Shown in pieces: positions 1 through 60,678 of a stretch of 60,678 nt of DNA. Under the pieces are notes generated by a model. That model was given only the letters and a program-made list of their open reading frames with translations. It did no database searches and was not told the DNA's origin. Numbering within the stretch: the stretch's first letter is position 1; each line of letters begins with the position of its first letter. Made by a program: the position numbers and the translations under genes. The stretch lies in contig JBBQXJ010000019.1 of the NCBI GenBank assembly GCA_038209745.1, positions 1-60,678 of the forward strand, written 5' to 3'. Origin of the DNA: Verrucomicrobiota bacterium (GTDB taxonomy: Bacteria > Verrucomicrobiota > Verrucomicrobiia > Limisphaerales > CANJSG01).

Positions 1-1
1 G

Positions 2-784
2 GCGATCGACGTCTATGAACGCTGCACCGGCATGACCGTTCCAGCGCGCCATCCGTATGCCGGCGAACTCGTCTTCACCGCCTTCAGCGGCTCGCACCAG
101 GACGCGATCAAGAAGGGCTTGGCCGAGTGGGACGTCAAAAAATCGGAAATCGGAAATCGGAAATCGGAAATCTTCTGGGACGTGCCCTATCTGACGATCG
201 ATCCCGCCGACATCGGCCGCGAATACCGCGAGGTCATCCGCGTGAACAGCCAGTCCGGCAAGGGCGGCGTGGCCTACCTGCTCGAGTCCGAATTCGGCAT
301 GGATTTGCCCAAGGACATGCAGCGCGAATTCGGCCCCATCGCCAACGACCTGGTCGATGCGCTCGGCCGGGAGGTGAAGGGCGAGGAGCTGAAGGCGATG
401 TTCTGGAAGGAGTACATCGAGCGTGAGACTCCGTTTCGCCTCGGGACATTTCGGACAGTAGGCGAACACGGTCAGGTGATTTGCGATGCCACGGTGTTCA
501 ATAGAACACCGGCAGGGGAACTGCAGATTCTTGCCAAAGGAAAAGGAAATGGTCCCTTGGCGGCATTTGTCAACGGCCTGACCTCATATGGCGCGTCAAA
601 CATCCAGAAGTTTGAAATCGTCGACTACCGTGAACACGCCCTCAGTGAAGGAGAAGAGGCCTCGGCCATCGCCTACATCCGGATCAAGCTGGCCGACGGC
701 AAATCGCGCTGGGGCGCCGGGGTGGACACCAACATCGAGCTCGCGTCGATCAAGGCGGTGCTCAGTGCGCTGAACCGGCTTTGA
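2..784 (+). CDS. leuA: 2-isopropylmalate synthase (yeast-type LeuA), C-terminal part; 5'-truncated by the window edge
   Basis: Motifs RHPYAGELVFTAFSGSHQDAIKKG, WDVPYLTIDPADIGR, IRVNSQSGKGG, GNGPLAAF, YREHAL, WGAGVDTNIELASIKAVLSALNR; frame is open back to base 2. Confidence 0.93.
   Translation, partial: AIDVYERCTGMTVPARHPYAGELVFTAFSGSHQDAIKKGLAEWDVKKSEIGNRKSEIFWDVPYLTIDPADIGREYREVIRVNSQSGKGGVAYLLESEFGMDLPKDMQREFGPIANDLVDALGREVKGEELKAMFWKEYIERETPFRLGTFRTVGEHGQVICDATVFNRTPAGELQILAKGKGNGPLAAFVNGLTSYGASNIQKFEIVDYREHALSEGEEASAIAYIRIKLADGKSRWGAGVDTNIELASIKAVLSALNRL
140..172 (+). repeat. Tandem heptamer (AAATCGG)x4 + AAATC inside leuA
   Basis: Read directly: aaatcgg at 140, 147, 154, 161, then aaatc; encodes KSEIGNRKSEI. 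Confidence 0.95.
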
Positions 785-895
785 GTGCCCGGCCTGCGGG
801 GATTTCGCCGTGAAACCGCTTTCCCCGGCTTCAGGAAATCGGCTTTGACTGCCTTCGGTGCTCCGCTAGTGTCCGCAGCCTGTTTTGATTCGCAT

Positions 896-2149
896 ATGGC
901 CAAATTGACCGTCAATGACATCCCGTTCCAGGGTCTCCGGACCTTTGTCCGCGTCGACTACAACGTCCCGATGGAGGACAAGGACGGCCAGATGGTCATC
1001 AACGACGCGACCCGCATCCAGGAAACGCTGCCCACGCTGCGGCTCCTGATCGAAAAAGGCGCCAAGATCATCCTCGCCGCGCACTTGGGCCGTCCCAAGG
1101 GCCAGCGCGAACCGTCGATGTCGCTCAAGCCCGTCGCCGCCAAGCTTTCCGAACTCCTCGGCAAGCCCGTCGCCTTCGTCGACGACTGCATCGGCGAGAA
1201 GGTCGAGGCCGCCGTCGCCCAGTTGAACCCCGGCGACCTGCTGCTGTTGGAGAATGTCCGCTATTACAACGAGGAAGAGTCCAACGATCCCGCCTTTGCC
1301 GAGAAGCTGGCGAAGAACGCCGACGTGTATGTGAACGACGCGTTCGGCGCCGCCCACCGGGCCCATGCGTCCACCGAAGGCGTGGCCAAAGTCGTCGCTG
1401 CGCGCGGTGGCAAGGCCGTGGCTGGATTGCTGATGGAGCGTGAGCTGAAGTTCCTCGGTGACGAGCTGGCCAATCCGGCCCGTCCGTTCATCGTCATCCT
1501 CGGCGGCGCCAAGGTCTCCGATAAGATCAAGGTCATCGACACCCTGTTGAACAAGGCCGACACCATTCTCATCGGCGGCGCGATGGCCTACACCTTCCGT
1601 CTCGCGGCCGGCGGCACGGTCGGCAAGTCCCTCGTCGAGCCCGACAAGACGGACGTTGCGACTGCGGCGGTCGCGAAGGCGAAGGCCAAGGGCGTCCAGT
1701 TCCTCCTGCCCAGCGACAACATCACCGCCACCCCGGTGAAGACCGACAAGCTGAACAAGAAGGGCAAGCCCATCTTCGACCTTCAGAATCCCCGCGTGAA
1801 CGTCGGAAACATCTCCGACACCGAGGAAGGATTGGACATCGGTCCCGCGACCGCGAAGCAGTTCTGCGACGTGATCGCCTCGGCCAAGACGGTTCTCTGG
1901 AACGGCCCGATGGGCATGTTCGAAGACAAGCGTTTCGCCGAAGGCACCAACGCCGTGGCCAAGGCCGTGGTGGAAGCCACCCAGAAGAACGGCGCCAAGA
2001 CGATCATCGGCGGGGGCGACAGCGTGAAGGCCATCAACAAGGCCGGTCTCGGCGACAAGGTCACCTTCATGAGCACCGGCGGCGGTGCCAGTCTCGAATT
2101 TCTCGAAGGCGCCCCGCTCCCCGGTTTGGCGGCGTTGAGCGAGAAGTAA
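896..2149 (+). CDS. pgk: Phosphoglycerate kinase
   Basis: RVDYNVP, HLGRPKG, LLENVRY, YVNDAFGAAHRAHAS, GGAKVSDKI, WNGPMGMFE, STGGGASLEFLEG; ATG at 896. Confidence 0.97.
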   Translation: MAKLTVNDIPFQGLRTFVRVDYNVPMEDKDGQMVINDATRIQETLPTLRLLIEKGAKIILAAHLGRPKGQREPSMSLKPVAAKLSELLGKPVAFVDDCIGEKVEAAVAQLNPGDLLLLENVRYYNEEESNDPAFAEKLAKNADVYVNDAFGAAHRAHASTEGVAKVVAARGGKAVAGLLMERELKFLGDELANPARPFIVILGGAKVSDKIKVIDTLLNKADTILIGGAMAYTFRLAAGGTVGKSLVEPDKTDVATAAVAKAKAKGVQFLLPSDNITATPVKTDKLNKKGKPIFDLQNPRVNVGNISDTEEGLDIGPATAKQFCDVIASAKTVLWNGPMGMFEDKRFAEGTNAVAKAVVEATQKNGAKTIIGGGDSVKAINKAGLGDKVTFMSTGGGASLEFLEGAPLPGLAALSEK

Positions 2150-2175
2150 CCATTTTGCACCCTTCAACTGACGTC

Positions 2176-2940
2176 ATGGACAAAGAGCGAAAACTGATCA
2201 TCGCCGGCAACTGGAAGATGAACAAAACGGTGGCCGAGGCGTTGGATCTCGTCCAGGGCCTCAAGCGCGAGCTGGCCTCCGTGAAGGACATCGACATCGT
2301 CGTCTGCCCTGCCTTCACCGCGTTGAGCGAGGTCTCCAAGGAGATCCTCAGCTCCAACCTCCGCCTCGGTGCGCAGAACATGAGCGAGAACGGCTATGGC
2401 GCCTTCACCGGCGAGATCGCCGCGGGCATGCTGCGCGACCTCTCGGTCCGCTACGTCATTCTCGGCCACTCCGAGCGCCGGCAGTTCCAGAAGGAATCCG
2501 ACGCCCTGGTCGCTGCCAAGGCGAAGGCCGCCCATGCCTCGAACTTGATCCCCATTGTCTGCTTCGGCGAATTGCTGGCCGAGCGCGAAGCGGGCATGAC
2601 CGAGAAGGTCGTCGAGACCCAGGTTCGCGGCAGTCTCGCCGGGTTGACCAGGGAACAGGTCACCGAAACCGTTCTCGCCTACGAGCCCGTCTGGGCCATC
2701 GGCACCGGCAAGACCGCCTCCAGCGCGCAGGCGCAGGAGGTTCATGCCTTCATCCGCCAGCTGCTCGCGACACTGTTCGACGAGGCCACGGCTAAGCGGG
2801 TCCGGATCCAATACGGCGGCAGCGTCAAAGCCGCCAACGCCCGCGAACTGATGAGCCAGCCCGATGTGGACGGCGCTCTCGTGGGTGGTGCTTCGCTCGA
2901 AGAGCGCGGCTTCGTGGAAATCATCAAGAACTCCCTCTGA
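2176..2940 (+). CDS. tpiA: Triosephosphate isomerase
   Basis: AGNWKMN, GAFTGE, GHSERR, AYEPVWAIGTG, YGGSV, DGALVGGASL. Confidence 0.97.
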   Translation: MDKERKLIIAGNWKMNKTVAEALDLVQGLKRELASVKDIDIVVCPAFTALSEVSKEILSSNLRLGAQNMSENGYGAFTGEIAAGMLRDLSVRYVILGHSERRQFQKESDALVAAKAKAAHASNLIPIVCFGELLAEREAGMTEKVVETQVRGSLAGLTREQVTETVLAYEPVWAIGTGKTASSAQAQEVHAFIRQLLATLFDEATAKRVRIQYGGSVKAANARELMSQPDVDGALVGGASLEERGFVEIIKNSL

Positions 2941-2947
2941 TCGACCT

Positions 2948-3373
2948 ATGCTCAACTTCTTAATCGGTCTTCTGACCGTCCTCATGCTCCTCTCCTGCGG
3001 GTTGTTGACCCTGCTGGTGCTCGTCCAGTTGCCCAAGAAGGAAGCCGGCGCCGGCATGGCCTTCGGGGCCGGCACGGCCGACGCGCTCCTTGGCGCGGGT
3101 TCCGGCAACGCGCTGACCAAGATCACCAAATACACCGCCGCAGCGTTCTTCATTCTCTGCGTGGCTCTTTGGCTGACCTACAACCACAAGAACCGGAGCG
3201 ATTTCAGCGAGATCAACCGCGCTCTCCAGCAGGTGGACAGGGCTCCGAAGCCCGTCGTGCCGACGCCGAAGCAGCCCACCGCCGCCCAGGCAGGAAGCCT
3301 CTTCAGTGGCGCGGCCGCGACCAATATGCCCGCCATCCAGCGCACGAACGCGGTGCCAGCGGCTAAACCCTGA
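2948..3373 (+). CDS. secG: Preprotein translocase subunit SecG
   Basis: Two TM segments, VLVQLPK..GAGMAFG, LTKIT; follows tpiA as in many bacteria. Confidence 0.88.
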   Translation: MLNFLIGLLTVLMLLSCGLLTLLVLVQLPKKEAGAGMAFGAGTADALLGAGSGNALTKITKYTAAAFFILCVALWLTYNHKNRSDFSEINRALQQVDRAPKPVVPTPKQPTAAQAGSLFSGAAATNMPAIQRTNAVPAAKP

Positions 3374-3398
3374 GCCCGACGCTTTTCCTTTTACAAAG

Positions 3399-3426
3399 GG
3401 CGCCCCGGCGACGGGGCGCCTTTTTT
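3399..3426 (+). terminator. Intrinsic terminator after pgk-tpiA-secG
   Basis: GGCGCCCCG-gcga-CGGGGCGCC followed by TTTTTT. Confidence 0.85.
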
Positions 3427-3464
3427 GTTTCGCCAGACTTCGCCCGCCGGGGCAATGAGAAGCC

Positions 3465-4286
3465 ATGAATTCACGACTGGGTCGGATCGGGCGGTTGATC
3501 GGCGTGGCGGTGGTCCTCGCCGTTTTTCCCCGCACCTCGCCGGCGGCCGCGCCCGTGGCCAAGAAGCCGGTGCTGCTCTACAGCCGCTGTTTCAACGGCG
3601 CCGGTGAGACGCGCTATCTGCCGGACGGCACCTTCAAGGACGTGCTCCAGCGTCTGGGCCCGGATTTCGAGGTCCGCGTCAGCTCCGAGCCGTTGAACCG
3701 CAACCTGCTCAAAGACGTCGCCGTGGTCCTGGTCGCCAATCCCAACGACGTCGCCGTCGGAACGAATCCGCCCCCGCGCCATGTCGTCGCCGTGGACGTG
3801 CTGGAGATCCGTCGCTACGTGAACGACGGAGGCGGGTTCATCGTCATGGACAACCAGGAGGGGCACAACGTCGAGGTGCCGCACATGAACTCGTTGCTGG
3901 GCGCCTTCGGCCTCGCCTTCACCAACGCCTACACCGATGTGAAGCGGCTCACGGTGCCCGAGACCGCTCCGATCATCGGCGGTCTCCGCTGGGGCTACTA
4001 CACGGGCAACCAGGTCCTGCTCCGGACGAACAGCCCGGCGAAACCGCGCGCGGTCGTCGTGAACGATCTTTCGCAGAAGCTGCTCGGCGGCAAACGCGAC
4101 GTCGCCGGGGTGTTGCTCGCGGTCTCGGAGCCGGGGAAGGGCCGCGTGGTCGCGGTGACGGATTCCGGCTGGATCTCCAACGACGCGCTCAGCGGCAAGG
4201 GCATCGGCGGTGTCGGAATCAAAGAGCAGGACAACTTCGAGATCTTCCGTCGCTTGGCGCGCTGGGCGGCGCAGGTGGGCGAATGA
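3465..4286 (+). CDS. Secreted hypothetical protein, class I glutamine amidotransferase-like/DUF4350-type fold
   Basis: Signal peptide; pattern IRRYVNDGGGFIVM...NSLLGAFG...GKGRVVAVTDSGWISN...DNFEIFRRLARW. Confidence 0.6.
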   Translation: MNSRLGRIGRLIGVAVVLAVFPRTSPAAAPVAKKPVLLYSRCFNGAGETRYLPDGTFKDVLQRLGPDFEVRVSSEPLNRNLLKDVAVVLVANPNDVAVGTNPPPRHVVAVDVLEIRRYVNDGGGFIVMDNQEGHNVEVPHMNSLLGAFGLAFTNAYTDVKRLTVPETAPIIGGLRWGYYTGNQVLLRTNSPAKPRAVVVNDLSQKLLGGKRDVAGVLLAVSEPGKGRVVAVTDSGWISNDALSGKGIGGVGIKEQDNFEIFRRLARWAAQVGE

Positions 4287-4340
4287 TCCCCGGAACAAGG
4301 CGTTGTCCGATCCCGCGGCGGCTCCCACGTTGATCGCCCG

Positions 4341-5663
4341 ATGCTCAACCATCTCTGGCTTGGAATGTTGGTGGTCGCCGTGCTCATCGGCGGCTTCACC
4401 GGGCATCTGAAGGAGACCACCGACGGCGCGATCGACTCCGCCAAGACCGCCGTCACGCTGGCCCTCGGTTTGATCGGGGTGATGACGCTCTGGCTCGGCA
4501 TCATGCGCTTGGCCGAGAGATCGGGACTGGTCTCGGTGTTGGCGCGCGTTCTTCGTCCGTTGTTGCAGCGGCTTTTTCCCGACGTCCCGGGAGACCATCC
4601 CGCGATGGGCTCCATGGTGATGAACATCGCCGCGAACATGCTGGGACTGAACAACGCCGCGACGCCACTCGGCCTGCGCGCCATGCGCGATCTGGAGACG
4701 CTCAATCCCCATCCGGGAACGGCGACGAACGCGATGTGCACCTTCCTCGCGATCAACACCGGTTCGGTCCAGCTGGTCTCGGTCAGCGCCATCGCGATTC
4801 TGGCGGCCGCCGGATCGAAGAGCCCGACGGCCATCGTGGGCACCACGTTGTTGGCGACGCTCGTGTCGTCCATCGCGGGCATTGCGCTGGTGAAGGTGCT
4901 GGAACGTTTTTCTCCTTTGCCCGCCGGGCGCGGAAGATTCGAGAGCTTGGCGGTCGTCGATCCGGCAGAAACGCCGGTCGTGAAGGAATCCCGACTGGTT
5001 GGGCTGGATTGGTGGCGCTGGCTGGTGCTCGGCGGATTTGTCGCCACGTTCCTCTGGTTCTTCGTCCAGCTGTCGTTTTCCGGTCTGGAGGGAGCCACGT
5101 CTTCGGCGGATGCGGTGGAGCAGGCGACTTGGATCCGGGCGCTGAACGCCGTCTCGTTGCTGGCGGTGCCGTTCATGATCTCCTTCTTCCCGCTGTATGC
5201 GTGGCTGCGCGGGTTGCCGGTCTACGAAGAGTTCGTCGAGGGCGCCAAGGACGGCTTCGGCGTCGCGGTGCAGATCATCCCGTATTTCGTGGCCATGCTG
5301 GTGGCGATCGGCTGCTTGCGTGGCGCCGGAGCGATCGAAATGTTCACCCAATGGCTGACGCCCGTGTTGGCGCTGGTGAACTTCCCTCCGGAACTCGCAC
5401 CGATGGCGTTGATTCGGCCGCTGAGCGGCAGCGGGTCCATGGCGGCGCTGTCCGATCTGGTGCGCACCCTCGGTCCGGACCATCTGATCACGCGGATGGC
5501 GGCGACGCTCTTCGGCAGCACGGAGTCGACCTTCTACGTGATCGCGGTCTACTTCGGGTCCGTGGCGGTGAAGCGCACGCGCCACGCGATCTGGGCCGGG
5601 CTCGGCGCGGATCTGGCCGGGATCATCGCGGCGGTGATCGTCTGCCGGCTGGTCTTCGGGTGA
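4341..5663 (+). CDS. SpmA/SpmB fusion membrane protein (nucleoside recognition Gate domains)
   Basis: MTLWLGIMRLAE, LFPDVPGDHPAMG, NIAANMLGLNNAATPLGLRAM, YEEFVEGAKDGF, RPLSGSGS, GSTESTFYVIAVYFGSV. Confidence 0.9.
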   Translation: MLNHLWLGMLVVAVLIGGFTGHLKETTDGAIDSAKTAVTLALGLIGVMTLWLGIMRLAERSGLVSVLARVLRPLLQRLFPDVPGDHPAMGSMVMNIAANMLGLNNAATPLGLRAMRDLETLNPHPGTATNAMCTFLAINTGSVQLVSVSAIAILAAAGSKSPTAIVGTTLLATLVSSIAGIALVKVLERFSPLPAGRGRFESLAVVDPAETPVVKESRLVGLDWWRWLVLGGFVATFLWFFVQLSFSGLEGATSSADAVEQATWIRALNAVSLLAVPFMISFFPLYAWLRGLPVYEEFVEGAKDGFGVAVQIIPYFVAMLVAIGCLRGAGAIEMFTQWLTPVLALVNFPPELAPMALIRPLSGSGSMAALSDLVRTLGPDHLITRMAATLFGSTESTFYVIAVYFGSVAVKRTRHAIWAGLGADLAGIIAAVIVCRLVFG

Positions 5664-5682
5664 GAAGCGGGCGGTGGCGGGC

Positions 5683-6459
5683 CTATCTTGCCAGGCCGCG
5701 TTCGCTTGATTTGGCGAATTCGATCAGGTGTAGGACCTCCGGAAGCTGGGGCAGCTCGGCTTCCATTTTCGCGAGGGCATTGGTCATGGAAAGCCCTTCA
5801 CGGAAGAGGATCTTGTAGGCTTGGCGGAGAGCCGAGACCGCTTCGTCGGACACTCCGTGGCGTTCCATTCCGATCTTGTTTATGGTGCGGGTCCCAGCGG
5901 GGTTGCCGTCGCAGATCATGAAGGGCGGAATGTCCTGCACGACCTTGGAACAGCCCCCGATCATGGCGAACTGTCCGATGCGGCAGAATTGATGCACGCC
6001 GGTGACTCCCCCGATGATGGCCCTGTCTCCGACCGTGACGTGACCGGCGAGCGTCGCCGCGTTCGACATGACGACGTGGCTGCCGAGCTTGCAGTCGTGG
6101 GCGACGTGGCAGTAGGCGAGGATGTGGTTGTCGGAACCGACGACCGTCGCGTCGCCGTCGCCCGTGGCGCTGTGGACGGTGACGTATTCGCGGAAGGTGT
6201 TGCGGTCGCCGATGCGCGTCCAAGTGGTGCCGCCCTGCCACTTGAGATCCTGGGTCTTCAGCCCGATGGAGGCGAAGGGCAAGATCTCGTTGCCCTCGCC
6301 GAGGACCGTATGGCCGTCGATCACGACGTGGGAATGGAGCCGGCAATTCGCGCCGAGCACGACATTCTCGCCGAGGACGCAGTAGGGCCCGATTTGGCAG
6401 CCGTCTCCGATCTGCGCGCCGGCGTGGACGACCGCCGTGGAGTGGATCGTGGTGCTCAT
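5683..6459 (-). CDS. lpxA: Acyl-ACP--UDP-N-acetylglucosamine O-acyltransferase
   Basis: Hexapeptide repeats, QDLKW, FREYVTVH, HVAHDC, LAGHV, VHQFCRIG, QDIPPF; ATG overlaps the lpxC-fabZ stop; this is the real C-terminal part of the 1051-aa track ORF. Confidence 0.95.
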   Translation of the reverse strand: MSTTIHSTAVVHAGAQIGDGCQIGPYCVLGENVVLGANCRLHSHVVIDGHTVLGEGNEILPFASIGLKTQDLKWQGGTTWTRIGDRNTFREYVTVHSATGDGDATVVGSDNHILAYCHVAHDCKLGSHVVMSNAATLAGHVTVGDRAIIGGVTGVHQFCRIGQFAMIGGCSKVVQDIPPFMICDGNPAGTRTINKIGMERHGVSDEAVSALRQAYKILFREGLSMTNALAKMEAELPQLPEVLHLIEFAKSSERGLAR

Positions 6460-7796
6460 CCTTCGTTGTCCACGATCATGAAGGTGACGTCGGCTTCGCT
6501 GACCGTCTCGCCGTCCACGGTGCAAACACCCTTGGCCTTGCCGATCTTGCCGCGGGATTTGGTCATCTCCACGGTGATGACGAGCGTGTCGCCGGGGCGC
6601 ACGGGCTTGCGCCACTTCACGTTCTCGGCGGACATGAAGTAGGCGATCTTCCCGGCGTTCTCGGCCTGCTTCATCATGAGAATGCCGGCGACCTGCGCGA
6701 TGCCCTCCAGCTGGAGCACGCCGGGCATGATCGGGTGGCCGGGGAAATGTCCGGCAAAGAACGGCTCGCCCATCGTCACCTGCTTCACGGCGACGACGAG
6801 GTTGCCCTCGATCTTCGTCACCTTGTCCACCATGAGGAACGGCGGCCGGTGCGGCAGCATCTTCATGACCTGGATGATGTCGAGAACCGCGCCGTCGCGG
6901 ACCAGCGGCTCGGGGGCGCTGACGGGCTGCGGCGGCGGGGCGAAGGTCTGCACCCTCTGCAGCGGCTTCTTGATCTGGGCGACGATCAGTTTGGCCAGTT
7001 CGCAGTTCGCGCCGTGGCTCGGCTTCACCGCGATGATGTGGGCGTTGAGCGGTTGGCCCACGAGCGAAAGGTCGCCGACGATGTCGAGGATCTTGTGCCG
7101 GACGAACTCCTCCGGGTAGCGCAGCGGCTCGTTGGTCAGGATGGCGTCGTCGCGGATGATGACCGCGTTCTCGAGGCTGCCGCCCTTGATCAGGCCGTTC
7201 TTGAAGAGGAACTCGATCTCCTCGAAGAAGCAGAAGGTGCGCGCGTGGCTCAACTCCTCCTCCCAGGACTTGGGGTTCACCTCCAGGCTGTAGAACTGGG
7301 TGAACCGCCCCTTCTTGTCGGCGCTGGTGCAGGTGATCTTGAAGCCGTCGTGGGGGAAGACGGACATCATCGTCTCGCCCTGGTTGAACTCGATCGGCTG
7401 CGTGATCCTGTGGGTCTCGCGCACCTCGGTCTGCGCCACGATGCCCGACTGGTGGATCATGCGCACATACTCGCGGCTGCTGCCGTCGGCGATGGGCGGT
7501 TCGTTCGAGTCCAGCTCCACGATGGCGTTGTCCACTCCCATGCCGGCGAAGGCCGCGAGGATGTGTTCCACGGTGTGGATGCGGACATTGCCCCTGGCCA
7601 ACGTGGTCGAGCGGTTCGTCTCCGAGACCATTTCGACCCGCGCCTCGATCTCCGGCTTGCCGTCGAGGTCGACGCGACGGAAGCGGATCCCGGTTCCCAC
7701 CGGCGCGGGCAGGAAGGTCATCCCGACCTTGTTCCCGCTGTGGAGGCCGATCCCAGAAAAGGCGACGGCTTCCCTCAGAGTATGTTGTTGCGGCAC
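6456..7796 (-). CDS. lpxC: Bifunctional UDP-3-O-acyl-GlcNAc deacetylase / 3-hydroxyacyl-ACP dehydratase (LpxC-FabZ)
   Basis: GIGLHSG, HTVEHILAA, EPPIADGSS, ARTFCF, RHKILDIVGDL, then FabZ LPHRPPFLMVD, FFAGHFPGHPIMPGVLQLE; GTG start. Confidence 0.95.
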   Translation of the reverse strand: MPQQHTLREAVAFSGIGLHSGNKVGMTFLPAPVGTGIRFRRVDLDGKPEIEARVEMVSETNRSTTLARGNVRIHTVEHILAAFAGMGVDNAIVELDSNEPPIADGSSREYVRMIHQSGIVAQTEVRETHRITQPIEFNQGETMMSVFPHDGFKITCTSADKKGRFTQFYSLEVNPKSWEEELSHARTFCFFEEIEFLFKNGLIKGGSLENAVIIRDDAILTNEPLRYPEEFVRHKILDIVGDLSLVGQPLNAHIIAVKPSHGANCELAKLIVAQIKKPLQRVQTFAPPPQPVSAPEPLVRDGAVLDIIQVMKMLPHRPPFLMVDKVTKIEGNLVVAVKQVTMGEPFFAGHFPGHPIMPGVLQLEGIAQVAGILMMKQAENAGKIAYFMSAENVKWRKPVRPGDTLVITVEMTKSRGKIGKAKGVCTVDGETVSEADVTFMIVDNEG

Positions 7797-7962
7797 GCGC
7801 GGGATTTAACGGAAACGGGCGAAGACCGGGCAACTGAAAGTTTCGGCCGATGAACGACGCGGAGAAGTGCCCAAAGTTTGTGGTCGCTCCGTGGGTCGAG
7901 ATCAAGACCTCCATCTCGCCTCTTCCCACGGCGGGGCGGGATCGGGTTAAATCGGTCCTCTT

Positions 7963-8892
7963 ATGAGCAAAACGGCGCTTCTTTTCGCGGGCCAAGGGGC
8001 CCAGGCAGTCGGCATGGGCCAGGATCTCGCGGAGGCCTTTCCCGAGGCCAAGGCTTGGTTCGACCGCGCCAATGCCGCCCTCGGCTACGACCTCGCCTCC
8101 ATCTGTTTCAACGGACCGGAAGCGGAGCTGACCAGGACCGAGAACGCCCAGCCCGGCATCTACCTCGTGAGCTGGATCGCGCTGGAGCTGTTGAAGGCGC
8201 GCGTGCCCGGCCTGCAATACGAAGGCGTCGCCGGATTGTCGCTTGGCGAATTCACCGCCCTCGCCGCCGCCGGTTCCTTCAGTTTTGAAGACGGGTTGAA
8301 GGTGGTCCGCCGGCGCGGCCGCTTCATGCAGGAAGCCTGCGAAGCCACCCAAGGCGGCATGGCCGCGATCATCGGCCTGGCCGAGGAAGAGGTTCGCCTC
8401 GTCTGCGGTGAAAGCGGCGTCGAGCTGGCCAATCTGAATTGCCCCGGCCAGATCGTCATCTCCGGCGCGGCGGACAAGCTCCCCGCCGCCTGCGAACTGG
8501 CCAAGGCCAAGGGCGCCAAGCGCGCGCTCCCGCTCCCGGTGGCCGGCGCCTACCATTCGTCGCTCATGGCCGGGGCCCAGCCGAAGTTGAAGGACGAGCT
8601 TTTCAAGATCGAGGTCGCCGCACCCAAGGTCACGACCTGGTCCAACGTCACCGCGCGGCCGCACGTGGACGCGGAAAGCATCCGACTCGCGCTCGTCCAG
8701 CAGGTCACTTCGCCGGTGCTTTGGGAGAAAACGATGCGCCAGATGTTGGCGGCCGGGTTCACCCGGTTCATCGAGCTCGGGCCCGGCTCCGCGCTCAGCG
8801 GCTTCATGAAGCGGATCGACAAGGCCGCCGCTATCCACAACGTCGCCGACGTCGCCAGCCTCGACGCCACGGTGAAGGCTCTCATGGCCTGA
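7963..8892 (+). CDS. fabD: Malonyl-CoA:ACP transacylase
   Basis: FAGQGAQAVGMG, TENAQPGI, GLSLGE, ANLNCPGQIVISG, LPVAGAYHS, ELGPG. Confidence 0.95.
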   Translation: MSKTALLFAGQGAQAVGMGQDLAEAFPEAKAWFDRANAALGYDLASICFNGPEAELTRTENAQPGIYLVSWIALELLKARVPGLQYEGVAGLSLGEFTALAAAGSFSFEDGLKVVRRRGRFMQEACEATQGGMAAIIGLAEEEVRLVCGESGVELANLNCPGQIVISGAADKLPAACELAKAKGAKRALPLPVAGAYHSSLMAGAQPKLKDELFKIEVAAPKVTTWSNVTARPHVDAESIRLALVQQVTSPVLWEKTMRQMLAAGFTRFIELGPGSALSGFMKRIDKAAAIHNVADVASLDATVKALMA

Positions 8893-8925
8893 GACCGCTG
8901 TGGCGGCTCAAGGAGGCTTTTTTTT
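8887..8925 (+). terminator. Possible terminator after fabD
   Basis: Imperfect GCCT-GAG-CCGC/GCGG-CTC-AGGC stem followed by a T8 run. Confidence 0.4.
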
Positions 8926-9051
8926 GGGTGTTTTTCCAGGGCGCGGCAGCCCGCGAGCCGATATCAGCCGGCCTGTTGTTCAAAGCAGGCCGACTCAAAT
9001 CGAAATTCCTCCGATTGACCGACGCGCCCGGTCAGCGGACAAATGGGATTT

Positions 9052-10418
9052 ATGGATGTTGAAATCCTCTCCCGCATCCAGTTCGCGCTGACCATCTCGT
9101 TCCATTACATCTACCCGCCGCTCAGCATCGGGCTCGGCGTGATGCTGGTGGTGATCGAAGGGCTTTGGATGGCGACGAAGAACCCCCTCTACCACCAGCT
9201 CGCGCGCTTCTGGACGAAGGTTTTCGCGCTGACGTTCGCCATCGGCGTGGCCACGGGCATCGTGATGGAGTTCGAGTTCGGCACGAACTGGGCGGCCTAT
9301 TCCCGCTACGTCGGGGACGTCTTCGGCAGCGCCCTGGCGGCGGAGGGGATCTTCGCCTTCTTCCTTGAGTCGGGCTTCTTGGCGATCCTGCTGTTCGGCT
9401 GGGACAAGGTCGGCCCGAAGATGCACTACTTCGCCACCGTCATGGTCTGCCTGGGCGCGCACTTCAGCGCGGTCTGGATCGTGGTGGCGAACTCCTGGAT
9501 GCAGACCCCGGCGGGGTTCCACATCGTCGGGGAAGGGCTCGCGGCCCGGGCGCAGATCACGGACTTCTGGGCGATGGTCTTCAATCCGTCCTCGATGGAC
9601 CGGCTTTTCCACACGCTCTGCGGAGGCTGGCAGGCGGGGGCGTTTCTCGTGGTCAGCGTCAGCTCCTGGTATCTGCTCAAGCGCAAACACACGGACTTCG
9701 CCCGGGCCAGTCTGCGGCTGGGTCTCGTCGTCGGTTTCGTGGCCTCGTTGCTGCAATTGGTCAGCGGCGATTCGAGCGCGCGGACCGTGGCCAAGCACCA
9801 ACCGGCCAAGCTCGCCGCGATGGAGGGGATCTACGAGACGACCACGCACGCACCGCTCTCCCTCTTCGGATGGGTCGACGAGAAGGGCGAACGCGTCCTG
9901 GGTCCGGTCGTGCCGGGGATGTTGAGCTATCTCGCGTTCGGCGACGCCTCGGCTCCGGTGAAGGGCTTGAACGAGTTTCCGGCGAAGGACCGCCCTCTGG
10001 TGCAACCCGTCTTCCAGTTCTACCACCTGATGGTTGGAATCGGCCTCGGGATGATCGCGGTATCGGGGCTCGGCTGCTTCATGCTGTGGCGCGGTCGCGT
10101 CTTCGAGCGGCGCTGGATGCTGTGGTTGCTGGTGCCGACGGTGCTCGGACCGCAGATCGCCAACCAGGCCGGCTGGTTCACCGCCGAGATGGGCCGGCAA
10201 CCGTGGATCGTCTATGGGCTGATGCGGACGTCGGAAGGCCTTTCCGCCGTCGTGAAGGCCCACACGGTGCTCACGTCGCTGATCCTCTTCACCCTCCTCT
10301 ACATGTTGCTCTTCGGGGTCTTCGTCTATGTGCTGAACGACAAGATCCAGCACGGCCCGGACGCGGCCGACCTCAACCCCACCGGCAAACTCGCCCTGCC
10401 GTTTCCGGATAAACCTTC

Positions 10419-10422
<4 letters not shown>
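9052..10422 (+). CDS. cydA: Cytochrome bd ubiquinol oxidase subunit I
   Basis: [68 protein letters not shown]; alternative ATG at 9043. Confidence 0.96.
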
Positions 10423-11450
<1,028 letters not shown>

Positions 11451-11614
11451 ATGGCGATTTTCCGCGCTGAGCGAAATCGTTTGAACGTCTCAGGGCGTTC
11501 TCGCCTCCCGGACAGGACGGACCCGGGCCGCCTGCGGGAGGAGACGACGAATTGCCCGTTGTGGTCTCAGATGGCAGCTGATAACCACGGAGGCTCCAGC
11601 CCGAACCACTTCGC

Positions 11615-13756
11615 ATGAACACACGAATCGCCGCAGCCGCCTTGCTTCTGGTCGCCCTTGTTTCCGCCCGGGCCGCCGAACAGCTGACGGACTATGTGAA
11701 CCCGTTCCTCGGGACCGCGCCGCTGACCGAGCTCGCCGACGTGGGCTACACGCCCAAGTGGCGCGTCTGGGCCGGATTGACCTTCCCCGGAACGTCGGTG
11801 CCGAACGCGATGGTGCAGCTCAGCCCGATCACGAAGTTCGGCAGCGGTGCGGGCTACGAATACGAGGACACGGTCCTCCACGGGTTCGCCCATTCCAACA
11901 AGGGCCATTGGAATCTCTGCCACATCCCGATCCTGCCGGTGAGCGGCGAGGTCGATCCGGAAGACTTTGGTTCCTCCTTCAGCCATCAACACGAGTCCGC
12001 CCATCCCGGATACTACCAGGTGCTGCTGGAACGATACGGGATCAACGTCGAGCTGACCTCGACGCTTCGGTGCGGCTTCCACCGGTATGGCTTCAAGAAC
12101 GGCGACCAGGCCAAGCGGCTCGTCGTCAATCTGCCGCGCTCGAACGAACGCGTGCGGGGCTGGGACATCGAGCTGGACGGCGACCACGCCTTCAAAGGCA
12201 ATCAGAGGGCAGGGGAGACCGCCTATTTCTACGCGGCGGTGAACCGCAAGATCGACCGGCTGGAGCGGTTGAAGAACAAAGAGGGCGAACTCCCGGTGCT
12301 GACGTTTGGAGAAAGCTCCTTGACCAATGCGATCGAACTCCGGATCGGCCTTTCCTACGTCAGCGTCGAGAACGCCAAGGAGAACATGGAGAAGGAACTC
12401 GGTGGAAAGACCTTCGACGAGGTGAGGGCGGCGGCGAATTCCGAGTGGCAGTCTCTGCTCTCGAAGATCCAAGTGTCCGGCGGAACCGGGCGGCAGAAGC
12501 AGCTGTTCTATTCCTGCCTCTACCGGTCGTTCCTCTGGCCGGCGTTGCGGAGCGATGTGAACGGCGAATTCCTGGACGCGAGCCACAACGTGGTGAAGGG
12601 GAGCTTCCGCTACTACACCGTTCCCTCCCTCTGGGACGACTACCGGAACAAGCTCGTGCTGCTCGGCATGTTGGCGCCGGACACCACGGCCGACGTGATC
12701 CAGTCGCTGGTGGATCGCGGAGAGAAGACGGGCTTCCTCCCGACCTTCTTCCACGGAGACCACGCGGCGCCGTTCATCGCGGGATCCTATCTGCGGGGCC
12801 TTCGCGGCTATGACATCACGAACGCCTACCGGCTCATGTTGAAGAGCGCCACGACCGACGGTGGCTCAAGGCCCCACATCAAGGAGTATGTGGAGCGCGG
12901 CTACATCTCGACACCCGACATCCCCAATCCCCGGGTGGAAACCAAAGCCAAGGCCGGCGTCACCAAGACGCTGGAATACGCCTACGACGACTATTCGGTC
13001 GCCTTGCTGGCCAAGGCCTTCAACGACGAGACGAACCACGCCATGCTGATGAAGCGGACGAAGAACTACACCAACCTCTTCGACGCCTCCACCGGGCTGA
13101 TGCGGGGGCGGTTGGAGAACGGCGACTGGGTGAAGAACTTCGACCCGACCTTCCCCTACTACGAATACATGTATCGCGAGGCGAACGCGTGGCAGTCGTC
13201 CTTCTTCGCTCCCCACGACACCAGGGGATTGATCGGTCTCTACGGCAGCGACGCCGCCTTCGAGAAGCAGTTGGATTCGCTGTTCACGATCCCTTGGGAC
13301 CCGAAGCACATCGCCCGGAACATCAGCTGTTTCATCGGCCAGTATTGCCAGGGCAACCAGCCGGACCACAGCTTCCCTTATCTCTACACCTTCATCGGCA
13401 AACAGGAGAAATCGCAGGCGGTGCTGGACACCATCATGAGCCGCTTCTACGGCATGGGTAAGGACGGCCTGGCCTTGTCCGGCATGGACGACGCCGGGGA
13501 GATGTCGTCCTGGTATGTCTTCGCCGCCGCCGGTTTCTATCCCTATTCGCCGGCCGACCCGGAATACATCGTGTCCGTTCCTCTGTTCGACACCGTGACC
13601 GTGAAGGTGACCCCTGAAACTTCGTTCCAGATCCAGAAGGTCGGCGGTGGGAAAAAGATCACGGACCTCTCCTACGACGGCAAAAAGGTCGACGGCTTCT
13701 TCGTCCAGCATCGGGACTTGCTGCGAGGCAAGAAGCTGGTGATCACGACCGAGTAG
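11615..13756 (+). CDS. Secreted glycoside hydrolase family 92 (alpha-mannosidase-like)
   Basis: Signal peptide; YVNPFLGT, PNAMVQLSP, ESAHPGYYQV, SLWDDYR, TLEYAYDD, YREANAWQ, QGNQP, DDAGEMSSWY. Confidence 0.9.
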   Translation: MNTRIAAAALLLVALVSARAAEQLTDYVNPFLGTAPLTELADVGYTPKWRVWAGLTFPGTSVPNAMVQLSPITKFGSGAGYEYEDTVLHGFAHSNKGHWNLCHIPILPVSGEVDPEDFGSSFSHQHESAHPGYYQVLLERYGINVELTSTLRCGFHRYGFKNGDQAKRLVVNLPRSNERVRGWDIELDGDHAFKGNQRAGETAYFYAAVNRKIDRLERLKNKEGELPVLTFGESSLTNAIELRIGLSYVSVENAKENMEKELGGKTFDEVRAAANSEWQSLLSKIQVSGGTGRQKQLFYSCLYRSFLWPALRSDVNGEFLDASHNVVKGSFRYYTVPSLWDDYRNKLVLLGMLAPDTTADVIQSLVDRGEKTGFLPTFFHGDHAAPFIAGSYLRGLRGYDITNAYRLMLKSATTDGGSRPHIKEYVERGYISTPDIPNPRVETKAKAGVTKTLEYAYDDYSVALLAKAFNDETNHAMLMKRTKNYTNLFDASTGLMRGRLENGDWVKNFDPTFPYYEYMYREANAWQSSFFAPHDTRGLIGLYGSDAAFEKQLDSLFTIPWDPKHIARNISCFIGQYCQGNQPDHSFPYLYTFIGKQEKSQAVLDTIMSRFYGMGKDGLALSGMDDAGEMSSWYVFAAAGFYPYSPADPEYIVSVPLFDTVTVKVTPETSFQIQKVGGGKKITDLSYDGKKVDGFFVQHRDLLRGKKLVITTE

Positions 13757-13765
13757 CCGGGCTGA

Positions 13766-13960
13766 GACGGAACGAGCCCGGGGGATGGGGGAGCGCGCCC
13801 GCCCCGGGCGCAGTGGACCGCGCCCTCGCGGTCGACTGGAGGCGCAGGCAACGATCCACTGCCTGGGGTGTCCAGGACGCCTCCGGGTCCGGCGCGGGGC
13901 GTGCCGGACGGCAGCCGGGGCGGCTGCGATCCCCGTTCATTGCCACTGCATCGTTCCGGC
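13766..13960. mobile_element. Non-autonomous MITE-like element with nested inverted repeats
   Basis: Outer IR gacggaacga / tcgttccggc (9/10); TGA duplicated on both flanks (13763-65, 13961-63); inner 20-bp IR 13788-13807 / 13915-13934 (17/20). Confidence 0.6.
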
Positions 13961-14202
13961 TGAGAGAAGGCGGATTCGCCGCTCCAAACGAGGAAGGGCA
14001 AAGAGAGGATGGGTAGGGCGTGGCCCCCGCCGAGCCGCCGGAGGATCGTCTCACGACGGAGGGGCTACACTGGGGACTCCCCACGTTCCGGAGTTGCCAG
14101 TGGAGCTGGATTGGAAAGTGTTTCCGCCTCCAGGTGTGGAGGCTCAGGAGGTTGTTCAGGTGGAGACGGAGGCGTGAGACGGCCGAGACGAGCTATTTGG
14201 AC

Positions 14203-14359
14203 GGGGCGCGGACGGTCACGTCCGCGAGGCCGGCCTGAAGGACGGGTGTCGTTTGGAATCCTCGGTTCGCCTTCACCGGTCCGTGACGTATCCGGACCCA
14301 TCGGGATCGGCTCGCTCGTTCACAGGACGTGACCTCGCGGACGTGACCGTCCGCGCTCC
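14203..14359. repeat. REP-like doublet (GGAG-CGCGGAC-n6-GTCCGCG type)
   Basis: 27-bp arms 14203-14229 and 14333-14359 match 26/27 as an inverted repeat; each arm is internally palindromic. Confidence 0.85.
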
Positions 14360-14466
14360 TTCTGTTGTCCGAATTGTTCCGGCGAGGGGGCCAACGGAGA
14401 GGATTTGCTGGGTGTTGGCCAGCACGGTCGACTTCTGCGAAATCGCCAAGCCGGACACGGGGACGA

Positions 14467-15852
14467 CTATTTAGAAGCGATGTGCTGGGCCTCGAAGGCG
14501 GAGAAGTCTGCTAAGTCTTGTTTGACGGCTTCCGCGTGTCCGTCCATGTAGCCATAGCCGCGTTCCCAGCGGCTGTCCGGGAGCTGGCGAGGTTGCTTTT
14601 CACGGCACAGGATCAACATATGCTGTTGGCCTTCCAAGATAGACTTGACGCCGGGAACCAGCTCGGTGAATTCGGCAAACTGTTCTGGAGTGGAAAGAGT
14701 GCCGGCCATCTCAGAATACGTTTTAGGAAGTCGGTTGTTGTCTGCGGAGAACATGATGGCACCCAAGGCCACTCGTCCGAGCTGGTGCATGCGCTCCACT
14801 CTGGTTTTCTGCGCCGCTTCTTCTGCCTCGCTCAGAGCAGATTCCCCTTTGCTCTTTTGGATTGCTTGCTCCCCACTTTGCGATCCTCGGCGGAGTTGGA
14901 CGGCATCATTGGATGACTGGGCGAGACCCTGTTTGAGGCGAAGATTCTCCGTCCGCAACGTGTTTTGGTCATCCTGCGTTTGTCCCATCAGTAGGATCGT
15001 CTCGTTGAGCGAAGCGACCTTGGCCTGGGCCGCTTCCAGATCGGCTTGTGCGGATTGCTGCCCCTGCATCAGGCCGGCGACTTGGTGCTGAAGCCGGGCG
15101 GTCTCGCCACTCTGGGTGAGATACGTGCCACTTCCGGCGAGGACGGCGGTGGCGGTGGCGACGAGGGCGGTTTTCGTGGTGAACCAGTGCATGAGGACTC
15201 CTTGGGTAACGGCGGTTGTAGTGGTGGCCGCCAGCACGGCCGAGGTGACGGACACGGCCAGCCCGGCTGGTGGGGCGGCCGAAACGGAAGCAACCGCCGC
15301 CGCGAAACCAATGGCGGTCACGTTGGCTCCACGACGTTGGAAGACGGCGCGGACGCGTTCGGTGGCACGGTTCACCCGCATCCGGGCGGCGTCTTCACTC
15401 ACGCCCAGTTCCCGGCCGACGTCGCGCAGGGTGCGGTCGTCCAGATAGCGGAGGACGAGGGCGTCGCGGTCGGCCGGGTCGAGTTCGGCGAGGGCTTCTT
15501 CCAGGTGTTCGGCGACGAAGCGGGTGTCGCCGTCGGATTCGGTGAGGGCGTTCATGGCGACGGCGGTTTGTTCGCGTTCGCGGCGGCGCTGTTCGGTGCG
15601 GACGCAGTGCATGGCCAGGTGGCGCGTCGAGTTGTAGAGCCACCCGGCCACGACCTGCGGCGGAACGATCCCGCCGGCCTTTTGGGCCAGCAGGGTGAAG
15701 ACGTTCTGCGCCACCTCCTCGGCCAAATGCGGGTCGCGGACGATCCGGTGGGCGGCGGCGTAGACCAGGCGGAGGTGCCGGTCCACCAATTGGCGGAAGG
15801 CTTCCTGGGACCGGCCCCGCGCAAACGCCCGCAGCAGTTCGTGATCTTCCAT
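14467..15852 (-). CDS. ECF sigma-70 factor with C-terminal TM, coiled-coil and H-X9-DG-like extension
   Basis: DHELLRAFA..SQEAFRQLVDRH..VY, AEEVAQNVF, GWLY, DRDALVLRYL, LGVSEDAARMRVNRA; tail ends GYGYMDGHAE; ATG at 15852. Confidence 0.88.
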   Translation of the reverse strand: MEDHELLRAFARGRSQEAFRQLVDRHLRLVYAAAHRIVRDPHLAEEVAQNVFTLLAQKAGGIVPPQVVAGWLYNSTRHLAMHCVRTEQRRREREQTAVAMNALTESDGDTRFVAEHLEEALAELDPADRDALVLRYLDDRTLRDVGRELGVSEDAARMRVNRATERVRAVFQRRGANVTAIGFAAAVASVSAAPPAGLAVSVTSAVLAATTTTAVTQGVLMHWFTTKTALVATATAVLAGSGTYLTQSGETARLQHQVAGLMQGQQSAQADLEAAQAKVASLNETILLMGQTQDDQNTLRTENLRLKQGLAQSSNDAVQLRRGSQSGEQAIQKSKGESALSEAEEAAQKTRVERMHQLGRVALGAIMFSADNNRLPKTYSEMAGTLSTPEQFAEFTELVPGVKSILEGQQHMLILCREKQPRQLPDSRWERGYGYMDGHAEAVKQDLADFSAFEAQHIASK

Positions 15853-15949
15853 AGCGATTTCGTAAGGGAGTTCCCGCTGGGAGGCGAAACCGAACAGGGT
15901 TTCGTCTTTTGATTGCCGTGGGCTGGAGAGCGTCGTCAAACCCGTGGAA

Positions 15950-16104
15950 GGCGGGGACGGATCGCCGAGCCGTCCCCAATTCGAGCGGAGCGGGGCGAAC
16001 GAAGTGAGTTTCTCCCCAACCGATCTGAGTCTATTCCGAGATGCTCGCTGCTCTCGCACCGCCTGCGGCGCTAGATGGGGACGGCTTGGCAATCCGTCCC
16101 TACC
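15950..16104. repeat. REP-like doublet (GTAG-GGACGG...CCGTCC type)
   Basis: ggcggggacggatcgccgagccgtcccc (15950-15977) is inverted relative to ggggacggcttggcaatccgtccctacc (16077-16104). Confidence 0.8.
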
Positions 16105-16111
16105 GGGCGAG

Positions 16112-17755
16112 TCACCGGGGAGTGGTGATCAGGTCCGAGAAGCGTTCCAGATCCGAGTAATTGGCCTGCCAGGTCGTATACATCACCCCGAGGACACCGC
16201 CTGCTTTGTCGGCGGACTTCAGCCAATCGCGGACCTGTTCGGGCGCGGCGTCGTAGTAGCCGGCGATGACCTGTCGGTGGCCGCGATCGGCGAACCACTT
16301 CAGGCTCTCGTCCCGATGGTCGAAGTTCCACTGGAGAAGGACGACGTCCGGCGTGAGCCCGGCCCAGGAGCCGGTGAGATCGCCGCGCACGAGGTAGTAG
16401 TCTTTGTGGGCGTTGTGGTGGGGATCGAACATGTCGCTCCACACGTAGATCCGGCCGCCGGGATTGGTCTCGTTCAGAAGGCCGATGCAGGTCCGCACGT
16501 TGTCGGCGAGGAGCGCGCCGGCGTCCAGTCCCCGGCGTTGGCAGGCGTCGCACCAGTTGAACACGCGGATCTCGTCGTGGCTCATCATGTAGCCTTTGGC
16601 TCCCCAGGCCGCGTGCATCCGCCGCGCCTGGTCGCGCAGCAGTTCGACGGTCTTCGGCTCGGAAGGGCAGATCATCGCCTGGTCTTCGTGGACCGTGGCC
16701 GCGTGGTAATATGAAATGCGCAGCCGGGTGCCATCGGGCAGCGCCGTGCGGAGGGTCGGCGGCTCGTGGTAGATGTCGTAGGAGCCGGCCCAAAGGCGGC
16801 GGCCCATCTTCGGATCCGCCACGGGTTCGAAGTCCTTTCCCTCGATCAAGGCGGTCCCGTCCGCGCGTTTCACCGTGAAGGGCGTGCCGGGGCGGCGAAC
16901 GAGATTCACCAGCCCGACTTCTTGGAGCACGGCGTCGTCCCACCACACGGATCCGGTCTGCCCGCCCCAGCAGCCGAGGTAGAGATGGGCGTTGGTATGG
17001 TCGAGCGAGTTGAAGACGACGTGCTGCGTGGTCCATTCCTGGGTGGGCTTGGTGCCGAGGTCGTTCCAGTTCAGCGCCTGGCCATCGGCGAGGATCTTGA
17101 CCTCCGGCGTGCCGCGAAAGTCCTGCGTCTTCACCCGCACGCTGAGGTGGTATTGGCGAAACGGCGTCAGTCGAACCTTCTGCACGATGCGGGCATTTTC
17201 GCCTTTGGGATCGCGGATCAGGGCGGCGCCTTTGTCGGAAACCACGGTGGCATCCTTCCAGTCCCACTGGTGGAGATCGGCGAAGTCGCCGCCTTTTAGG
17301 ACAGGTGCTCCGTCTGGTTGCAGGTGGGTTTGTCCGCCTTCTACGACGAAGAGGGCGTCTTTCACGGGCAACGCCTCGACCAGGTTGGGATCGTGCCACA
17401 GGAGGTCGTTCGAGTAGCCGATCGAGAAGAGGGCGGGAACGATCTCCAAGTGGTTTGTCGCCGCCGCCCGTTTCACCCGCTCGATGTTGCGGAAGTAGTG
17501 CGCGTCCATCTCGCCGAGCTTGGCGAACTTGGAATCGGAGAGGAGCACGTGGGTGTAGCCGGCCTTGCCGGCGCGGGCGAAGAGCGTCTCCAACGAGTCG
17601 ATGTTCGAGTCGACCCAGAGGTTCTGCGAACAGTAGACCCAGCGCTGGAGCGGCTCGGCGGCACGGATCGAGCCCGGGAGGCAGAGGCCCAGGGCGATCG
17701 AGAGCAGTCCGAAGGCGAGGCGGGACGTTGCCGAAGCGGGGGTCAGCATGTTCAT
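16112..17755 (-). CDS. Secreted putative glycoside hydrolase (GH20-like TIM barrel with an inserted CBM-like sandwich)
   Basis: Signal peptide; MMSHDEIRV resembles the GH20 catalytic DE pair; YVWSDMFDP, GVMYTTW; GGDF...FNS...VWWDDA CBM-like insert. Confidence 0.55.
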   Translation of the reverse strand: MNMLTPASATSRLAFGLLSIALGLCLPGSIRAAEPLQRWVYCSQNLWVDSNIDSLETLFARAGKAGYTHVLLSDSKFAKLGEMDAHYFRNIERVKRAAATNHLEIVPALFSIGYSNDLLWHDPNLVEALPVKDALFVVEGGQTHLQPDGAPVLKGGDFADLHQWDWKDATVVSDKGAALIRDPKGENARIVQKVRLTPFRQYHLSVRVKTQDFRGTPEVKILADGQALNWNDLGTKPTQEWTTQHVVFNSLDHTNAHLYLGCWGGQTGSVWWDDAVLQEVGLVNLVRRPGTPFTVKRADGTALIEGKDFEPVADPKMGRRLWAGSYDIYHEPPTLRTALPDGTRLRISYYHAATVHEDQAMICPSEPKTVELLRDQARRMHAAWGAKGYMMSHDEIRVFNWCDACQRRGLDAGALLADNVRTCIGLLNETNPGGRIYVWSDMFDPHHNAHKDYYLVRGDLTGSWAGLTPDVVLLQWNFDHRDESLKWFADRGHRQVIAGYYDAAPEQVRDWLKSADKAGGVLGVMYTTWQANYSDLERFSDLITTPR

Positions 17756-17830
17756 GGGGTGGGAATTGACCAAAGCCTGTTTGTGCCGCGACGACAACCT
17801 CTTCTTCCGGCATTGGTGCGGGACCGCAAC

Positions 17831-17860
17831 AAAAAGGCCGCCATCGGTGGGATGGCGGCC
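17831..17860 (-). terminator. Intrinsic terminator of the LamG-repeat gene
   Basis: GGCCGCCATC/GATGGCGGCC 10-bp stem with AAAAA on its left (U-tract on the minus strand). Confidence 0.8.
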
Positions 17861-17879
17861 GGTGAAGGATGGAGGCGGA

Positions 17880-20800
17880 TCAGTTCTTCAGGCGGAAGAT
17901 CTGGATCGTTCCCGAGGTGGGGACGACGACGCTGTTGTTCACGACGCCGGAGACCGGTTGCCAATTGGCCGGGGAGAGTCCGCCGGTCGATTCGAGGATG
18001 AAGCCGGTGACGTCCGTCGGCCACGAGAGGGTGACATGGCCGCTGCCGAGCGTGACGCCGAGGGTCGCCTTGACGGGTTCCACCACGCCGGTGATGGCCA
18101 ACGGAATGCCGGCGGCTTTCGGTCCACCGAGCGCTGCCATCTGGGCCTTGCTCAGGGCCCCGGCCCGGATCTGGATCGAGCTGACCCACATCTTCCGGCG
18201 TTCGTCCTGGTCGCCGTCGCCGAAGAGCACGGCCTGGGACAGGAGCGACCGGCGCGGGTTGTCGAGTCCCTGGTTGGCGGTCCAGTCGTCCTGGAAGACG
18301 CCATCCACGTATTTGGTGACGACGGGGGGGGTCGCCGCCATGTCATAGGCTGCGATGACGCGATGCCAGGCACCGGCGGTGAAGGCGCCCGTTCCTTTGT
18401 AGCCGTCGGTCCCTTGGCCGAAGTTGTTGCCCTGCCAGAAGAGATCGCCGTCGTCGGTGTTGCCCACCGAACTGGTCTGCCAGAGCGCCGCGGCGCCGGG
18501 GCCGCCCGTATCGACGAAGACGTCCATGGCCAAGGTGTATTGGTTGACCCGGGTGCCGCCGCCGTTGGCCGCGATCCGGTGTTCCATGAGATACCCGATG
18601 TTCCGGTCCAGCTCGCCCGGCACCTGCATGATCTTTGCGGGTCCGTCCGGAAGATTCGCGACGCCCAGATCGGTGGTGGTGCCGAAGACGGTGCCACCGG
18701 CGCTGACCCCGTTGGTGCCGTCGAGGTATAGGAGGTTCGCGCCCGCGGTCGCGCCAAGGTCGCCGAATTCGAAGTCCCATTGGCCGGTGACGGTGGTGGT
18801 CGGAAGCTCGGCCGGAATGCCCGCGGAGGAGGGGCCGCCAAGGAGGACGATTTGGGCGTCGCTCAGTTTGGCGGAGCGGATCTGGATGGAGCTGACCCAC
18901 ATGTCGCGACGTTCGTCCTGGTCGCCGTCGCCGAAGAGGACGGCCTGGGCCAGCAACGACCTGCGGGGATTGTCGAGACCCTGGTTGGCGGTCCAGTCGT
19001 CCTGCTTGATGCCGTCGACGTATTTGGTGACGACGGGAGTGGTGGCGGCCATGTCATAGGCGGCGACAATGCGGTGCCAGGCACCGGCGGTGAAGGTGCC
19101 GCGGCCGTTGTAGCCGCCGCCGCCCTGGCCGAAGTTGTTGCCCTGCCAGAAGAGATCGCCGTCGTCGGTGTTGGCGAGGGAACTGGTCTGGAGCAGCGCG
19201 GCGGCGCCCGGACCCGAGGTGCCGACGAAGACGTCCATGACGAGGGTGTATTGGTTGACGCGGGTGCCGCCGCCGTTGGGAGCGATGCGGTGGGTCATCA
19301 GGTAGCCGATGTTGCGATCGAGAGCGCCGGGCACGGCCATGATCTTGGCGGGGCCGCCCGGTAGATCCGCGATGCCGAGGTCGGTGGTGGTGCCGAACTG
19401 GGTGGTCGTCGCACTCACGCCGCCGGAGCCGTCCAGATACTCGAGGTTCGAGCCTATGCTGGCGCCGAGGTCGCCGAACGAGAAGTCCCACTGGCCGGTG
19501 ACATTGGACTGCGGGAGGTTCAGCGGAATGCCGGCGGCGCTGGGGCCTCCCAGAAGGTAGGCCTCGGCGTCGGTGAGTTTGCCGGAGCGGATCTGGATGG
19601 AGTTCACCCACATGTCGCGGCGTTCGTCCTGGTCGCCGTCGCCGAAGAGGACGGCCTGTGGAAGGAGCGATCGGCGGGGATTGTCGAGACCCTGGTTGGC
19701 GGTCCAGTCGTCCTGCTTGATGCCGTCGACGTATTTGGTGACGACGGGCGGAGTGGCGGCCATGTCATAGGCGGCGACCACGCGGTGCCAGGCACCGGCG
19801 GTGAAGGTGCCGCGGCCTTTATAGCCGTCGGTGCCCTGGCCGAAGTTGTTGCCCTGCCAGAAGAGGTCGCCGTCGTCGGTGTTGCCCACCGAGCTGGTCT
19901 GCCACAGGGCCGCCGCGCCGGGACCGGACGTGCCGACGAAGACGTCCATGACGAGGGTGTATTGGTTGACCCGGGTGCCGCCGCCATTCGGGGAGATGCC
20001 GTGGGTCATGACGTAGCCGATGGTGCGGTCGAGAGCGCCGGGCACGGCCATGATCTTGGCGGGCTGCCCATTGATGTTGGGGATGTCCACGAAGTCTCCG
20101 GTGCCCGTGGTGCCGAACTTGGTGCCGGTCTGGGCGGTCGCCGACAAGTATCCGAGCGCGGTGCCGACCGTGGCCTTGAGGTCGCCGCTGTTGAAGTCCC
20201 ATTGCCCGGTCACCTCCGTGGCAGATCCGCCGGAGGTGATGATGCCGAAGGTCCAGCTCTGCGTCCGCACCTGGGAGCCCGAAGGATATTCGAGGCGGAC
20301 CCGGTTGGCCGGATTCGAGCGGGTCGGATCGGGGTTGAATCCGATGGCGATTTTATTGCCGGTCTTGGTCAACGTCTGCGGGGCGACCTGGGTGTCGTTG
20401 AGGAAAAGCTTCACTGAACCGGTGGCCACGGCGGTGGCTTCGCGGAGGAGGATCGAGACAGGATCCGAAGGTTTGTTGCCTTCCGAACCGGGGGCCGGGC
20501 TGATCTCGGCGATGAAGGGGCTGTTGACCTCCGGCACGTTCGAGTCGCGCCAGGCTTTGACCGAACGGGCGTCGACCGGGTCGTTGACCAGGATGCGTTC
20601 CGTGGTGTCGGGATTGATGGTGTAGAGCTGGAGATTGGCGCCCAGTCCGGTCTGCCAATAGAGCAGGCGGACCGGATAGATGCCGGCCTTGGTGACGATC
20701 AACGTGAAGGTGTTCTCGTTGCGCTGGTTCGCGGTGAAGGCCTGGGCGTTCCGCTCGAAGGCTCCGATCTGCTGGGTGAAGAAGTCGCGCGGATTGATGT

Positions 20801-21326
20801 GGTCGGCCGAGGACACGACGTAGCCGTCGTCGTTGTTTACGTCGGTGCGGTCGGCAGCCACGGAGACGCCGAAAGTATAGGTGCCGGGCTGCAGCTCGAG
20901 ACCGGTGACGACTTCGACGGCGAAGTTGTCGGTGTGGCCGCCGCTCCCCGGGATGCCCGGAAAGAAGGCCGTGGTGAAATAGGCGACCGCAGTCCCGTTG
21001 AGATCCAGCAGGTCGAAGCCGACGGAGTCCTTCTCGAAATTGATCGTGTCCCGGGTGAAGTGGTCCCCTCCCTCGCTGTAGACGACTTGATTGGTCAACA
21101 GCATGCCCATGTCGTCGGTGAGGGTGCCGTTGATCTGCCGCAAGGCGCGGAGCGAGTTGTTGGCCAAGGGCGGCGTGGCCGGACCTTGCGCGGGACTGAC
21201 GATGAATCCACGCGTGGTGGAGGAGCCCAAAGGCAGGGCGGCGGAGGCTGGGAGCGTGTTCGTGGCCGCTTGGAGCGACGACACGCCGAGACCGGCGCAG
21301 AGCAGCAGCGAGGTGAGATGTTTCAT
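17880..21326 (-). CDS. Large secreted protein with three tandem LamG/concanavalin-like domains and a short C-terminal beta domain
   Basis: Signal peptide MKHLTSLLLCAGLGVSSLQA; 3x repeat containing NQYTLVMDV, WHRVVAAYD, KYVDG; C-terminus LSWP..GFILEST...FRLKN. Confidence 0.85.
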   Translation of the reverse strand: MKHLTSLLLCAGLGVSSLQAATNTLPASAALPLGSSTTRGFIVSPAQGPATPPLANNSLRALRQINGTLTDDMGMLLTNQVVYSEGGDHFTRDTINFEKDSVGFDLLDLNGTAVAYFTTAFFPGIPGSGGHTDNFAVEVVTGLELQPGTYTFGVSVAADRTDVNNDDGYVVSSADHINPRDFFTQQIGAFERNAQAFTANQRNENTFTLIVTKAGIYPVRLLYWQTGLGANLQLYTINPDTTERILVNDPVDARSVKAWRDSNVPEVNSPFIAEISPAPGSEGNKPSDPVSILLREATAVATGSVKLFLNDTQVAPQTLTKTGNKIAIGFNPDPTRSNPANRVRLEYPSGSQVRTQSWTFGIITSGGSATEVTGQWDFNSGDLKATVGTALGYLSATAQTGTKFGTTGTGDFVDIPNINGQPAKIMAVPGALDRTIGYVMTHGISPNGGGTRVNQYTLVMDVFVGTSGPGAAALWQTSSVGNTDDGDLFWQGNNFGQGTDGYKGRGTFTAGAWHRVVAAYDMAATPPVVTKYVDGIKQDDWTANQGLDNPRRSLLPQAVLFGDGDQDERRDMWVNSIQIRSGKLTDAEAYLLGGPSAAGIPLNLPQSNVTGQWDFSFGDLGASIGSNLEYLDGSGGVSATTTQFGTTTDLGIADLPGGPAKIMAVPGALDRNIGYLMTHRIAPNGGGTRVNQYTLVMDVFVGTSGPGAAALLQTSSLANTDDGDLFWQGNNFGQGGGGYNGRGTFTAGAWHRIVAAYDMAATTPVVTKYVDGIKQDDWTANQGLDNPRRSLLAQAVLFGDGDQDERRDMWVSSIQIRSAKLSDAQIVLLGGPSSAGIPAELPTTTVTGQWDFEFGDLGATAGANLLYLDGTNGVSAGGTVFGTTTDLGVANLPDGPAKIMQVPGELDRNIGYLMEHRIAANGGGTRVNQYTLAMDVFVDTGGPGAAALWQTSSVGNTDDGDLFWQGNNFGQGTDGYKGTGAFTAGAWHRVIAAYDMAATPPVVTKYVDGVFQDDWTANQGLDNPRRSLLSQAVLFGDGDQDERRKMWVSSIQIRAGALSKAQMAALGGPKAAGIPLAITGVVEPVKATLGVTLGSGHVTLSWPTDVTGFILESTGGLSPANWQPVSGVVNNSVVVPTSGTIQIFRLKN
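18100..20213 (-). repeat. Three intragenic direct repeats, period 711 bp (237 aa)
   Basis: The anchor encoding GQWDF (gtccca on +) lies at 20196, 19485 and 18774; long near-identical DNA blocks. Confidence 0.92.
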
Positions 21327-21522
21327 TGGAGGGATTCGGTTCTTGGGAACTGGCCTGTGCATTGCGCCCACAAGTCCCGTCGGCGTCGAGTCGCCCAAAT
21401 TGGGGGCGATGATCGGGGCGGATGCGACGCCTGGTTGGCGATGTCCCGTCGGGGTGAATCCCGCTTGCCGGGCCCGTGTTGGACGCGTGGATCGCCTGCG
21501 CTGTGAACGTCCAGACTGGAAC

Positions 21523-24144
21523 CTATCTCCAGGTGAACCCGGGAAACTTCTTCGCCAAACCTCCCCGCAGTTTTGGATAAGCCAGTGCCCGGAAGCTCGG
21601 CCAGTCGGTCGTGGAGTCGAGGCGTTTGCCGTCGGGCGTGGTCAACGAGAGGCGCACGGGCACGGTGCCTTCGACCAGCTTCGGATGTTCCGTCAGATCG
21701 AAGCAGTCGAGCAGCTTCACCTGGGCTTCGGGCGATTGGACGAAGCCTTCGTCGTCGAGCGCGGCGGATGGGTAGGCGAGCTTTGCCGGCTTGCCGGTGG
21801 TCCAAGGAATCGAAGTCGGCGCCAAAGCGTCGAGCCATTCGCGCTTATCCCGGCCGAGGTGGGCGAACACCGCGGAGCGGAGGTCGGCGGCCTGGGCTTC
21901 CTTCGTGAGGGACATTCCTTGAAACGCCTGGGCGAGCGCGTCCGTCAGGCCGTGGTCCGTCAGCTTGGGGAACTCCAGCTCCGGAGCGGCGGCGGCCACG
22001 AAGTTGATGCGGGCGACGAGCTGCTTCACTTCGTGGGTGAAGTTCGGCAATTCGAACGCGCCGGCGTTGAAGGCTTCGGCGAGGCATCGGCCGCTGGCGA
22101 TCGGATCGAGTTCCTTCTGGTGGTCGCGGGCGAGAGTGAGTCCGTTGAACTGGACGAGGCGCACCGCCGCGACGCGACGATGGGTCCGGTCGTATTCGTG
22201 GTGGAGGCCGATCTGCAACTGTTCGGGAAAGGCGTCCTCGATCCACTCGCGTTTCACGGCGGTGGCGAGGCCGACGAGCGTGAGGGTTCCACCGCTGCGG
22301 TTCTGCACCTCCTTCAGCATGGCGGCGACGAACATCGGGCTGTCCACGACGCTCTCGCGCACGAGCGTGGCGGTGCGGCCTTCGGACAATTGCACGTCGA
22401 GCATGCCGGAGCTGAGACGGAGACAAAGCTGGTCGGCGAACCCGGTGAAGATGCTGCGGAGGAGGCCTTCTTCGGAGCTCGTAGGCCGGCCATCCTGCCC
22501 GGCAGGTTTTTGTTCCGCGGCGGACTCGCCGGGCTGGAATCCATGCCTACGGGTCAGCCCTTCCCGTTCGGCCAGACTGAGAAGCTGGCTGTGGGTCAGG
22601 CCCACTTCGCGGGAGACCTTGGCGTTGATGCCGTGGCGTCGGCAGGTCTCGAAGTCGAAGCGGTGCTCGCTCGCGAACTGGAAGGCGCGCATCAGCGTGT
22701 GGAAGTCGGAAAGCGGGCTGCCTTCGAACTCTTCGCGCGCGTCGGCGACATGCTTGTCGTCCCGGGCGACGCGCACCAGCAGATCGCGGCCGCTGACCAG
22801 CGCGGCACACAACGCAGCCTGCTCCACGCAGCCGAAGCGTTGGGCCTCCACCAGCATCCGGCTGAAGCGCGGATGCATCGGCAGCCGCAGCATCTTCCGG
22901 CCGACCGGCGTGAGATGGTTCGTGGTCGGATCGATCGCGCCCAACGTCTTCAGCAGATGTTCGGCGCGGGCCACGGCCGGGAGCTCGGGCTTGTCCAACC
23001 AGTCGAACTGGGTGGCGTCCCGCACGCCCAGCGAATGCAGCAGAAGAACCGTTTCCGCGAGGTCGGCGCGGCGGATCTCGGGGGTGTTGCGTTCGGGGCG
23101 GTTGAGGTGGTTGCTCTCGGTCCAGAGGCGGCGGCAGGTGCCGGGGCCGGTTCGGCCGGCGCGACCTTTCCGCTGATCGGCGGAGGCGCGGCTGATCTCC
23201 TCGATCATCAAGGTCTGCAACCCGCGCTGGGCATCATAACGCGCGACGCGGGCCAGACCGGAATCGATGACGTGGCGGACACCGTCGATGGTGACGGAAG
23301 TCTCGGCGACGTTGGTGGCGACGACGACCTTGCGCAGCGGATTGGGCTCGAAGGCGAGGTCCTGATCCTGGGGCGCGAGTTCGCCGTGCAGCGGAATCAG
23401 CGCGAGGCGTTCGTCGAGGCGCGCGGCGCGGATGGCGTTGAGCGTGCCCTGGATTTCACCCATGCCGGGCATGAAGACGAGGATGTCGCCGGACTCTCCG
23501 GCCTCGATCAAATCGGCGACGGCCCGGGCGGCCTGTTCCGGAACCGGCGCGTCGGCGGGAATGAGCGGATGGATGACCTGCACGGGGAACATCTGGCCCT
23601 CGGAGACGACGATCGGGCAGCGCGTGGCGGCGGCGAGGTAGTCGGCGACGGGTTCGGCGTCGAGCGTCGCGGACATGACGATGAGCTTCAGGTCGGGGCG
23701 GGCGGCGGCTTGCTGTGCTTTACAGAGCGCGAGGGCGACGTCGCTCAGGAGGTTTCGCTCATGGAATTCGTCGAAGAGAATCGCGCCGATGTCGGAGAGC
23801 GTCGGGTCGTTCTGCATCCAGCGAAGGAGGATGCCCTCGGTGACGAAGCAGATGCGGGTGGAGTCGCCGATGCGGTCCTCGAAGCGGACCTGGTAGCCGA
23901 CTTCGCCTCCGAGTTTGCCGCCGCGTTCCCAGGCGACGCGCGCGGCCAGGGTGCGGGCCGCGACCCGACGAGGCTGGAGGACGACGATGCGTTTGCCGGC
24001 GACGAGATCGGAGTCCGCGAGAAGTTGTGGAACCTGGGTGGACTTGCCGGAGCCGGTCGGCGCGACGAGGACCAGGCGGTTGGTCTGCGAGAGGTGGCGG
24101 ACGATTTCGTCCGCCACCTTCCAGATGGGAAGATCGCGCGCCAC
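21523..24144 (-). CDS. hrpB: ATP-dependent DEAH-box helicase, HrpB family
   Basis: APTGSGKST, QPRRVAA, DEFHER, MSATL, ATNVAETSVTIDG, QRKGRAGRTGPG; C-terminal LKLRGGLAKKFPGFTWR-type end; GTG start. Confidence 0.9.
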   Translation of the reverse strand: MARDLPIWKVADEIVRHLSQTNRLVLVAPTGSGKSTQVPQLLADSDLVAGKRIVVLQPRRVAARTLAARVAWERGGKLGGEVGYQVRFEDRIGDSTRICFVTEGILLRWMQNDPTLSDIGAILFDEFHERNLLSDVALALCKAQQAAARPDLKLIVMSATLDAEPVADYLAAATRCPIVVSEGQMFPVQVIHPLIPADAPVPEQAARAVADLIEAGESGDILVFMPGMGEIQGTLNAIRAARLDERLALIPLHGELAPQDQDLAFEPNPLRKVVVATNVAETSVTIDGVRHVIDSGLARVARYDAQRGLQTLMIEEISRASADQRKGRAGRTGPGTCRRLWTESNHLNRPERNTPEIRRADLAETVLLLHSLGVRDATQFDWLDKPELPAVARAEHLLKTLGAIDPTTNHLTPVGRKMLRLPMHPRFSRMLVEAQRFGCVEQAALCAALVSGRDLLVRVARDDKHVADAREEFEGSPLSDFHTLMRAFQFASEHRFDFETCRRHGINAKVSREVGLTHSQLLSLAEREGLTRRHGFQPGESAAEQKPAGQDGRPTSSEEGLLRSIFTGFADQLCLRLSSGMLDVQLSEGRTATLVRESVVDSPMFVAAMLKEVQNRSGGTLTLVGLATAVKREWIEDAFPEQLQIGLHHEYDRTHRRVAAVRLVQFNGLTLARDHQKELDPIASGRCLAEAFNAGAFELPNFTHEVKQLVARINFVAAAAPELEFPKLTDHGLTDALAQAFQGMSLTKEAQAADLRSAVFAHLGRDKREWLDALAPTSIPWTTGKPAKLAYPSAALDDEGFVQSPEAQVKLLDCFDLTEHPKLVEGTVPVRLSLTTPDGKRLDSTTDWPSFRALAYPKLRGGLAKKFPGFTWR
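22480..22551. repeat. REP-like doublet inserted in frame in hrpB
   Basis: cgtagg-ccggccatcctgcccggc...gccgggctggaatccatg-cctacg; 72 nt. Confidence 0.7.
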
Positions 24145-24150
24145 TGCTGC

Positions 24151-24438
24151 CTAGCTGCGGAGGCCGAGCCGGACGAGGATCGCGACGATGGTCGCGGCGA
24201 GCATCAGGCCGTTGGGCATGAACTTGCGGCCCTTGATGAAGCGGGCCGCGAAGAAGATCAGCAGCACGAAAAGGGTGAAGTCGCCGAAGAACGGCTGGAT
24301 GACGCCGAGCGCCGCAAGGATGAGGGGGATGGCGAAGAGCGTGGAGGCGATGAGCGAGGCCTTGCTCTTGCCTTTGATGAAGCCCATGAGGCCGCCGGCG
24401 AGCAGGAGAGCGATGTAGATCCAGAGAGTGACTGTCAT
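24151..24438 (-). CDS. TMEM14-family small membrane protein
   Basis: YIALLLAGGLMGFIKGKSKASLI, RFIKGRKFMP.GLM. Confidence 0.85.
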   Translation of the reverse strand: MTVTLWIYIALLLAGGLMGFIKGKSKASLIASTLFAIPLILAALGVIQPFFGDFTLFVLLIFFAARFIKGRKFMPNGLMLAATIVAILVRLGLRS

Positions 24439-24582
24439 TTAGGCGGGCAGATTGAGGATCGGGCGGCGGCAGGCAAAGGGATTCTTCCGCAGGGGAATGA
24501 CGAAGTCCGAAGGCCAAAAGCCGGATGAAGGTCGAAGGCGGGTGAATCCGAACTCGGATTTTGGCCTTCTGGTTTCGAGCTT

Positions 24583-25380
24583 CTATTGCGGTTGGCACAC
24601 GGGGCACCACGCCGTGGTTCGGCCGCCGACCTCATCGCGGTCCAGTGCGGTCCGGCATCTCGGGCAATGGCCGCCCGCGCGCCAGCGGTGGGGGAAGAGC
24701 CATGTCTCCGGCGGGTCTCCATAGGTGAGGGCGATGGTCTTCATGGCGGCATCGGCGACCCACTGGATCTCGCGGTGGAGCTTGGCGGCCGGCTTGCCAG
24801 CGAGTGCTCCCGCCGGCGTCTGTGGAGCAATGCGGGCCCGCCAGAGGATCTCGTCCGCCATCCAGTTGCCGATGCCGGGGAAGAACGGCTGCATCAGGAG
24901 AACGGCTTTGATCGGCGCCTTGGCCCGGCGCTTGAGAACGGTGTCGACATGCGCGGCGGTAAACTCCGGCGACAGCAACGAAGGTGGAAGCGAGGTCCAC
25001 CAGTCCGGCGGCCTTTCGCCCGTGTGGAAGAGAATCCGGCCGAAGAGCCGTGGATCGGCGAAGACCAGCGACTGCTTCGCCTGATGGAGCACCAGATGGT
25101 CGTGCCTACACGGCGCGAAGGTTGGCGGTTCCACCCGCAGTTCGCCCGTCATCCCCAGATGCACTCCGAGCCACACGCCGCGGCTGAAGCGCAGGAGCAT
25201 CTGCTTGCCGTGGGAGGAGGACTCCTCGAACCGGACGCCGCTGATCCTGGCGATCAGCTCGTCCGTCGAGACACCGCGCAGCACGCGTTTGTCGGCGTGC
25301 AGCGACACGCTGCGGACCGGTTGCCCCAATCCGGGGTTCCAGCGTTTGCGGTAGAAGTCGACTTCGGCCAGCTCGGGCAT
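24583..25380 (-). CDS. mutM: Fpg/Nei-family DNA glycosylase/AP lyase
   Basis: N-terminal PELAEV, HLGMTG, DPRLFG, H2TH GIGNWMADEILW, zinc finger CPRC...CPVCQ. Confidence 0.88.
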   Translation of the reverse strand: MPELAEVDFYRKRWNPGLGQPVRSVSLHADKRVLRGVSTDELIARISGVRFEESSSHGKQMLLRFSRGVWLGVHLGMTGELRVEPPTFAPCRHDHLVLHQAKQSLVFADPRLFGRILFHTGERPPDWWTSLPPSLLSPEFTAAHVDTVLKRRAKAPIKAVLLMQPFFPGIGNWMADEILWRARIAPQTPAGALAGKPAAKLHREIQWVADAAMKTIALTYGDPPETWLFPHRWRAGGHCPRCRTALDRDEVGGRTTAWCPVCQPQ

Positions 25381-25464
25381 GGACGGAACCGTAGCGGGCC
25401 AAAAGTGGAAGGCAAACGACGGTGGTGGCGGCGTCCCGCCTGCCGTGGAGCCGGCGCTGCCGCG

Positions 25465-26160
25465 CTACTTCGCGGGCAGCACTTTGATCCGGATGTTGCG
25501 GAACCACGCTTCGTCGTGGTGGTCGGTCAGCATGATCGGGCCGGTGATCTTGTCGGCGAAACCGGCGGCGTTCTTGAACTTGCTCTTGGCGATCGCGGCC
25601 TTGATCTCCGGGGAACCGAGCTCATAGCTCACGACCTTGGCGCCGTTGAGCCAGTGCTCGACGTGGTTTCCCTGGACGAGGACGCGGGAATGGTTCCATT
25701 CGCCGGCCGGTTTGGAGGGTTTGTCGGCGGCGGGTGGAAGCACGTCGTAAAAGGAAGCCGTTTGGCGCTGGGGTCCGACCTTGCCGTCCGGATGCTTCTC
25801 GTCGTCGAGCATCTGGTATTCGTGGCCGGGCGCTCCTTTGCGGGTTTCGTTGACGAGATATTTGATGCCGTTGTTGCCGCCGGGCGCGACGCGCCAATCC
25901 CATTCCAGGTCGAAGTCCGTGAACTGCCGATCCGTGACGATGTCGCCGCCCTTCTGGCCTTCGAGCTTCTTCAGGATGCCGTCCTCCGCTTTCCAGCCGG
26001 GGCCGGGAGCCGCGCTCGACCCGTAGACGTGCCAGCCGGCGAGCGTCTTTCCGTCGAAGAGAGGCTGTGATCGCGGTATTGTTTCGGAAGATCCGCATGC
26101 GAACGCTAGCGCGGCCAAACTCGAGGCAACTATCAACCTCTGACAGGACTGGAAGTTCAT
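25465..26160 (-). CDS. DUF1080 (3-keto-disaccharide hydrolase-like) protein, possibly a lipoprotein
   Basis: LFDGKTLAGW, GGDIVT..FTDFDL, NNGIKY, EYQMLDD, GEWN, VEHWLNG, FRNIRIK; lipobox-like LAFAC. Confidence 0.9.
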   Translation of the reverse strand: MNFQSCQRLIVASSLAALAFACGSSETIPRSQPLFDGKTLAGWHVYGSSAAPGPGWKAEDGILKKLEGQKGGDIVTDRQFTDFDLEWDWRVAPGGNNGIKYLVNETRKGAPGHEYQMLDDEKHPDGKVGPQRQTASFYDVLPPAADKPSKPAGEWNHSRVLVQGNHVEHWLNGAKVVSYELGSPEIKAAIAKSKFKNAAGFADKITGPIMLTDHHDEAWFRNIRIKVLPAK

Positions 26161-26492
26161 TGGCCCAAGAAATACTTGCTAAGCGGTGGTCGTGGCAACT
26201 GCCGCGCCGGAACCGGTCCACGAATAGGGCTTAACCGTAGGTCCAAATCAATGGCGGCAGTGGGCTCGCTTCATTCTTGGCATCTGCCCATCTCCACATT
26301 CCTGTGTCTAAAATCAGGGCGCTTCCGTGCATAATTTCGTTTTAATAGCGGCCCTAAGTCATTGTTAATAAAATGGTTAATGAAACACACTAAAAGGAAT
26401 GGACAGAAGTGTCATAAAATGAGAATTAAAAATCATACCTAGGTTAGAAGTATTGCCCGGGGAGTTTTTTGTAAAAACAACAAGGTCAAAAA

Positions 26493-27521
26493 ATGAAACA
26501 CAAATCTTTAGGACTTGCCTCATTGGCAAGTGTTTACGCGGTATCGGCCATGTCGTCTTGGGCCGCAGCCGTACCGGGGCAAATCACCCCTGTTGCAGTT
26601 TACACCGACACGCCAAGTGCGTTCGGATTGGCCTACGACATAGCCCACAACCTGATCTGGTTCTCGCAGGGTGATTCTGGCGACAATGTGGCCCACTCCT
26701 TGAAGCCATATAAATCCTTCACACCCGCTGAGATAGCAGCCTTTCCGCTTCTTAACGGCATTCCGCAGGTAACCCCTGGATCTGGAATGTTGGACGTGGC
26801 GGGAACTACTGCGGCAGCAGGAAGCGGTGGCTCTGGCAGCGGTTTGCATTTCTCCGAGCTAGCCTACGACGCGGTCACCGGTCAGTTGGTGGCGAACGGG
26901 AATGGGCACTTGAAATCCTTCGATCCGTTTACTGGAGGCAATCTCATCGCCGACTATCGACCTGGCACTGCGAACACCGGCTTTGCCGACGGTTTGGATG
27001 TGGACAGCGGAACCGTGTGGTTCTCACCGGATGCCGGCAACATATACAAGGACGGAGTCCTCTTCGCTTCGACGGGCAATGCCGCCCAGAAAGTCGCTGG
27101 CCAGCAATATGGGTGGTCCGGCGTCGAGCAGGTGGGCAACGACGTGTTTGCCGTTGCGGTCTTGAACGGCAACGACGTCGCTGGGTCACGAACCATCGTT
27201 AAGTTTGACCTTTCGGGCAATCTGCTCGGTTTTGATCCGGACGGCGATTTGACGGCGGCTCGCTGGGAAGGATTGGCTTTTGATGGCACGTATCTCTACG
27301 CCGCAGATCTTCGCGGCAACGAAAACCATTCCGGTCCCAGTGGCGACATCTACGTTTTTAATGCAACGGGCGGCATTGAGATCATTCCCCCTCCACCGGT
27401 CGGTGGCGGCGGTGGCGGCGGTGGCGGCATGTCTGCGGTGCCCGAGGTGGGGACGATCGGTGCGACCGGACTTTTCGCGGTCGTTTCGGGATGGTCGCTC
27501 CTTCGCCGCAAGAGAAGTTGA
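26493..27521 (+). CDS. Secreted PEP-CTERM-type protein (VPEV variant), possibly beta-propeller-like
   Basis: Signal peptide; FGLAYD, ELAYD, DGLDVD, EGLAFDG repeats; Pro/Gly linker, VPEVGT, TM, RRKRS. Confidence 0.8.
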   Translation: MKHKSLGLASLASVYAVSAMSSWAAAVPGQITPVAVYTDTPSAFGLAYDIAHNLIWFSQGDSGDNVAHSLKPYKSFTPAEIAAFPLLNGIPQVTPGSGMLDVAGTTAAAGSGGSGSGLHFSELAYDAVTGQLVANGNGHLKSFDPFTGGNLIADYRPGTANTGFADGLDVDSGTVWFSPDAGNIYKDGVLFASTGNAAQKVAGQQYGWSGVEQVGNDVFAVAVLNGNDVAGSRTIVKFDLSGNLLGFDPDGDLTAARWEGLAFDGTYLYAADLRGNENHSGPSGDIYVFNATGGIEIIPPPPVGGGGGGGGGMSAVPEVGTIGATGLFAVVSGWSLLRRKRS

Positions 27522-27545
27522 TTGATCGCTGCAAGACGGCGCGAC

Positions 27546-27575
27546 GCCCGGTGTCCCTGCGGACACCGGGCTTTT
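27546..27575 (+). terminator. Intrinsic terminator
   Basis: GCCCGGTGTCC-ctgc-GGACACCGGGC-TTTT. Confidence 0.8.
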
Positions 27576-27642
27576 CGTTGAATGAGACGACACTTTTCTC
27601 CTTTCCCGCATTCGGCCTCTCCCCTAGACACGCACCCCTACT

Positions 27643-29388
27643 ATGCGCTGGTCCCAAACCTTTATTCCGACGTTGAAAGAGACGCCCGCCGACGCGGAGA
27701 TCCTTTCGCACAAGCTCCTTCTCAGGGCCGGTCTCGTCCGCAAGCTGACGGGCGGGCTCTACACCTTCCTGCCCATGGGCCTCCGGGCTCTGCGCAAGAT
27801 CGAGAAGATCGTCCGGGAGGAGATGGACCGCGCCGGCGGCATCGAGGTGCTGATGCCCGCGCTCCAGCCACTTGAAATCTGGCAGCAGTCCGGTCGGTCC
27901 GAGACCGCGCGCGACGTGCTCTTCAAGGTGCGCGATTCCGCCAAGCGCGAATGGGTGCTCGGGCCGACGCACGAGGAGGTCATCACCACCCTCGCGGCCC
28001 ACGAGATCAACACCTACCGCCAGCTCCCGAAGAACTTCTACCAGATCCAGACCAAGTTCCGGGACGAGATCCGTCCGCGCTTCGGCCTGATGCGGGCCAA
28101 GGAGTTCATCATGAAGGACGCCTACTCGTTCGACACCACGGACGAGGGCGCGATGGCCAGCTACCAGAAGATGTATGTCGCCTACACGCGCATCTTCGCC
28201 CGCTGCGGCTTGCAGGCGTTCGCGGTCGAGGCGGACACCGGCGTGATCGGCGGGAACCATTCCCACGAATTCATGGTCCCCGCTGACACGGGCGAGGACA
28301 ACGTCGCCTACTGCGAAGCGTGCCACTACGCGGCCAACATCGAGAAAGCCGCCAGCGGCCTGCCGAAGACCGCCGCCCGCGAAGTCGGTTCCGAGCCGGA
28401 GAAGTTCGCCACGCCCGGCGTCGTCACCATCGAGGCGCTGAGCAAGGAACCCTACAAAGTTACCGCCAATCGCCAGATCAAGACCCTCGTCTACGTCGCC
28501 GACGGCCGGCCCGTGCTCATCCTGATCCGCGGCGACGACCAGTTGAACGAAGCCAAGTTCAAGGCCCGCTCCGGCGCGGTCGAGGCACGGCCGGCCACGC
28601 CGGATGAATGCTTCCAGATTCTGGGAGCAAATCCCGGTTCGCTCGGAGCGCTGACCCGAACTGTCGGTCTCAAGGTGGCTATGCGTGAGTTGTCGGTCTA
28701 CGCCGACGAACGCCTGCGCGGCGCCAACGACATGACCACCGGCGCGAACGACGACGGCTTCCATTTCCGCAACGTTTCGATGGAGCGCGACATCCGCGTC
28801 ACCGAATGGTTCGACCTCCGCACCGTCAACGCCGGCGAACCGTGCCCCAAGTGCGCCAAGCCGCTGAAGATCCGCCGCGCCATCGAGGTCGGACACGTCT
28901 TCAAGCTCGGCACCAAATACAGCGAGAAGCTGGGCGCCCTCTTCGTGGACGAAGCCGGCAAGCAGCACCCCGCCGTCATGGGCTGCTACGGCATCGGCGT
29001 GTCCCGCACCCTCCAGGCCGTGATCGAGCAGAGCAACGACAAGGACGGCATCGTCTGGCCGCTCAGCGTCGCGCCCTACACCGTCTGCATCACGCCTCTC
29101 GCCGTGGCGACCGACAGCCCGGTCATGCAGCTCGCCGAGAAGATCTACGCCGAGCTCACCGCCCGGGGCATCGACTGCATCCTCGACGACCGAGACGAAC
29201 GCCCCGGCTTCAAGTTCAAGGACAGCGAACTCGTCGGCTTCCCGCTGCGCCTCGGCATCGGCGAGAAATCGCTGGCCAAGGGCGAAGTGGAGATCAAACC
29301 CCGCAACGGCCCGATGCTCGCGGTGAAAGCCGAAGAAGCCGTGGCCAAGCTGCTGGAGCTGATCGAAACGGGCATGCCGAAGGTGTGA
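27643..29388 (+). CDS. proS: Proline--tRNA ligase (bacterial type with INS editing domain)
   Basis: SHKLLLRAG, LGPTHEE, KFRDEIRPRFGLMRAKEFIMKDAYSF, IEVGHVFKLGTKYS, MGCYGIGVSR, LDDRDERPG. Confidence 0.97.
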   Translation: MRWSQTFIPTLKETPADAEILSHKLLLRAGLVRKLTGGLYTFLPMGLRALRKIEKIVREEMDRAGGIEVLMPALQPLEIWQQSGRSETARDVLFKVRDSAKREWVLGPTHEEVITTLAAHEINTYRQLPKNFYQIQTKFRDEIRPRFGLMRAKEFIMKDAYSFDTTDEGAMASYQKMYVAYTRIFARCGLQAFAVEADTGVIGGNHSHEFMVPADTGEDNVAYCEACHYAANIEKAASGLPKTAAREVGSEPEKFATPGVVTIEALSKEPYKVTANRQIKTLVYVADGRPVLILIRGDDQLNEAKFKARSGAVEARPATPDECFQILGANPGSLGALTRTVGLKVAMRELSVYADERLRGANDMTTGANDDGFHFRNVSMERDIRVTEWFDLRTVNAGEPCPKCAKPLKIRRAIEVGHVFKLGTKYSEKLGALFVDEAGKQHPAVMGCYGIGVSRTLQAVIEQSNDKDGIVWPLSVAPYTVCITPLAVATDSPVMQLAEKIYAELTARGIDCILDDRDERPGFKFKDSELVGFPLRLGIGEKSLAKGEVEIKPRNGPMLAVKAEEAVAKLLELIETGMPKV

Positions 29389-29397
29389 AGAAGCGCC

Positions 29398-29472
29398 AGG
29401 GAACCGCTGATTTAATCGCGCTCCCGCGTCAGCTCGCTTTCCGTGGGAGCGCGATTAAATCAGCGGTTCCCT
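29398..29472. mobile_element. 75-bp element with perfect 28-bp terminal inverted repeats (MITE-like; may also terminate proS)
   Basis: agggaaccgctgatttaatcgcgctccc (29398-29425) / gggagcgcgattaaatcagcggttccct (29445-29472). Confidence 0.65.
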
Positions 29473-29475
29473 AAG

Positions 29476-29885
29476 TCCGGCTACACGGTTTGGATCCGGG
29501 GCGGCACCTTCCATTTGGACAATTCGCATCTCACCGCCACCAACGCGCCGTGGGCCATCGTCTTCAGTCTCATCCAGTGCCGCGTCAGCTATCGGGCTTA
29601 TCCGGGCGAACGGCCGGTCTTCGACTTCTCCAAGGTCCGACCTGACGGCTATCGGGTGACGATCGCGGGCAGCCACACCCAGTCCGAGTGTTTCCGCGTG
29701 GCCGGCGGCAACCGGAACCGTTTCGAGCGGCTCGCGCTGCACGAAGGCATGGGCACCGGTTGGGATCTGACCTCGGGCGCGAGCCACCTGGTGTTGAACT
29801 GCGACGCCTACAACGAACTGCGACGCCTACAACAATCGCGGTCTCGATAGCGGCTCCATCGGCAAGATCAACGGCTTCGGCCTGA
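29476..29885 (+). pseudogene. Decayed fragment of a right-handed beta-helix pectate lyase (PL9/DUF4990-like)
   Basis: TVWIRGGT, AYPGERPVFDFS, HTQSECFR, NCDAYN; no start or signal peptide; a 19-bp tandem duplication (29796-29833) shifts the frame, which continues NRGLDSGSIGKINGFG and then stops. Confidence 0.75.
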
Positions 29886-29956
29886 ATCCGTCTTCGACCC
29901 GCCATCGCGGCAACGCGGCCCCACCGATTTGTAACGGCTCAGGTTGGAAGTCCGAC

Positions 29957-32704
29957 CTATTTGGCCGGAGCAAGGGTGAGCGAGCTCAAGACCATCAACT
30001 GGTCGTTGGGCTTGGCCGTGGCGTTCTTGAAGAGCACGAAGAGCGTGTGTTGGCCGTGGGTTTCCTTGAGCGGAATGGAGACGCCGCCGGCGATGGGCGC
30101 GGCGGTCTGCGCGCCGGGGGTGGAGATGCCGTGGTCGAGCGAGACCGGTGCGGATTTCTCGGCTCCGCCGGTCGAGGCGGAGAGCGAGGCGTTGCCGAGG
30201 AGCGTTCCGTTCACCGGATCATCCAAACGGACCTCGATGTCGCCGCCGGCTTGGCCCTGGGCGATCAGCTCCAGTCGGCCGACTCCCGTCAGGTCCACAT
30301 CGCTGATCTGCCAGCGGGCGCCGGATTTGGCGAAGGTCTTTCCGTTGCGGGATTCCAGCCCGCTGGTCTGCTTCGCGCTTTTGATCGGGAAGATCGGGCT
30401 GTGCAGCACTTGGAGGGATTCGCCGCTAAGGGGCGTGCCGGCGTCGCCGCCCTGGTCGGTGTAGGCGGCTCGGAGGATGAGCGAGCTGTCGGCGTCGTCC
30501 TTCGGCGGATGCGGCACGAAGCTCCCGGTCAGAGGCAGGGGCTGGGTGTTCGGGCCGCCGAGGCTGAGGATGTATTGCAGGATCGACGCGGCTTCGTTCT
30601 CGGAGATCCGCGCGTTCGGCGGCATGGAGACTTCGCCCCAGGAACCGTTGCCGCCGGTCACGATCTTCTTGGCCAGCCGGTCCGGCGCCGCGGCATCGCC
30701 GCGATATTTGGCGGCGATCTGGGTGAAGCTCGGGCCGACCAGCTTGCCGTCGACGAGATGGCAGGCTCGGCAGCTGCCCTGGGCGATCAGGGCCTGGGCC
30801 ACGGGGAAGCGCGCGGCGGCGGCTTCGCCCGGAGCGGCGCCCTTCAGCTTGGCCACGTCGAAGTCGGCCGCAGCATAGTCGATGCTCAGGGCCACGCGTT
30901 CGGCTGGGATCTTGCCGCTGGCCAACGTGCCGTCTTCGGCATCGCTGACGTCGACCGAGTAGGCCAAAGCATGGTCCGGGAAATAGAACATCGAATTGCC
31001 CTTGGTTTTCACCGCGACGACCGGCGGCTCGTTGCCGGAGACGATGCCGACGGTCTTGCTGTCGCTGGCGCCGGCGGGATCGGTCACGGTGAGTCGGGCG
31101 ACGACGGAGCCCACGCTGTCGAGCCGCACGGTGGGGTTGGCCGTGGTGAAGACTTTCGGCGCGACGCCGGTCTCGAAGACGTCCCAATGGTAGGCCAGCG
31201 CGTCGCCGTCTGGATCGCGGGTGCCGGCGGAACTCAGCTTCACGTCGAAGGGAGGCACGCCCCCGGTCTTGTCGGCGGCGACCATCGCGATGGGCTTGCG
31301 GTTGCCGCCCTCGTATTCGATGCGGACGAGCTTGGCGTCGGCGCTGAATTGGAACCATTTGCTGCCATATTCCAGCACGTAGAGATCGCCGCTGGGGCCG
31401 AACTTCAGATCGATGGGCTCGATGGGTTTGTAGTCCTTTAGGATCCGCTCCATCGAGGCGTAGTCGCCGTTGGACTTCATCGAGATCGACACGATCAAGT
31501 TCCGGGACAGTTCTGCGGCGATCCATCTGCCCTCGTAGTAGGCGGGCCAAGGACGTGCGGCGTCGGGGAAATCCGCCCGCCGATAGACCGGGCCACCGAC
31601 GGCCGCACGACCACCGCTGCCCAGTTCGGGGAACTTGTCCGAAACGGCGTAGGGATAGTAGATGAACGACGGCGCCATCGGCGGCAGTTCCTTCAGGCCG
31701 GTGTTGTTCGGGGAATTGTTGACCGGATGGGTGGGATCCTTGGGCGCGCCGGGTTTGTTTGCGGCGTAGTCGAACCACGGGAAGGCCGATTCGCCGACGA
31801 AGTAGGGCCAGCCGAAGAAGCCGGGGCTGCGGGCCTGGTTCAATTCGTCATAGCCGCGCGGGCCGATCTCCGTGTCCTTCTGCGCGTCGGGGCCGATCTC
31901 GCCCCAATAGACGTAGCCTGTCTGGCTGTCCACGGACACGCGCCAGGCGTTGCGATGGCCCATCGTGTAGATCTCGGGCCGCGTCTTCGCTGTGCCGGGC
32001 GGAAACAGGTTGCCTTTCGGGATCGTGTAGCTGCCGTCCGGTTCGGGATGGATGCGGAGGATCTTGCCTTCGAGGCTGTCGGTGCTGGCCGTGCCGCGTT
32101 GATCGTCCCAGCTGCTGCGGCCGGGCCGTTCATCGGTGTGGGCCGTGAGGGCGTTGCCCGTGTTGTTGCCAATGGTGACGTAGAGATTGCCGGCCTTGTC
32201 CCACGTCATGCCGCCGCCCGTGTGGCAGCAGGTTTCCCGTTGGGCGTGCCATTCCAGCATGACCTTCTCGGAATTGGCCACGAGCACGTCGTCGTGGACG
32301 TCCCAGCGGCTGATGACGGCCTTCGGCTCGGTGGGATGGAAGTAGTAGAGATAGATGTGCCCGTTCTCGGCGAACTTGGGATCCACGGTCAGACCCACGA
32401 GTCCCTGCTCCTGGTTGCCGACGTTGTTGACCGAGAGCACGCCCATCGTTTTCACGCCCGGGATCTTCGGGTCGTAAACCTTCAACACGCCCCGGCGCTC
32501 GATGAGGTAGACCCGGCCGTCGGGCAGGACGCTGAACTCCATCGGCTCATTGAGCGTGCCTTCGGTCAGCACGACGGCAGTGAACCGGCTGGGATCGGGC
32601 GCCGTTCCGGGTTCTGCGGCGCGGAGGGAAGAGGCGAACGGAAAGGATAACAACACGGCCGCGAGGAGAGCGGCGCGTCCCGGGAAGGGGGAACGAATGG
32701 GCAT
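29957..32704 (-). CDS. Secreted PQQ-dependent sugar dehydrogenase (GSDH) + PKD + cytochrome c + CBM6-like protein
   Basis: Signal peptide; EQGLVGL..DPKF, CCHTGGG, GKILRIHP, EIYTMGHRN, DPDGDAL.Y.WD, heme motif CRACH...VGPSF. Confidence 0.88.
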   Translation of the reverse strand: MPIRSPFPGRAALLAAVLLSFPFASSLRAAEPGTAPDPSRFTAVVLTEGTLNEPMEFSVLPDGRVYLIERRGVLKVYDPKIPGVKTMGVLSVNNVGNQEQGLVGLTVDPKFAENGHIYLYYFHPTEPKAVISRWDVHDDVLVANSEKVMLEWHAQRETCCHTGGGMTWDKAGNLYVTIGNNTGNALTAHTDERPGRSSWDDQRGTASTDSLEGKILRIHPEPDGSYTIPKGNLFPPGTAKTRPEIYTMGHRNAWRVSVDSQTGYVYWGEIGPDAQKDTEIGPRGYDELNQARSPGFFGWPYFVGESAFPWFDYAANKPGAPKDPTHPVNNSPNNTGLKELPPMAPSFIYYPYAVSDKFPELGSGGRAAVGGPVYRRADFPDAARPWPAYYEGRWIAAELSRNLIVSISMKSNGDYASMERILKDYKPIEPIDLKFGPSGDLYVLEYGSKWFQFSADAKLVRIEYEGGNRKPIAMVAADKTGGVPPFDVKLSSAGTRDPDGDALAYHWDVFETGVAPKVFTTANPTVRLDSVGSVVARLTVTDPAGASDSKTVGIVSGNEPPVVAVKTKGNSMFYFPDHALAYSVDVSDAEDGTLASGKIPAERVALSIDYAAADFDVAKLKGAAPGEAAAARFPVAQALIAQGSCRACHLVDGKLVGPSFTQIAAKYRGDAAAPDRLAKKIVTGGNGSWGEVSMPPNARISENEAASILQYILSLGGPNTQPLPLTGSFVPHPPKDDADSSLILRAAYTDQGGDAGTPLSGESLQVLHSPIFPIKSAKQTSGLESRNGKTFAKSGARWQISDVDLTGVGRLELIAQGQAGGDIEVRLDDPVNGTLLGNASLSASTGGAEKSAPVSLDHGISTPGAQTAAPIAGGVSIPLKETHGQHTLFVLFKNATAKPNDQLMVLSSLTLAPAK

Positions 32705-33012
32705 GGGCGGATTTGGCGGGGATGGACGCTCAGGAATCAAGAGCGATGTCGGCGGTTCGACGGCATCAAGGGTGGGGTTCTTCAGGCGCAATGGTCCCGA
32801 TCGAAGTGGATCTGCCTGCTCGTTGAACGTTTCCCGGGTCTGCCCTGAACGGGTGGGTCGGACCTGCTGGGTCGCCCCATTCTCCGCAAAGACGAGCCCA
32901 GCGACACTTTGATGAAACTTCGGCCGGCGCGATTTGATTCGTCCGCCCGGTGGTCCACCAGGCTTGACCCGTCTGGCCGCGTTTGCTTCCTTTCGAGCGC
33001 ATTCAGGATGCA

Positions 33013-33097
33013 TCCGGGTCCGCGGAAAGGGCTGAGCCCAACTGTCAATTGCCGGTATCACGATCAACCTTGATGCTGCCTGTCAGCGGACCTCGGG
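33013..33097 (+). ncRNA. Candidate structured cis-regulatory leader RNA of the ankyrin gene
   Basis: Closing stem ccg-ggtccgc (33014-23) / gcggacc-t-cgg (33086-96); inner gaaagg/cctgtc, gggc-tga-gccc and atca-acct-tgat; TTGACC at 32964; AGAAAGG before the ATG at 33116. Confidence 0.5.
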
Positions 33098-33115
33098 CTT
33101 CAGCAGAAAGGTTAT

Positions 33116-34639
33116 ATGTCCAAGCCGCTTCCCCCGCAGCCTGATCTGGAGCAACTCCGGAAACAGGCCAAAGACCTCCTCAAATCTCTCAAGTCCGGCA
33201 ACCCCGAGGCGCTCCGGCGCTTCCGGGAGAACCATCCGGACCATTCGTCTCTATTGGAGCAAGAAATGCAGACGGCGGCTGTTTCTCTGGCCGATGCGCA
33301 GCTCGTGCTCGCCCGGGAACATGGTTTCGCCAGTTGGCCAAAGCTCAAGGATCACGTGGACGCCATCCTGATCGAGAGCGGCGATCCGCTGGAGCTCCTG
33401 AAGAACGCGTTCCACGCGGATGATGCTTCGTTGTTCGCCAAGCTGCTCGTCCGCCATCCCGCGATCAAAGCCCGCCTCAACGAGCCCATCGGGCCCTTCG
33501 ATTCGCCGCCCATCACCCACGTCAAGAGCCGGGAGATGCTGGATGTCTTCCTGGCTGCTGGAGGGGACATCGATGCCAAGAGCCGCTGGTGGGCGGGTGG
33601 CTTTGGCCTGCTGCACAACGCGCCGCCCGAGCTGGCCGCCTACGCCATCGAACGCGGCGCCGTGGTGGACATTCACGCGGCGGCGCGGCTCGGCCGGATG
33701 GACCGGCTCCGGGAACGGGTTGCGGCGGATCCGTCGCTCGTTCACGCCCGAGGCGGCGACGGCCAGACGCCGCTGCATTTCGCGAGCACCGTCGAGATCG
33801 CCGAGTTTCTGCTGAATCTCGGTGCCGACATCGACGCCCGCGACTTGGACCATGAATCCACCCCGGCCCAGTGGATGCTCGGCGACCGGCCGGAGATCGC
33901 GCGGTTCCTGGTCCAGCGCGGTTGCCGGACCGACCTGCTCATGGCCGCTGCGCTCGGCGATGTGGATCGGGTCCGCCGTCATCTGGATGCGGAGCCGGGC
34001 TCCGTTTCGATGCGGGTGTCCGACGAATTCTTTCCGAAAATCAATCCACGGGCCGGCGGCACGATCTACCAATGGACCCTCGGCCCGGACCTGTCGGCCC
34101 ATGAAGCGGCGCGGAAGTTCGGCCACACGGATGTGCTCCGGCTGCTCATGGAGCGAAGCCCGGCCGAACTGAAGCTGCTCGCGGTCGCGCTCGGCGGCGA
34201 TGGGGTGGCGGTGACGGCGCTCCTGGCTGCCCATCCCGGATTGGTCGCCAGCCTGTCCGGTTCCACCCAGAGCCATCTGGCCCATGCCGCCCGCAACAAC
34301 AACCTCGCCGCCGTCCGGGTGATGCTCGGAGCCGGCTGGCCCGTGGACGCGAAGGGCCAGCACCAGGGCACGGCGCTCCATTGGGCCGCGTTTCATGGAA
34401 ACCTGGAAATGGTCGAGGCCATCCTGCCGCACCGGCCGCCGCTGGATCTGCCCGACGCCGACCACAAGGCGCCGCCCATCGGCTGGGCGACCTTTGGTTC
34501 CGAGCACGGATGGCATCGCGCCACCGGCAATTACGCGGGCGTGGTGGAAGCCTTGATCCGCGTGGGAGTGAAGCTGCCCAGACAACTCGCCGGAACGGAC
34601 GCGGTGAAGGAGGTTTTGCGGCGAAACCGGGCCGGGTAG
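33116..34639 (+). CDS. Ankyrin-repeat protein with N-terminal LPxxPDLEQLRKQAKDLL module
   Basis: LADAQLVLAREHGFASWPKLK N-domain; ankyrin motifs GGDGQTPLHFA, GADIDARD, GTALHWAAFHGN. Confidence 0.9.
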   Translation: MSKPLPPQPDLEQLRKQAKDLLKSLKSGNPEALRRFRENHPDHSSLLEQEMQTAAVSLADAQLVLAREHGFASWPKLKDHVDAILIESGDPLELLKNAFHADDASLFAKLLVRHPAIKARLNEPIGPFDSPPITHVKSREMLDVFLAAGGDIDAKSRWWAGGFGLLHNAPPELAAYAIERGAVVDIHAAARLGRMDRLRERVAADPSLVHARGGDGQTPLHFASTVEIAEFLLNLGADIDARDLDHESTPAQWMLGDRPEIARFLVQRGCRTDLLMAAALGDVDRVRRHLDAEPGSVSMRVSDEFFPKINPRAGGTIYQWTLGPDLSAHEAARKFGHTDVLRLLMERSPAELKLLAVALGGDGVAVTALLAAHPGLVASLSGSTQSHLAHAARNNNLAAVRVMLGAGWPVDAKGQHQGTALHWAAFHGNLEMVEAILPHRPPLDLPDADHKAPPIGWATFGSEHGWHRATGNYAGVVEALIRVGVKLPRQLAGTDAVKEVLRRNRAG

Positions 34640-34793
34640 GCCAGATGGTTCGTCTGTTTGGTCGCACAACCGATCTGGCGGCCCTTCATTTCAAAGGAGC
34701 GGATCTCCGTTTCGTGCAGGGTTTGGTTCCGGGGAAATCGCTGAATCAACCCGCAGCGCGTTCGAGAGAAGTTTGGAATGCGGACGGACAAAG

Positions 34794-34941
34794 CAACCTG
34801 AAAGGTTGTTATCCATTCGCCGGGGGTTGAGGAGCGCGGAGCGCGACGACACCCCTCCAGGGTGCGGGTCGCTGCGCGGACGCTTTCCGGGGGTGTCGCT
34901 GAGCTCAACCCCCGGCGAATGGATGCCAACCCTCCGGGTTG
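34794..34941. repeat. REP/BIME-like palindromic element
   Basis: caacctgaaaggttgttatccattcgccgggggttgag is inverted relative to ctcaacccccggcgaatggatgccaaccctccgggttg. Confidence 0.8.
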
Positions 34942-34950
34942 GACGCCCAT

Positions 34951-35127
34951 GCCCGAAGGCCACGAACGTGAGTAGCTGCGGGCGACAGCCCGGACCTCAG
35001 ACAGTCGGACGAAGCAACTGCGAAGCGGTTGAACCATGTGGGGTTCGACCGCTTCGCGGTCACGGGCTCTGCGGCGGGTGGTCTCCGGGTTGCACCCGGA
35101 GCTATTCACGTTCAAGGCCTCCGGCCT
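34951..35127. repeat. Second, different nested palindromic repeat
   Basis: Outer gaacgtgagtagct / agctattcacgttc; inner gcgaagcggttgaacc / ggttcgaccgcttcgc. Confidence 0.75.
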
Positions 35128-35149
35128 TGAAAATGCGGCCACGGCTTAA

Positions 35150-36718
<1,569 letters not shown>

Positions 36719-36794
36719 GCCTAAAAACGGCCAAAAGCGATGCTTGCCAAAGGCGATGCGGCCACTAAAGGTTTGCGGCTCACGTTTTGAGCCT

Positions 36795-37136
36795 ATGAAT
36801 TTTGCCTCAGTTTCAGGATTGATCGCCTTGGCGCCCTCTGCGCCCGGAACCAGCTCCGCACCGGCATGGACCGGGGTGCTCCCGCTGGTTCTCATGATCG
36901 TCGTGTTCTACTTCCTGCTGATCCGTCCTCAGCAGAAGAAACAGAAGGAACACGAGAAGCTCATCAAGACGCTCCACGCCGGAGACAAGATCGTGACGAA
37001 CGGCGGCCTCGTCGGCGTGGTGATCACCGTCAAGGAAACCACCGTCAACATCCGCTCGAACGACTCGAAGCTCGAGATCCAGAAGGCGGCCGTCGCCCAG
37101 GTGACCGAACGCGGCGGCGAAGGCTCCGCCGCCTGA
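36795..37136 (+). CDS. yajC: Preprotein translocase subunit YajC
   Basis: FYFLLIRPQQKKQKEH, GDKIVTNGGLVG; tgt-yajC-secD synteny. Confidence 0.93.
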   Translation: MNFASVSGLIALAPSAPGTSSAPAWTGVLPLVLMIVVFYFLLIRPQQKKQKEHEKLIKTLHAGDKIVTNGGLVGVVITVKETTVNIRSNDSKLEIQKAAVAQVTERGGEGSAA

Positions 37137-37171
37137 TCCGACTCCACCCTCCTCCGACCCTTTTCCCGACC

Positions 37172-39727
37172 ATGAACCGCAACAACAAGCTCCGCTGGCT
37201 GATCGTTCTCTTTGTGACGGTCTGGGCGGTGTTCGAACTGACCCCGCCCACGTCCCGCGACCTCATCCAGGAGTTCAAGGACCTGTCTTCAAGCACGGAT
37301 CCCGGCTTCGACGCGATCGTGGCCGAGGCCCGGGCGATGCAGGCGACGAACTCCGCCAACGCGTTCGGCAACCTGCGCGCGGCGATCGGCACCAATGATC
37401 TCCGCCGCTACTTCGCCGGAATCAACGTCCAGGGCGAAGACGATCCGAACGCCTCGATCCTGAACCGGGTGCAGCGCAGCGCCGCCGGCAAGATCCGTCT
37501 CGGTCTCGATCTTCAGGGCGGCACCGAATTCCTGCTCGCCCTCGGTACGAACCGGGTCGACCAGATCGCCACGGCGACCAACGCGATCCCCGTCGAAGCG
37601 CGGCAGCGGGAGCGTTCCCGCCAGTTGACCCAGGCCATCGAGGTGCTCCGCAAGCGCGTGGACCGCTTCGGCGTCGCCGAGCCCGTCATCCTGCCCGTGG
37701 GCACCGACCGGATCAGCGTCCAGCTGCCCGGCTTGTCCGACGCGGATCGGCAGAACGCGCGGATCCAGATCGAGAAAGCCGCCGTGCTCGAGTTCCGTCT
37801 CGTCCACAAGGACAGCGAGAAGCTCCTGCAGGAAGGCATCATCGAGCCCGGCTACGAAGTGCTCTTCGAAACCAGAAAGCAGGAGGACGGCACCAAGGCC
37901 AAGTATCCCTATCTCGTCGAGAAGCAGTCGGCCGGCGGACTTGGTGGCAAGAACATCGTCAAGTCCTACGTCTACAACGAACCAATGACCGGCAAGCCGG
38001 AGATCTCCTTTTCGATGGATGCGGACGGAGCCCTCGCGTTTGAAAAAGTCACGCGGGAGAACATTGGTCGGCGTCTGGCCATCGTGCTCGACGGCGAAGT
38101 GTTTTCGGCGCCGAACATCAACGGCGTCATTCCCGGAGGCCGTGGGCAGATCACCGGTTCCTACACCGAGAAGGAAGCCGAGGCCCTGGCCAACGTCCTT
38201 CAGAACCCGTTGGAAACCCCCGTGAGCATCGTCGCCCAACGCGAGGTGGGCGCGACCCTCGGCACGGACTCGATCATCAGCGGCGTCCGTTCCGCCGTTA
38301 TCGGCGTGATCGCGGTCAGCCTCTTCATGCTGGTCTACTACCTCCGGGCCGGTCTGATCGCGAACGTGGCCCTGCTGCTCAACCTCGTCATCCTTCTCGG
38401 CGTCATGTGTTCCATCGACACCACGCTGACCCTGCCCGGCATCGCGGGCATCGTGCTGACCATCGGCATGGCGGTGGACGCGAACGTGCTGATCTATGAG
38501 CGAATCCGGGAGGAGTTGGACTCCGGCAAATCGATCCGTGGCGCGATCAACGCCGGCTACGACAAGGTGTTCGGCACCATCTTCGACGCGAACGTCACGA
38601 CCTTGATCTCCTCCGTCCTGCTGATCCTCCTCGGCACCGGCCCGGTCAAGGGCTTCGGCATCACGCTGACCATTGGCGTGGTCGTCTCCATGTTCACCGC
38701 GCTGGTGTTGACGCGTCTGATTTTCGATTTCTTGGCCGACCGCGGAATGCTCAAGTCGCTCAAGATGCTGTCCATCGTGAAGGGCGGGAAGATCGACTTC
38801 CTGAAGTATGCCAAGCCGGCCTTCATCCTGTCCTGGAGCCTCATCATCGTGGGGGTCTCCTATGTGACCTTCGAGGCCGTCACCGGGCGCCACCAGTTGC
38901 TGGGCGTCGACTTTGCCGGTGGCGACAACATCCTGATGAGCATCAAGCAACGCCCCGACAAACAGGGCGAAGCCGTTCGCGAAGTGGTGACCGGACTGAA
39001 TTTTGGCGATCCTACCGTCCAGTATCAAAGCGCGGCCAATGGCGGGGAGTTCCTCCGCGTGCTGACGGTCTTTGAAAAGGGCGACGAGGTGGTCGCCGCA
39101 CTCAAGGCCAAGTTCCCCGCGTCCGGCATTCAGGTCATCGGCGTGGACCGCGTGGGCCCGGTCATCGGCAAGGAGATCGCCCAGACAGCCGTTTTTTCGT
39201 CGATCCTCGCGCTGTTCGGCATCCTCGTCTACGTGGCCTTCCGTTATGACACGGCCTTCGCCGTGGGCGCGGTGGTGGCGATCATCCACGACGTGCTGAT
39301 GACAATGGCCTGGTTCTTCCTGACCGAGCGCCAGCTCAGCGCTCCGATGGTGGCGGCGATCCTCACCATCATCGGCTTCTCCATCAACGACACGATCGTC
39401 ATCTTCGACCGCATCCGCGAGGACCTGAAGCTGGGCGTGCCCGGCACGTTCAAGGAAGTGATGAACAAGGCGCTCAACCAGACCCTGAGCCGCACGATCA
39501 TCACCTCCGGCACGGTGTTTCTGGCGACGCTCTCGCTCTACCTCTTCGGCGGCGGCGTGATCAACGACTTCGCCTTCACCTTCCTCGTCGGCATCCTGAC
39601 GGGCACCTACTCCTCCATCTACATCGCCAGCGCGCTGGTGCTCTGGTGGCACAAGGGCAAGCGTCCGGACAAGCTGACCACCGAGGTGAGGGTCGTGGCT
39701 CCGGCGGGTTCGCCGGCCAAGGCCTGA
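37172..39727 (+). CDS. secDF: Fused protein translocase subunit SecDF
   Basis: LGLDLQGG, RVDRFGVAEP, LAIVLDG, TLPGIAGIVLTIGMAVDANVLIYERIREE, GVDFAGG, GFSINDTIVIFDRIRE, GTYSSIYIAS. Confidence 0.95.
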   Translation: MNRNNKLRWLIVLFVTVWAVFELTPPTSRDLIQEFKDLSSSTDPGFDAIVAEARAMQATNSANAFGNLRAAIGTNDLRRYFAGINVQGEDDPNASILNRVQRSAAGKIRLGLDLQGGTEFLLALGTNRVDQIATATNAIPVEARQRERSRQLTQAIEVLRKRVDRFGVAEPVILPVGTDRISVQLPGLSDADRQNARIQIEKAAVLEFRLVHKDSEKLLQEGIIEPGYEVLFETRKQEDGTKAKYPYLVEKQSAGGLGGKNIVKSYVYNEPMTGKPEISFSMDADGALAFEKVTRENIGRRLAIVLDGEVFSAPNINGVIPGGRGQITGSYTEKEAEALANVLQNPLETPVSIVAQREVGATLGTDSIISGVRSAVIGVIAVSLFMLVYYLRAGLIANVALLLNLVILLGVMCSIDTTLTLPGIAGIVLTIGMAVDANVLIYERIREELDSGKSIRGAINAGYDKVFGTIFDANVTTLISSVLLILLGTGPVKGFGITLTIGVVVSMFTALVLTRLIFDFLADRGMLKSLKMLSIVKGGKIDFLKYAKPAFILSWSLIIVGVSYVTFEAVTGRHQLLGVDFAGGDNILMSIKQRPDKQGEAVREVVTGLNFGDPTVQYQSAANGGEFLRVLTVFEKGDEVVAALKAKFPASGIQVIGVDRVGPVIGKEIAQTAVFSSILALFGILVYVAFRYDTAFAVGAVVAIIHDVLMTMAWFFLTERQLSAPMVAAILTIIGFSINDTIVIFDRIREDLKLGVPGTFKEVMNKALNQTLSRTIITSGTVFLATLSLYLFGGGVINDFAFTFLVGILTGTYSSIYIASALVLWWHKGKRPDKLTTEVRVVAPAGSPAKA

Positions 39728-39733
39728 TCGGTC

Positions 39734-40729
39734 ATGCTGCTGGCGCTGACTCAAATCTCGCCCCTGCACTGGGCCGCCTTCGTGGCGGCCGTTCTTTTTT
39801 TCCTCGCGCTCGATCTGGGCGTCTTCCATCGCAAGGCCCACGTCGTTTCCTTCAAGGAGGCGATGGGCTGGACCACCGTCTGGTTCACGCTGGCGATGGT
39901 CTTCGCCTTCTTCGTGGCGCCCGCGATGGCGGGCAATTGGCAGCAGAAGGACACGGAGGAATTCGTCACGGGCTACCTCATCGAATTGTCGCTCTCGATG
40001 GACAATGTCTTCGTCATCGCCCTGATCTTTTCCTTCTTCAAGGTGCCCTTGGCCTATCAGCACCGGGTCCTCTTCTGGGGAATCCTCGGGGCGCTGGTCA
40101 TGCGAGGGGGGTTGATCTGGGGCGGATCGGCCCTGATCCAGCGTTTCGATTGGCTGCTCTACGGACTGGGCGCCTTCCTTGTGTTCAGCGGGCTCAAGAT
40201 GCTCTGCACGGACGGAGACGGCGTCGATCTGGAGAACAACCGGATCGTCCGCCTGTCGCGCCGTCACCTCCCGTTTACGGACCGGTTCGAGGGACCTCGA
40301 TTTGTGACGAAGAAGGACGGTCGACGCCTTTTCACGCCGCTGTTTCTCGTGTTGATCATCGTGGAAACGACCGACCTCGTCTTCGCGGTCGATTCCATAC
40401 CCGCCATCTTCGGGATCACGAAGAACCCCTTCATCGTTTTCACCTCGAACGTCTTCGCCATCCTCGGACTGCGATCGCTCTACTTCGTCCTCGCCGGAGC
40501 CATCGGCTATTTCCGCTACTTGAAATACGGTCTGTCGGTCGTGCTGGTCTTCATCGGCGCCAAGATGCTGGCCGGGATCTGGGATGCCCATTTGGAGCCG
40601 CGCTATTCGCTCTGCGTCGTGGTCGGGATCCTCGTGGTGTCGGTGGCTGCGTCGCTGGTGGCAGGTTCGTTGGAACGGCGGCGCAGAACCCTTCGCGCAA
40701 AGGGCGGACCCCGTTCGGGATCGTCCTAG
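39734..40729 (+). CDS. terC: TerC/Alx-family membrane protein
   Basis: GYLIELSLSMDNVFV, QHRVLFWGILGALVMR, ETTDLVFAVDSIPAIF, SNVFAILGLRSLYF. Confidence 0.92.
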   Translation: MLLALTQISPLHWAAFVAAVLFFLALDLGVFHRKAHVVSFKEAMGWTTVWFTLAMVFAFFVAPAMAGNWQQKDTEEFVTGYLIELSLSMDNVFVIALIFSFFKVPLAYQHRVLFWGILGALVMRGGLIWGGSALIQRFDWLLYGLGAFLVFSGLKMLCTDGDGVDLENNRIVRLSRRHLPFTDRFEGPRFVTKKDGRRLFTPLFLVLIIVETTDLVFAVDSIPAIFGITKNPFIVFTSNVFAILGLRSLYFVLAGAIGYFRYLKYGLSVVLVFIGAKMLAGIWDAHLEPRYSLCVVVGILVVSVAASLVAGSLERRRRTLRAKGGPRSGSS

Positions 40730-40743
40730 TCCTGAATCTGCCC

Positions 40744-42528
40744 ATGAAGTTCCGCTGGCAGGAGGCCCCGTCGATCTCGGATGAAATCCACCGCTTGGCG
40801 GGTGTGCTTTCGGTCTCCCCGCTGTTGGCCCGATGCCTCGCCAATCGCGGAGTGGGCGAGGCCGAATCGGCCGAAGCGTTCCTCCAGCCCCAGCTCAAAA
40901 GACTCCGCGACCCCTTTCTCCTCCCGAACATGTCCGGCGCCGTCGAGCGGCTGCTGGCCGCCCGGGAACGCGGCGAAGCGATGGTCGTGTTCGGCGACTA
41001 CGACGTGGATGGCGTCTCCTCCTCCGCGCTGCTGCTTGAAGGGATGCGCCGACTCGGTTGGCGGGTCGACGCCTACCTGCCGCATCGAATGGACGAGGGC
41101 TACGGGCTCAGTGCCGAAGGAGTCGCCAACTGTCTGGAACGTTTTCCCGCCACGCTGTTGCTCGCGGTGGATTGCGGCTCCACGGCGGTGGAAACCATCG
41201 CGTCGCTTCGCGGTCGGGGCGTCGATGTGATCGTGCTGGACCATCATCAGGTCAGCGATCCGTTGCCGGACGCGGTGGCCGTGGTGAATCCGAAGGTCCG
41301 TAGCCGCCGAGGTGACGAGACGGAACCGGCGACCGGCGAAGTCCGCTTCCTCGCGCCAGCGGCTACGGAGTTCGAGGAGCTCTGTTCCGTCGGGCTCGCC
41401 TTCAAGCTCGTCCATGCCTTGACCAAGCGCGGCCGCGAACTCGGCTGGCCGGCGGCGCTCGACCTCGATATCCGCGATTTCCTCGACTTGGTGGCCTTAG
41501 GCACCGTGGCCGATCTGGTGCCGTTGACCGGCGAGAACCGGATCCTGGTTTCCGCCGGCCTTCCTCGCCTGACGTCCACGAAACGTCCGGGTCTGATCGC
41601 CTTGAAGGAAGTCGCCGGGATCGACGGAGAAGTGAACGTCCGCGACGTGGGTTTCGGTCTCGGTCCTCGGCTCAATGCCGCCGGTCGATTGGAGAACGCC
41701 GACGAGTCGCTCAAGCTCCTGCTCTCTCCCAGTGCGAAGGAGGCGATGCCCATCGCCGAGAGTCTCGATTCCCGAAACCGCGAACGGCAGCGCATCGAAA
41801 AGGAGATCGTCCAGCAGGTCATCGGCGCGGTCCGGGCGCGGTTCGATCCTGAAACCGACTACGTGATCGTGGAGGGCCAGTTGCTCTGGCACATCGGCGT
41901 GGTGGGCATCGTGGCGTCGCGCGTCCTGCAGGAGTTCTACCGGCCCACGTTCATCATCGGAGGAGAAGGGGACGCATGGCGTGGATCCGGCCGCAGCATC
42001 GAAGGCTTCGATCTGGCGTCGGCGCTGCGCGAGTGCGACGACCTGCTCATCAAACACGGCGGCCATGCGATGGCGGCCGGCGTGACGGTCCATCCCGACC
42101 GGATCGACGAGCTGCGGAAGCGCCTGAACGAGGTCGCCCGGCAACGTCTTTCGAAGGACCACCTCAGGCCGAAGCTGCGCTTGGACGCCGTGGTCGCACT
42201 GAAGGATCTGACCGAGGACCGAATGAAGGAGCTCGGTCGTTTGGAACCCTTCGGCATGGGTAATTCGCCGGTGCAGGTGATTGTGCCCGCGCTTCGTCTG
42301 GATCAACCGGCCAAGCGCATGGGCAAGGAGAACCAGCACGTGCGGCTTCGTGTCACGGACGGGCAAGCGCGGGCGGACGCCGTCTGGTGGAACGTGCCGC
42401 CAAACGAGGCGATGCCGTCCGGAAGTTTCGATCTGGCCTGCGCGCCGGCCCTGAACGAATACAACGGGCGCGTCACCGTGCAGCTCAAACTGCTGGACTG
42501 GCGGGCGGCTGGCTCAACCCCGGGATGA
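40744..42528 (+). CDS. recJ: Single-stranded-DNA-specific exonuclease RecJ
   Basis: GDYDVDG, EGYGL, VDCG, LDHH, GTVADLVPL.GENR, PRLNAAGRL, RGSGRS, GGHAMAAG, LEPFGMGN. Confidence 0.95.
   Translation: MKFRWQEAPSISDEIHRLAGVLSVSPLLARCLANRGVGEAESAEAFLQPQLKRLRDPFLLPNMSGAVERLLAARERGEAMVVFGDYDVDGVSSSALLLEGMRRLGWRVDAYLPHRMDEGYGLSAEGVANCLERFPATLLLAVDCGSTAVETIASLRGRGVDVIVLDHHQVSDPLPDAVAVVNPKVRSRRGDETEPATGEVRFLAPAATEFEELCSVGLAFKLVHALTKRGRELGWPAALDLDIRDFLDLVALGTVADLVPLTGENRILVSAGLPRLTSTKRPGLIALKEVAGIDGEVNVRDVGFGLGPRLNAAGRLENADESLKLLLSPSAKEAMPIAESLDSRNRERQRIEKEIVQQVIGAVRARFDPETDYVIVEGQLLWHIGVVGIVASRVLQEFYRPTFIIGGEGDAWRGSGRSIEGFDLASALRECDDLLIKHGGHAMAAGVTVHPDRIDELRKRLNEVARQRLSKDHLRPKLRLDAVVALKDLTEDRMKELGRLEPFGMGNSPVQVIVPALRLDQPAKRMGKENQHVRLRVTDGQARADAVWWNVPPNEAMPSGSFDLACAPALNEYNGRVTVQLKLLDWRAAGSTPG
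41297..41369. repeat. REP-like doublet inserted in frame in recJ
   Basis: tccgtagccgc-cgaggtgacgagacgga...tccgcttcctcgcgcca-gcggctacgga; perfect 11-bp outer IR with GTAG/CTAC ends. Confidence 0.8.
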
Positions 42529-42777
42529 TTTGCGGTGAGGGGAAGAGGGAAGTGCCTCGTCGAGACGAAGCAGGACGTTTTCCAGTTGGAGCACGGTTTT
42601 CTCGCGTTCGAGACGTTCCATTTCGGAAAGGTGCCGCAGCTCCAAGGTCAGCTTTTCCACCGCCTCCTCCAGTTGATCCAGCTCCTGCCTGACCGGGACA
42701 ATGGCCTCTTTGTTTTCCCGGGTATCCCGCGCCAAGAACATCAGGCTCGCGACGAGGTCAGCGAATTGTTTGAGCAG
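42514..42777 (-). CDS. Small coiled-coil hypothetical protein; start appears to be CTG (or internal ATG at 42741)
   Basis: Reads (L)LKQFADLVASLMFLARDTRENKE...LEREKTVLQLENVLLR; heptad pattern; overlaps the upstream small ORF. Confidence 0.5.
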   Translation of the reverse strand: MLKQFADLVASLMFLARDTRENKEAIVPVRQELDQLEEAVEKLTLELRHLSEMERLEREKTVLQLENVLLRLDEALPSSPHRKSSRG

Positions 42778-42955
42778 GAGCCGGGTGGGATTGGATGCGG
42801 TCGAGCGTCTTGCGGGTGGACGATTGGAGCCGACGGGTCTTGGCGGCGGCCGGTCGGTTTTCGCGGTGCAGCGAGGCCAAGGCTTTGATCCCGTCGCTGA
42901 TCCTGGCCGAAACGGATCCTTCCAGATCCGAAACGCTGGCGGCCTTGGTCGTCAT
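42758..42955 (-). CDS. Small basic hypothetical protein
   Basis: 65-aa ORF between hpnJ and the coiled-coil ORF, overlapping the latter by 20 nt. Confidence 0.4.
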   Translation of the reverse strand: MTTKAASVSDLEGSVSARISDGIKALASLHRENRPAAAKTRRLQSSTRKTLDRIQSHPAPAQTIR

Positions 42956-42994
42956 GCTGGGTGGGCTACGGGATTCGCTCGCTGATTCAACCGA

Positions 42995-44428
42995 TCATTG
43001 CGCGGCCCTATCGCGCTTCCGCTGCTTGAGACTGGAGAAGAATTCCACGCCCTCGCGCAGACGACGGACGGCGACGTCCTTGTCCTGGAGCATGGTTTTC
43101 ACGATCCGGCCGATGGGGCGTGGGCGGAGGTAGTATTCCCGGTAGAAGCGGTCCACGCCTTCGAAGATCTCTTCCTTGGTCAGGCCCGGGTATTCAAGCG
43201 TGGACTGTTGGAGGCCATTGTCTTGGAGTATGTCGCCCTTGTCCTTCTTCACAAACCAGCCGTTCTGCCGCGCCATCTCATAGAGCTCTGTGCCGGGATA
43301 CGGCGCGGCGAGCGAGACCTGGAGGGAGAAGACGTCGAGCTCCTTCGCGAAGGCGATGGTCTGGGCCATGGTCTCGCGGGTCTCGACGGGGAGACCGAGG
43401 ATGAAGGTGCCGTGGATGACGACCCCAACCCGATGGCACGCCTTGGTGAATCGGCGCATCTCTTCGGTCGTGACGCCCTTCTTGATGCGCTTGAGCGTGT
43501 CGTCGTTGCCCGATTCGTAGCCGACGAGGAAGAGGCGGAGGCCGTGGTCCTTGAAGAAGCGGACCGTGTCCTCGTCGAGATTGGCGCGGCTGTTGCAGCT
43601 CCAGGTGATGCCGAGGCTTCCGAGCTTCTTCGCGATCTCCCGGGCGCGGGGGAGGTTCGCGGTGAAGGTGTCGTCGTCGAAGAAGAACTCCTTCACTTCC
43701 GGGAAGAGGCGCTTCATGTGGGCCATCTCGTCGGCGACGTTCTGCGGGGAGCGGACGCGGTATTTGTGGCCGCCGATGGTCTGGGGCCAGAGGCAGAAGG
43801 TGCACTGGGCGGGGCAACCGCGCCCGGTGTAGAGGCTGACGTAGGGATGCTGGAGGTAGCCGATGAAATACTTCTCGATGCTGAGATCGCGCCGATAGAC
43901 GTCGGCCACCCAGGGCAGGACGTCCATGTCGTGGATCAGCTCGCGTTCGGGATTGTGGATGACCTGACCGTCCTTCTTGAAGCTGAGGCCGGCGATCTGT
44001 TCGAGCGGACGGCCTTCACAGACTTCCTTGCAGGTGAAGTCGAACTCGCGACGGCCCACCCAGTCGATGGCGGACGAGGCGTTCAACGTCTCGCGCGGGA
44101 GAACCATCGTGTGTGCCCCGACGAAGCCGACGAGGGTGGCCGGCTTCTGCGCCTTGATGGCTTCGGCCACGCGGCAGTCGTTTTTCAGCGACGGCGTGGA
44201 GGTGTTGATGATGACGTGGTCGAAGCCCTTCGCGATGCGGAGGCATTCTTCGACGCCGATGCCGTGCGGGGGGCAATCGAGGAGGCGTGAACCCGGGACG
44301 AGCGCGGCGGGTTGGGCCAACCAGGTCGGATACCAGAAGCTGGTGACCTCGCGCCGGGCCTGGTAGCGCGCACCGGCCCCGCCGTCGAAGCCTTCAAAAC
44401 TCGGAGGAGAAAGAAAGAGTGCGCTCAT
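42995..44428 (-). CDS. hpnJ: Hopanoid biosynthesis-associated radical SAM protein HpnJ
   Basis: PPSFEGFDGGAGARYQARRE..SFWYPTWLAQPAAL, GRGCPAQCTFCLWPQT, FFDDDTFT, QVSLAAPYPGT. Confidence 0.93.
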   Translation of the reverse strand: MSALFLSPPSFEGFDGGAGARYQARREVTSFWYPTWLAQPAALVPGSRLLDCPPHGIGVEECLRIAKGFDHVIINTSTPSLKNDCRVAEAIKAQKPATLVGFVGAHTMVLPRETLNASSAIDWVGRREFDFTCKEVCEGRPLEQIAGLSFKKDGQVIHNPERELIHDMDVLPWVADVYRRDLSIEKYFIGYLQHPYVSLYTGRGCPAQCTFCLWPQTIGGHKYRVRSPQNVADEMAHMKRLFPEVKEFFFDDDTFTANLPRAREIAKKLGSLGITWSCNSRANLDEDTVRFFKDHGLRLFLVGYESGNDDTLKRIKKGVTTEEMRRFTKACHRVGVVIHGTFILGLPVETRETMAQTIAFAKELDVFSLQVSLAAPYPGTELYEMARQNGWFVKKDKGDILQDNGLQQSTLEYPGLTKEEIFEGVDRFYREYYLRPRPIGRIVKTMLQDKDVAVRRLREGVEFFSSLKQRKRDRAAQ

Positions 44429-44483
44429 GAACGTCGGGGAAATGCGTAGAGCAAGGAGGCTTGAGGCTCAAGCCATGGAAATG

Positions 44484-44517
44484 AAAAGGCGCTTCCCGCT
44501 GGATGCGTGGAAGCGCC
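44484..44517 (-). terminator. Terminator after hpnH
   Basis: GGCGCTTCC/GGAAGCGCC stem with AAAA on its left. Confidence 0.7.
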
Positions 44518-44544
44518 CGAAAGGGTCTGGGTCCGTCGTTGGCC

Positions 44545-45972
44545 CTACTCCGGCTTCACGTCGATCTTCTTGGCGTCTTTGATCTTCGCGAGGAGGTCGT
44601 CGCGCTGGGCGGTGTCGCCCGTGCCGCAACTGTCGCCTTCGGCGTGCTTGTGGTCGCCGTGGTCGTCCTTGGTCGAGAATGCGCCACGCGCGCCGGCGGA
44701 CGGGTTGATGGCGGCCTTGGCTTCGGCCAAATGGCCCTTGCCGATCGAAACGCCGTTGTAGGCCCGCTTGATGATCTCAGGAGTGGAAACCACCGGAGCC
44801 GGGCGGGTGGCGAAGTTGTATTTGAAGTTGGCCCACTGGTCGCGCGGCTTGGTGCTGAGCGCACCGGACGGATCGTAGCCACAGTGGACCATGCAGTTCT
44901 CGCAGCGAGGATCGCGGGCGACACCATCGACCACGCCGTAGCTCTCCCAGTTCACCTTGCCAAGCATCTCGGCGTAGGTGGGGTAGTGGCCGTCGGTCAT
45001 CAGGTAGCAGGGGGCTTTCCAGCCGCGGACGTTGAACGTCGGAATGGCCCAGGCGGTGCAGGTGAGCTCGCGTTTGCCGGCGAGGAACTCCTGATAGACG
45101 GGCGTGCCGAAGATGGTGAAGGCTTTGCCCCACTTTTCGATGTCCTTGAATTTGGCCCGGGTCATTTCGCGGGTCAGGAAGAACTCCTTCGGATCGCGGC
45201 CGAGGCGCTTGGCCATGTCCTTCTTGGCGGCGTCGTAGTCGTAGCCCGGAGAAATGGTGTGGCCATCGACGTTCAGGGAACTGAGGAACTTGAACATGTC
45301 CTCGATTTCCTGCACTTCCGTCTCTTTGTAGACGGTGGTGTTGGTCGCGCACTGGTAGCCCAGGATCTTGGCCATCTTGATGGCGGCCACGCATTCCTTG
45401 AAGACACCTTCACGCTCGACGATCAGGTCGTGGGTGTATTCCAAGCCGTCGACGTGGACGTTCCAGTAGTGCCACTTGCTGGGCTGGATCGTGAGCTTCT
45501 TACGGGCGTTTTCGTCCGCGTTGCGGATGCCTTCGGCTTCCTTCTCGGTGACGAGGTTTTCCTTCACCAGAGCCTGGAGCTTCTGCTCCATGGAAGGCGT
45601 CCAGTTGGCGGCCATGTATTCGCGCATTTTTTTGCGCATGAACATGCCGTTGGTGCAGATGTAGATGATGCGGCCCTGGTCGCGGAGGCCCTTCACCAGT
45701 TCCTCGATCTTGGGATAGATCAGGGGCTCGCCGCCGCAGACGGAGACCATCGGCGCGTCGCAGTCCATGGCCGCTTCAAGGCACTGCTCCAAGGGCACCA
45801 TGTCCTTCAGAGAGGTGCTGTATTCGCGGATACGACCGCAGCCGGTGCAGGTCAGATTGCAGGTGTGCAGCGGTTCGAGCTGCAGCACCATGGCAAACTT
45901 GGGGGACTTTTTGAGGCGGTGTTTGACGATGTGACGGGCAATTTTGACCGTCAGGGCGAGGGGAAATCGCAT
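44545..45972 (-). CDS. hpnH: Adenosylhopane-forming radical SAM enzyme HpnH (with DUF3463)
   Basis: LEPLHTCNLTCTGCGRI, APMVSVCGGEPL, CTAWAIPT, PCYL, YG...DPRCENCMVHCGY; adjacent to hpnJ. Confidence 0.88.
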   Translation of the reverse strand: MRFPLALTVKIARHIVKHRLKKSPKFAMVLQLEPLHTCNLTCTGCGRIREYSTSLKDMVPLEQCLEAAMDCDAPMVSVCGGEPLIYPKIEELVKGLRDQGRIIYICTNGMFMRKKMREYMAANWTPSMEQKLQALVKENLVTEKEAEGIRNADENARKKLTIQPSKWHYWNVHVDGLEYTHDLIVEREGVFKECVAAIKMAKILGYQCATNTTVYKETEVQEIEDMFKFLSSLNVDGHTISPGYDYDAAKKDMAKRLGRDPKEFFLTREMTRAKFKDIEKWGKAFTIFGTPVYQEFLAGKRELTCTAWAIPTFNVRGWKAPCYLMTDGHYPTYAEMLGKVNWESYGVVDGVARDPRCENCMVHCGYDPSGALSTKPRDQWANFKYNFATRPAPVVSTPEIIKRAYNGVSIGKGHLAEAKAAINPSAGARGAFSTKDDHGDHKHAEGDSCGTGDTAQRDDLLAKIKDAKKIDVKPE

Positions 45973-45984
45973 AGGTATTGATTA

Positions 45985-46191
45985 TCAGCGGACAGAAGCG
46001 ACGACGAGATGGGGGGGCGGCTGGTTTTCGACGGCCGGAGCCTCCTTGGTGGGTTCCGAACCGACAAGGCCGGGCAACAACATATCGAGGGGCGAAATGG
46101 TTCTTGAGGCCTGGAATCCGCCGCAGCCGGTCAGGCCCGCGATTCCAACGACCGCCAGGACCAAGATTGCGAGGCGTTTCACCGGCTTCAT
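45985..46191 (-). CDS. Small putative lipoprotein
   Basis: MKPVKRLAILVLAVVGIAGLTGC lipobox, then GGFQASRTISPLDMLLPGL. Confidence 0.65.
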   Translation of the reverse strand: MKPVKRLAILVLAVVGIAGLTGCGGFQASRTISPLDMLLPGLVGSEPTKEAPAVENQPPPHLVVASVR

Positions 46192-46272
46192 GGCGGGCAC
46201 TATAGGTGGGAGATCGCTTGCGGCAATTAACATTTGCCGATGTTTTCGGGGCGATTTGGGCCGGAATGAAGA

Positions 46273-46300
46273 ACGGCCGGAGACTGTTGTCTCCGGCCGT
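46273..46300 (-). terminator. Hairpin after the large secreted protein gene
   Basis: Perfect 12-bp stem ACGGCCGGAGAC-tgtt-GTCTCCGGCCGT; weak U-tract. Confidence 0.6.
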
Positions 46301-46327
46301 CGTGAGGCAAGGATCGGACCGATCAGC

Positions 46328-49300
46328 TCACTTGGTGACGCGGACGTTGGTCACCGTGGCGGTGCAGGTCTTGGAGTTGTTGTGCGACGTGATGGCCAGT
46401 CCGATGTAGCAGCTCGAGCCCATCTTGATCGTGCAGCTGTCGACCTTCGACCAGCTGTAGCCGTCTTTCGACTTGTAGCAGGTGAAGGTGTCACCCGTGC
46501 GGCGCAGCTTCACCCAGCTGGAGTCGGAGCCGCCCGAGGTGTGCTGGGAGGATCCACCGGTGTAGCAGCGGCGCTGGAAGGCGGTTCCGTTTCCGGCCGT
46601 CACGCAGGCGAAGGCGTGCTTGCTGTCGGAGTTCATGGATTCGCGGATCATGACTCCGCACTTGGCCCACGGATCGGTGTTGTCGATCGAGCTGACCTTG
46701 GCGGTGATTTCGCAGTCGCCGTAGCCATTCTGGAAGACATACTTGCAGTCGTCCTCGTTGCCCCAGATATCGGAGCCGGAGCCTTTGACGGTGTAGCATC
46801 TGTTAAGGCAGGAGCTGGAACCGCTGTAGTTGCAGTTGCCGATGTTCGTGTCGCGCCAAGGAGCGGGGACACACGTGGGCTTGGGATCGCCGGTGGGAGG
46901 GGGAGTGCTTCCATCGCAATTCAAGGTATCGCGGTGCGGAGCGCAGAGTCGTCCGTTGTTGTAGTCGTCGAGCTTGTTTTGGAGAGGTCCGCCAGTGGAC
47001 CAGGCGGAGGAATTGCCTGATACACCGCTTCCCACGGGATATTTTACGAGCCATGCATCCGCTGCAGTGATCGTATCGCTGATGCAGGAGGAGACGTTGC
47101 CGATCAGGACGTTCAGTTTGGCGGCGACGAGTTGGGGGAACATCGAGTAGGTTTTGTCTCCAGAAACCGACTGCTGCATGATGCTGATGGCCTGTGACTT
47201 GGTGTAGGTCTTGCCGCCAATCACGATGGATTCAACCGGCCATGCTTCAGGGTGGTTCTTCCAGTAACCGATCGTGCCGGTTCCGACACAAGGCGGTTGC
47301 GTCGTTTCGCACGGTCCGAAGTCGACGTTGATATCGCCGTGGCTCGTGGGGCAGAGCTTGTAGCCACAGTTGCTTGGCTGCTTCGCGATGGTGACGGTGA
47401 ACCAACCGGAGGCGCCGTTGTTGTAGTTCTTGCCGTTCGCGCCTACGCCCACTTGGAAGGCCGGGCCGTAGCGGTCGACGGTGATGACCGCGCCGGCGTA
47501 GTTGCCGAGTCCGGTCAAGGTGCCCGTGAAGCCGGTGTAGTAGGACCACGTTGCCGGGTTGATCGGCCCGCCGTTCTCGATGTAGGAGGAGGAGGAGAGT
47601 TCCTTCTTGGGGCTGCCGGCGGGGGCGTTCGTGGTGAAGCCGCTCACCGAGAGGTTCACGGAGAAGCTCCTCGAGGGATTAGAGGCGCTGTAGACGACGC
47701 CGGTGATGCTGCCGTTTCCATTGCCCGTTTGCACGAAGCGGAGGGGCTTGTTGCCGGCGATCAGGTCCGTGGCGATGCCGGGGAGGTAGAGGGCATGGCC
47801 GACGGAGTCACCCTGCCACTTGGACTCGACCAAGCATTGGTCTTCCGGGGGCGGCGGCGGGGCGCAAGGGCCGAAGTCGACGTTGATGTCGCCGTGGCTG
47901 GTGGGGGAGAGGTTGTAGTAGGAGCTGTTGGGCTGCTTGGTGACCGCAACGGTGAACCAACCGGAGGCGCCGTCATTGTAGTTCTTGCCGTTCGCGCCCA
48001 CGCCCACTTGGAAGGCCGGGCCGTAGCGGGCGACGGTGATGACCGCGCCGGCGTAGTTGCCGAGTCCGGTCAGGGTGCCCGTGAAACCGGTGTAGTAGCC
48101 CCAGGTGGAGGGATCGATCGGGCCGCTGTTTTCGATGTAGGCTGCGGAAGGCAGCTCCTTCTTGGGGCTGCCGGCGGGGGCGTTCGTGGTGAAACCGCTC
48201 ACCGAGATGTTCACGCTGAATCCCTTGTTGGGATTGGACGCGCTGTAGACCACTCCGGTGATCACGCCGGATCCATCGCTGGATTCCACGAAATGCAGCG
48301 GGTTGTTGCCAGCGATGAAGTCGGTGCCGATGCCCGGCAGGTAGATGGCATGGTTGCTTCCAGTGCTCTGGAACTCGACCAAGCAGTCTTCGGTGATGTC
48401 GATGCACTCGGTGGCGAGGCCGGCGAAGCTGCCGTGGCCGCTCTGGTTGCCGCCGGCGGTGAACATCCAGTTGAACGGGGCGGAGATGCCGAATCCAGGA
48501 TTGAGCCCGTTGGCGCCATTGCCGATCTGGACCGCTCCGGTGCTCGACACCATGAGGTTCATGCCCGCGGATCCTTCTAAGCCCGTCAGGGTTCCGGACA
48601 TGGAGGAATAGGAGACCCAGCCGGCCTGGGCACCGGGATCGCTGTAACCCGTGAGGGTCAGGTTGACGTTGAACTTGGAGGAGGGACTACCGGCCTTGTA
48701 GACGACGCCGGTGAGCATCGCCGAGGTGCCGTCGACCGGAACCAAACGGAGCGAGGTGGTCAGGTAGCTCGAGCCCGTTCCGAAGTCCAAGATGAATGCT
48801 GGGTTGTTCGCCGTCGCGTCCGTTGCCCTGAAGCAGTATTGGGTTTGCTCCGGCGGCGGCGGCGGGGGGGGGCACATTGCTTCGACGATTACCGGTTGTG
48901 AAGTCGCCGTAGAACCCAAATCAAGAATGACGCCGAAGACTTGGTTGCCGGCGGGCACGAAGCCTGCTCCGTTGGTGAGCAGGCTGTCCACGACAGGCTG
49001 AAGGGCCGGGGAAACGGCAAGACCTTCGATCAAGTTCCAGATGATGCGTTGAACATCATCTGGAGTGAGGGTTCCCTTGTTGTTGAGGAGGTAGTTGATT
49101 ACGTCCCAGTTGGGGAGCTGGAGATATGATGGAAGCGCTCCTGAAATTGGCCGCTGGATCGCGCCACAATAACTCAGACCCGGAGTGATGGGTGCGTAGC
49201 TCAAGAGACACCAACCCTGATAGGGAATGCCAGGCATCAGCGGGTAGGTCGTTGTGCCAGGATTAAAACCTGTCAACGTCACGTCGAAGAATGAACTCGT

Positions 49301-49435
49301 CCCGGTTTGGACCGAGTAGCATGTGGAACCTGGAAAGACATCACAGGTAACGACCTGAACCTGAGCATTGGACGTGGTGCCAAAACTCAGGAGCAGCGCG
49401 AGTATGCTGATCAGCGATAGTAGTTTTCGTTTCAT
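46328..49435 (-). CDS. Large Cys-rich secreted multidomain protein (thioester/TQXA-like domain, two 185-aa repeats, GYWKNH domain, C-terminal DUF1349-like sandwich)
   Basis: Signal peptide; YQGWC, DVQRIIW; repeats ending HGDINVDFGPC; TIGYWKNHPEAW; GSGSDIWG..AKCGVMIRES..WVKLRRTGDTF. Confidence 0.8.
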   Translation of the reverse strand: MKRKLLSLISILALLLSFGTTSNAQVQVVTCDVFPGSTCYSVQTGTSSFFDVTLTGFNPGTTTYPLMPGIPYQGWCLLSYAPITPGLSYCGAIQRPISGALPSYLQLPNWDVINYLLNNKGTLTPDDVQRIIWNLIEGLAVSPALQPVVDSLLTNGAGFVPAGNQVFGVILDLGSTATSQPVIVEAMCPPPPPPPEQTQYCFRATDATANNPAFILDFGTGSSYLTTSLRLVPVDGTSAMLTGVVYKAGSPSSKFNVNLTLTGYSDPGAQAGWVSYSSMSGTLTGLEGSAGMNLMVSSTGAVQIGNGANGLNPGFGISAPFNWMFTAGGNQSGHGSFAGLATECIDITEDCLVEFQSTGSNHAIYLPGIGTDFIAGNNPLHFVESSDGSGVITGVVYSASNPNKGFSVNISVSGFTTNAPAGSPKKELPSAAYIENSGPIDPSTWGYYTGFTGTLTGLGNYAGAVITVARYGPAFQVGVGANGKNYNDGASGWFTVAVTKQPNSSYYNLSPTSHGDINVDFGPCAPPPPPEDQCLVESKWQGDSVGHALYLPGIATDLIAGNKPLRFVQTGNGNGSITGVVYSASNPSRSFSVNLSVSGFTTNAPAGSPKKELSSSSYIENGGPINPATWSYYTGFTGTLTGLGNYAGAVITVDRYGPAFQVGVGANGKNYNNGASGWFTVTIAKQPSNCGYKLCPTSHGDINVDFGPCETTQPPCVGTGTIGYWKNHPEAWPVESIVIGGKTYTKSQAISIMQQSVSGDKTYSMFPQLVAAKLNVLIGNVSSCISDTITAADAWLVKYPVGSGVSGNSSAWSTGGPLQNKLDDYNNGRLCAPHRDTLNCDGSTPPPTGDPKPTCVPAPWRDTNIGNCNYSGSSSCLNRCYTVKGSGSDIWGNEDDCKYVFQNGYGDCEITAKVSSIDNTDPWAKCGVMIRESMNSDSKHAFACVTAGNGTAFQRRCYTGGSSQHTSGGSDSSWVKLRRTGDTFTCYKSKDGYSWSKVDSCTIKMGSSCYIGLAITSHNNSKTCTATVTNVRVTK
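47310..48395 (-). repeat. Two intragenic direct repeats, period 555 bp
   Basis: Anchor ccgaagtcgacgttgat at 47316 and 47871; long identical blocks. Confidence 0.9.
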
Positions 49436-49940
49436 GGTAATAAGTGTCACCTTTTTGGACAGCTGATGTCTTTTTAGTAGACTGACTGAATCTTGCAAGA
49501 ACAAAGGTCGGAAATTCCGAACAAACCGATTTCTACCGTTGAAGCAGGACTGGATCTTTCGTTCTTGATGGCTGGAAGGAGGTTGCCATCCGGCGGGGAA
49601 CTCGCTGCTAAGGGTGATGTTGGGCGCTCCAAACTCCGTCGCAATGTTTGCCTCATTCTCAGGCAGAGTGTTCGACGAGCAGCTAGCGGCCTGTCGGGCT
49701 TGCTTGTGCGTATTAAAATCGACGCTCGACGATTCAACTGGGCGCGTTTTGATTTCCGGGCAAGGTGTTTTGATGGTTCATAAACCCTGTTTTTGACCAT
49801 TTTTGTCCTAAGTCCGATAGACTTCGAGCACTTCGAGATCGCAAATCTGGGGTGTGCCTCATTTTTGTAAGAAGTGTCTTGAACTAGGAATGTTTCCGCG
49901 TTAGAAGTTTTTTGTTGGCGAAAATCAGCTTAAAAATTTT

Positions 49941-50669
49941 ATGAAAATCTCAGATCCGATATTCTTACGGAATCACCTGCTTGGTCTCGCGATCATTGGA
50001 GGGCTTTGCCAGTCGGCCTCGGCCACGGTCATTTCCCTTCCCGCAGTTCCTCAACCGCCTACGACCCGTTTCGGTGCTGGTGCGCGGAATGAGAGCGGTA
50101 GTGCGGGCGGGGACATCAGCCAGATCGGTGTTTCGACGGCAGGACCTTTCAGCTCAGTCAATCTTGTTGGATCGAGCAGCGTGGCGACATTCGCTCCTTC
50201 GACTTCCCACCCGTTTACGTTTTCCTACGATCCGAATGCCATCGGTTCTCCGATGGCTCATTTTACTATCGGTGGATCGACCCTCAATTTATCGGTCAGC
50301 GGCTTGATTCCGGGATCTAGCTTTGTTTTGGAGCTGATCAATGCCGGGACCTCGACGACGGTTTCTGGTTTGAGTTTGGCGGATTTCGGAGGTGGTGCCG
50401 GTCCCAGTATCCTTGCTGGATATGACACGACCTACACCACTTTGCTGGCTAGCTCTGTCTGGCGGATTCCGACGACTGCTTTGTCGGGTGGGTTTCAGCT
50501 GGCTGGTAATTTTAGTTTCAATGCGTCGAACGGATCCAAGAATGGATTCCGAGTGTTCGTGGAGTCTCCGGTTCCTGAACCCGCGACCTTCGCCTTCGGC
50601 ACCGCTTTGATCGGTGGTTTGGTGCTCTGCGAGTCTCGCCGCCGCCGCAAGGGCGGAGTTCGCCAATAG
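49941..50669 (+). CDS. PEP-CTERM domain secreted protein
   Basis: Signal peptide; Ser/Gly-rich body; VPEPAT + TM + RRRRK. Confidence 0.85.
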   Translation: MKISDPIFLRNHLLGLAIIGGLCQSASATVISLPAVPQPPTTRFGAGARNESGSAGGDISQIGVSTAGPFSSVNLVGSSSVATFAPSTSHPFTFSYDPNAIGSPMAHFTIGGSTLNLSVSGLIPGSSFVLELINAGTSTTVSGLSLADFGGGAGPSILAGYDTTYTTLLASSVWRIPTTALSGGFQLAGNFSFNASNGSKNGFRVFVESPVPEPATFAFGTALIGGLVLCESRRRRKGGVRQ

Positions 50670-50687
50670 ATCCCAGACAAGTTATAG

Positions 50688-50719
50688 AAAAGGCAGCCAA
50701 TTCATTGGCTGCCTTTTTT
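50688..50719. terminator. Bidirectional-type intrinsic terminator
   Basis: AAAAGGCAGCCAA-ttca-TTGGCTGCCTTTTTT. Confidence 0.85.
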
Positions 50720-50853
50720 GTTGCGAGCGTTCTGTTGAACCTAAGTGTCCGTCGATTGAGTCCGACTTGTGGCGATTCAGATTGGCTCGTCGATTGAACA
50801 TGGATATCGATTGGCTATCCGACGAACGGCTACGTTGCTTGTGAAACAATTCA

Positions 50854-51471
50854 ATGACAACACGCGCTTGGTTCTCGACGTCAATCTATGCGGCTAAGCT
50901 CACCCGGTCTTCCCCCGAACGGGTGCGCCAAGAATTGCTCAAGGAGGCCTACCAGATTCGGGACAATGATCGTGCGGGCCAAAGATGGTCGAAGAAGCGG
51001 TATCCGGGTGGTTACACCTCCTACAGCTCGCTGAGCCAGTTGCATCGTTTTTCATCCACCTTCATGGATCTCGAAAAGAAGATCCGACGGCATGTGCTGA
51101 AGTTTGCGGACGAGTTGGACTACGATTTGGAGGGTCGGGAACTCTCCATGACCGATTGTTGGGTGAACATCATGCCCAAACAGACGGCGCACGGGCTGCA
51201 CCTTCATCCTGTATCCACAGTCAGTGGAACCTATTACGTCAAGACGCCCAAGGGGTGTTCCTCCATCAAGTTCGAAGATCCTAGGTTGTCCAACTTCATG
51301 GCGACACCCCCCCGCAAGCCAAATTGCCGTCCTGAAAACAGACAGTTCGTCGAGTATCCGGCGGAAGCGGGGAATGTGATCTTGTTTGAAAGCTGGCTGC
51401 GGCACGAAGTTCCGCCAAACCCGGTCAAAGGCGAACGGGTGAGTATCAGCTTCAACTACAATTGGTTCTGA
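50854..51471 (+). CDS. TIGR02466-family protein (2OG-Fe(II) oxygenase-like)
   Basis: YPGGYTSY.SL, WVNIM, HGLHLHP.STVSGTYYV, FEDPR, LFESWLRHEV, ERVSISFNY. Confidence 0.88.
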   Translation: MTTRAWFSTSIYAAKLTRSSPERVRQELLKEAYQIRDNDRAGQRWSKKRYPGGYTSYSSLSQLHRFSSTFMDLEKKIRRHVLKFADELDYDLEGRELSMTDCWVNIMPKQTAHGLHLHPVSTVSGTYYVKTPKGCSSIKFEDPRLSNFMATPPRKPNCRPENRQFVEYPAEAGNVILFESWLRHEVPPNPVKGERVSISFNYNWF

Positions 51472-51634
51472 TCGGGCGACGCTTCTGATTGAACCGTTGA
51501 TCTGCGCTGATCTGCGTTCGCGGGGCACAATCCCACCCGAGGTGTTGATGTTGTCCAGAAGGCGTTGAGCCGCGACAAGACAGTCCTGACCACACGTTGA
51601 CCGGACACCCGCTGCCGGATAGTTTCGGCCCATC

Positions 51635-52021
51635 ATGATTGCCAGTGCAGCCAAGTCCGTTTCCGCCGCCCCGACCATTCGTCAGGGGGACGAGCGTTTG
51701 ATCAAGCTCACCGCGAATGCCGGGCGCAAGGTGTCCACTTTGCTGCAAAAACAGGGTCGCAACCAAGGGGTGTTGCGAGTGGCGGTGGTCGGCGGCGGAT
51801 GCTCGGGGCTGCAATACAAAATGGACCTGCAGGATGGGCCGGCGAACCGGGACATCATGGTGGAGAGCGCCGGGGTGCGGGTGGTGGTGGATCCCAAGAG
51901 CGCTCTCTATGTCACGGGCAGTGAATTGGACTATGTGGACGCGCTGACGGAGGGCGGTTTCAAGGTGACCAACCCGAATGCCGCCACAAGTTGTTCCTGC
52001 GGCGAGAGTTTCAGCGCCTGA
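51635..52021 (+). CDS. iscA: A-type Fe-S cluster carrier (IscA/ErpA/HesB family)
   Basis: VVGGGCSGLQY, VVDPKSALY, GSELDY, NPNAATSCSCGESF. Confidence 0.92.
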   Translation: MIASAAKSVSAAPTIRQGDERLIKLTANAGRKVSTLLQKQGRNQGVLRVAVVGGGCSGLQYKMDLQDGPANRDIMVESAGVRVVVDPKSALYVTGSELDYVDALTEGGFKVTNPNAATSCSCGESFSA

Positions 52022-52032
52022 GTCCTTTTCCA

Positions 52033-52653
52033 ATGGAAGACGCTTTCTCGCTGATGGGACAGTTCCGGCGGCCTTGGCTGGAAGTGGACGAATTAAAGGG
52101 GAGGTTTTTGGCATTGTCGGCGGAAGCCCATCCAGACCGGGTGCATTCCGAGGGCGCATTGGCCAAGGTCGACGCAACGACGAAGTACACCACGCTCAAC
52201 GCCGCCTACAACACGCTCCGCGAACCCAAGGACCGATTGCTCCTGCTGCTGGAACTGGAGTCCGGCGCTCCACCGAGCGACATCCAGCGCATCCCTCCCG
52301 GGACCATGGATCTATTTGTCGATGTCGGACAGACGTGCCGGGATGCCGATCTGTTCCTCGTAGAGAAAGCGGAGGCCACTTCCCCGATGGTGAAGGTGCG
52401 GCTGTTTGAGAAGGGAATGGAGTGGATGGATCGACTCAACGACCTCCAACGGCGGATCAACGCGAAGCGGGACGAGCTTTTGGCCGAGCTGAAAGGAATG
52501 AACCCCGTTTGGGAGGCGGCCCCCGCAGCGGGGGATCCCGGCAGATCCTCGGCGCTTCCATTGGAGAGGCTGGAACAGGTTTATCGGGTATTGAGCTACG
52601 TGGCGCGATGGACCGACCAGATGCAGGAGCGGGTCGTGCAGTTGGCGGTTTAA
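52033..52653 (+). CDS. hscB: J-domain co-chaperone, HscB-like
   Basis: HPD motif (AHPDRVH), LNAAYNTLREPKDR, helical C-domain; follows iscA. Confidence 0.7.
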   Translation: MEDAFSLMGQFRRPWLEVDELKGRFLALSAEAHPDRVHSEGALAKVDATTKYTTLNAAYNTLREPKDRLLLLLELESGAPPSDIQRIPPGTMDLFVDVGQTCRDADLFLVEKAEATSPMVKVRLFEKGMEWMDRLNDLQRRINAKRDELLAELKGMNPVWEAAPAAGDPGRSSALPLERLEQVYRVLSYVARWTDQMQERVVQLAV

Positions 52654-52697
52654 CGGCGTTGCGGTTCCCGTGAGAGGGACTTCAGAGTGGGGAGACT

Positions 52698-53411
52698 ATG
52701 GTTCGCTTCATCGTGTGCGTCGCAGCGGTTGTATCCGTGTCGTTGGGTGGGCGGGCCGCCGACTGGACGGATGCCCTGGCAAAAATGCCTTTGGCCCACG
52801 CCGTGCCGGAACTGAACCGGACGAATGCCGTCGCGTTGATGCTTGGAGCGTTCAAGGAGGATTCGACGGTCAAGGCGCTGATCTTCATGCCGGGCGCGAC
52901 CGACGAGCTCTATTTCTTCGATCGGGACGTGGCCAAGCTCACGAACTCCGCGCCGACCCTCTTGGACGCCATTCGGGCCTACACGAACCAGACCCGGATC
53001 CTTGTGAAGTTCGAGCCGCCCTTCTTGCTGCTCCATTCCAAGGAAGATCCTTTGGATCCTGAGATCGTGGTCGAGAACCAACGAACGGCGGACAAGCTCT
53101 CGAAACGAAAGTTCGACCGGCACGCGCTCTACGACGACGCGCCCTGGCCGGTCATCAAGAAGGATTTCGGCTTCTCGATGAATGTTTTCATGTGGCCCGA
53201 GCCCTATGCCGATTCGGCCAACCATTTCTATCGGCACTCGTTTGCCGGCTGGAATCTCACGGGAATGGAAGCGCTGAAAGCCATAGCGATGGCCGGCAAG
53301 ACGACGGTGACGATCGGGCGGGGGAAGCTGACATTTGAGCCGAACCATCGGTTTATGGAACGGCCGGAAGGCAGCGCGGCCCGGGTGAAGCGGTTGCTGG
53401 AAAGGCGTTGA
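52698..53411 (+). CDS. Secreted hypothetical protein
   Basis: Signal peptide, GGAGA upstream of the ATG, host-like codon use. Confidence 0.7.
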   Translation: MVRFIVCVAAVVSVSLGGRAADWTDALAKMPLAHAVPELNRTNAVALMLGAFKEDSTVKALIFMPGATDELYFFDRDVAKLTNSAPTLLDAIRAYTNQTRILVKFEPPFLLLHSKEDPLDPEIVVENQRTADKLSKRKFDRHALYDDAPWPVIKKDFGFSMNVFMWPEPYADSANHFYRHSFAGWNLTGMEALKAIAMAGKTTVTIGRGKLTFEPNHRFMERPEGSAARVKRLLERR

Positions 53412-53562
53412 TGATCCGGCCGGAATCGGGGCGGTGGCGAAGGGCGACTAATTGCGGCAATTCGGCCGGAGGAAATGGTCAGAAAAACACACCATGCCGG
53501 TAGTTGGGCATGGTATTAGGCTGCGCAAAAGAGATTCGGTTGTTTTCGAAAGTCTTTTGGTG

Positions 53563-53579
53563 TTGGCACGCGCGAAGCT
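53563..53579 (+). promoter_or_regulatory. Sigma54-like -24/-12 promoter
   Basis: TTGGCACG-cgcg-aaGCT; GG(53565-66)-N10-GC(53577-78); lacks the usual TT before GC. Confidence 0.45.
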
Positions 53580-53590
53580 TTTCGGGAGGC

Positions 53591-53719
53591 ATGGAAACCA
53601 CGCAACTTACCGGAAGTTTGAGGTTTGGAGCGTGCCCTGCCGTCGGTGCCATCACGGCGCCGTCAAAAAGTCCCACCTATTGGCCTACCCCGGGCATCGA
53701 GCCGCAATCTCGGTGCTGA
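53591..53719 (+). CDS. Candidate 42-aa small protein METTQLTGSLRFGACPAVGAITAPSKSPTYWPTPGIEPQSRC
   Basis: ATG preceded by GGGAGGC; lies between the promoter-like motif and a terminator. Confidence 0.35.
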   Translation: METTQLTGSLRFGACPAVGAITAPSKSPTYWPTPGIEPQSRC

Positions 53720-53736
53720 CTACGATGATTCATTGC

Positions 53737-53776
53737 CTGGCGGGCGGTTTTCACGAATCGCCCGCCAGTTCTTTTT
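53737..53776 (+). terminator. Intrinsic terminator
   Basis: CTGGCGGGCGGTT / AATCGCCCGCCAG followed by TTCTTTTT. Confidence 0.8.
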
Positions 53777-53803
53777 GGGGAACGTGCCCTGCAGTTCGAC
53801 GGA

Positions 53804-55279
53804 TCAGCGGATTTTGAGCTCGATGTTCCGTCGCTCGAGCGTGCGACCTTCGTGGTAAGCCAAGGAGTTGAGCGCCTTGTTGTAGACGGTGAGGGCGTTG
53901 ATCTCGGCCGAGCGGGCCGAAGTGAGATCCCGCTGGAGCTGCAACACGAAGAAGCTCGTGCTCTTGCCGTTCTCAAGTTTCTTCTGCTCGGCGTCCAAGG
54001 CGGCTTCGCCAAATTCGCGGGCGAGCTTGGTGGAGCCGACCAACTCGTAGGCGGAGCTGATGGCGGAGATGGAGTTGTCGATCTCGACGAAGATCGACTG
54101 CTCCTTCTGCTGGATCTGGAGTTCGTCCTGCACGCGCTGTTCGCGGATCACCCGATAACTGGACCGCGCGGCCCGGTTGCCCAAAGGCATGCTGAAGATC
54201 GCCCCGATGCTGTGGTTGGGGTAGGTGCCGTCGGCCGTCGTGTTGAGCGAGTCGGACCAGTTCCTGTCGCCGCGCGCCGTTTGGCCGTAGTTCCCCTGGA
54301 TTCCGAGCGACGGAAGGGTTTGGTTCTTGCGGAAGCGCTCGTTCAACAGGTCGATCTCCAACCCGGTTCTGAGCTGCTTGAGATCCGGCCGGTTTTCCAG
54401 CGCCGTGTGCCAGCTTTCCACTCGGTTGACGACTTCCGGGATCGCTTGAAGCGTGGCGTTGGGAACGACCTCCACCTCGGTCCAAGAGCGAAAATCACCG
54501 CTCATGAGATCGACCAACGAATTCTGGATGGTGCGCAGATTGAAGGTGGCGGCGATCAGGTCGGACCGCCGGGCCGAAGCCGCCGATTCCGCCTGCTTTT
54601 CGTCCAAGGGAGCCAATGCGCCGACTTCGACCCGTTTCTTGTTTTCGGCGAGGAGCTTTTCGGCCAGTTGCAGGGCCTGTCGCTGCACTTCCAAGTTTTC
54701 CCGCGCGTAGAGGAGATCGTAGAAGGTCGACTCGACCGAAGTCATCACCGTCATCACCTGGTAGGTGAAGCCTTCTTCGGAGCTCTGCAGATTCCGTTTG
54801 GCCACCTCGATGGTAAATTTCGGGGTGTTCTCGAGGAACCCTCTCAGCAACGGCTGGGTCAAGGTGATGCTGGCTGCGGAGTTGATGTTGCCGGGGCCGA
54901 TGTTGCGGTTGAGGTTGCCGCCCAGGCTGTAGCCGAGGCCATAGGGAAGGGTTCCGGCCAATCCCACGTTGCCTCCGTTGTAGCTGCCTTCCTGCGGAGG
55001 ATAGGGGACGCCATTCGCGTCCTTGCCCGTGGGATCCGAGCGCTCGCCCCAAGTGTAGTTCGCGTTGAGAGTCGGCTCATACGATCCGTAGGCCCCTTCG
55101 AGACTGTATTCGAGGATGGCCGGATTTTTCTGCTGGATCCGGATGGTGAAGTTGTTCGTGAGCGCCATTTGCAGGCATTCATCGAGGGTCAACGTGCGGA
55201 CCGTGTTTGTCTGCGCCAGGGCGGGGAGGGCGCCGGCTAACGTGGCACAAATCGCGGCGGCAATGGATAGGGGTCGCAT
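53804..55279 (-). CDS. tolC: TolC-family outer membrane efflux protein
   Basis: Signal peptide; LTLDECLQMALTNN, LTQPLLRG, ALENRPDL, PLGNRAAR, AEQKKLENGKSTSFFVLQLQRDL. Confidence 0.88.
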   Translation of the reverse strand: MRPLSIAAAICATLAGALPALAQTNTVRTLTLDECLQMALTNNFTIRIQQKNPAILEYSLEGAYGSYEPTLNANYTWGERSDPTGKDANGVPYPPQEGSYNGGNVGLAGTLPYGLGYSLGGNLNRNIGPGNINSAASITLTQPLLRGFLENTPKFTIEVAKRNLQSSEEGFTYQVMTVMTSVESTFYDLLYARENLEVQRQALQLAEKLLAENKKRVEVGALAPLDEKQAESAASARRSDLIAATFNLRTIQNSLVDLMSGDFRSWTEVEVVPNATLQAIPEVVNRVESWHTALENRPDLKQLRTGLEIDLLNERFRKNQTLPSLGIQGNYGQTARGDRNWSDSLNTTADGTYPNHSIGAIFSMPLGNRAARSSYRVIREQRVQDELQIQQKEQSIFVEIDNSISAISSAYELVGSTKLAREFGEAALDAEQKKLENGKSTSFFVLQLQRDLTSARSAEINALTVYNKALNSLAYHEGRTLERRNIELKIR

Positions 55280-55337
55280 GGTAGAAGGTCGAAATTGGGC
55301 AAGGTGGTCTGCTTCGTCAAATCTTCGTCACCGTCTC

Positions 55338-55365
55338 TAGACCCGGATTCGTCCGGGGTTGTTAC
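55338..55365 (-). promoter_or_regulatory. Possible ECF-sigma promoter upstream of tolC
   Basis: Minus strand GTAAC-N18-GTCTA, the RpoE-type AAC...GTC spacing. Confidence 0.35.
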
Positions 55366-55449
55366 GGAGATATTCCACACAGACGCGGTCGGTCGGATTT
55401 GGTGACAGTAAGCAAGGGGGCCGACGTGTCCGGGCACCGTGGTCTTCAT

Positions 55450-56439
55450 TCAATGTTTCAGCGCGCGCATCTTGTCGGCGAACTCGCCGTTGCGGGGTTC
55501 GAGACGGAGCGCTTCTTCGAACTGACGGCGGGCGTCGTCCATTCGCTTGGCCCGTTCATAGACCTGACCGAGAACAAAATGGCCCAGGCCCGGACTGGGG
55601 AAGCCGAAGCCGGGGCGGAGCTGCAGATACTCCTTCATCGCCGACTCGGCCTGGTCGAGATGCAGGCCCGAGAGCATTCCGGCGCGGCCGGAGTGGTAGA
55701 GGGTCAGGGCGTTGGTCGGACTGAGTTCACGGCTCCTTTGGAGTGATTTCCAGGCTTCTCGGAAACGTTGCTGCATGATCTGGAGCAGGGCCAAGTTCAG
55801 GTGGGCTTCGGCGTTGGCGGCGTGGTTGGTGACGCAGTTCTTGAGTTCCGTCTCGCCGGAGGGAACGTCGCGTGCGGCGAAGGCGATCTGGGCGGCGGCG
55901 TTGGCGCCCTTGACCGCGTCGATGTTCCGGATGGCCTCGGCTTCCATCGCGGCCTTGGCGTCGCTGCCTCCCATGAAACCTGGAGCGCCCAGATAATAGG
56001 CGATGAGCATCATCCGTGCGTCGATGTTGCCGGGATCGAGTTCCGCCGCCTTTTTGAACTGCGTCAGCGTCTTTTTGGCGAAGCCGGGTCGTTTGAAGAA
56101 GCTGGCCTCGACCGCCATCGTCCCGTAGGCGCGCCCGAGCCATTCGGCGTAGACACTGTTGGTGGGAGCCATCGCCGCGGCTGCTTCCATCTGGGTCACT
56201 CCTTCCGCCGTGTGGCCGGTTTCCAGTGCGAGCCGTGCCTGCCAGAAGCGGACTTTTGCGGCTTCTGGATGCGCTTCGGCGAGCGATTCCAGTTCTTTCC
56301 GACACGTGTCGTCGTCGAAACGACGATATGCGGCGATGGCCTTGGACAGATCGGTCTCCGCCGCGCCGGCGGAGAACGTGCACAGCGCCAGGATCGAGGC
56401 CAGGCGGACGAAGGGTTTGGTGAGGGATTGGAACGTCAT
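55450..56439 (-). CDS. Secreted TPR-repeat protein
   Basis: Signal peptide; WLGRAYG, KAAELDPGN, APGFMGGS, LGQVYE...ALRLEPRN. Confidence 0.85.
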   Translation of the reverse strand: MTFQSLTKPFVRLASILALCTFSAGAAETDLSKAIAAYRRFDDDTCRKELESLAEAHPEAAKVRFWQARLALETGHTAEGVTQMEAAAAMAPTNSVYAEWLGRAYGTMAVEASFFKRPGFAKKTLTQFKKAAELDPGNIDARMMLIAYYLGAPGFMGGSDAKAAMEAEAIRNIDAVKGANAAAQIAFAARDVPSGETELKNCVTNHAANAEAHLNLALLQIMQQRFREAWKSLQRSRELSPTNALTLYHSGRAGMLSGLHLDQAESAMKEYLQLRPGFGFPSPGLGHFVLGQVYERAKRMDDARRQFEEALRLEPRNGEFADKMRALKH

Positions 56440-56449
56440 CGGGCGTGGA

Positions 56450-57466
56450 TCATGGGGTGGCGGCCCGGTCGAGGCGGTCGCGGATGGCCTGCCACTCGGG
56501 AGTGTCGGGCGGCGCTTCGATGAGAATCAGTCCGGCCCCCAGATCGTCGCACGCGTGGAGTTGGGCGTAGAGCGCGCGGGCGAACGCTTCCGGATCGTCC
56601 GGAATGAGGACGACGCGCGTCGGGTCAAGATGGAGCGGCACCCGGTGATGGGTGACGACGTGGACGCGGTCCGCGGGGACTCCGGACCGGTTGATCAAGG
56701 ACTGCAGTTCCTTCTCGTCACGCCAAGCGTGGACCACGAGAGGAGCCTTGGGCGAATAGTGCTTCGTGAGCAGGCCGGGGCTTTTAAGCGTCGTGGCGGG
56801 CGTGGAGACGTTTTGTGAATCCTCGATGCCGAACCGGGCCAGCGCCTGGATCGTGATCATTCCCGGTCGCAGCACGCGGGCGGGCGAAGCGGTGAGATCG
56901 ACCACGGTGGATTCCAGTCCGACCTGGCACTGGCCGCCATCGACGATCAGCGACAAGCGGTCGCCGAGCGACTTGACCACGTGGTCGGCGTTGGTGGGGG
57001 AGAGTTCGTTGGATCGGTTGGCGCTCGGCGCGGCGATGGGGAAACCGCAGGCCCGGATGACCGCCTGCATGAAGGGATGCCCGGGCCAGCGAAGTCCGAC
57101 GGTGTTTCCTCCTGCCGCTACGATTGCGGGGATCAGAGCGGACTTCGGCACGACCAGGGACAGCGGGCCAGGCCAAAATTCATCGGCCAACGCGTCGGCG
57201 ATGCTCGGCCAGTTCGCCGCGCAACTCCGGGCCATCGCCCGGTCACTGACGTGGACGATGATCGGGTTGTGCGAGGGGCGGCCCTTGATGGCGTAGATGC
57301 GGGCCACGGCCTCCGGGTCGGTCGCGTTGGCCGCGAGGCCGTAGACCGTTTCCGTGGGGAGCGCGACGACGTCGCCGGCCCGGAGCCGTTCGACCGCAAG
57401 GGCGATGGCGGCGGCGAACAGCGCGGGAGTGTGGGTCTGGAGGATCTCGGGGCCGGCTCGCTGCAT
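56450..57466 (-). CDS. sua5: L-threonylcarbamoyladenylate synthase (Sua5-type)
   Basis: PTETVYGL, KGRPSHNPIIVH, FWPGPL, AAPSAN, GLESTVVD, SPG...HYSP; alternative GTG start at 57547. Confidence 0.92.
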   Translation of the reverse strand: MQRAGPEILQTHTPALFAAAIALAVERLRAGDVVALPTETVYGLAANATDPEAVARIYAIKGRPSHNPIIVHVSDRAMARSCAANWPSIADALADEFWPGPLSLVVPKSALIPAIVAAGGNTVGLRWPGHPFMQAVIRACGFPIAAPSANRSNELSPTNADHVVKSLGDRLSLIVDGGQCQVGLESTVVDLTASPARVLRPGMITIQALARFGIEDSQNVSTPATTLKSPGLLTKHYSPKAPLVVHAWRDEKELQSLINRSGVPADRVHVVTHHRVPLHLDPTRVVLIPDDPEAFARALYAQLHACDDLGAGLILIEAPPDTPEWQAIRDRLDRAATP

Positions 57467-57543
57467 GGTTCGGGCCGGGAGACTGGGGACAGGATCGAGA
57501 TCGGGCAACGGGGAAGCGACCCCCGGGAAGGGCGCGGGAACGG

Positions 57544-58047
57544 TCACTTTGGAGGAGGGTCCTGGCCACCGTCGTCGGCCGTGGGCTTCTCGGCGGGCTT
57601 AGGATCTGGCTCGCGATCCTTGTCCTTGCGGCTGTTGCGCTCATGCCAAGGACGCATGAAGTCCTTCCGCTCCTGGTTCATTTTTTCGAACTCGGCCCGC
57701 TGCGATTCAGTGAGAAGGGGCCGCAGGGTCGCGTTGGCCTTTTCGATGGCCGCCTCCACCTGGCAGAAGGAATTGCTCTTGATCAGGCCGCTTTCCGACG
57801 AGAGCTGGGCAAAAACCGGACGGAGCTGTTCGCGCTGCTGTCCGGTGAGTTTCAGCCTCGCCGCGAAACGCTCTTCGATCGTCTTGCGCCCGCTGCTGCG
57901 ATCTTGGGAGGGCGGCCCGTCATGGGATCTGGCCGGCGGCTTCCGTTCATGGATGCCATAGACGGTCGCGAGGCTGCCCACCACCGCGCCGACCAAGAAC
58001 ATGGCGGCGAGGATCAAGCTGAGTTTGCCCCGGGTGAGCGTCGTCAT
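57544..58047 (-). CDS. Membrane-anchored periplasmic Spy/CpxP-like protein
   Basis: N-terminal TM; LKLTGQQREQL and LLTESQRAEF (LTxxQ) motifs; third gene of the ECF triad. Confidence 0.7.
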   Translation of the reverse strand: MTTLTRGKLSLILAAMFLVGAVVGSLATVYGIHERKPPARSHDGPPSQDRSSGRKTIEERFAARLKLTGQQREQLRPVFAQLSSESGLIKSNSFCQVEAAIEKANATLRPLLTESQRAEFEKMNQERKDFMRPWHERNSRKDKDREPDPKPAEKPTADDGGQDPPPK

Positions 58048-58376
58048 GGTTTCAGATCGGTTGGGACGAGGGCCAAGGTGAGTTCCTGGTCCATCACCGC
58101 CAGCTCGTGGGTTGCCGGAGCGAAGCCGGTGACGGAGTTGTCCGGAGAATGAAAGGCCAGGAAACCGACCACGATGGCCAAGGCGCCCGCGGCGGCGAAG
58201 GCCTGCCGGAGCAGGGGTGCCAGCCATGGAATGTCTTCCGGTTGCCGTTGTCCCCGCAGCGCGGCCAAGACCCGCTGCTCGAGCGTCCACGGAACCGCCG
58301 CCGCCTCGTCCTGTCGCGGGGGGGCCGCCGCTGCGGATCGCAGCAACCGGTCAAGTGGATGGGTCTTCTGTTTCAT
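58044..58376 (-). CDS. Putative anti-sigma factor (single TM)
   Basis: LDRLLRSAA..PWTLEQRVLAALR + TM; ATGA overlaps with both neighbours. Confidence 0.7.
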   Translation of the reverse strand: MKQKTHPLDRLLRSAAAAPPRQDEAAAVPWTLEQRVLAALRGQRQPEDIPWLAPLLRQAFAAAGALAIVVGFLAFHSPDNSVTGFAPATHELAVMDQELTLALVPTDLKP

Positions 58377-58960
58377 GTCGTCCGTTCCTTCATCAATCTT
58401 TCCAAAGACTTTCTCATCTTCAAGCGGGCACGAAAGGCCCGGACCTTCACCAGAGCCGCGCTCCAGCCCGTTATTGCCTGCACTTCGGCGACCGAACGGC
58501 CTTCCATGTGGAGGCTTTGGACCACCAGCCGGTCTTCTGGTTTCAAAGTCTGGAGGAGCTTTTCCACCAGTTCCCGTGATCCGGCCTGCACCGATGCGTC
58601 CAGCTCTCCGGCCGTCGAGGCCAGATTCGCCACCACAGCCTCTTCTTCCTCTCCCAGATCGGCCATTCGCCATTCGGGCCGGATCGATTCCGCCCGCAGC
58701 GCCGAGAGGCAGGTGTTCACGGCGACTCGGGAAACCCAGTGCTCGAAAGGCATCAAGCCCTCGTATTGGTCCACCCGGGTGAAGATCTTCGTGTAGATCA
58801 TCTGGGCCAGATCCTCCTCTTCCAGCCGTCGGGGCCGATGGGAGCGGATGATCTTCATCACCAACGGATGCAGGTGCTGCATCATCGCCCGAACCGCGTC
58901 CTCGTCCCCGCGCCGCACCCGGGCGAGGCATTCGGGCACGTTCAGTTCGTCGTCGGTCAT
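58373..58960 (-). CDS. ECF sigma-70 factor
   Basis: GDEDAVR, EDLAQMIY, FEHWVSRVAVNTC, EGRSVAEV..TGWS..VKVRAFRAR. Confidence 0.92.
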   Translation of the reverse strand: MTDDELNVPECLARVRRGDEDAVRAMMQHLHPLVMKIIRSHRPRRLEEEDLAQMIYTKIFTRVDQYEGLMPFEHWVSRVAVNTCLSALRAESIRPEWRMADLGEEEEAVVANLASTAGELDASVQAGSRELVEKLLQTLKPEDRLVVQSLHMEGRSVAEVQAITGWSAALVKVRAFRARLKMRKSLERLMKERTT

Positions 58961-59347
58961 GGGCGCGGCGGTCGCAACACGTGGCGCCAGCTTCGCCCCT
59001 ACCAACATGACATCAAGATTGAATGCGATTGCGGTCACCGGGACGGGCCTTTTTTTCGAGGATCCGCTTCATGCAACGACCGTCCGGGCGTCGGCCTTGA
59101 GCCTGCCACTCCAGATGATTCCAGTGCCTTTGTTCGCCACGTGGGAGAAGACTCGGAGGTTCCCGGGCGGTTACGGGCGGCTGTCCATTCAATGAGGGAC
59201 GCAGGACCTTGGGGGCTCGCGGGCCTCGGACCGGCCGCGGCCCCGGCTCCGTCTTCCAGCCGGATCGGGCCGTAGACCGATCCTTTCCCTCGCCAAAAAT
59301 CCGTGTCCATCCGCCCGCTCACGTGCTTAATTCGCCCCCACGAATTT

Positions 59348-60678
59348 ATGGAATACGAAGCGGTCATCGGCCTCGAAACGCACGTCCAGCTCAAGACGAA
59401 GTCCAAGATGTGGTGCGGTTGCGCCAATGAGTTTGGCGCCCTCCCGAACACCCACGTCTGCCCCGTCTGCCTCGGCCTGCCCGGCGTCCTGCCCGTCCCG
59501 AACGAGGAAGCCCTCAAGCAGACCATCCTCGCCGGCTACCTCCTGAACTGCGAGATCCCCCGCTTCGCCAAGTTCGACCGCAAGAACTACTTCTACCCCG
59601 ACGCGCCCAAGAACTACCAGATCACCCAGTTCGACAAACCCAGCACCACCAAGGGCTACGTCGACTTCGAGTTCCAGGGCTCCATCGCCCGCGTCCACAT
59701 CACCCGCGCCCACTTGGAGGAGGACGTCGGCAAGAACTTCCACTTCGACCGCATCTCCGGCGTCGATTTCAACCGCGCCGGTGTGCCGCTGCTGGAGATC
59801 GTTTCCGAGCCCGACATCACCAGCCCCGACATGGCCTACGCCTACCTCAACGCCCTCACCGAGATCCTCCGCTACGGCGGCATCTCCGAGTGCAACATGG
59901 AGGAAGGCATGGTCCGCTGCGACGTGAACGTCTCCGTCCGCCCCGTCGGCCAGAAAGAATTCGGCGCCAAGATCGAGATCAAGAACATGAACTCCTTCTC
60001 TGGTGCCCGCCGCGCCCTCGAGTATGAGATCCCGCGCCAGATCGAGGTGTTGAAGTCCGGCGGCAAGCTCTTCCAATGCACCTCCCGCTGGGACGATCCC
60101 GCCGGCATCACCGAGGTCATGCGCACCAAGGAACAGGCGCACGACTACCGCTACTTCCCCGAGCCCGACCTTATGCCCGTCGCCCCCACCGACGAATGGC
60201 TGGCCGACATCCTCAAGCGCATGGTCGAGCTCCCGCTGGCCCGCAAGCAGCGCTTCATGCGCGACTACCAGCTGCCCGCGTCCGACGCGCAGACCTTCGT
60301 CTGGGACGTGCCGCTGGGCGACTACTTCGAGCCCATCGCGAAACAGTCCAAGAATCCCAAGGCCGTCGCCAATTTCGTCATCAACAATCTCCGCGCCAAG
60401 CTGACCGAATCCGGGACCACCCTGGCCGACGTGAAGTTCCCCGGTGCATCCTTCATCGAGCTGATCGACCTCGTGGACTCCGGCAAGATCAGCACCAAGA
60501 TCGCGCAGGAAGTCTTCACCGAGATGTTTGCCACCGGCAAAGCCCCCGCCGCCATCGTGCAGGAAAAAGGCATGGCCCAGGTCAGCGACACCGGCGCCAT
60601 CGAGAAGTTCTGCGACGACGCGTTGGCGGCCAATCCCAAGTCCGTGGCCGACTACAAGTCCGGCAACGTGATCGCGAT
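59348..60678 (+). CDS. gatB: Asp/Glu-tRNA amidotransferase subunit B; 3'-truncated by the window edge
   Basis: Not in the ORF track; hand translation gives MEYEAVIGLETHVQL, CPVCLGLPG, FDRKNYFYPD, DFNRAGVPLLEIVSEP, EIKNMNSF, DYRYFPEPDL. Confidence 0.96.
   Translation, partial: MEYEAVIGLETHVQLKTKSKMWCGCANEFGALPNTHVCPVCLGLPGVLPVPNEEALKQTILAGYLLNCEIPRFAKFDRKNYFYPDAPKNYQITQFDKPSTTKGYVDFEFQGSIARVHITRAHLEEDVGKNFHFDRISGVDFNRAGVPLLEIVSEPDITSPDMAYAYLNALTEILRYGGISECNMEEGMVRCDVNVSVRPVGQKEFGAKIEIKNMNSFSGARRALEYEIPRQIEVLKSGGKLFQCTSRWDDPAGITEVMRTKEQAHDYRYFPEPDLMPVAPTDEWLADILKRMVELPLARKQRFMRDYQLPASDAQTFVWDVPLGDYFEPIAKQSKNPKAVANFVINNLRAKLTESGTTLADVKFPGASFIELIDLVDSGKISTKIAQEVFTEMFATGKAPAAIVQEKGMAQVSDTGAIEKFCDDALAANPKSVADYKSGNVIA

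Follow-up and report, generated by a model that had tools for sequence, protein, structure and literature searches.

Among the described pseudoknotted autogenous operators are the Escherichia coli alpha-operon leader with S4, the rpsO leader with S15, and the 5′ pseudoknot of phage T4 gene 32. In the translational ZTP/pfl riboswitches, two subdomains are joined by a long-range pseudoknot. RNA thermometers such as ROSE and fourU consist of a simple weak-pair hairpin over the Shine-Dalgarno sequence and need no further conserved domain. The Chlorobi-RRM motif precedes genes for RRM proteins, and some RNA motifs that accompany just one ORF family, e.g., HEARO with IscB, have proved to be partners. 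The present study reveals a further leader of this general kind in the window, i.e., the whole 60,678-nucleotide stretch of verrucomicrobial DNA that was analyzed. Comparative sequence analysis identifies positions 32999-33118 (plus strand, ~120 nt), the putative 5′ leader of an ankyrin-gene mRNA, as a member of a large family of structured, probably cis-regulatory leader RNAs.

Like the S4, S15, and gene 32 operators, this pseudoknotted leader overlaps the ribosome-binding site of the gene that encodes its supposed binder, here a gene bearing an N-terminal module (N-module), and translational control is the likely outcome. However, the S4, S15, and gene 32 proteins have a separate primary nucleic-acid target and their operators are lineage-restricted, whereas the putative partner in our family is an N-module placed on many C-terminal parts in about ten phyla. 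With ZTP/pfl, the leader shares conserved unpaired bases, a linker of variable sequence, and a 3′ hairpin that sequesters the Shine-Dalgarno sequence and is joined to the 5′ domain by a pseudoknot; in contrast to ZTP/pfl, it has no Rfam match and accompanies one protein module instead of a metabolic pathway. Chlorobi-RRM and the pnuC motif are also structured leaders found nearly exclusively with one kind of gene. Our family differs from both in being tied to an N-terminal domain, whatever the remainder of the protein, across many phyla and in around ten thousand clusters. With regard to RNA thermometers, a hairpin over the Shine-Dalgarno sequence is present, but so is a conserved pseudoknotted 5′ domain.

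The family is new in the sense of being uncatalogued. The covariance models of Rfam 15 gave no match at E ≤ 10 in positions 32500-33500, none at the gathering score across the whole window, and none at E ≤ 1 at the motif position in 18 diverse member loci, in line with the sequence-only reading of this DNA, which could name no riboswitch for it. Our search of the openly accessible literature found no description of the leader, nor did a term search within the main text of one 2026 preprint.

The flagged stretch is real, far beyond chance, and all helices of the leader covary. In 98 model-aligned sequences, 93.4% of the cells were paired versus 80.4% in shuffles, and double changes occurred in 28 of 32 pairs versus 16.8. 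The covariation in this alignment was 0.358, a value reached by none of 500 shuffles (0.145), and slid controls did not exceed 0.066. For the 5′ domain, 150 sequences aligned independently with MAFFT showed double changes in 12/12 pairs and 93.6% paired cells versus 84.1%. Conservation across phyla is 90% or higher at about 24 leader positions (150 sequences). The upstream regions of homologues, for which the earlier reading had proposed a check for conserved sequence and covariation, contain both. RNAalifold on a raw MAFFT alignment recovered the structure only in part. Single-sequence thermodynamics carried no signal, as the fold in the window was no better than chance (MFE −36.1 kcal/mol versus −35.75 ± 3.76 for shuffles; z = −0.09). 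We also considered a 21-codon upstream peptide starting at ATG 33009 and rejected it; this ATG is missing in most relatives, and the G-U pairs are compatible with a plus-strand RNA only.

The alignments show a doubly pseudoknotted fold whose 3′ hairpin buries the ribosome-binding site (all features on the plus strand). The presumptive start of the leader RNA is shown to lie at or adjoining P0, a 5′-terminal hairpin (32999..33011) with the loop UCAGG and the pairs G32999-C33011, C33000-G33010, A33001-U33009, and U33002-A33008. Double changes were found in all four pairs, with 89.8% of cells paired (MAFFT, 150 sequences). The P0 loop bases CAGG (33004-33007) pair with CUG (33042-33044) to form the pseudoknot PK-A (33004..33044). 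The family C at 33041 is replaced by A in the window; therefore, PK-A has three base pairs and a G-A mismatch here. Across the 150 MAFFT-aligned sequences, PK-A showed double changes in 4/4 pairs and 91.0% paired cells, its outer pair being CG in 48, AU in 42, GC in 12, and UA in 5 cases; the model-based alignment was concordant. This 5′ hairpin and its CAGG loop pairing had been overlooked in the sequence-only reading. Between PK-B and P2 lies the unpaired and nearly invariant joiner GGAAA (33024..33028), whose columns are at least 90% conserved (150 sequences). The P2 hairpin GGGC-UGA-GCCC (33029..33039), formerly regarded as an alternative fold, is a genuine element with 99.7 to 99.8% paired cells and double changes in 4/4 pairs in two alignments. 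A linker (33045..33065) conserved in neither sequence nor length (alignment A5) leads from the 5′ domain to the 3′ hairpin.

The second pseudoknot, PK-B (33017..33092), joins GGUCCGC (33017-33023) to GCGGACC (33086-33092), the 3′ strand lying within the loop of the P3 hairpin. It was paired in 95.6% of cells with double changes in five of seven pairs, and its outermost pair was AU in 28, GC in 19, and CG in 4 cases. Compensated variants include GUUCGC/GCGAAC, GAUCCGC/GCGGAUC, and GUCUGC/GCAGAC. Since the PK-B helix was left out of the structure of the search model, its support was not fitted to that model. The long stem described earlier from the sequence alone thus holds in this core, while its ccg/cgg extension (33014-16 with 33094-96) is unconserved and would exclude P3 pairing. 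Two further pairings proposed there are replaced by others. The CCUG (33079-33082) of the supposed gaaagg/cctgtc helix pairs with CGGG (33094-33097) in P3, and the AACCUU (33066-33071) of the supposed atca-acct-tgat hairpin pairs with AAGGUU (33108-33113) in the helix sequestering the Shine-Dalgarno sequence. Overall, the earlier observation is partly confirmed, and its interpretation is supported.

The P4-P3 hairpin (33066..33113) combines AACCUU 33066-71/AAGGUU 33108-13, GCU 33075-77/AGC 33102-04, and GCCUG 33078-82/CGGGC 33094-98. It encloses the Shine-Dalgarno AAAGG (33107-33111), part of the AGAAAGG at 33105-33111 previously pointed out before ATG 33116, and ends 2 nt 5′ of the AUG. In the model-based alignment, which for these helices is fitted to the model, P3 was 98.7% paired and the P4 helices showed double changes in 9/9 pairs. 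When 97 sequences were folded singly, the region from −14 to −5 was at least 70% paired in 90 of them (mean −22 kcal/mol). The hairpin at the start site is extended and contains internal loops and G-U pairs. Translational control via occlusion of the start site is well supported, and a scan of 32700-33200 found no terminator-like site. The idea of an on-state in which GGAAAGG takes the place of the Shine-Dalgarno sequence by pairing with the anti-SD strand was rejected as not distinctive; this duplex (−7.2 kcal/mol versus −6.7 for the best other 5′ segment) ranked top in only 57 of 93 sequences, and the test found no conserved alternative on structure.

A −35-like box, TTGACC (32964..32969, plus strand), which had been remarked on before, stands 35 nt 5′ of the first RNA base, and its spacing fits a probable transcription start at ~32999. 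Of 13 upstream regions from Verrucomicrobiota (alignment A1), 10 retain TTGAC. A scan of 32700-33200 found no full sigma-70 consensus promoter. In 67 of 97 family members (18.6 expected), a TAnnnT box lies at its peak position, 14 to 16 nt 5′ of the model start; this box is missing from the window itself.

The downstream ORF (33116..34639, plus strand) encodes a 507-aa protein in which the N-module is followed by ankyrin repeats (PF00023, 65.7 bits; PF12796, 65.8 bits; best E-value 2.3e-18). The N-module (33116..33379, plus strand; residues 1 to ~88) begins with LPxxPxLEQLRKQAKDLL and continues to AQLVLAREHGFASW, and the family consensus of ~85 residues is LPxRPxLxxLRxQAKxLL...AQLVIAREYGFxSW. 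A profile of the module matches 9,939 clusters (50% identity) at E ≤ 0.001, and identity across phyla is only 35 to 55%. In the proteins encoded behind the leader, the module starts at residue 1 (median) and is basic (mean net charge +3.6, pI 9.3, 86% above pI 8), in contrast to the acidic remainder of the proteins (−2.3 per 85 residues). Five helices are predicted, and the AF2 model has a pLDDT of 77. No Pfam or NCBIfam family matched, the ESM Atlas held nothing useful, and Foldseek against the PDB with this model gave no match at E ≤ 0.001. Scores in a wide VIA search peaked at Z = 3.8, and the best PDB sequence-profile match had an E of 0.23. The predicted fold therefore appears to resemble no known RNA-binding fold, and the SAP/helix-extension-helix likeness that we had presumed for the second half of the module is unsupported. 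Among the 62 ORFs that were scanned, out of 97 behind model matches, the C-terminal parts comprised 48 with ankyrin repeats, one Clp_N, one glyoxalase, and nine without any match; module-only and tandem-module proteins are common.

Comparison across loci shows that the RNA and the N-module are coupled close to one-to-one, whatever C-terminal part follows. Starting from the protein, the leader was found in 77/80 loci from about ten phyla, and the three loci without it each have <70 nt of upstream sequence. Starting from the RNA, the module is encoded at 67 of the 71 metagenome loci among the matches listed and in 96/97 ORFs behind covariance-model matches. In an order sample, it followed 19 of 21 RNA matches, and in a phylum sample 9 of 10. 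RNA and module-gene counts were equal in seven of nine whole genomes, two having a leader without a module; five whole genomes together held six RNAs and six module genes, and another genome paired all eight of eight. The host genome of the window has one leader and one N-module, with no further RNA copy by BLAST or covariance model. The earlier suggestion that comparable text stands before further genes sharing the N-domain thus holds across phyla and not within this genome, and the proposed combination of a conserved RNA with an N-domain and variable C-terminal parts is borne out. Carriers belong to Acidobacteriota, Verrucomicrobiota, Planctomycetota, Gemmatimonadota, Chloroflexota, Poribacteria, and Actinomycetota, among other groups, and include the isolates Paracidobacterium acidisoli 4G-K13, Inquilinus ginsengisoli 584, and Aliifodinibius sp.

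The RNA tracks the N-module rather than the ankyrin core. A search with filters off found no leader at three module-less ankyrin orthologues. The RNA has decayed with module loss in two of three intact ankyrin genes (L042 and L173, with L038 as the counter-example); at the metagenome locus L173, the 3′ half of the RNA is lost. The 96% complete genome G098 yielded no module, and the 5′ domain of its RNA has decayed. Genome G130 has an intact RNA (103 bits, with a compensated PK-B change) before a module-less ankyrin gene; no N-module was found in this assembly, which is only 74% complete. The covariance model detected no RNA at four loci where the module matched weakly. The pairing as a whole suggests a portable RNA-plus-protein control unit.

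From these comparisons, we infer autoregulation by an RNA-binding N-domain, as had been suggested at the outset. We favor this explanation over a small-molecule riboswitch, at a confidence a little below an even chance: the leader would be an autogenous translational operator bound by the basic N-module. The pairing of the P3 loop with GUCCGC ties the sensor and the ribosome site into one fold. The N-module, in the finished or the nascent protein, would bind the 5′ domain in its folded state, docked to the P3 loop, and thereby lock the start-site hairpin, which would lower initiation and provide negative feedback. With such binding and feedback, promoter, leader, and N-module would move together as a single self-regulating cassette, onto which various C-terminal domains have been fused.

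A small-molecule or ion riboswitch, the next explanation, appears rather unlikely. Here, the pseudoknotted 5′ domain would be the aptamer of an OFF switch, and the N-module proteins would act on or answer the ligand; the ligand would stabilize the docking of the 5′ domain on the P3 loop and thus the start-site hairpin. The complex double-pseudoknot fold, conserved and covarying, with its many near-invariant positions, suits an aptamer, and near-invariant unpaired bases beside a module of such low identity, which count against autoregulation, are more typical of metabolite aptamers. The two-domain layout with variable linker and long-range pairing resembles known aptamers, e.g., ZTP, and the ribosome-site-occluding expression platform is the usual translational type. 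The intact G130 leader without a detected module speaks for a riboswitch and against the operator, as does, against the latter, the lack of a match between the modeled N-module and any known RNA-binding fold. However, the RNA is tied to one module and never to pathway transporters or enzymes, it follows the module and not the rest of the gene, and it mostly decays with module loss. The gene context gives no ligand hint, and the leader lacks the link to genes that make, transport, or use one particular ligand by which riboswitch classes are recognized. For the operator reading, in turn, it is a weakness that physical linkage alone would keep a leader and the first domain together.

The weak module matches without RNA and the lack of a detected conserved on structure also count against autoregulation, and the latter would suit some other control, e.g., a thermometer or stress-melted hairpin, a binding site for a small RNA or some general RNA-binding factor, or 5′ decay protection. 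The long hairpin with its internal loops and G-U pairs, and a structure probably at the extreme 5′ end of the transcript, fit this as well. Yet a pseudoknotted 45-nt domain that is conserved and contains invariant unpaired bases is not required for a thermometer or stabilizer, and the exclusive link to one module across phyla would be left unexplained; we consider such control improbable. Least probable to us is a ribonucleoprotein partnership, in which the N-module captures the 5′ domain, possibly processed, while ankyrin or other repeats recruit proteins. The one-to-one pairing, the basic module, the frequent module-only and tandem-module proteins, and the precedent of HEARO with IscB are consistent with it. 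In contrast, the RNA adjoins the start codon and occludes the ribosome site, features for which a free partner RNA has no use, and no terminator or processing signal was seen in the scan of 32700-33200.

Structured leader RNAs shared by many phyla are rare, and most have led to new biology. The present one is abundant in metagenomes (at least 71 RNA-first loci listed) as well as in its module clusters, and its carriers are soil and aquatic phyla that are difficult to study. Since cultured isolates carry the leader, experiments are feasible, and the near one-to-one tie provides a testable hypothesis on both the signal of the RNA and the role of the module. If the module does not bind the RNA, the leader is a strong orphan-riboswitch candidate. 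If it does, the pair would constitute a modular device for autoregulation that synthetic biology might exploit, and the module a new family of RNA-binding domains. We tentatively envision, as something not quite evenly balanced in its favor, a portable cassette of promoter, pseudoknotted operator, and RNA-binding N-module that has been joined in the course of evolution, as a head, to many different domains, repeats as well as enzymes, in ten or more phyla. Any protein with this head would then limit its own synthesis; alternatively, the N-module protein and its leader may together form a ribonucleoprotein. In both cases, the N-module would represent a new and very large RNA-binding domain family, of approximately 10,000 clusters, with a dedicated cognate RNA.

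The ankyrin gene (33116-34639, + strand) encodes a protein of 507 residues, the C-terminal four fifths of which consist of ankyrin repeats (Pfam Ank, E 2.3e-18), and no family in Pfam or NCBIfam matches its first ~88 residues. Because the upstream neighbour, a large, secreted-looking protein with glucose/sorbosone dehydrogenase, PKD and cytochrome c domains and a weak CBM6 match (29957-32713, - strand), sits on the other strand, 32714-33115 is a divergent intergenic region. Every string quoted in the sequence-only reading was found in the window. Folded alone, 33005-33120 did not exceed shuffled sequence in stability (z = -0.09), and the window's own genome yielded no further copy of the leader or of the N-terminal module. 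Therefore, on the window sequence alone, the leader does not rise above chance. Downstream, the ankyrin gene is followed by ~900 nt (34640-35570) before a tgt-like gene probably begins; this stretch holds overlapping mechanical ORFs only and has no Rfam match.

In a comparison with 61 related genomes, orthologous and paralogue-like genes had an upstream region better conserved than the proteins themselves, and ten leaders from these genomes were used to build a covariance model (R1). R1 matched the window's genome once (33000-33118, 122.8 bits). With that genome included, it gave 21 matches in a sample of the window's own order (18 of 151 genomes) and 11 in a phylum-wide sample (7 of 151 genomes). 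In the order sample, the 3′ end of 19 of the 21 matches coincides with the start codon of an ORF that opens with the module (LPxRPxLxxLRxQAKxLL ... AQLVIAREYGFxSW), and this also holds for nine of the ten phylum-sample matches outside the window; the tenth is weak (E 0.008) and precedes an unrelated AT-rich frame. Two ORFs among the 19 carry frameshifts in their assemblies; the orthologues at L030 (G005:C169) and L036 (G107:C298), in related assemblies, break off through frameshifts or early stops shortly past the module start, which could be sequencing errors or pseudogenes.

The leader (+ strand) opens with helix P0 (32999-33002 with 33008-33011), whose loop CAGG (33004-07) pairs with CUG (33042-44) to form pseudoknot PK-A. 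The 5′ strand of a further pseudoknot, PK-B (GGUCCGC, 33017-23), is connected by a nearly invariant GGAAA to hairpin P2 (33029-32 with 33036-39), and a variable linker leads on to P4 (33066-71 with 33108-13, plus 33075-77 with 33102-04). The loop of P3 (33078-82 with 33094-98) contains the 3′ strand of PK-B (GCGGACC, 33086-92). P4 encloses the Shine-Dalgarno sequence AAAGG (33107-11), and the AUG lies 2 nt past the helix.

Both the conserved sequence and the covariation that had been anticipated upstream of homologous genes were found. In 98 model-aligned leaders (A5), on which the whole-fold counts are based, 93.4% of cells were paired vs 80.4% in shuffles, and 28 of 32 pairs changed on both sides vs 16.8 in shuffles. 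The covariation score, 0.358 vs 0.145 in shuffles, was reached by none of 500 shuffles, and slid controls scored at most 0.066. PK-B was 95.6% paired, its outermost pair being AU 28, GC 19 and CG 4 times; since PK-B is absent from the structure of the model, this pairing is not a fitting artefact. When the 5′ domain was re-tested on 150 distinct sequences aligned with MAFFT alone (A6), P0, PK-A and P2 showed double changes in 12 of 12 pairs and 93.6% of cells paired (84.1% in shuffles), with the caveat that 54 of the 150 had been selected with a pattern in which part of P2 and two PK-A bases are fixed. The 3′ domains, folded singly (mean -22 kcal/mol), were at least 70% paired from -14 to -5 in 90 of 97 sequences. 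In a variant leader from a Thermoanaerobaculia record (L110:1441-1563), the ATG of the module gene comes almost immediately after P0, PK-A and P2; this leader lacks the P3-P4 hairpin, and its PK-B 5′ strand is altered to GUCCAC.

A TAnnnT box occurs at 67 of 97 loci (18.6 expected), with a peak 14-16 nt before the first position of R1, which places the transcript start at P0. The window has no such box, and a promoter scan found no consensus promoter there; TTGAC is kept in 10 of 13 relatives, and its distance in the window fits a start near 32999.

The coupling of RNA and module was examined from both sides. When the module alignment (A4) was scanned against one genome per species, relatives were encoded at no fewer than 536 loci (at least 536). 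The best 80 of these came, by record title, from Verrucomicrobiota, Acidobacteriota, Planctomycetota, Gemmatimonadota, Chloroflexota, Poribacteria, several Pseudomonadota, Methylomirabilota, one Solirubrobacteraceae genome and others; R1 detected the RNA directly upstream in 77 of the 80, and the remaining three have less than 70 nt of upstream sequence each. Conversely, metagenome contigs were searched with a 25-letter pattern taken only from the 5′ domain. Among the matches listed, 71 loci have at least 330 nt downstream, and 67 of these encode the module. Of the four exceptions, L187 has a degenerate module, L173 is a module-less ankyrin gene with a leader that is missing its 3′ half, and L153 and L178 show no clear gene. 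Five whole genomes of other phyla contained six RNAs and six module genes, and G233, searched with filters off, eight of each. Module-like matches occurred in 9 of 201 sampled Actinomycetota genomes, where the RNA was found at four, partial at one, weak at one and not found at three, and R1 detected none at a weak module match in Gemmatimonadaceae (L281). For such diverged modules, either the coupling is looser or the RNA lies beyond the reach of R1. In a record titled Candidatus Kapaibacterium sp. (L060), leader (138 bits) and module (69% identity) are near-identical to their verrucomicrobial counterparts, which suggests a binning error or recent transfer.

At E ≤ 0.001, 9,939 representative clusters (50% identity) match the module profile. 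The best-matching stretch is almost always N-terminal, and two or three tandem stretches are frequent; ORFs with two or three modules include G307:C10:311872-312384, G310:C25:65172-65666 and G312:C31:10404-10925. The module has its median start at residue 1; it is basic (mean net charge +3.6, pI 9.3), and the remainder of the protein is acidic. A Pfam scan covering 62 of the 97 ORFs downstream of the RNA found ankyrin repeats in 48 (one also with TPR repeats), Clp_N in one, a glyoxalase domain in one, only sub-threshold matches in three (LRR_14, DUF6263, FliG_N) and none in nine, among them complete ORFs 134 and 203 residues long. At the protein level, a word-based search also lists the module fused to leucine-rich repeats and to a beta-lactamase-type domain, among others.

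Translational control by the leader is well supported, because a covarying hairpin occludes the start site and no terminator was found at the leader. As effector, the N-module of the encoded protein would act on its own leader. From sequence comparison we tentatively favour such autoregulation, at somewhat under an even chance, because the RNA is tied to a domain and not to a pathway, because this link holds in both directions and across phyla, and because the module is basic and emerges before the rest of the protein. Furthermore, the RNA tracks loss of the module: three module-less orthologues of the window's ankyrin core had no RNA, and in G098 (96% complete), where no module was found, the leader is reduced to its 3′ hairpin. 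Against autoregulation, however, stands L038 (G130:C117), where an intact leader (103 bits), with PK-B changed compensatorily to GUUCGC/GCGAAC, precedes an ankyrin orthologue that lacks exactly the module; the search of the G130 assembly (74% complete) likewise found none. The near-invariance of unpaired bases across phyla, which gives the RNA an aptamer-like look, also speaks against it, as does the predicted model of the module (pLDDT 77), which matches no known fold. A conserved alternative fold freeing the ribosome site was looked for in the leader and not found.

In agreement with the initial impression that the leader resembled no riboswitch that could be named, Rfam 15 gives no match. 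No description was found by full-text search of the literature within its reach (supplements and subscription journals lie outside it), nor by a search for terms in a 2026 preprint on noncoding families. On these grounds, we rate the leader as a new RNA family within a general kind that is already known, the structured translational leader. The unusual feature of this family is its domain-level, pan-phylum coupling to the module.
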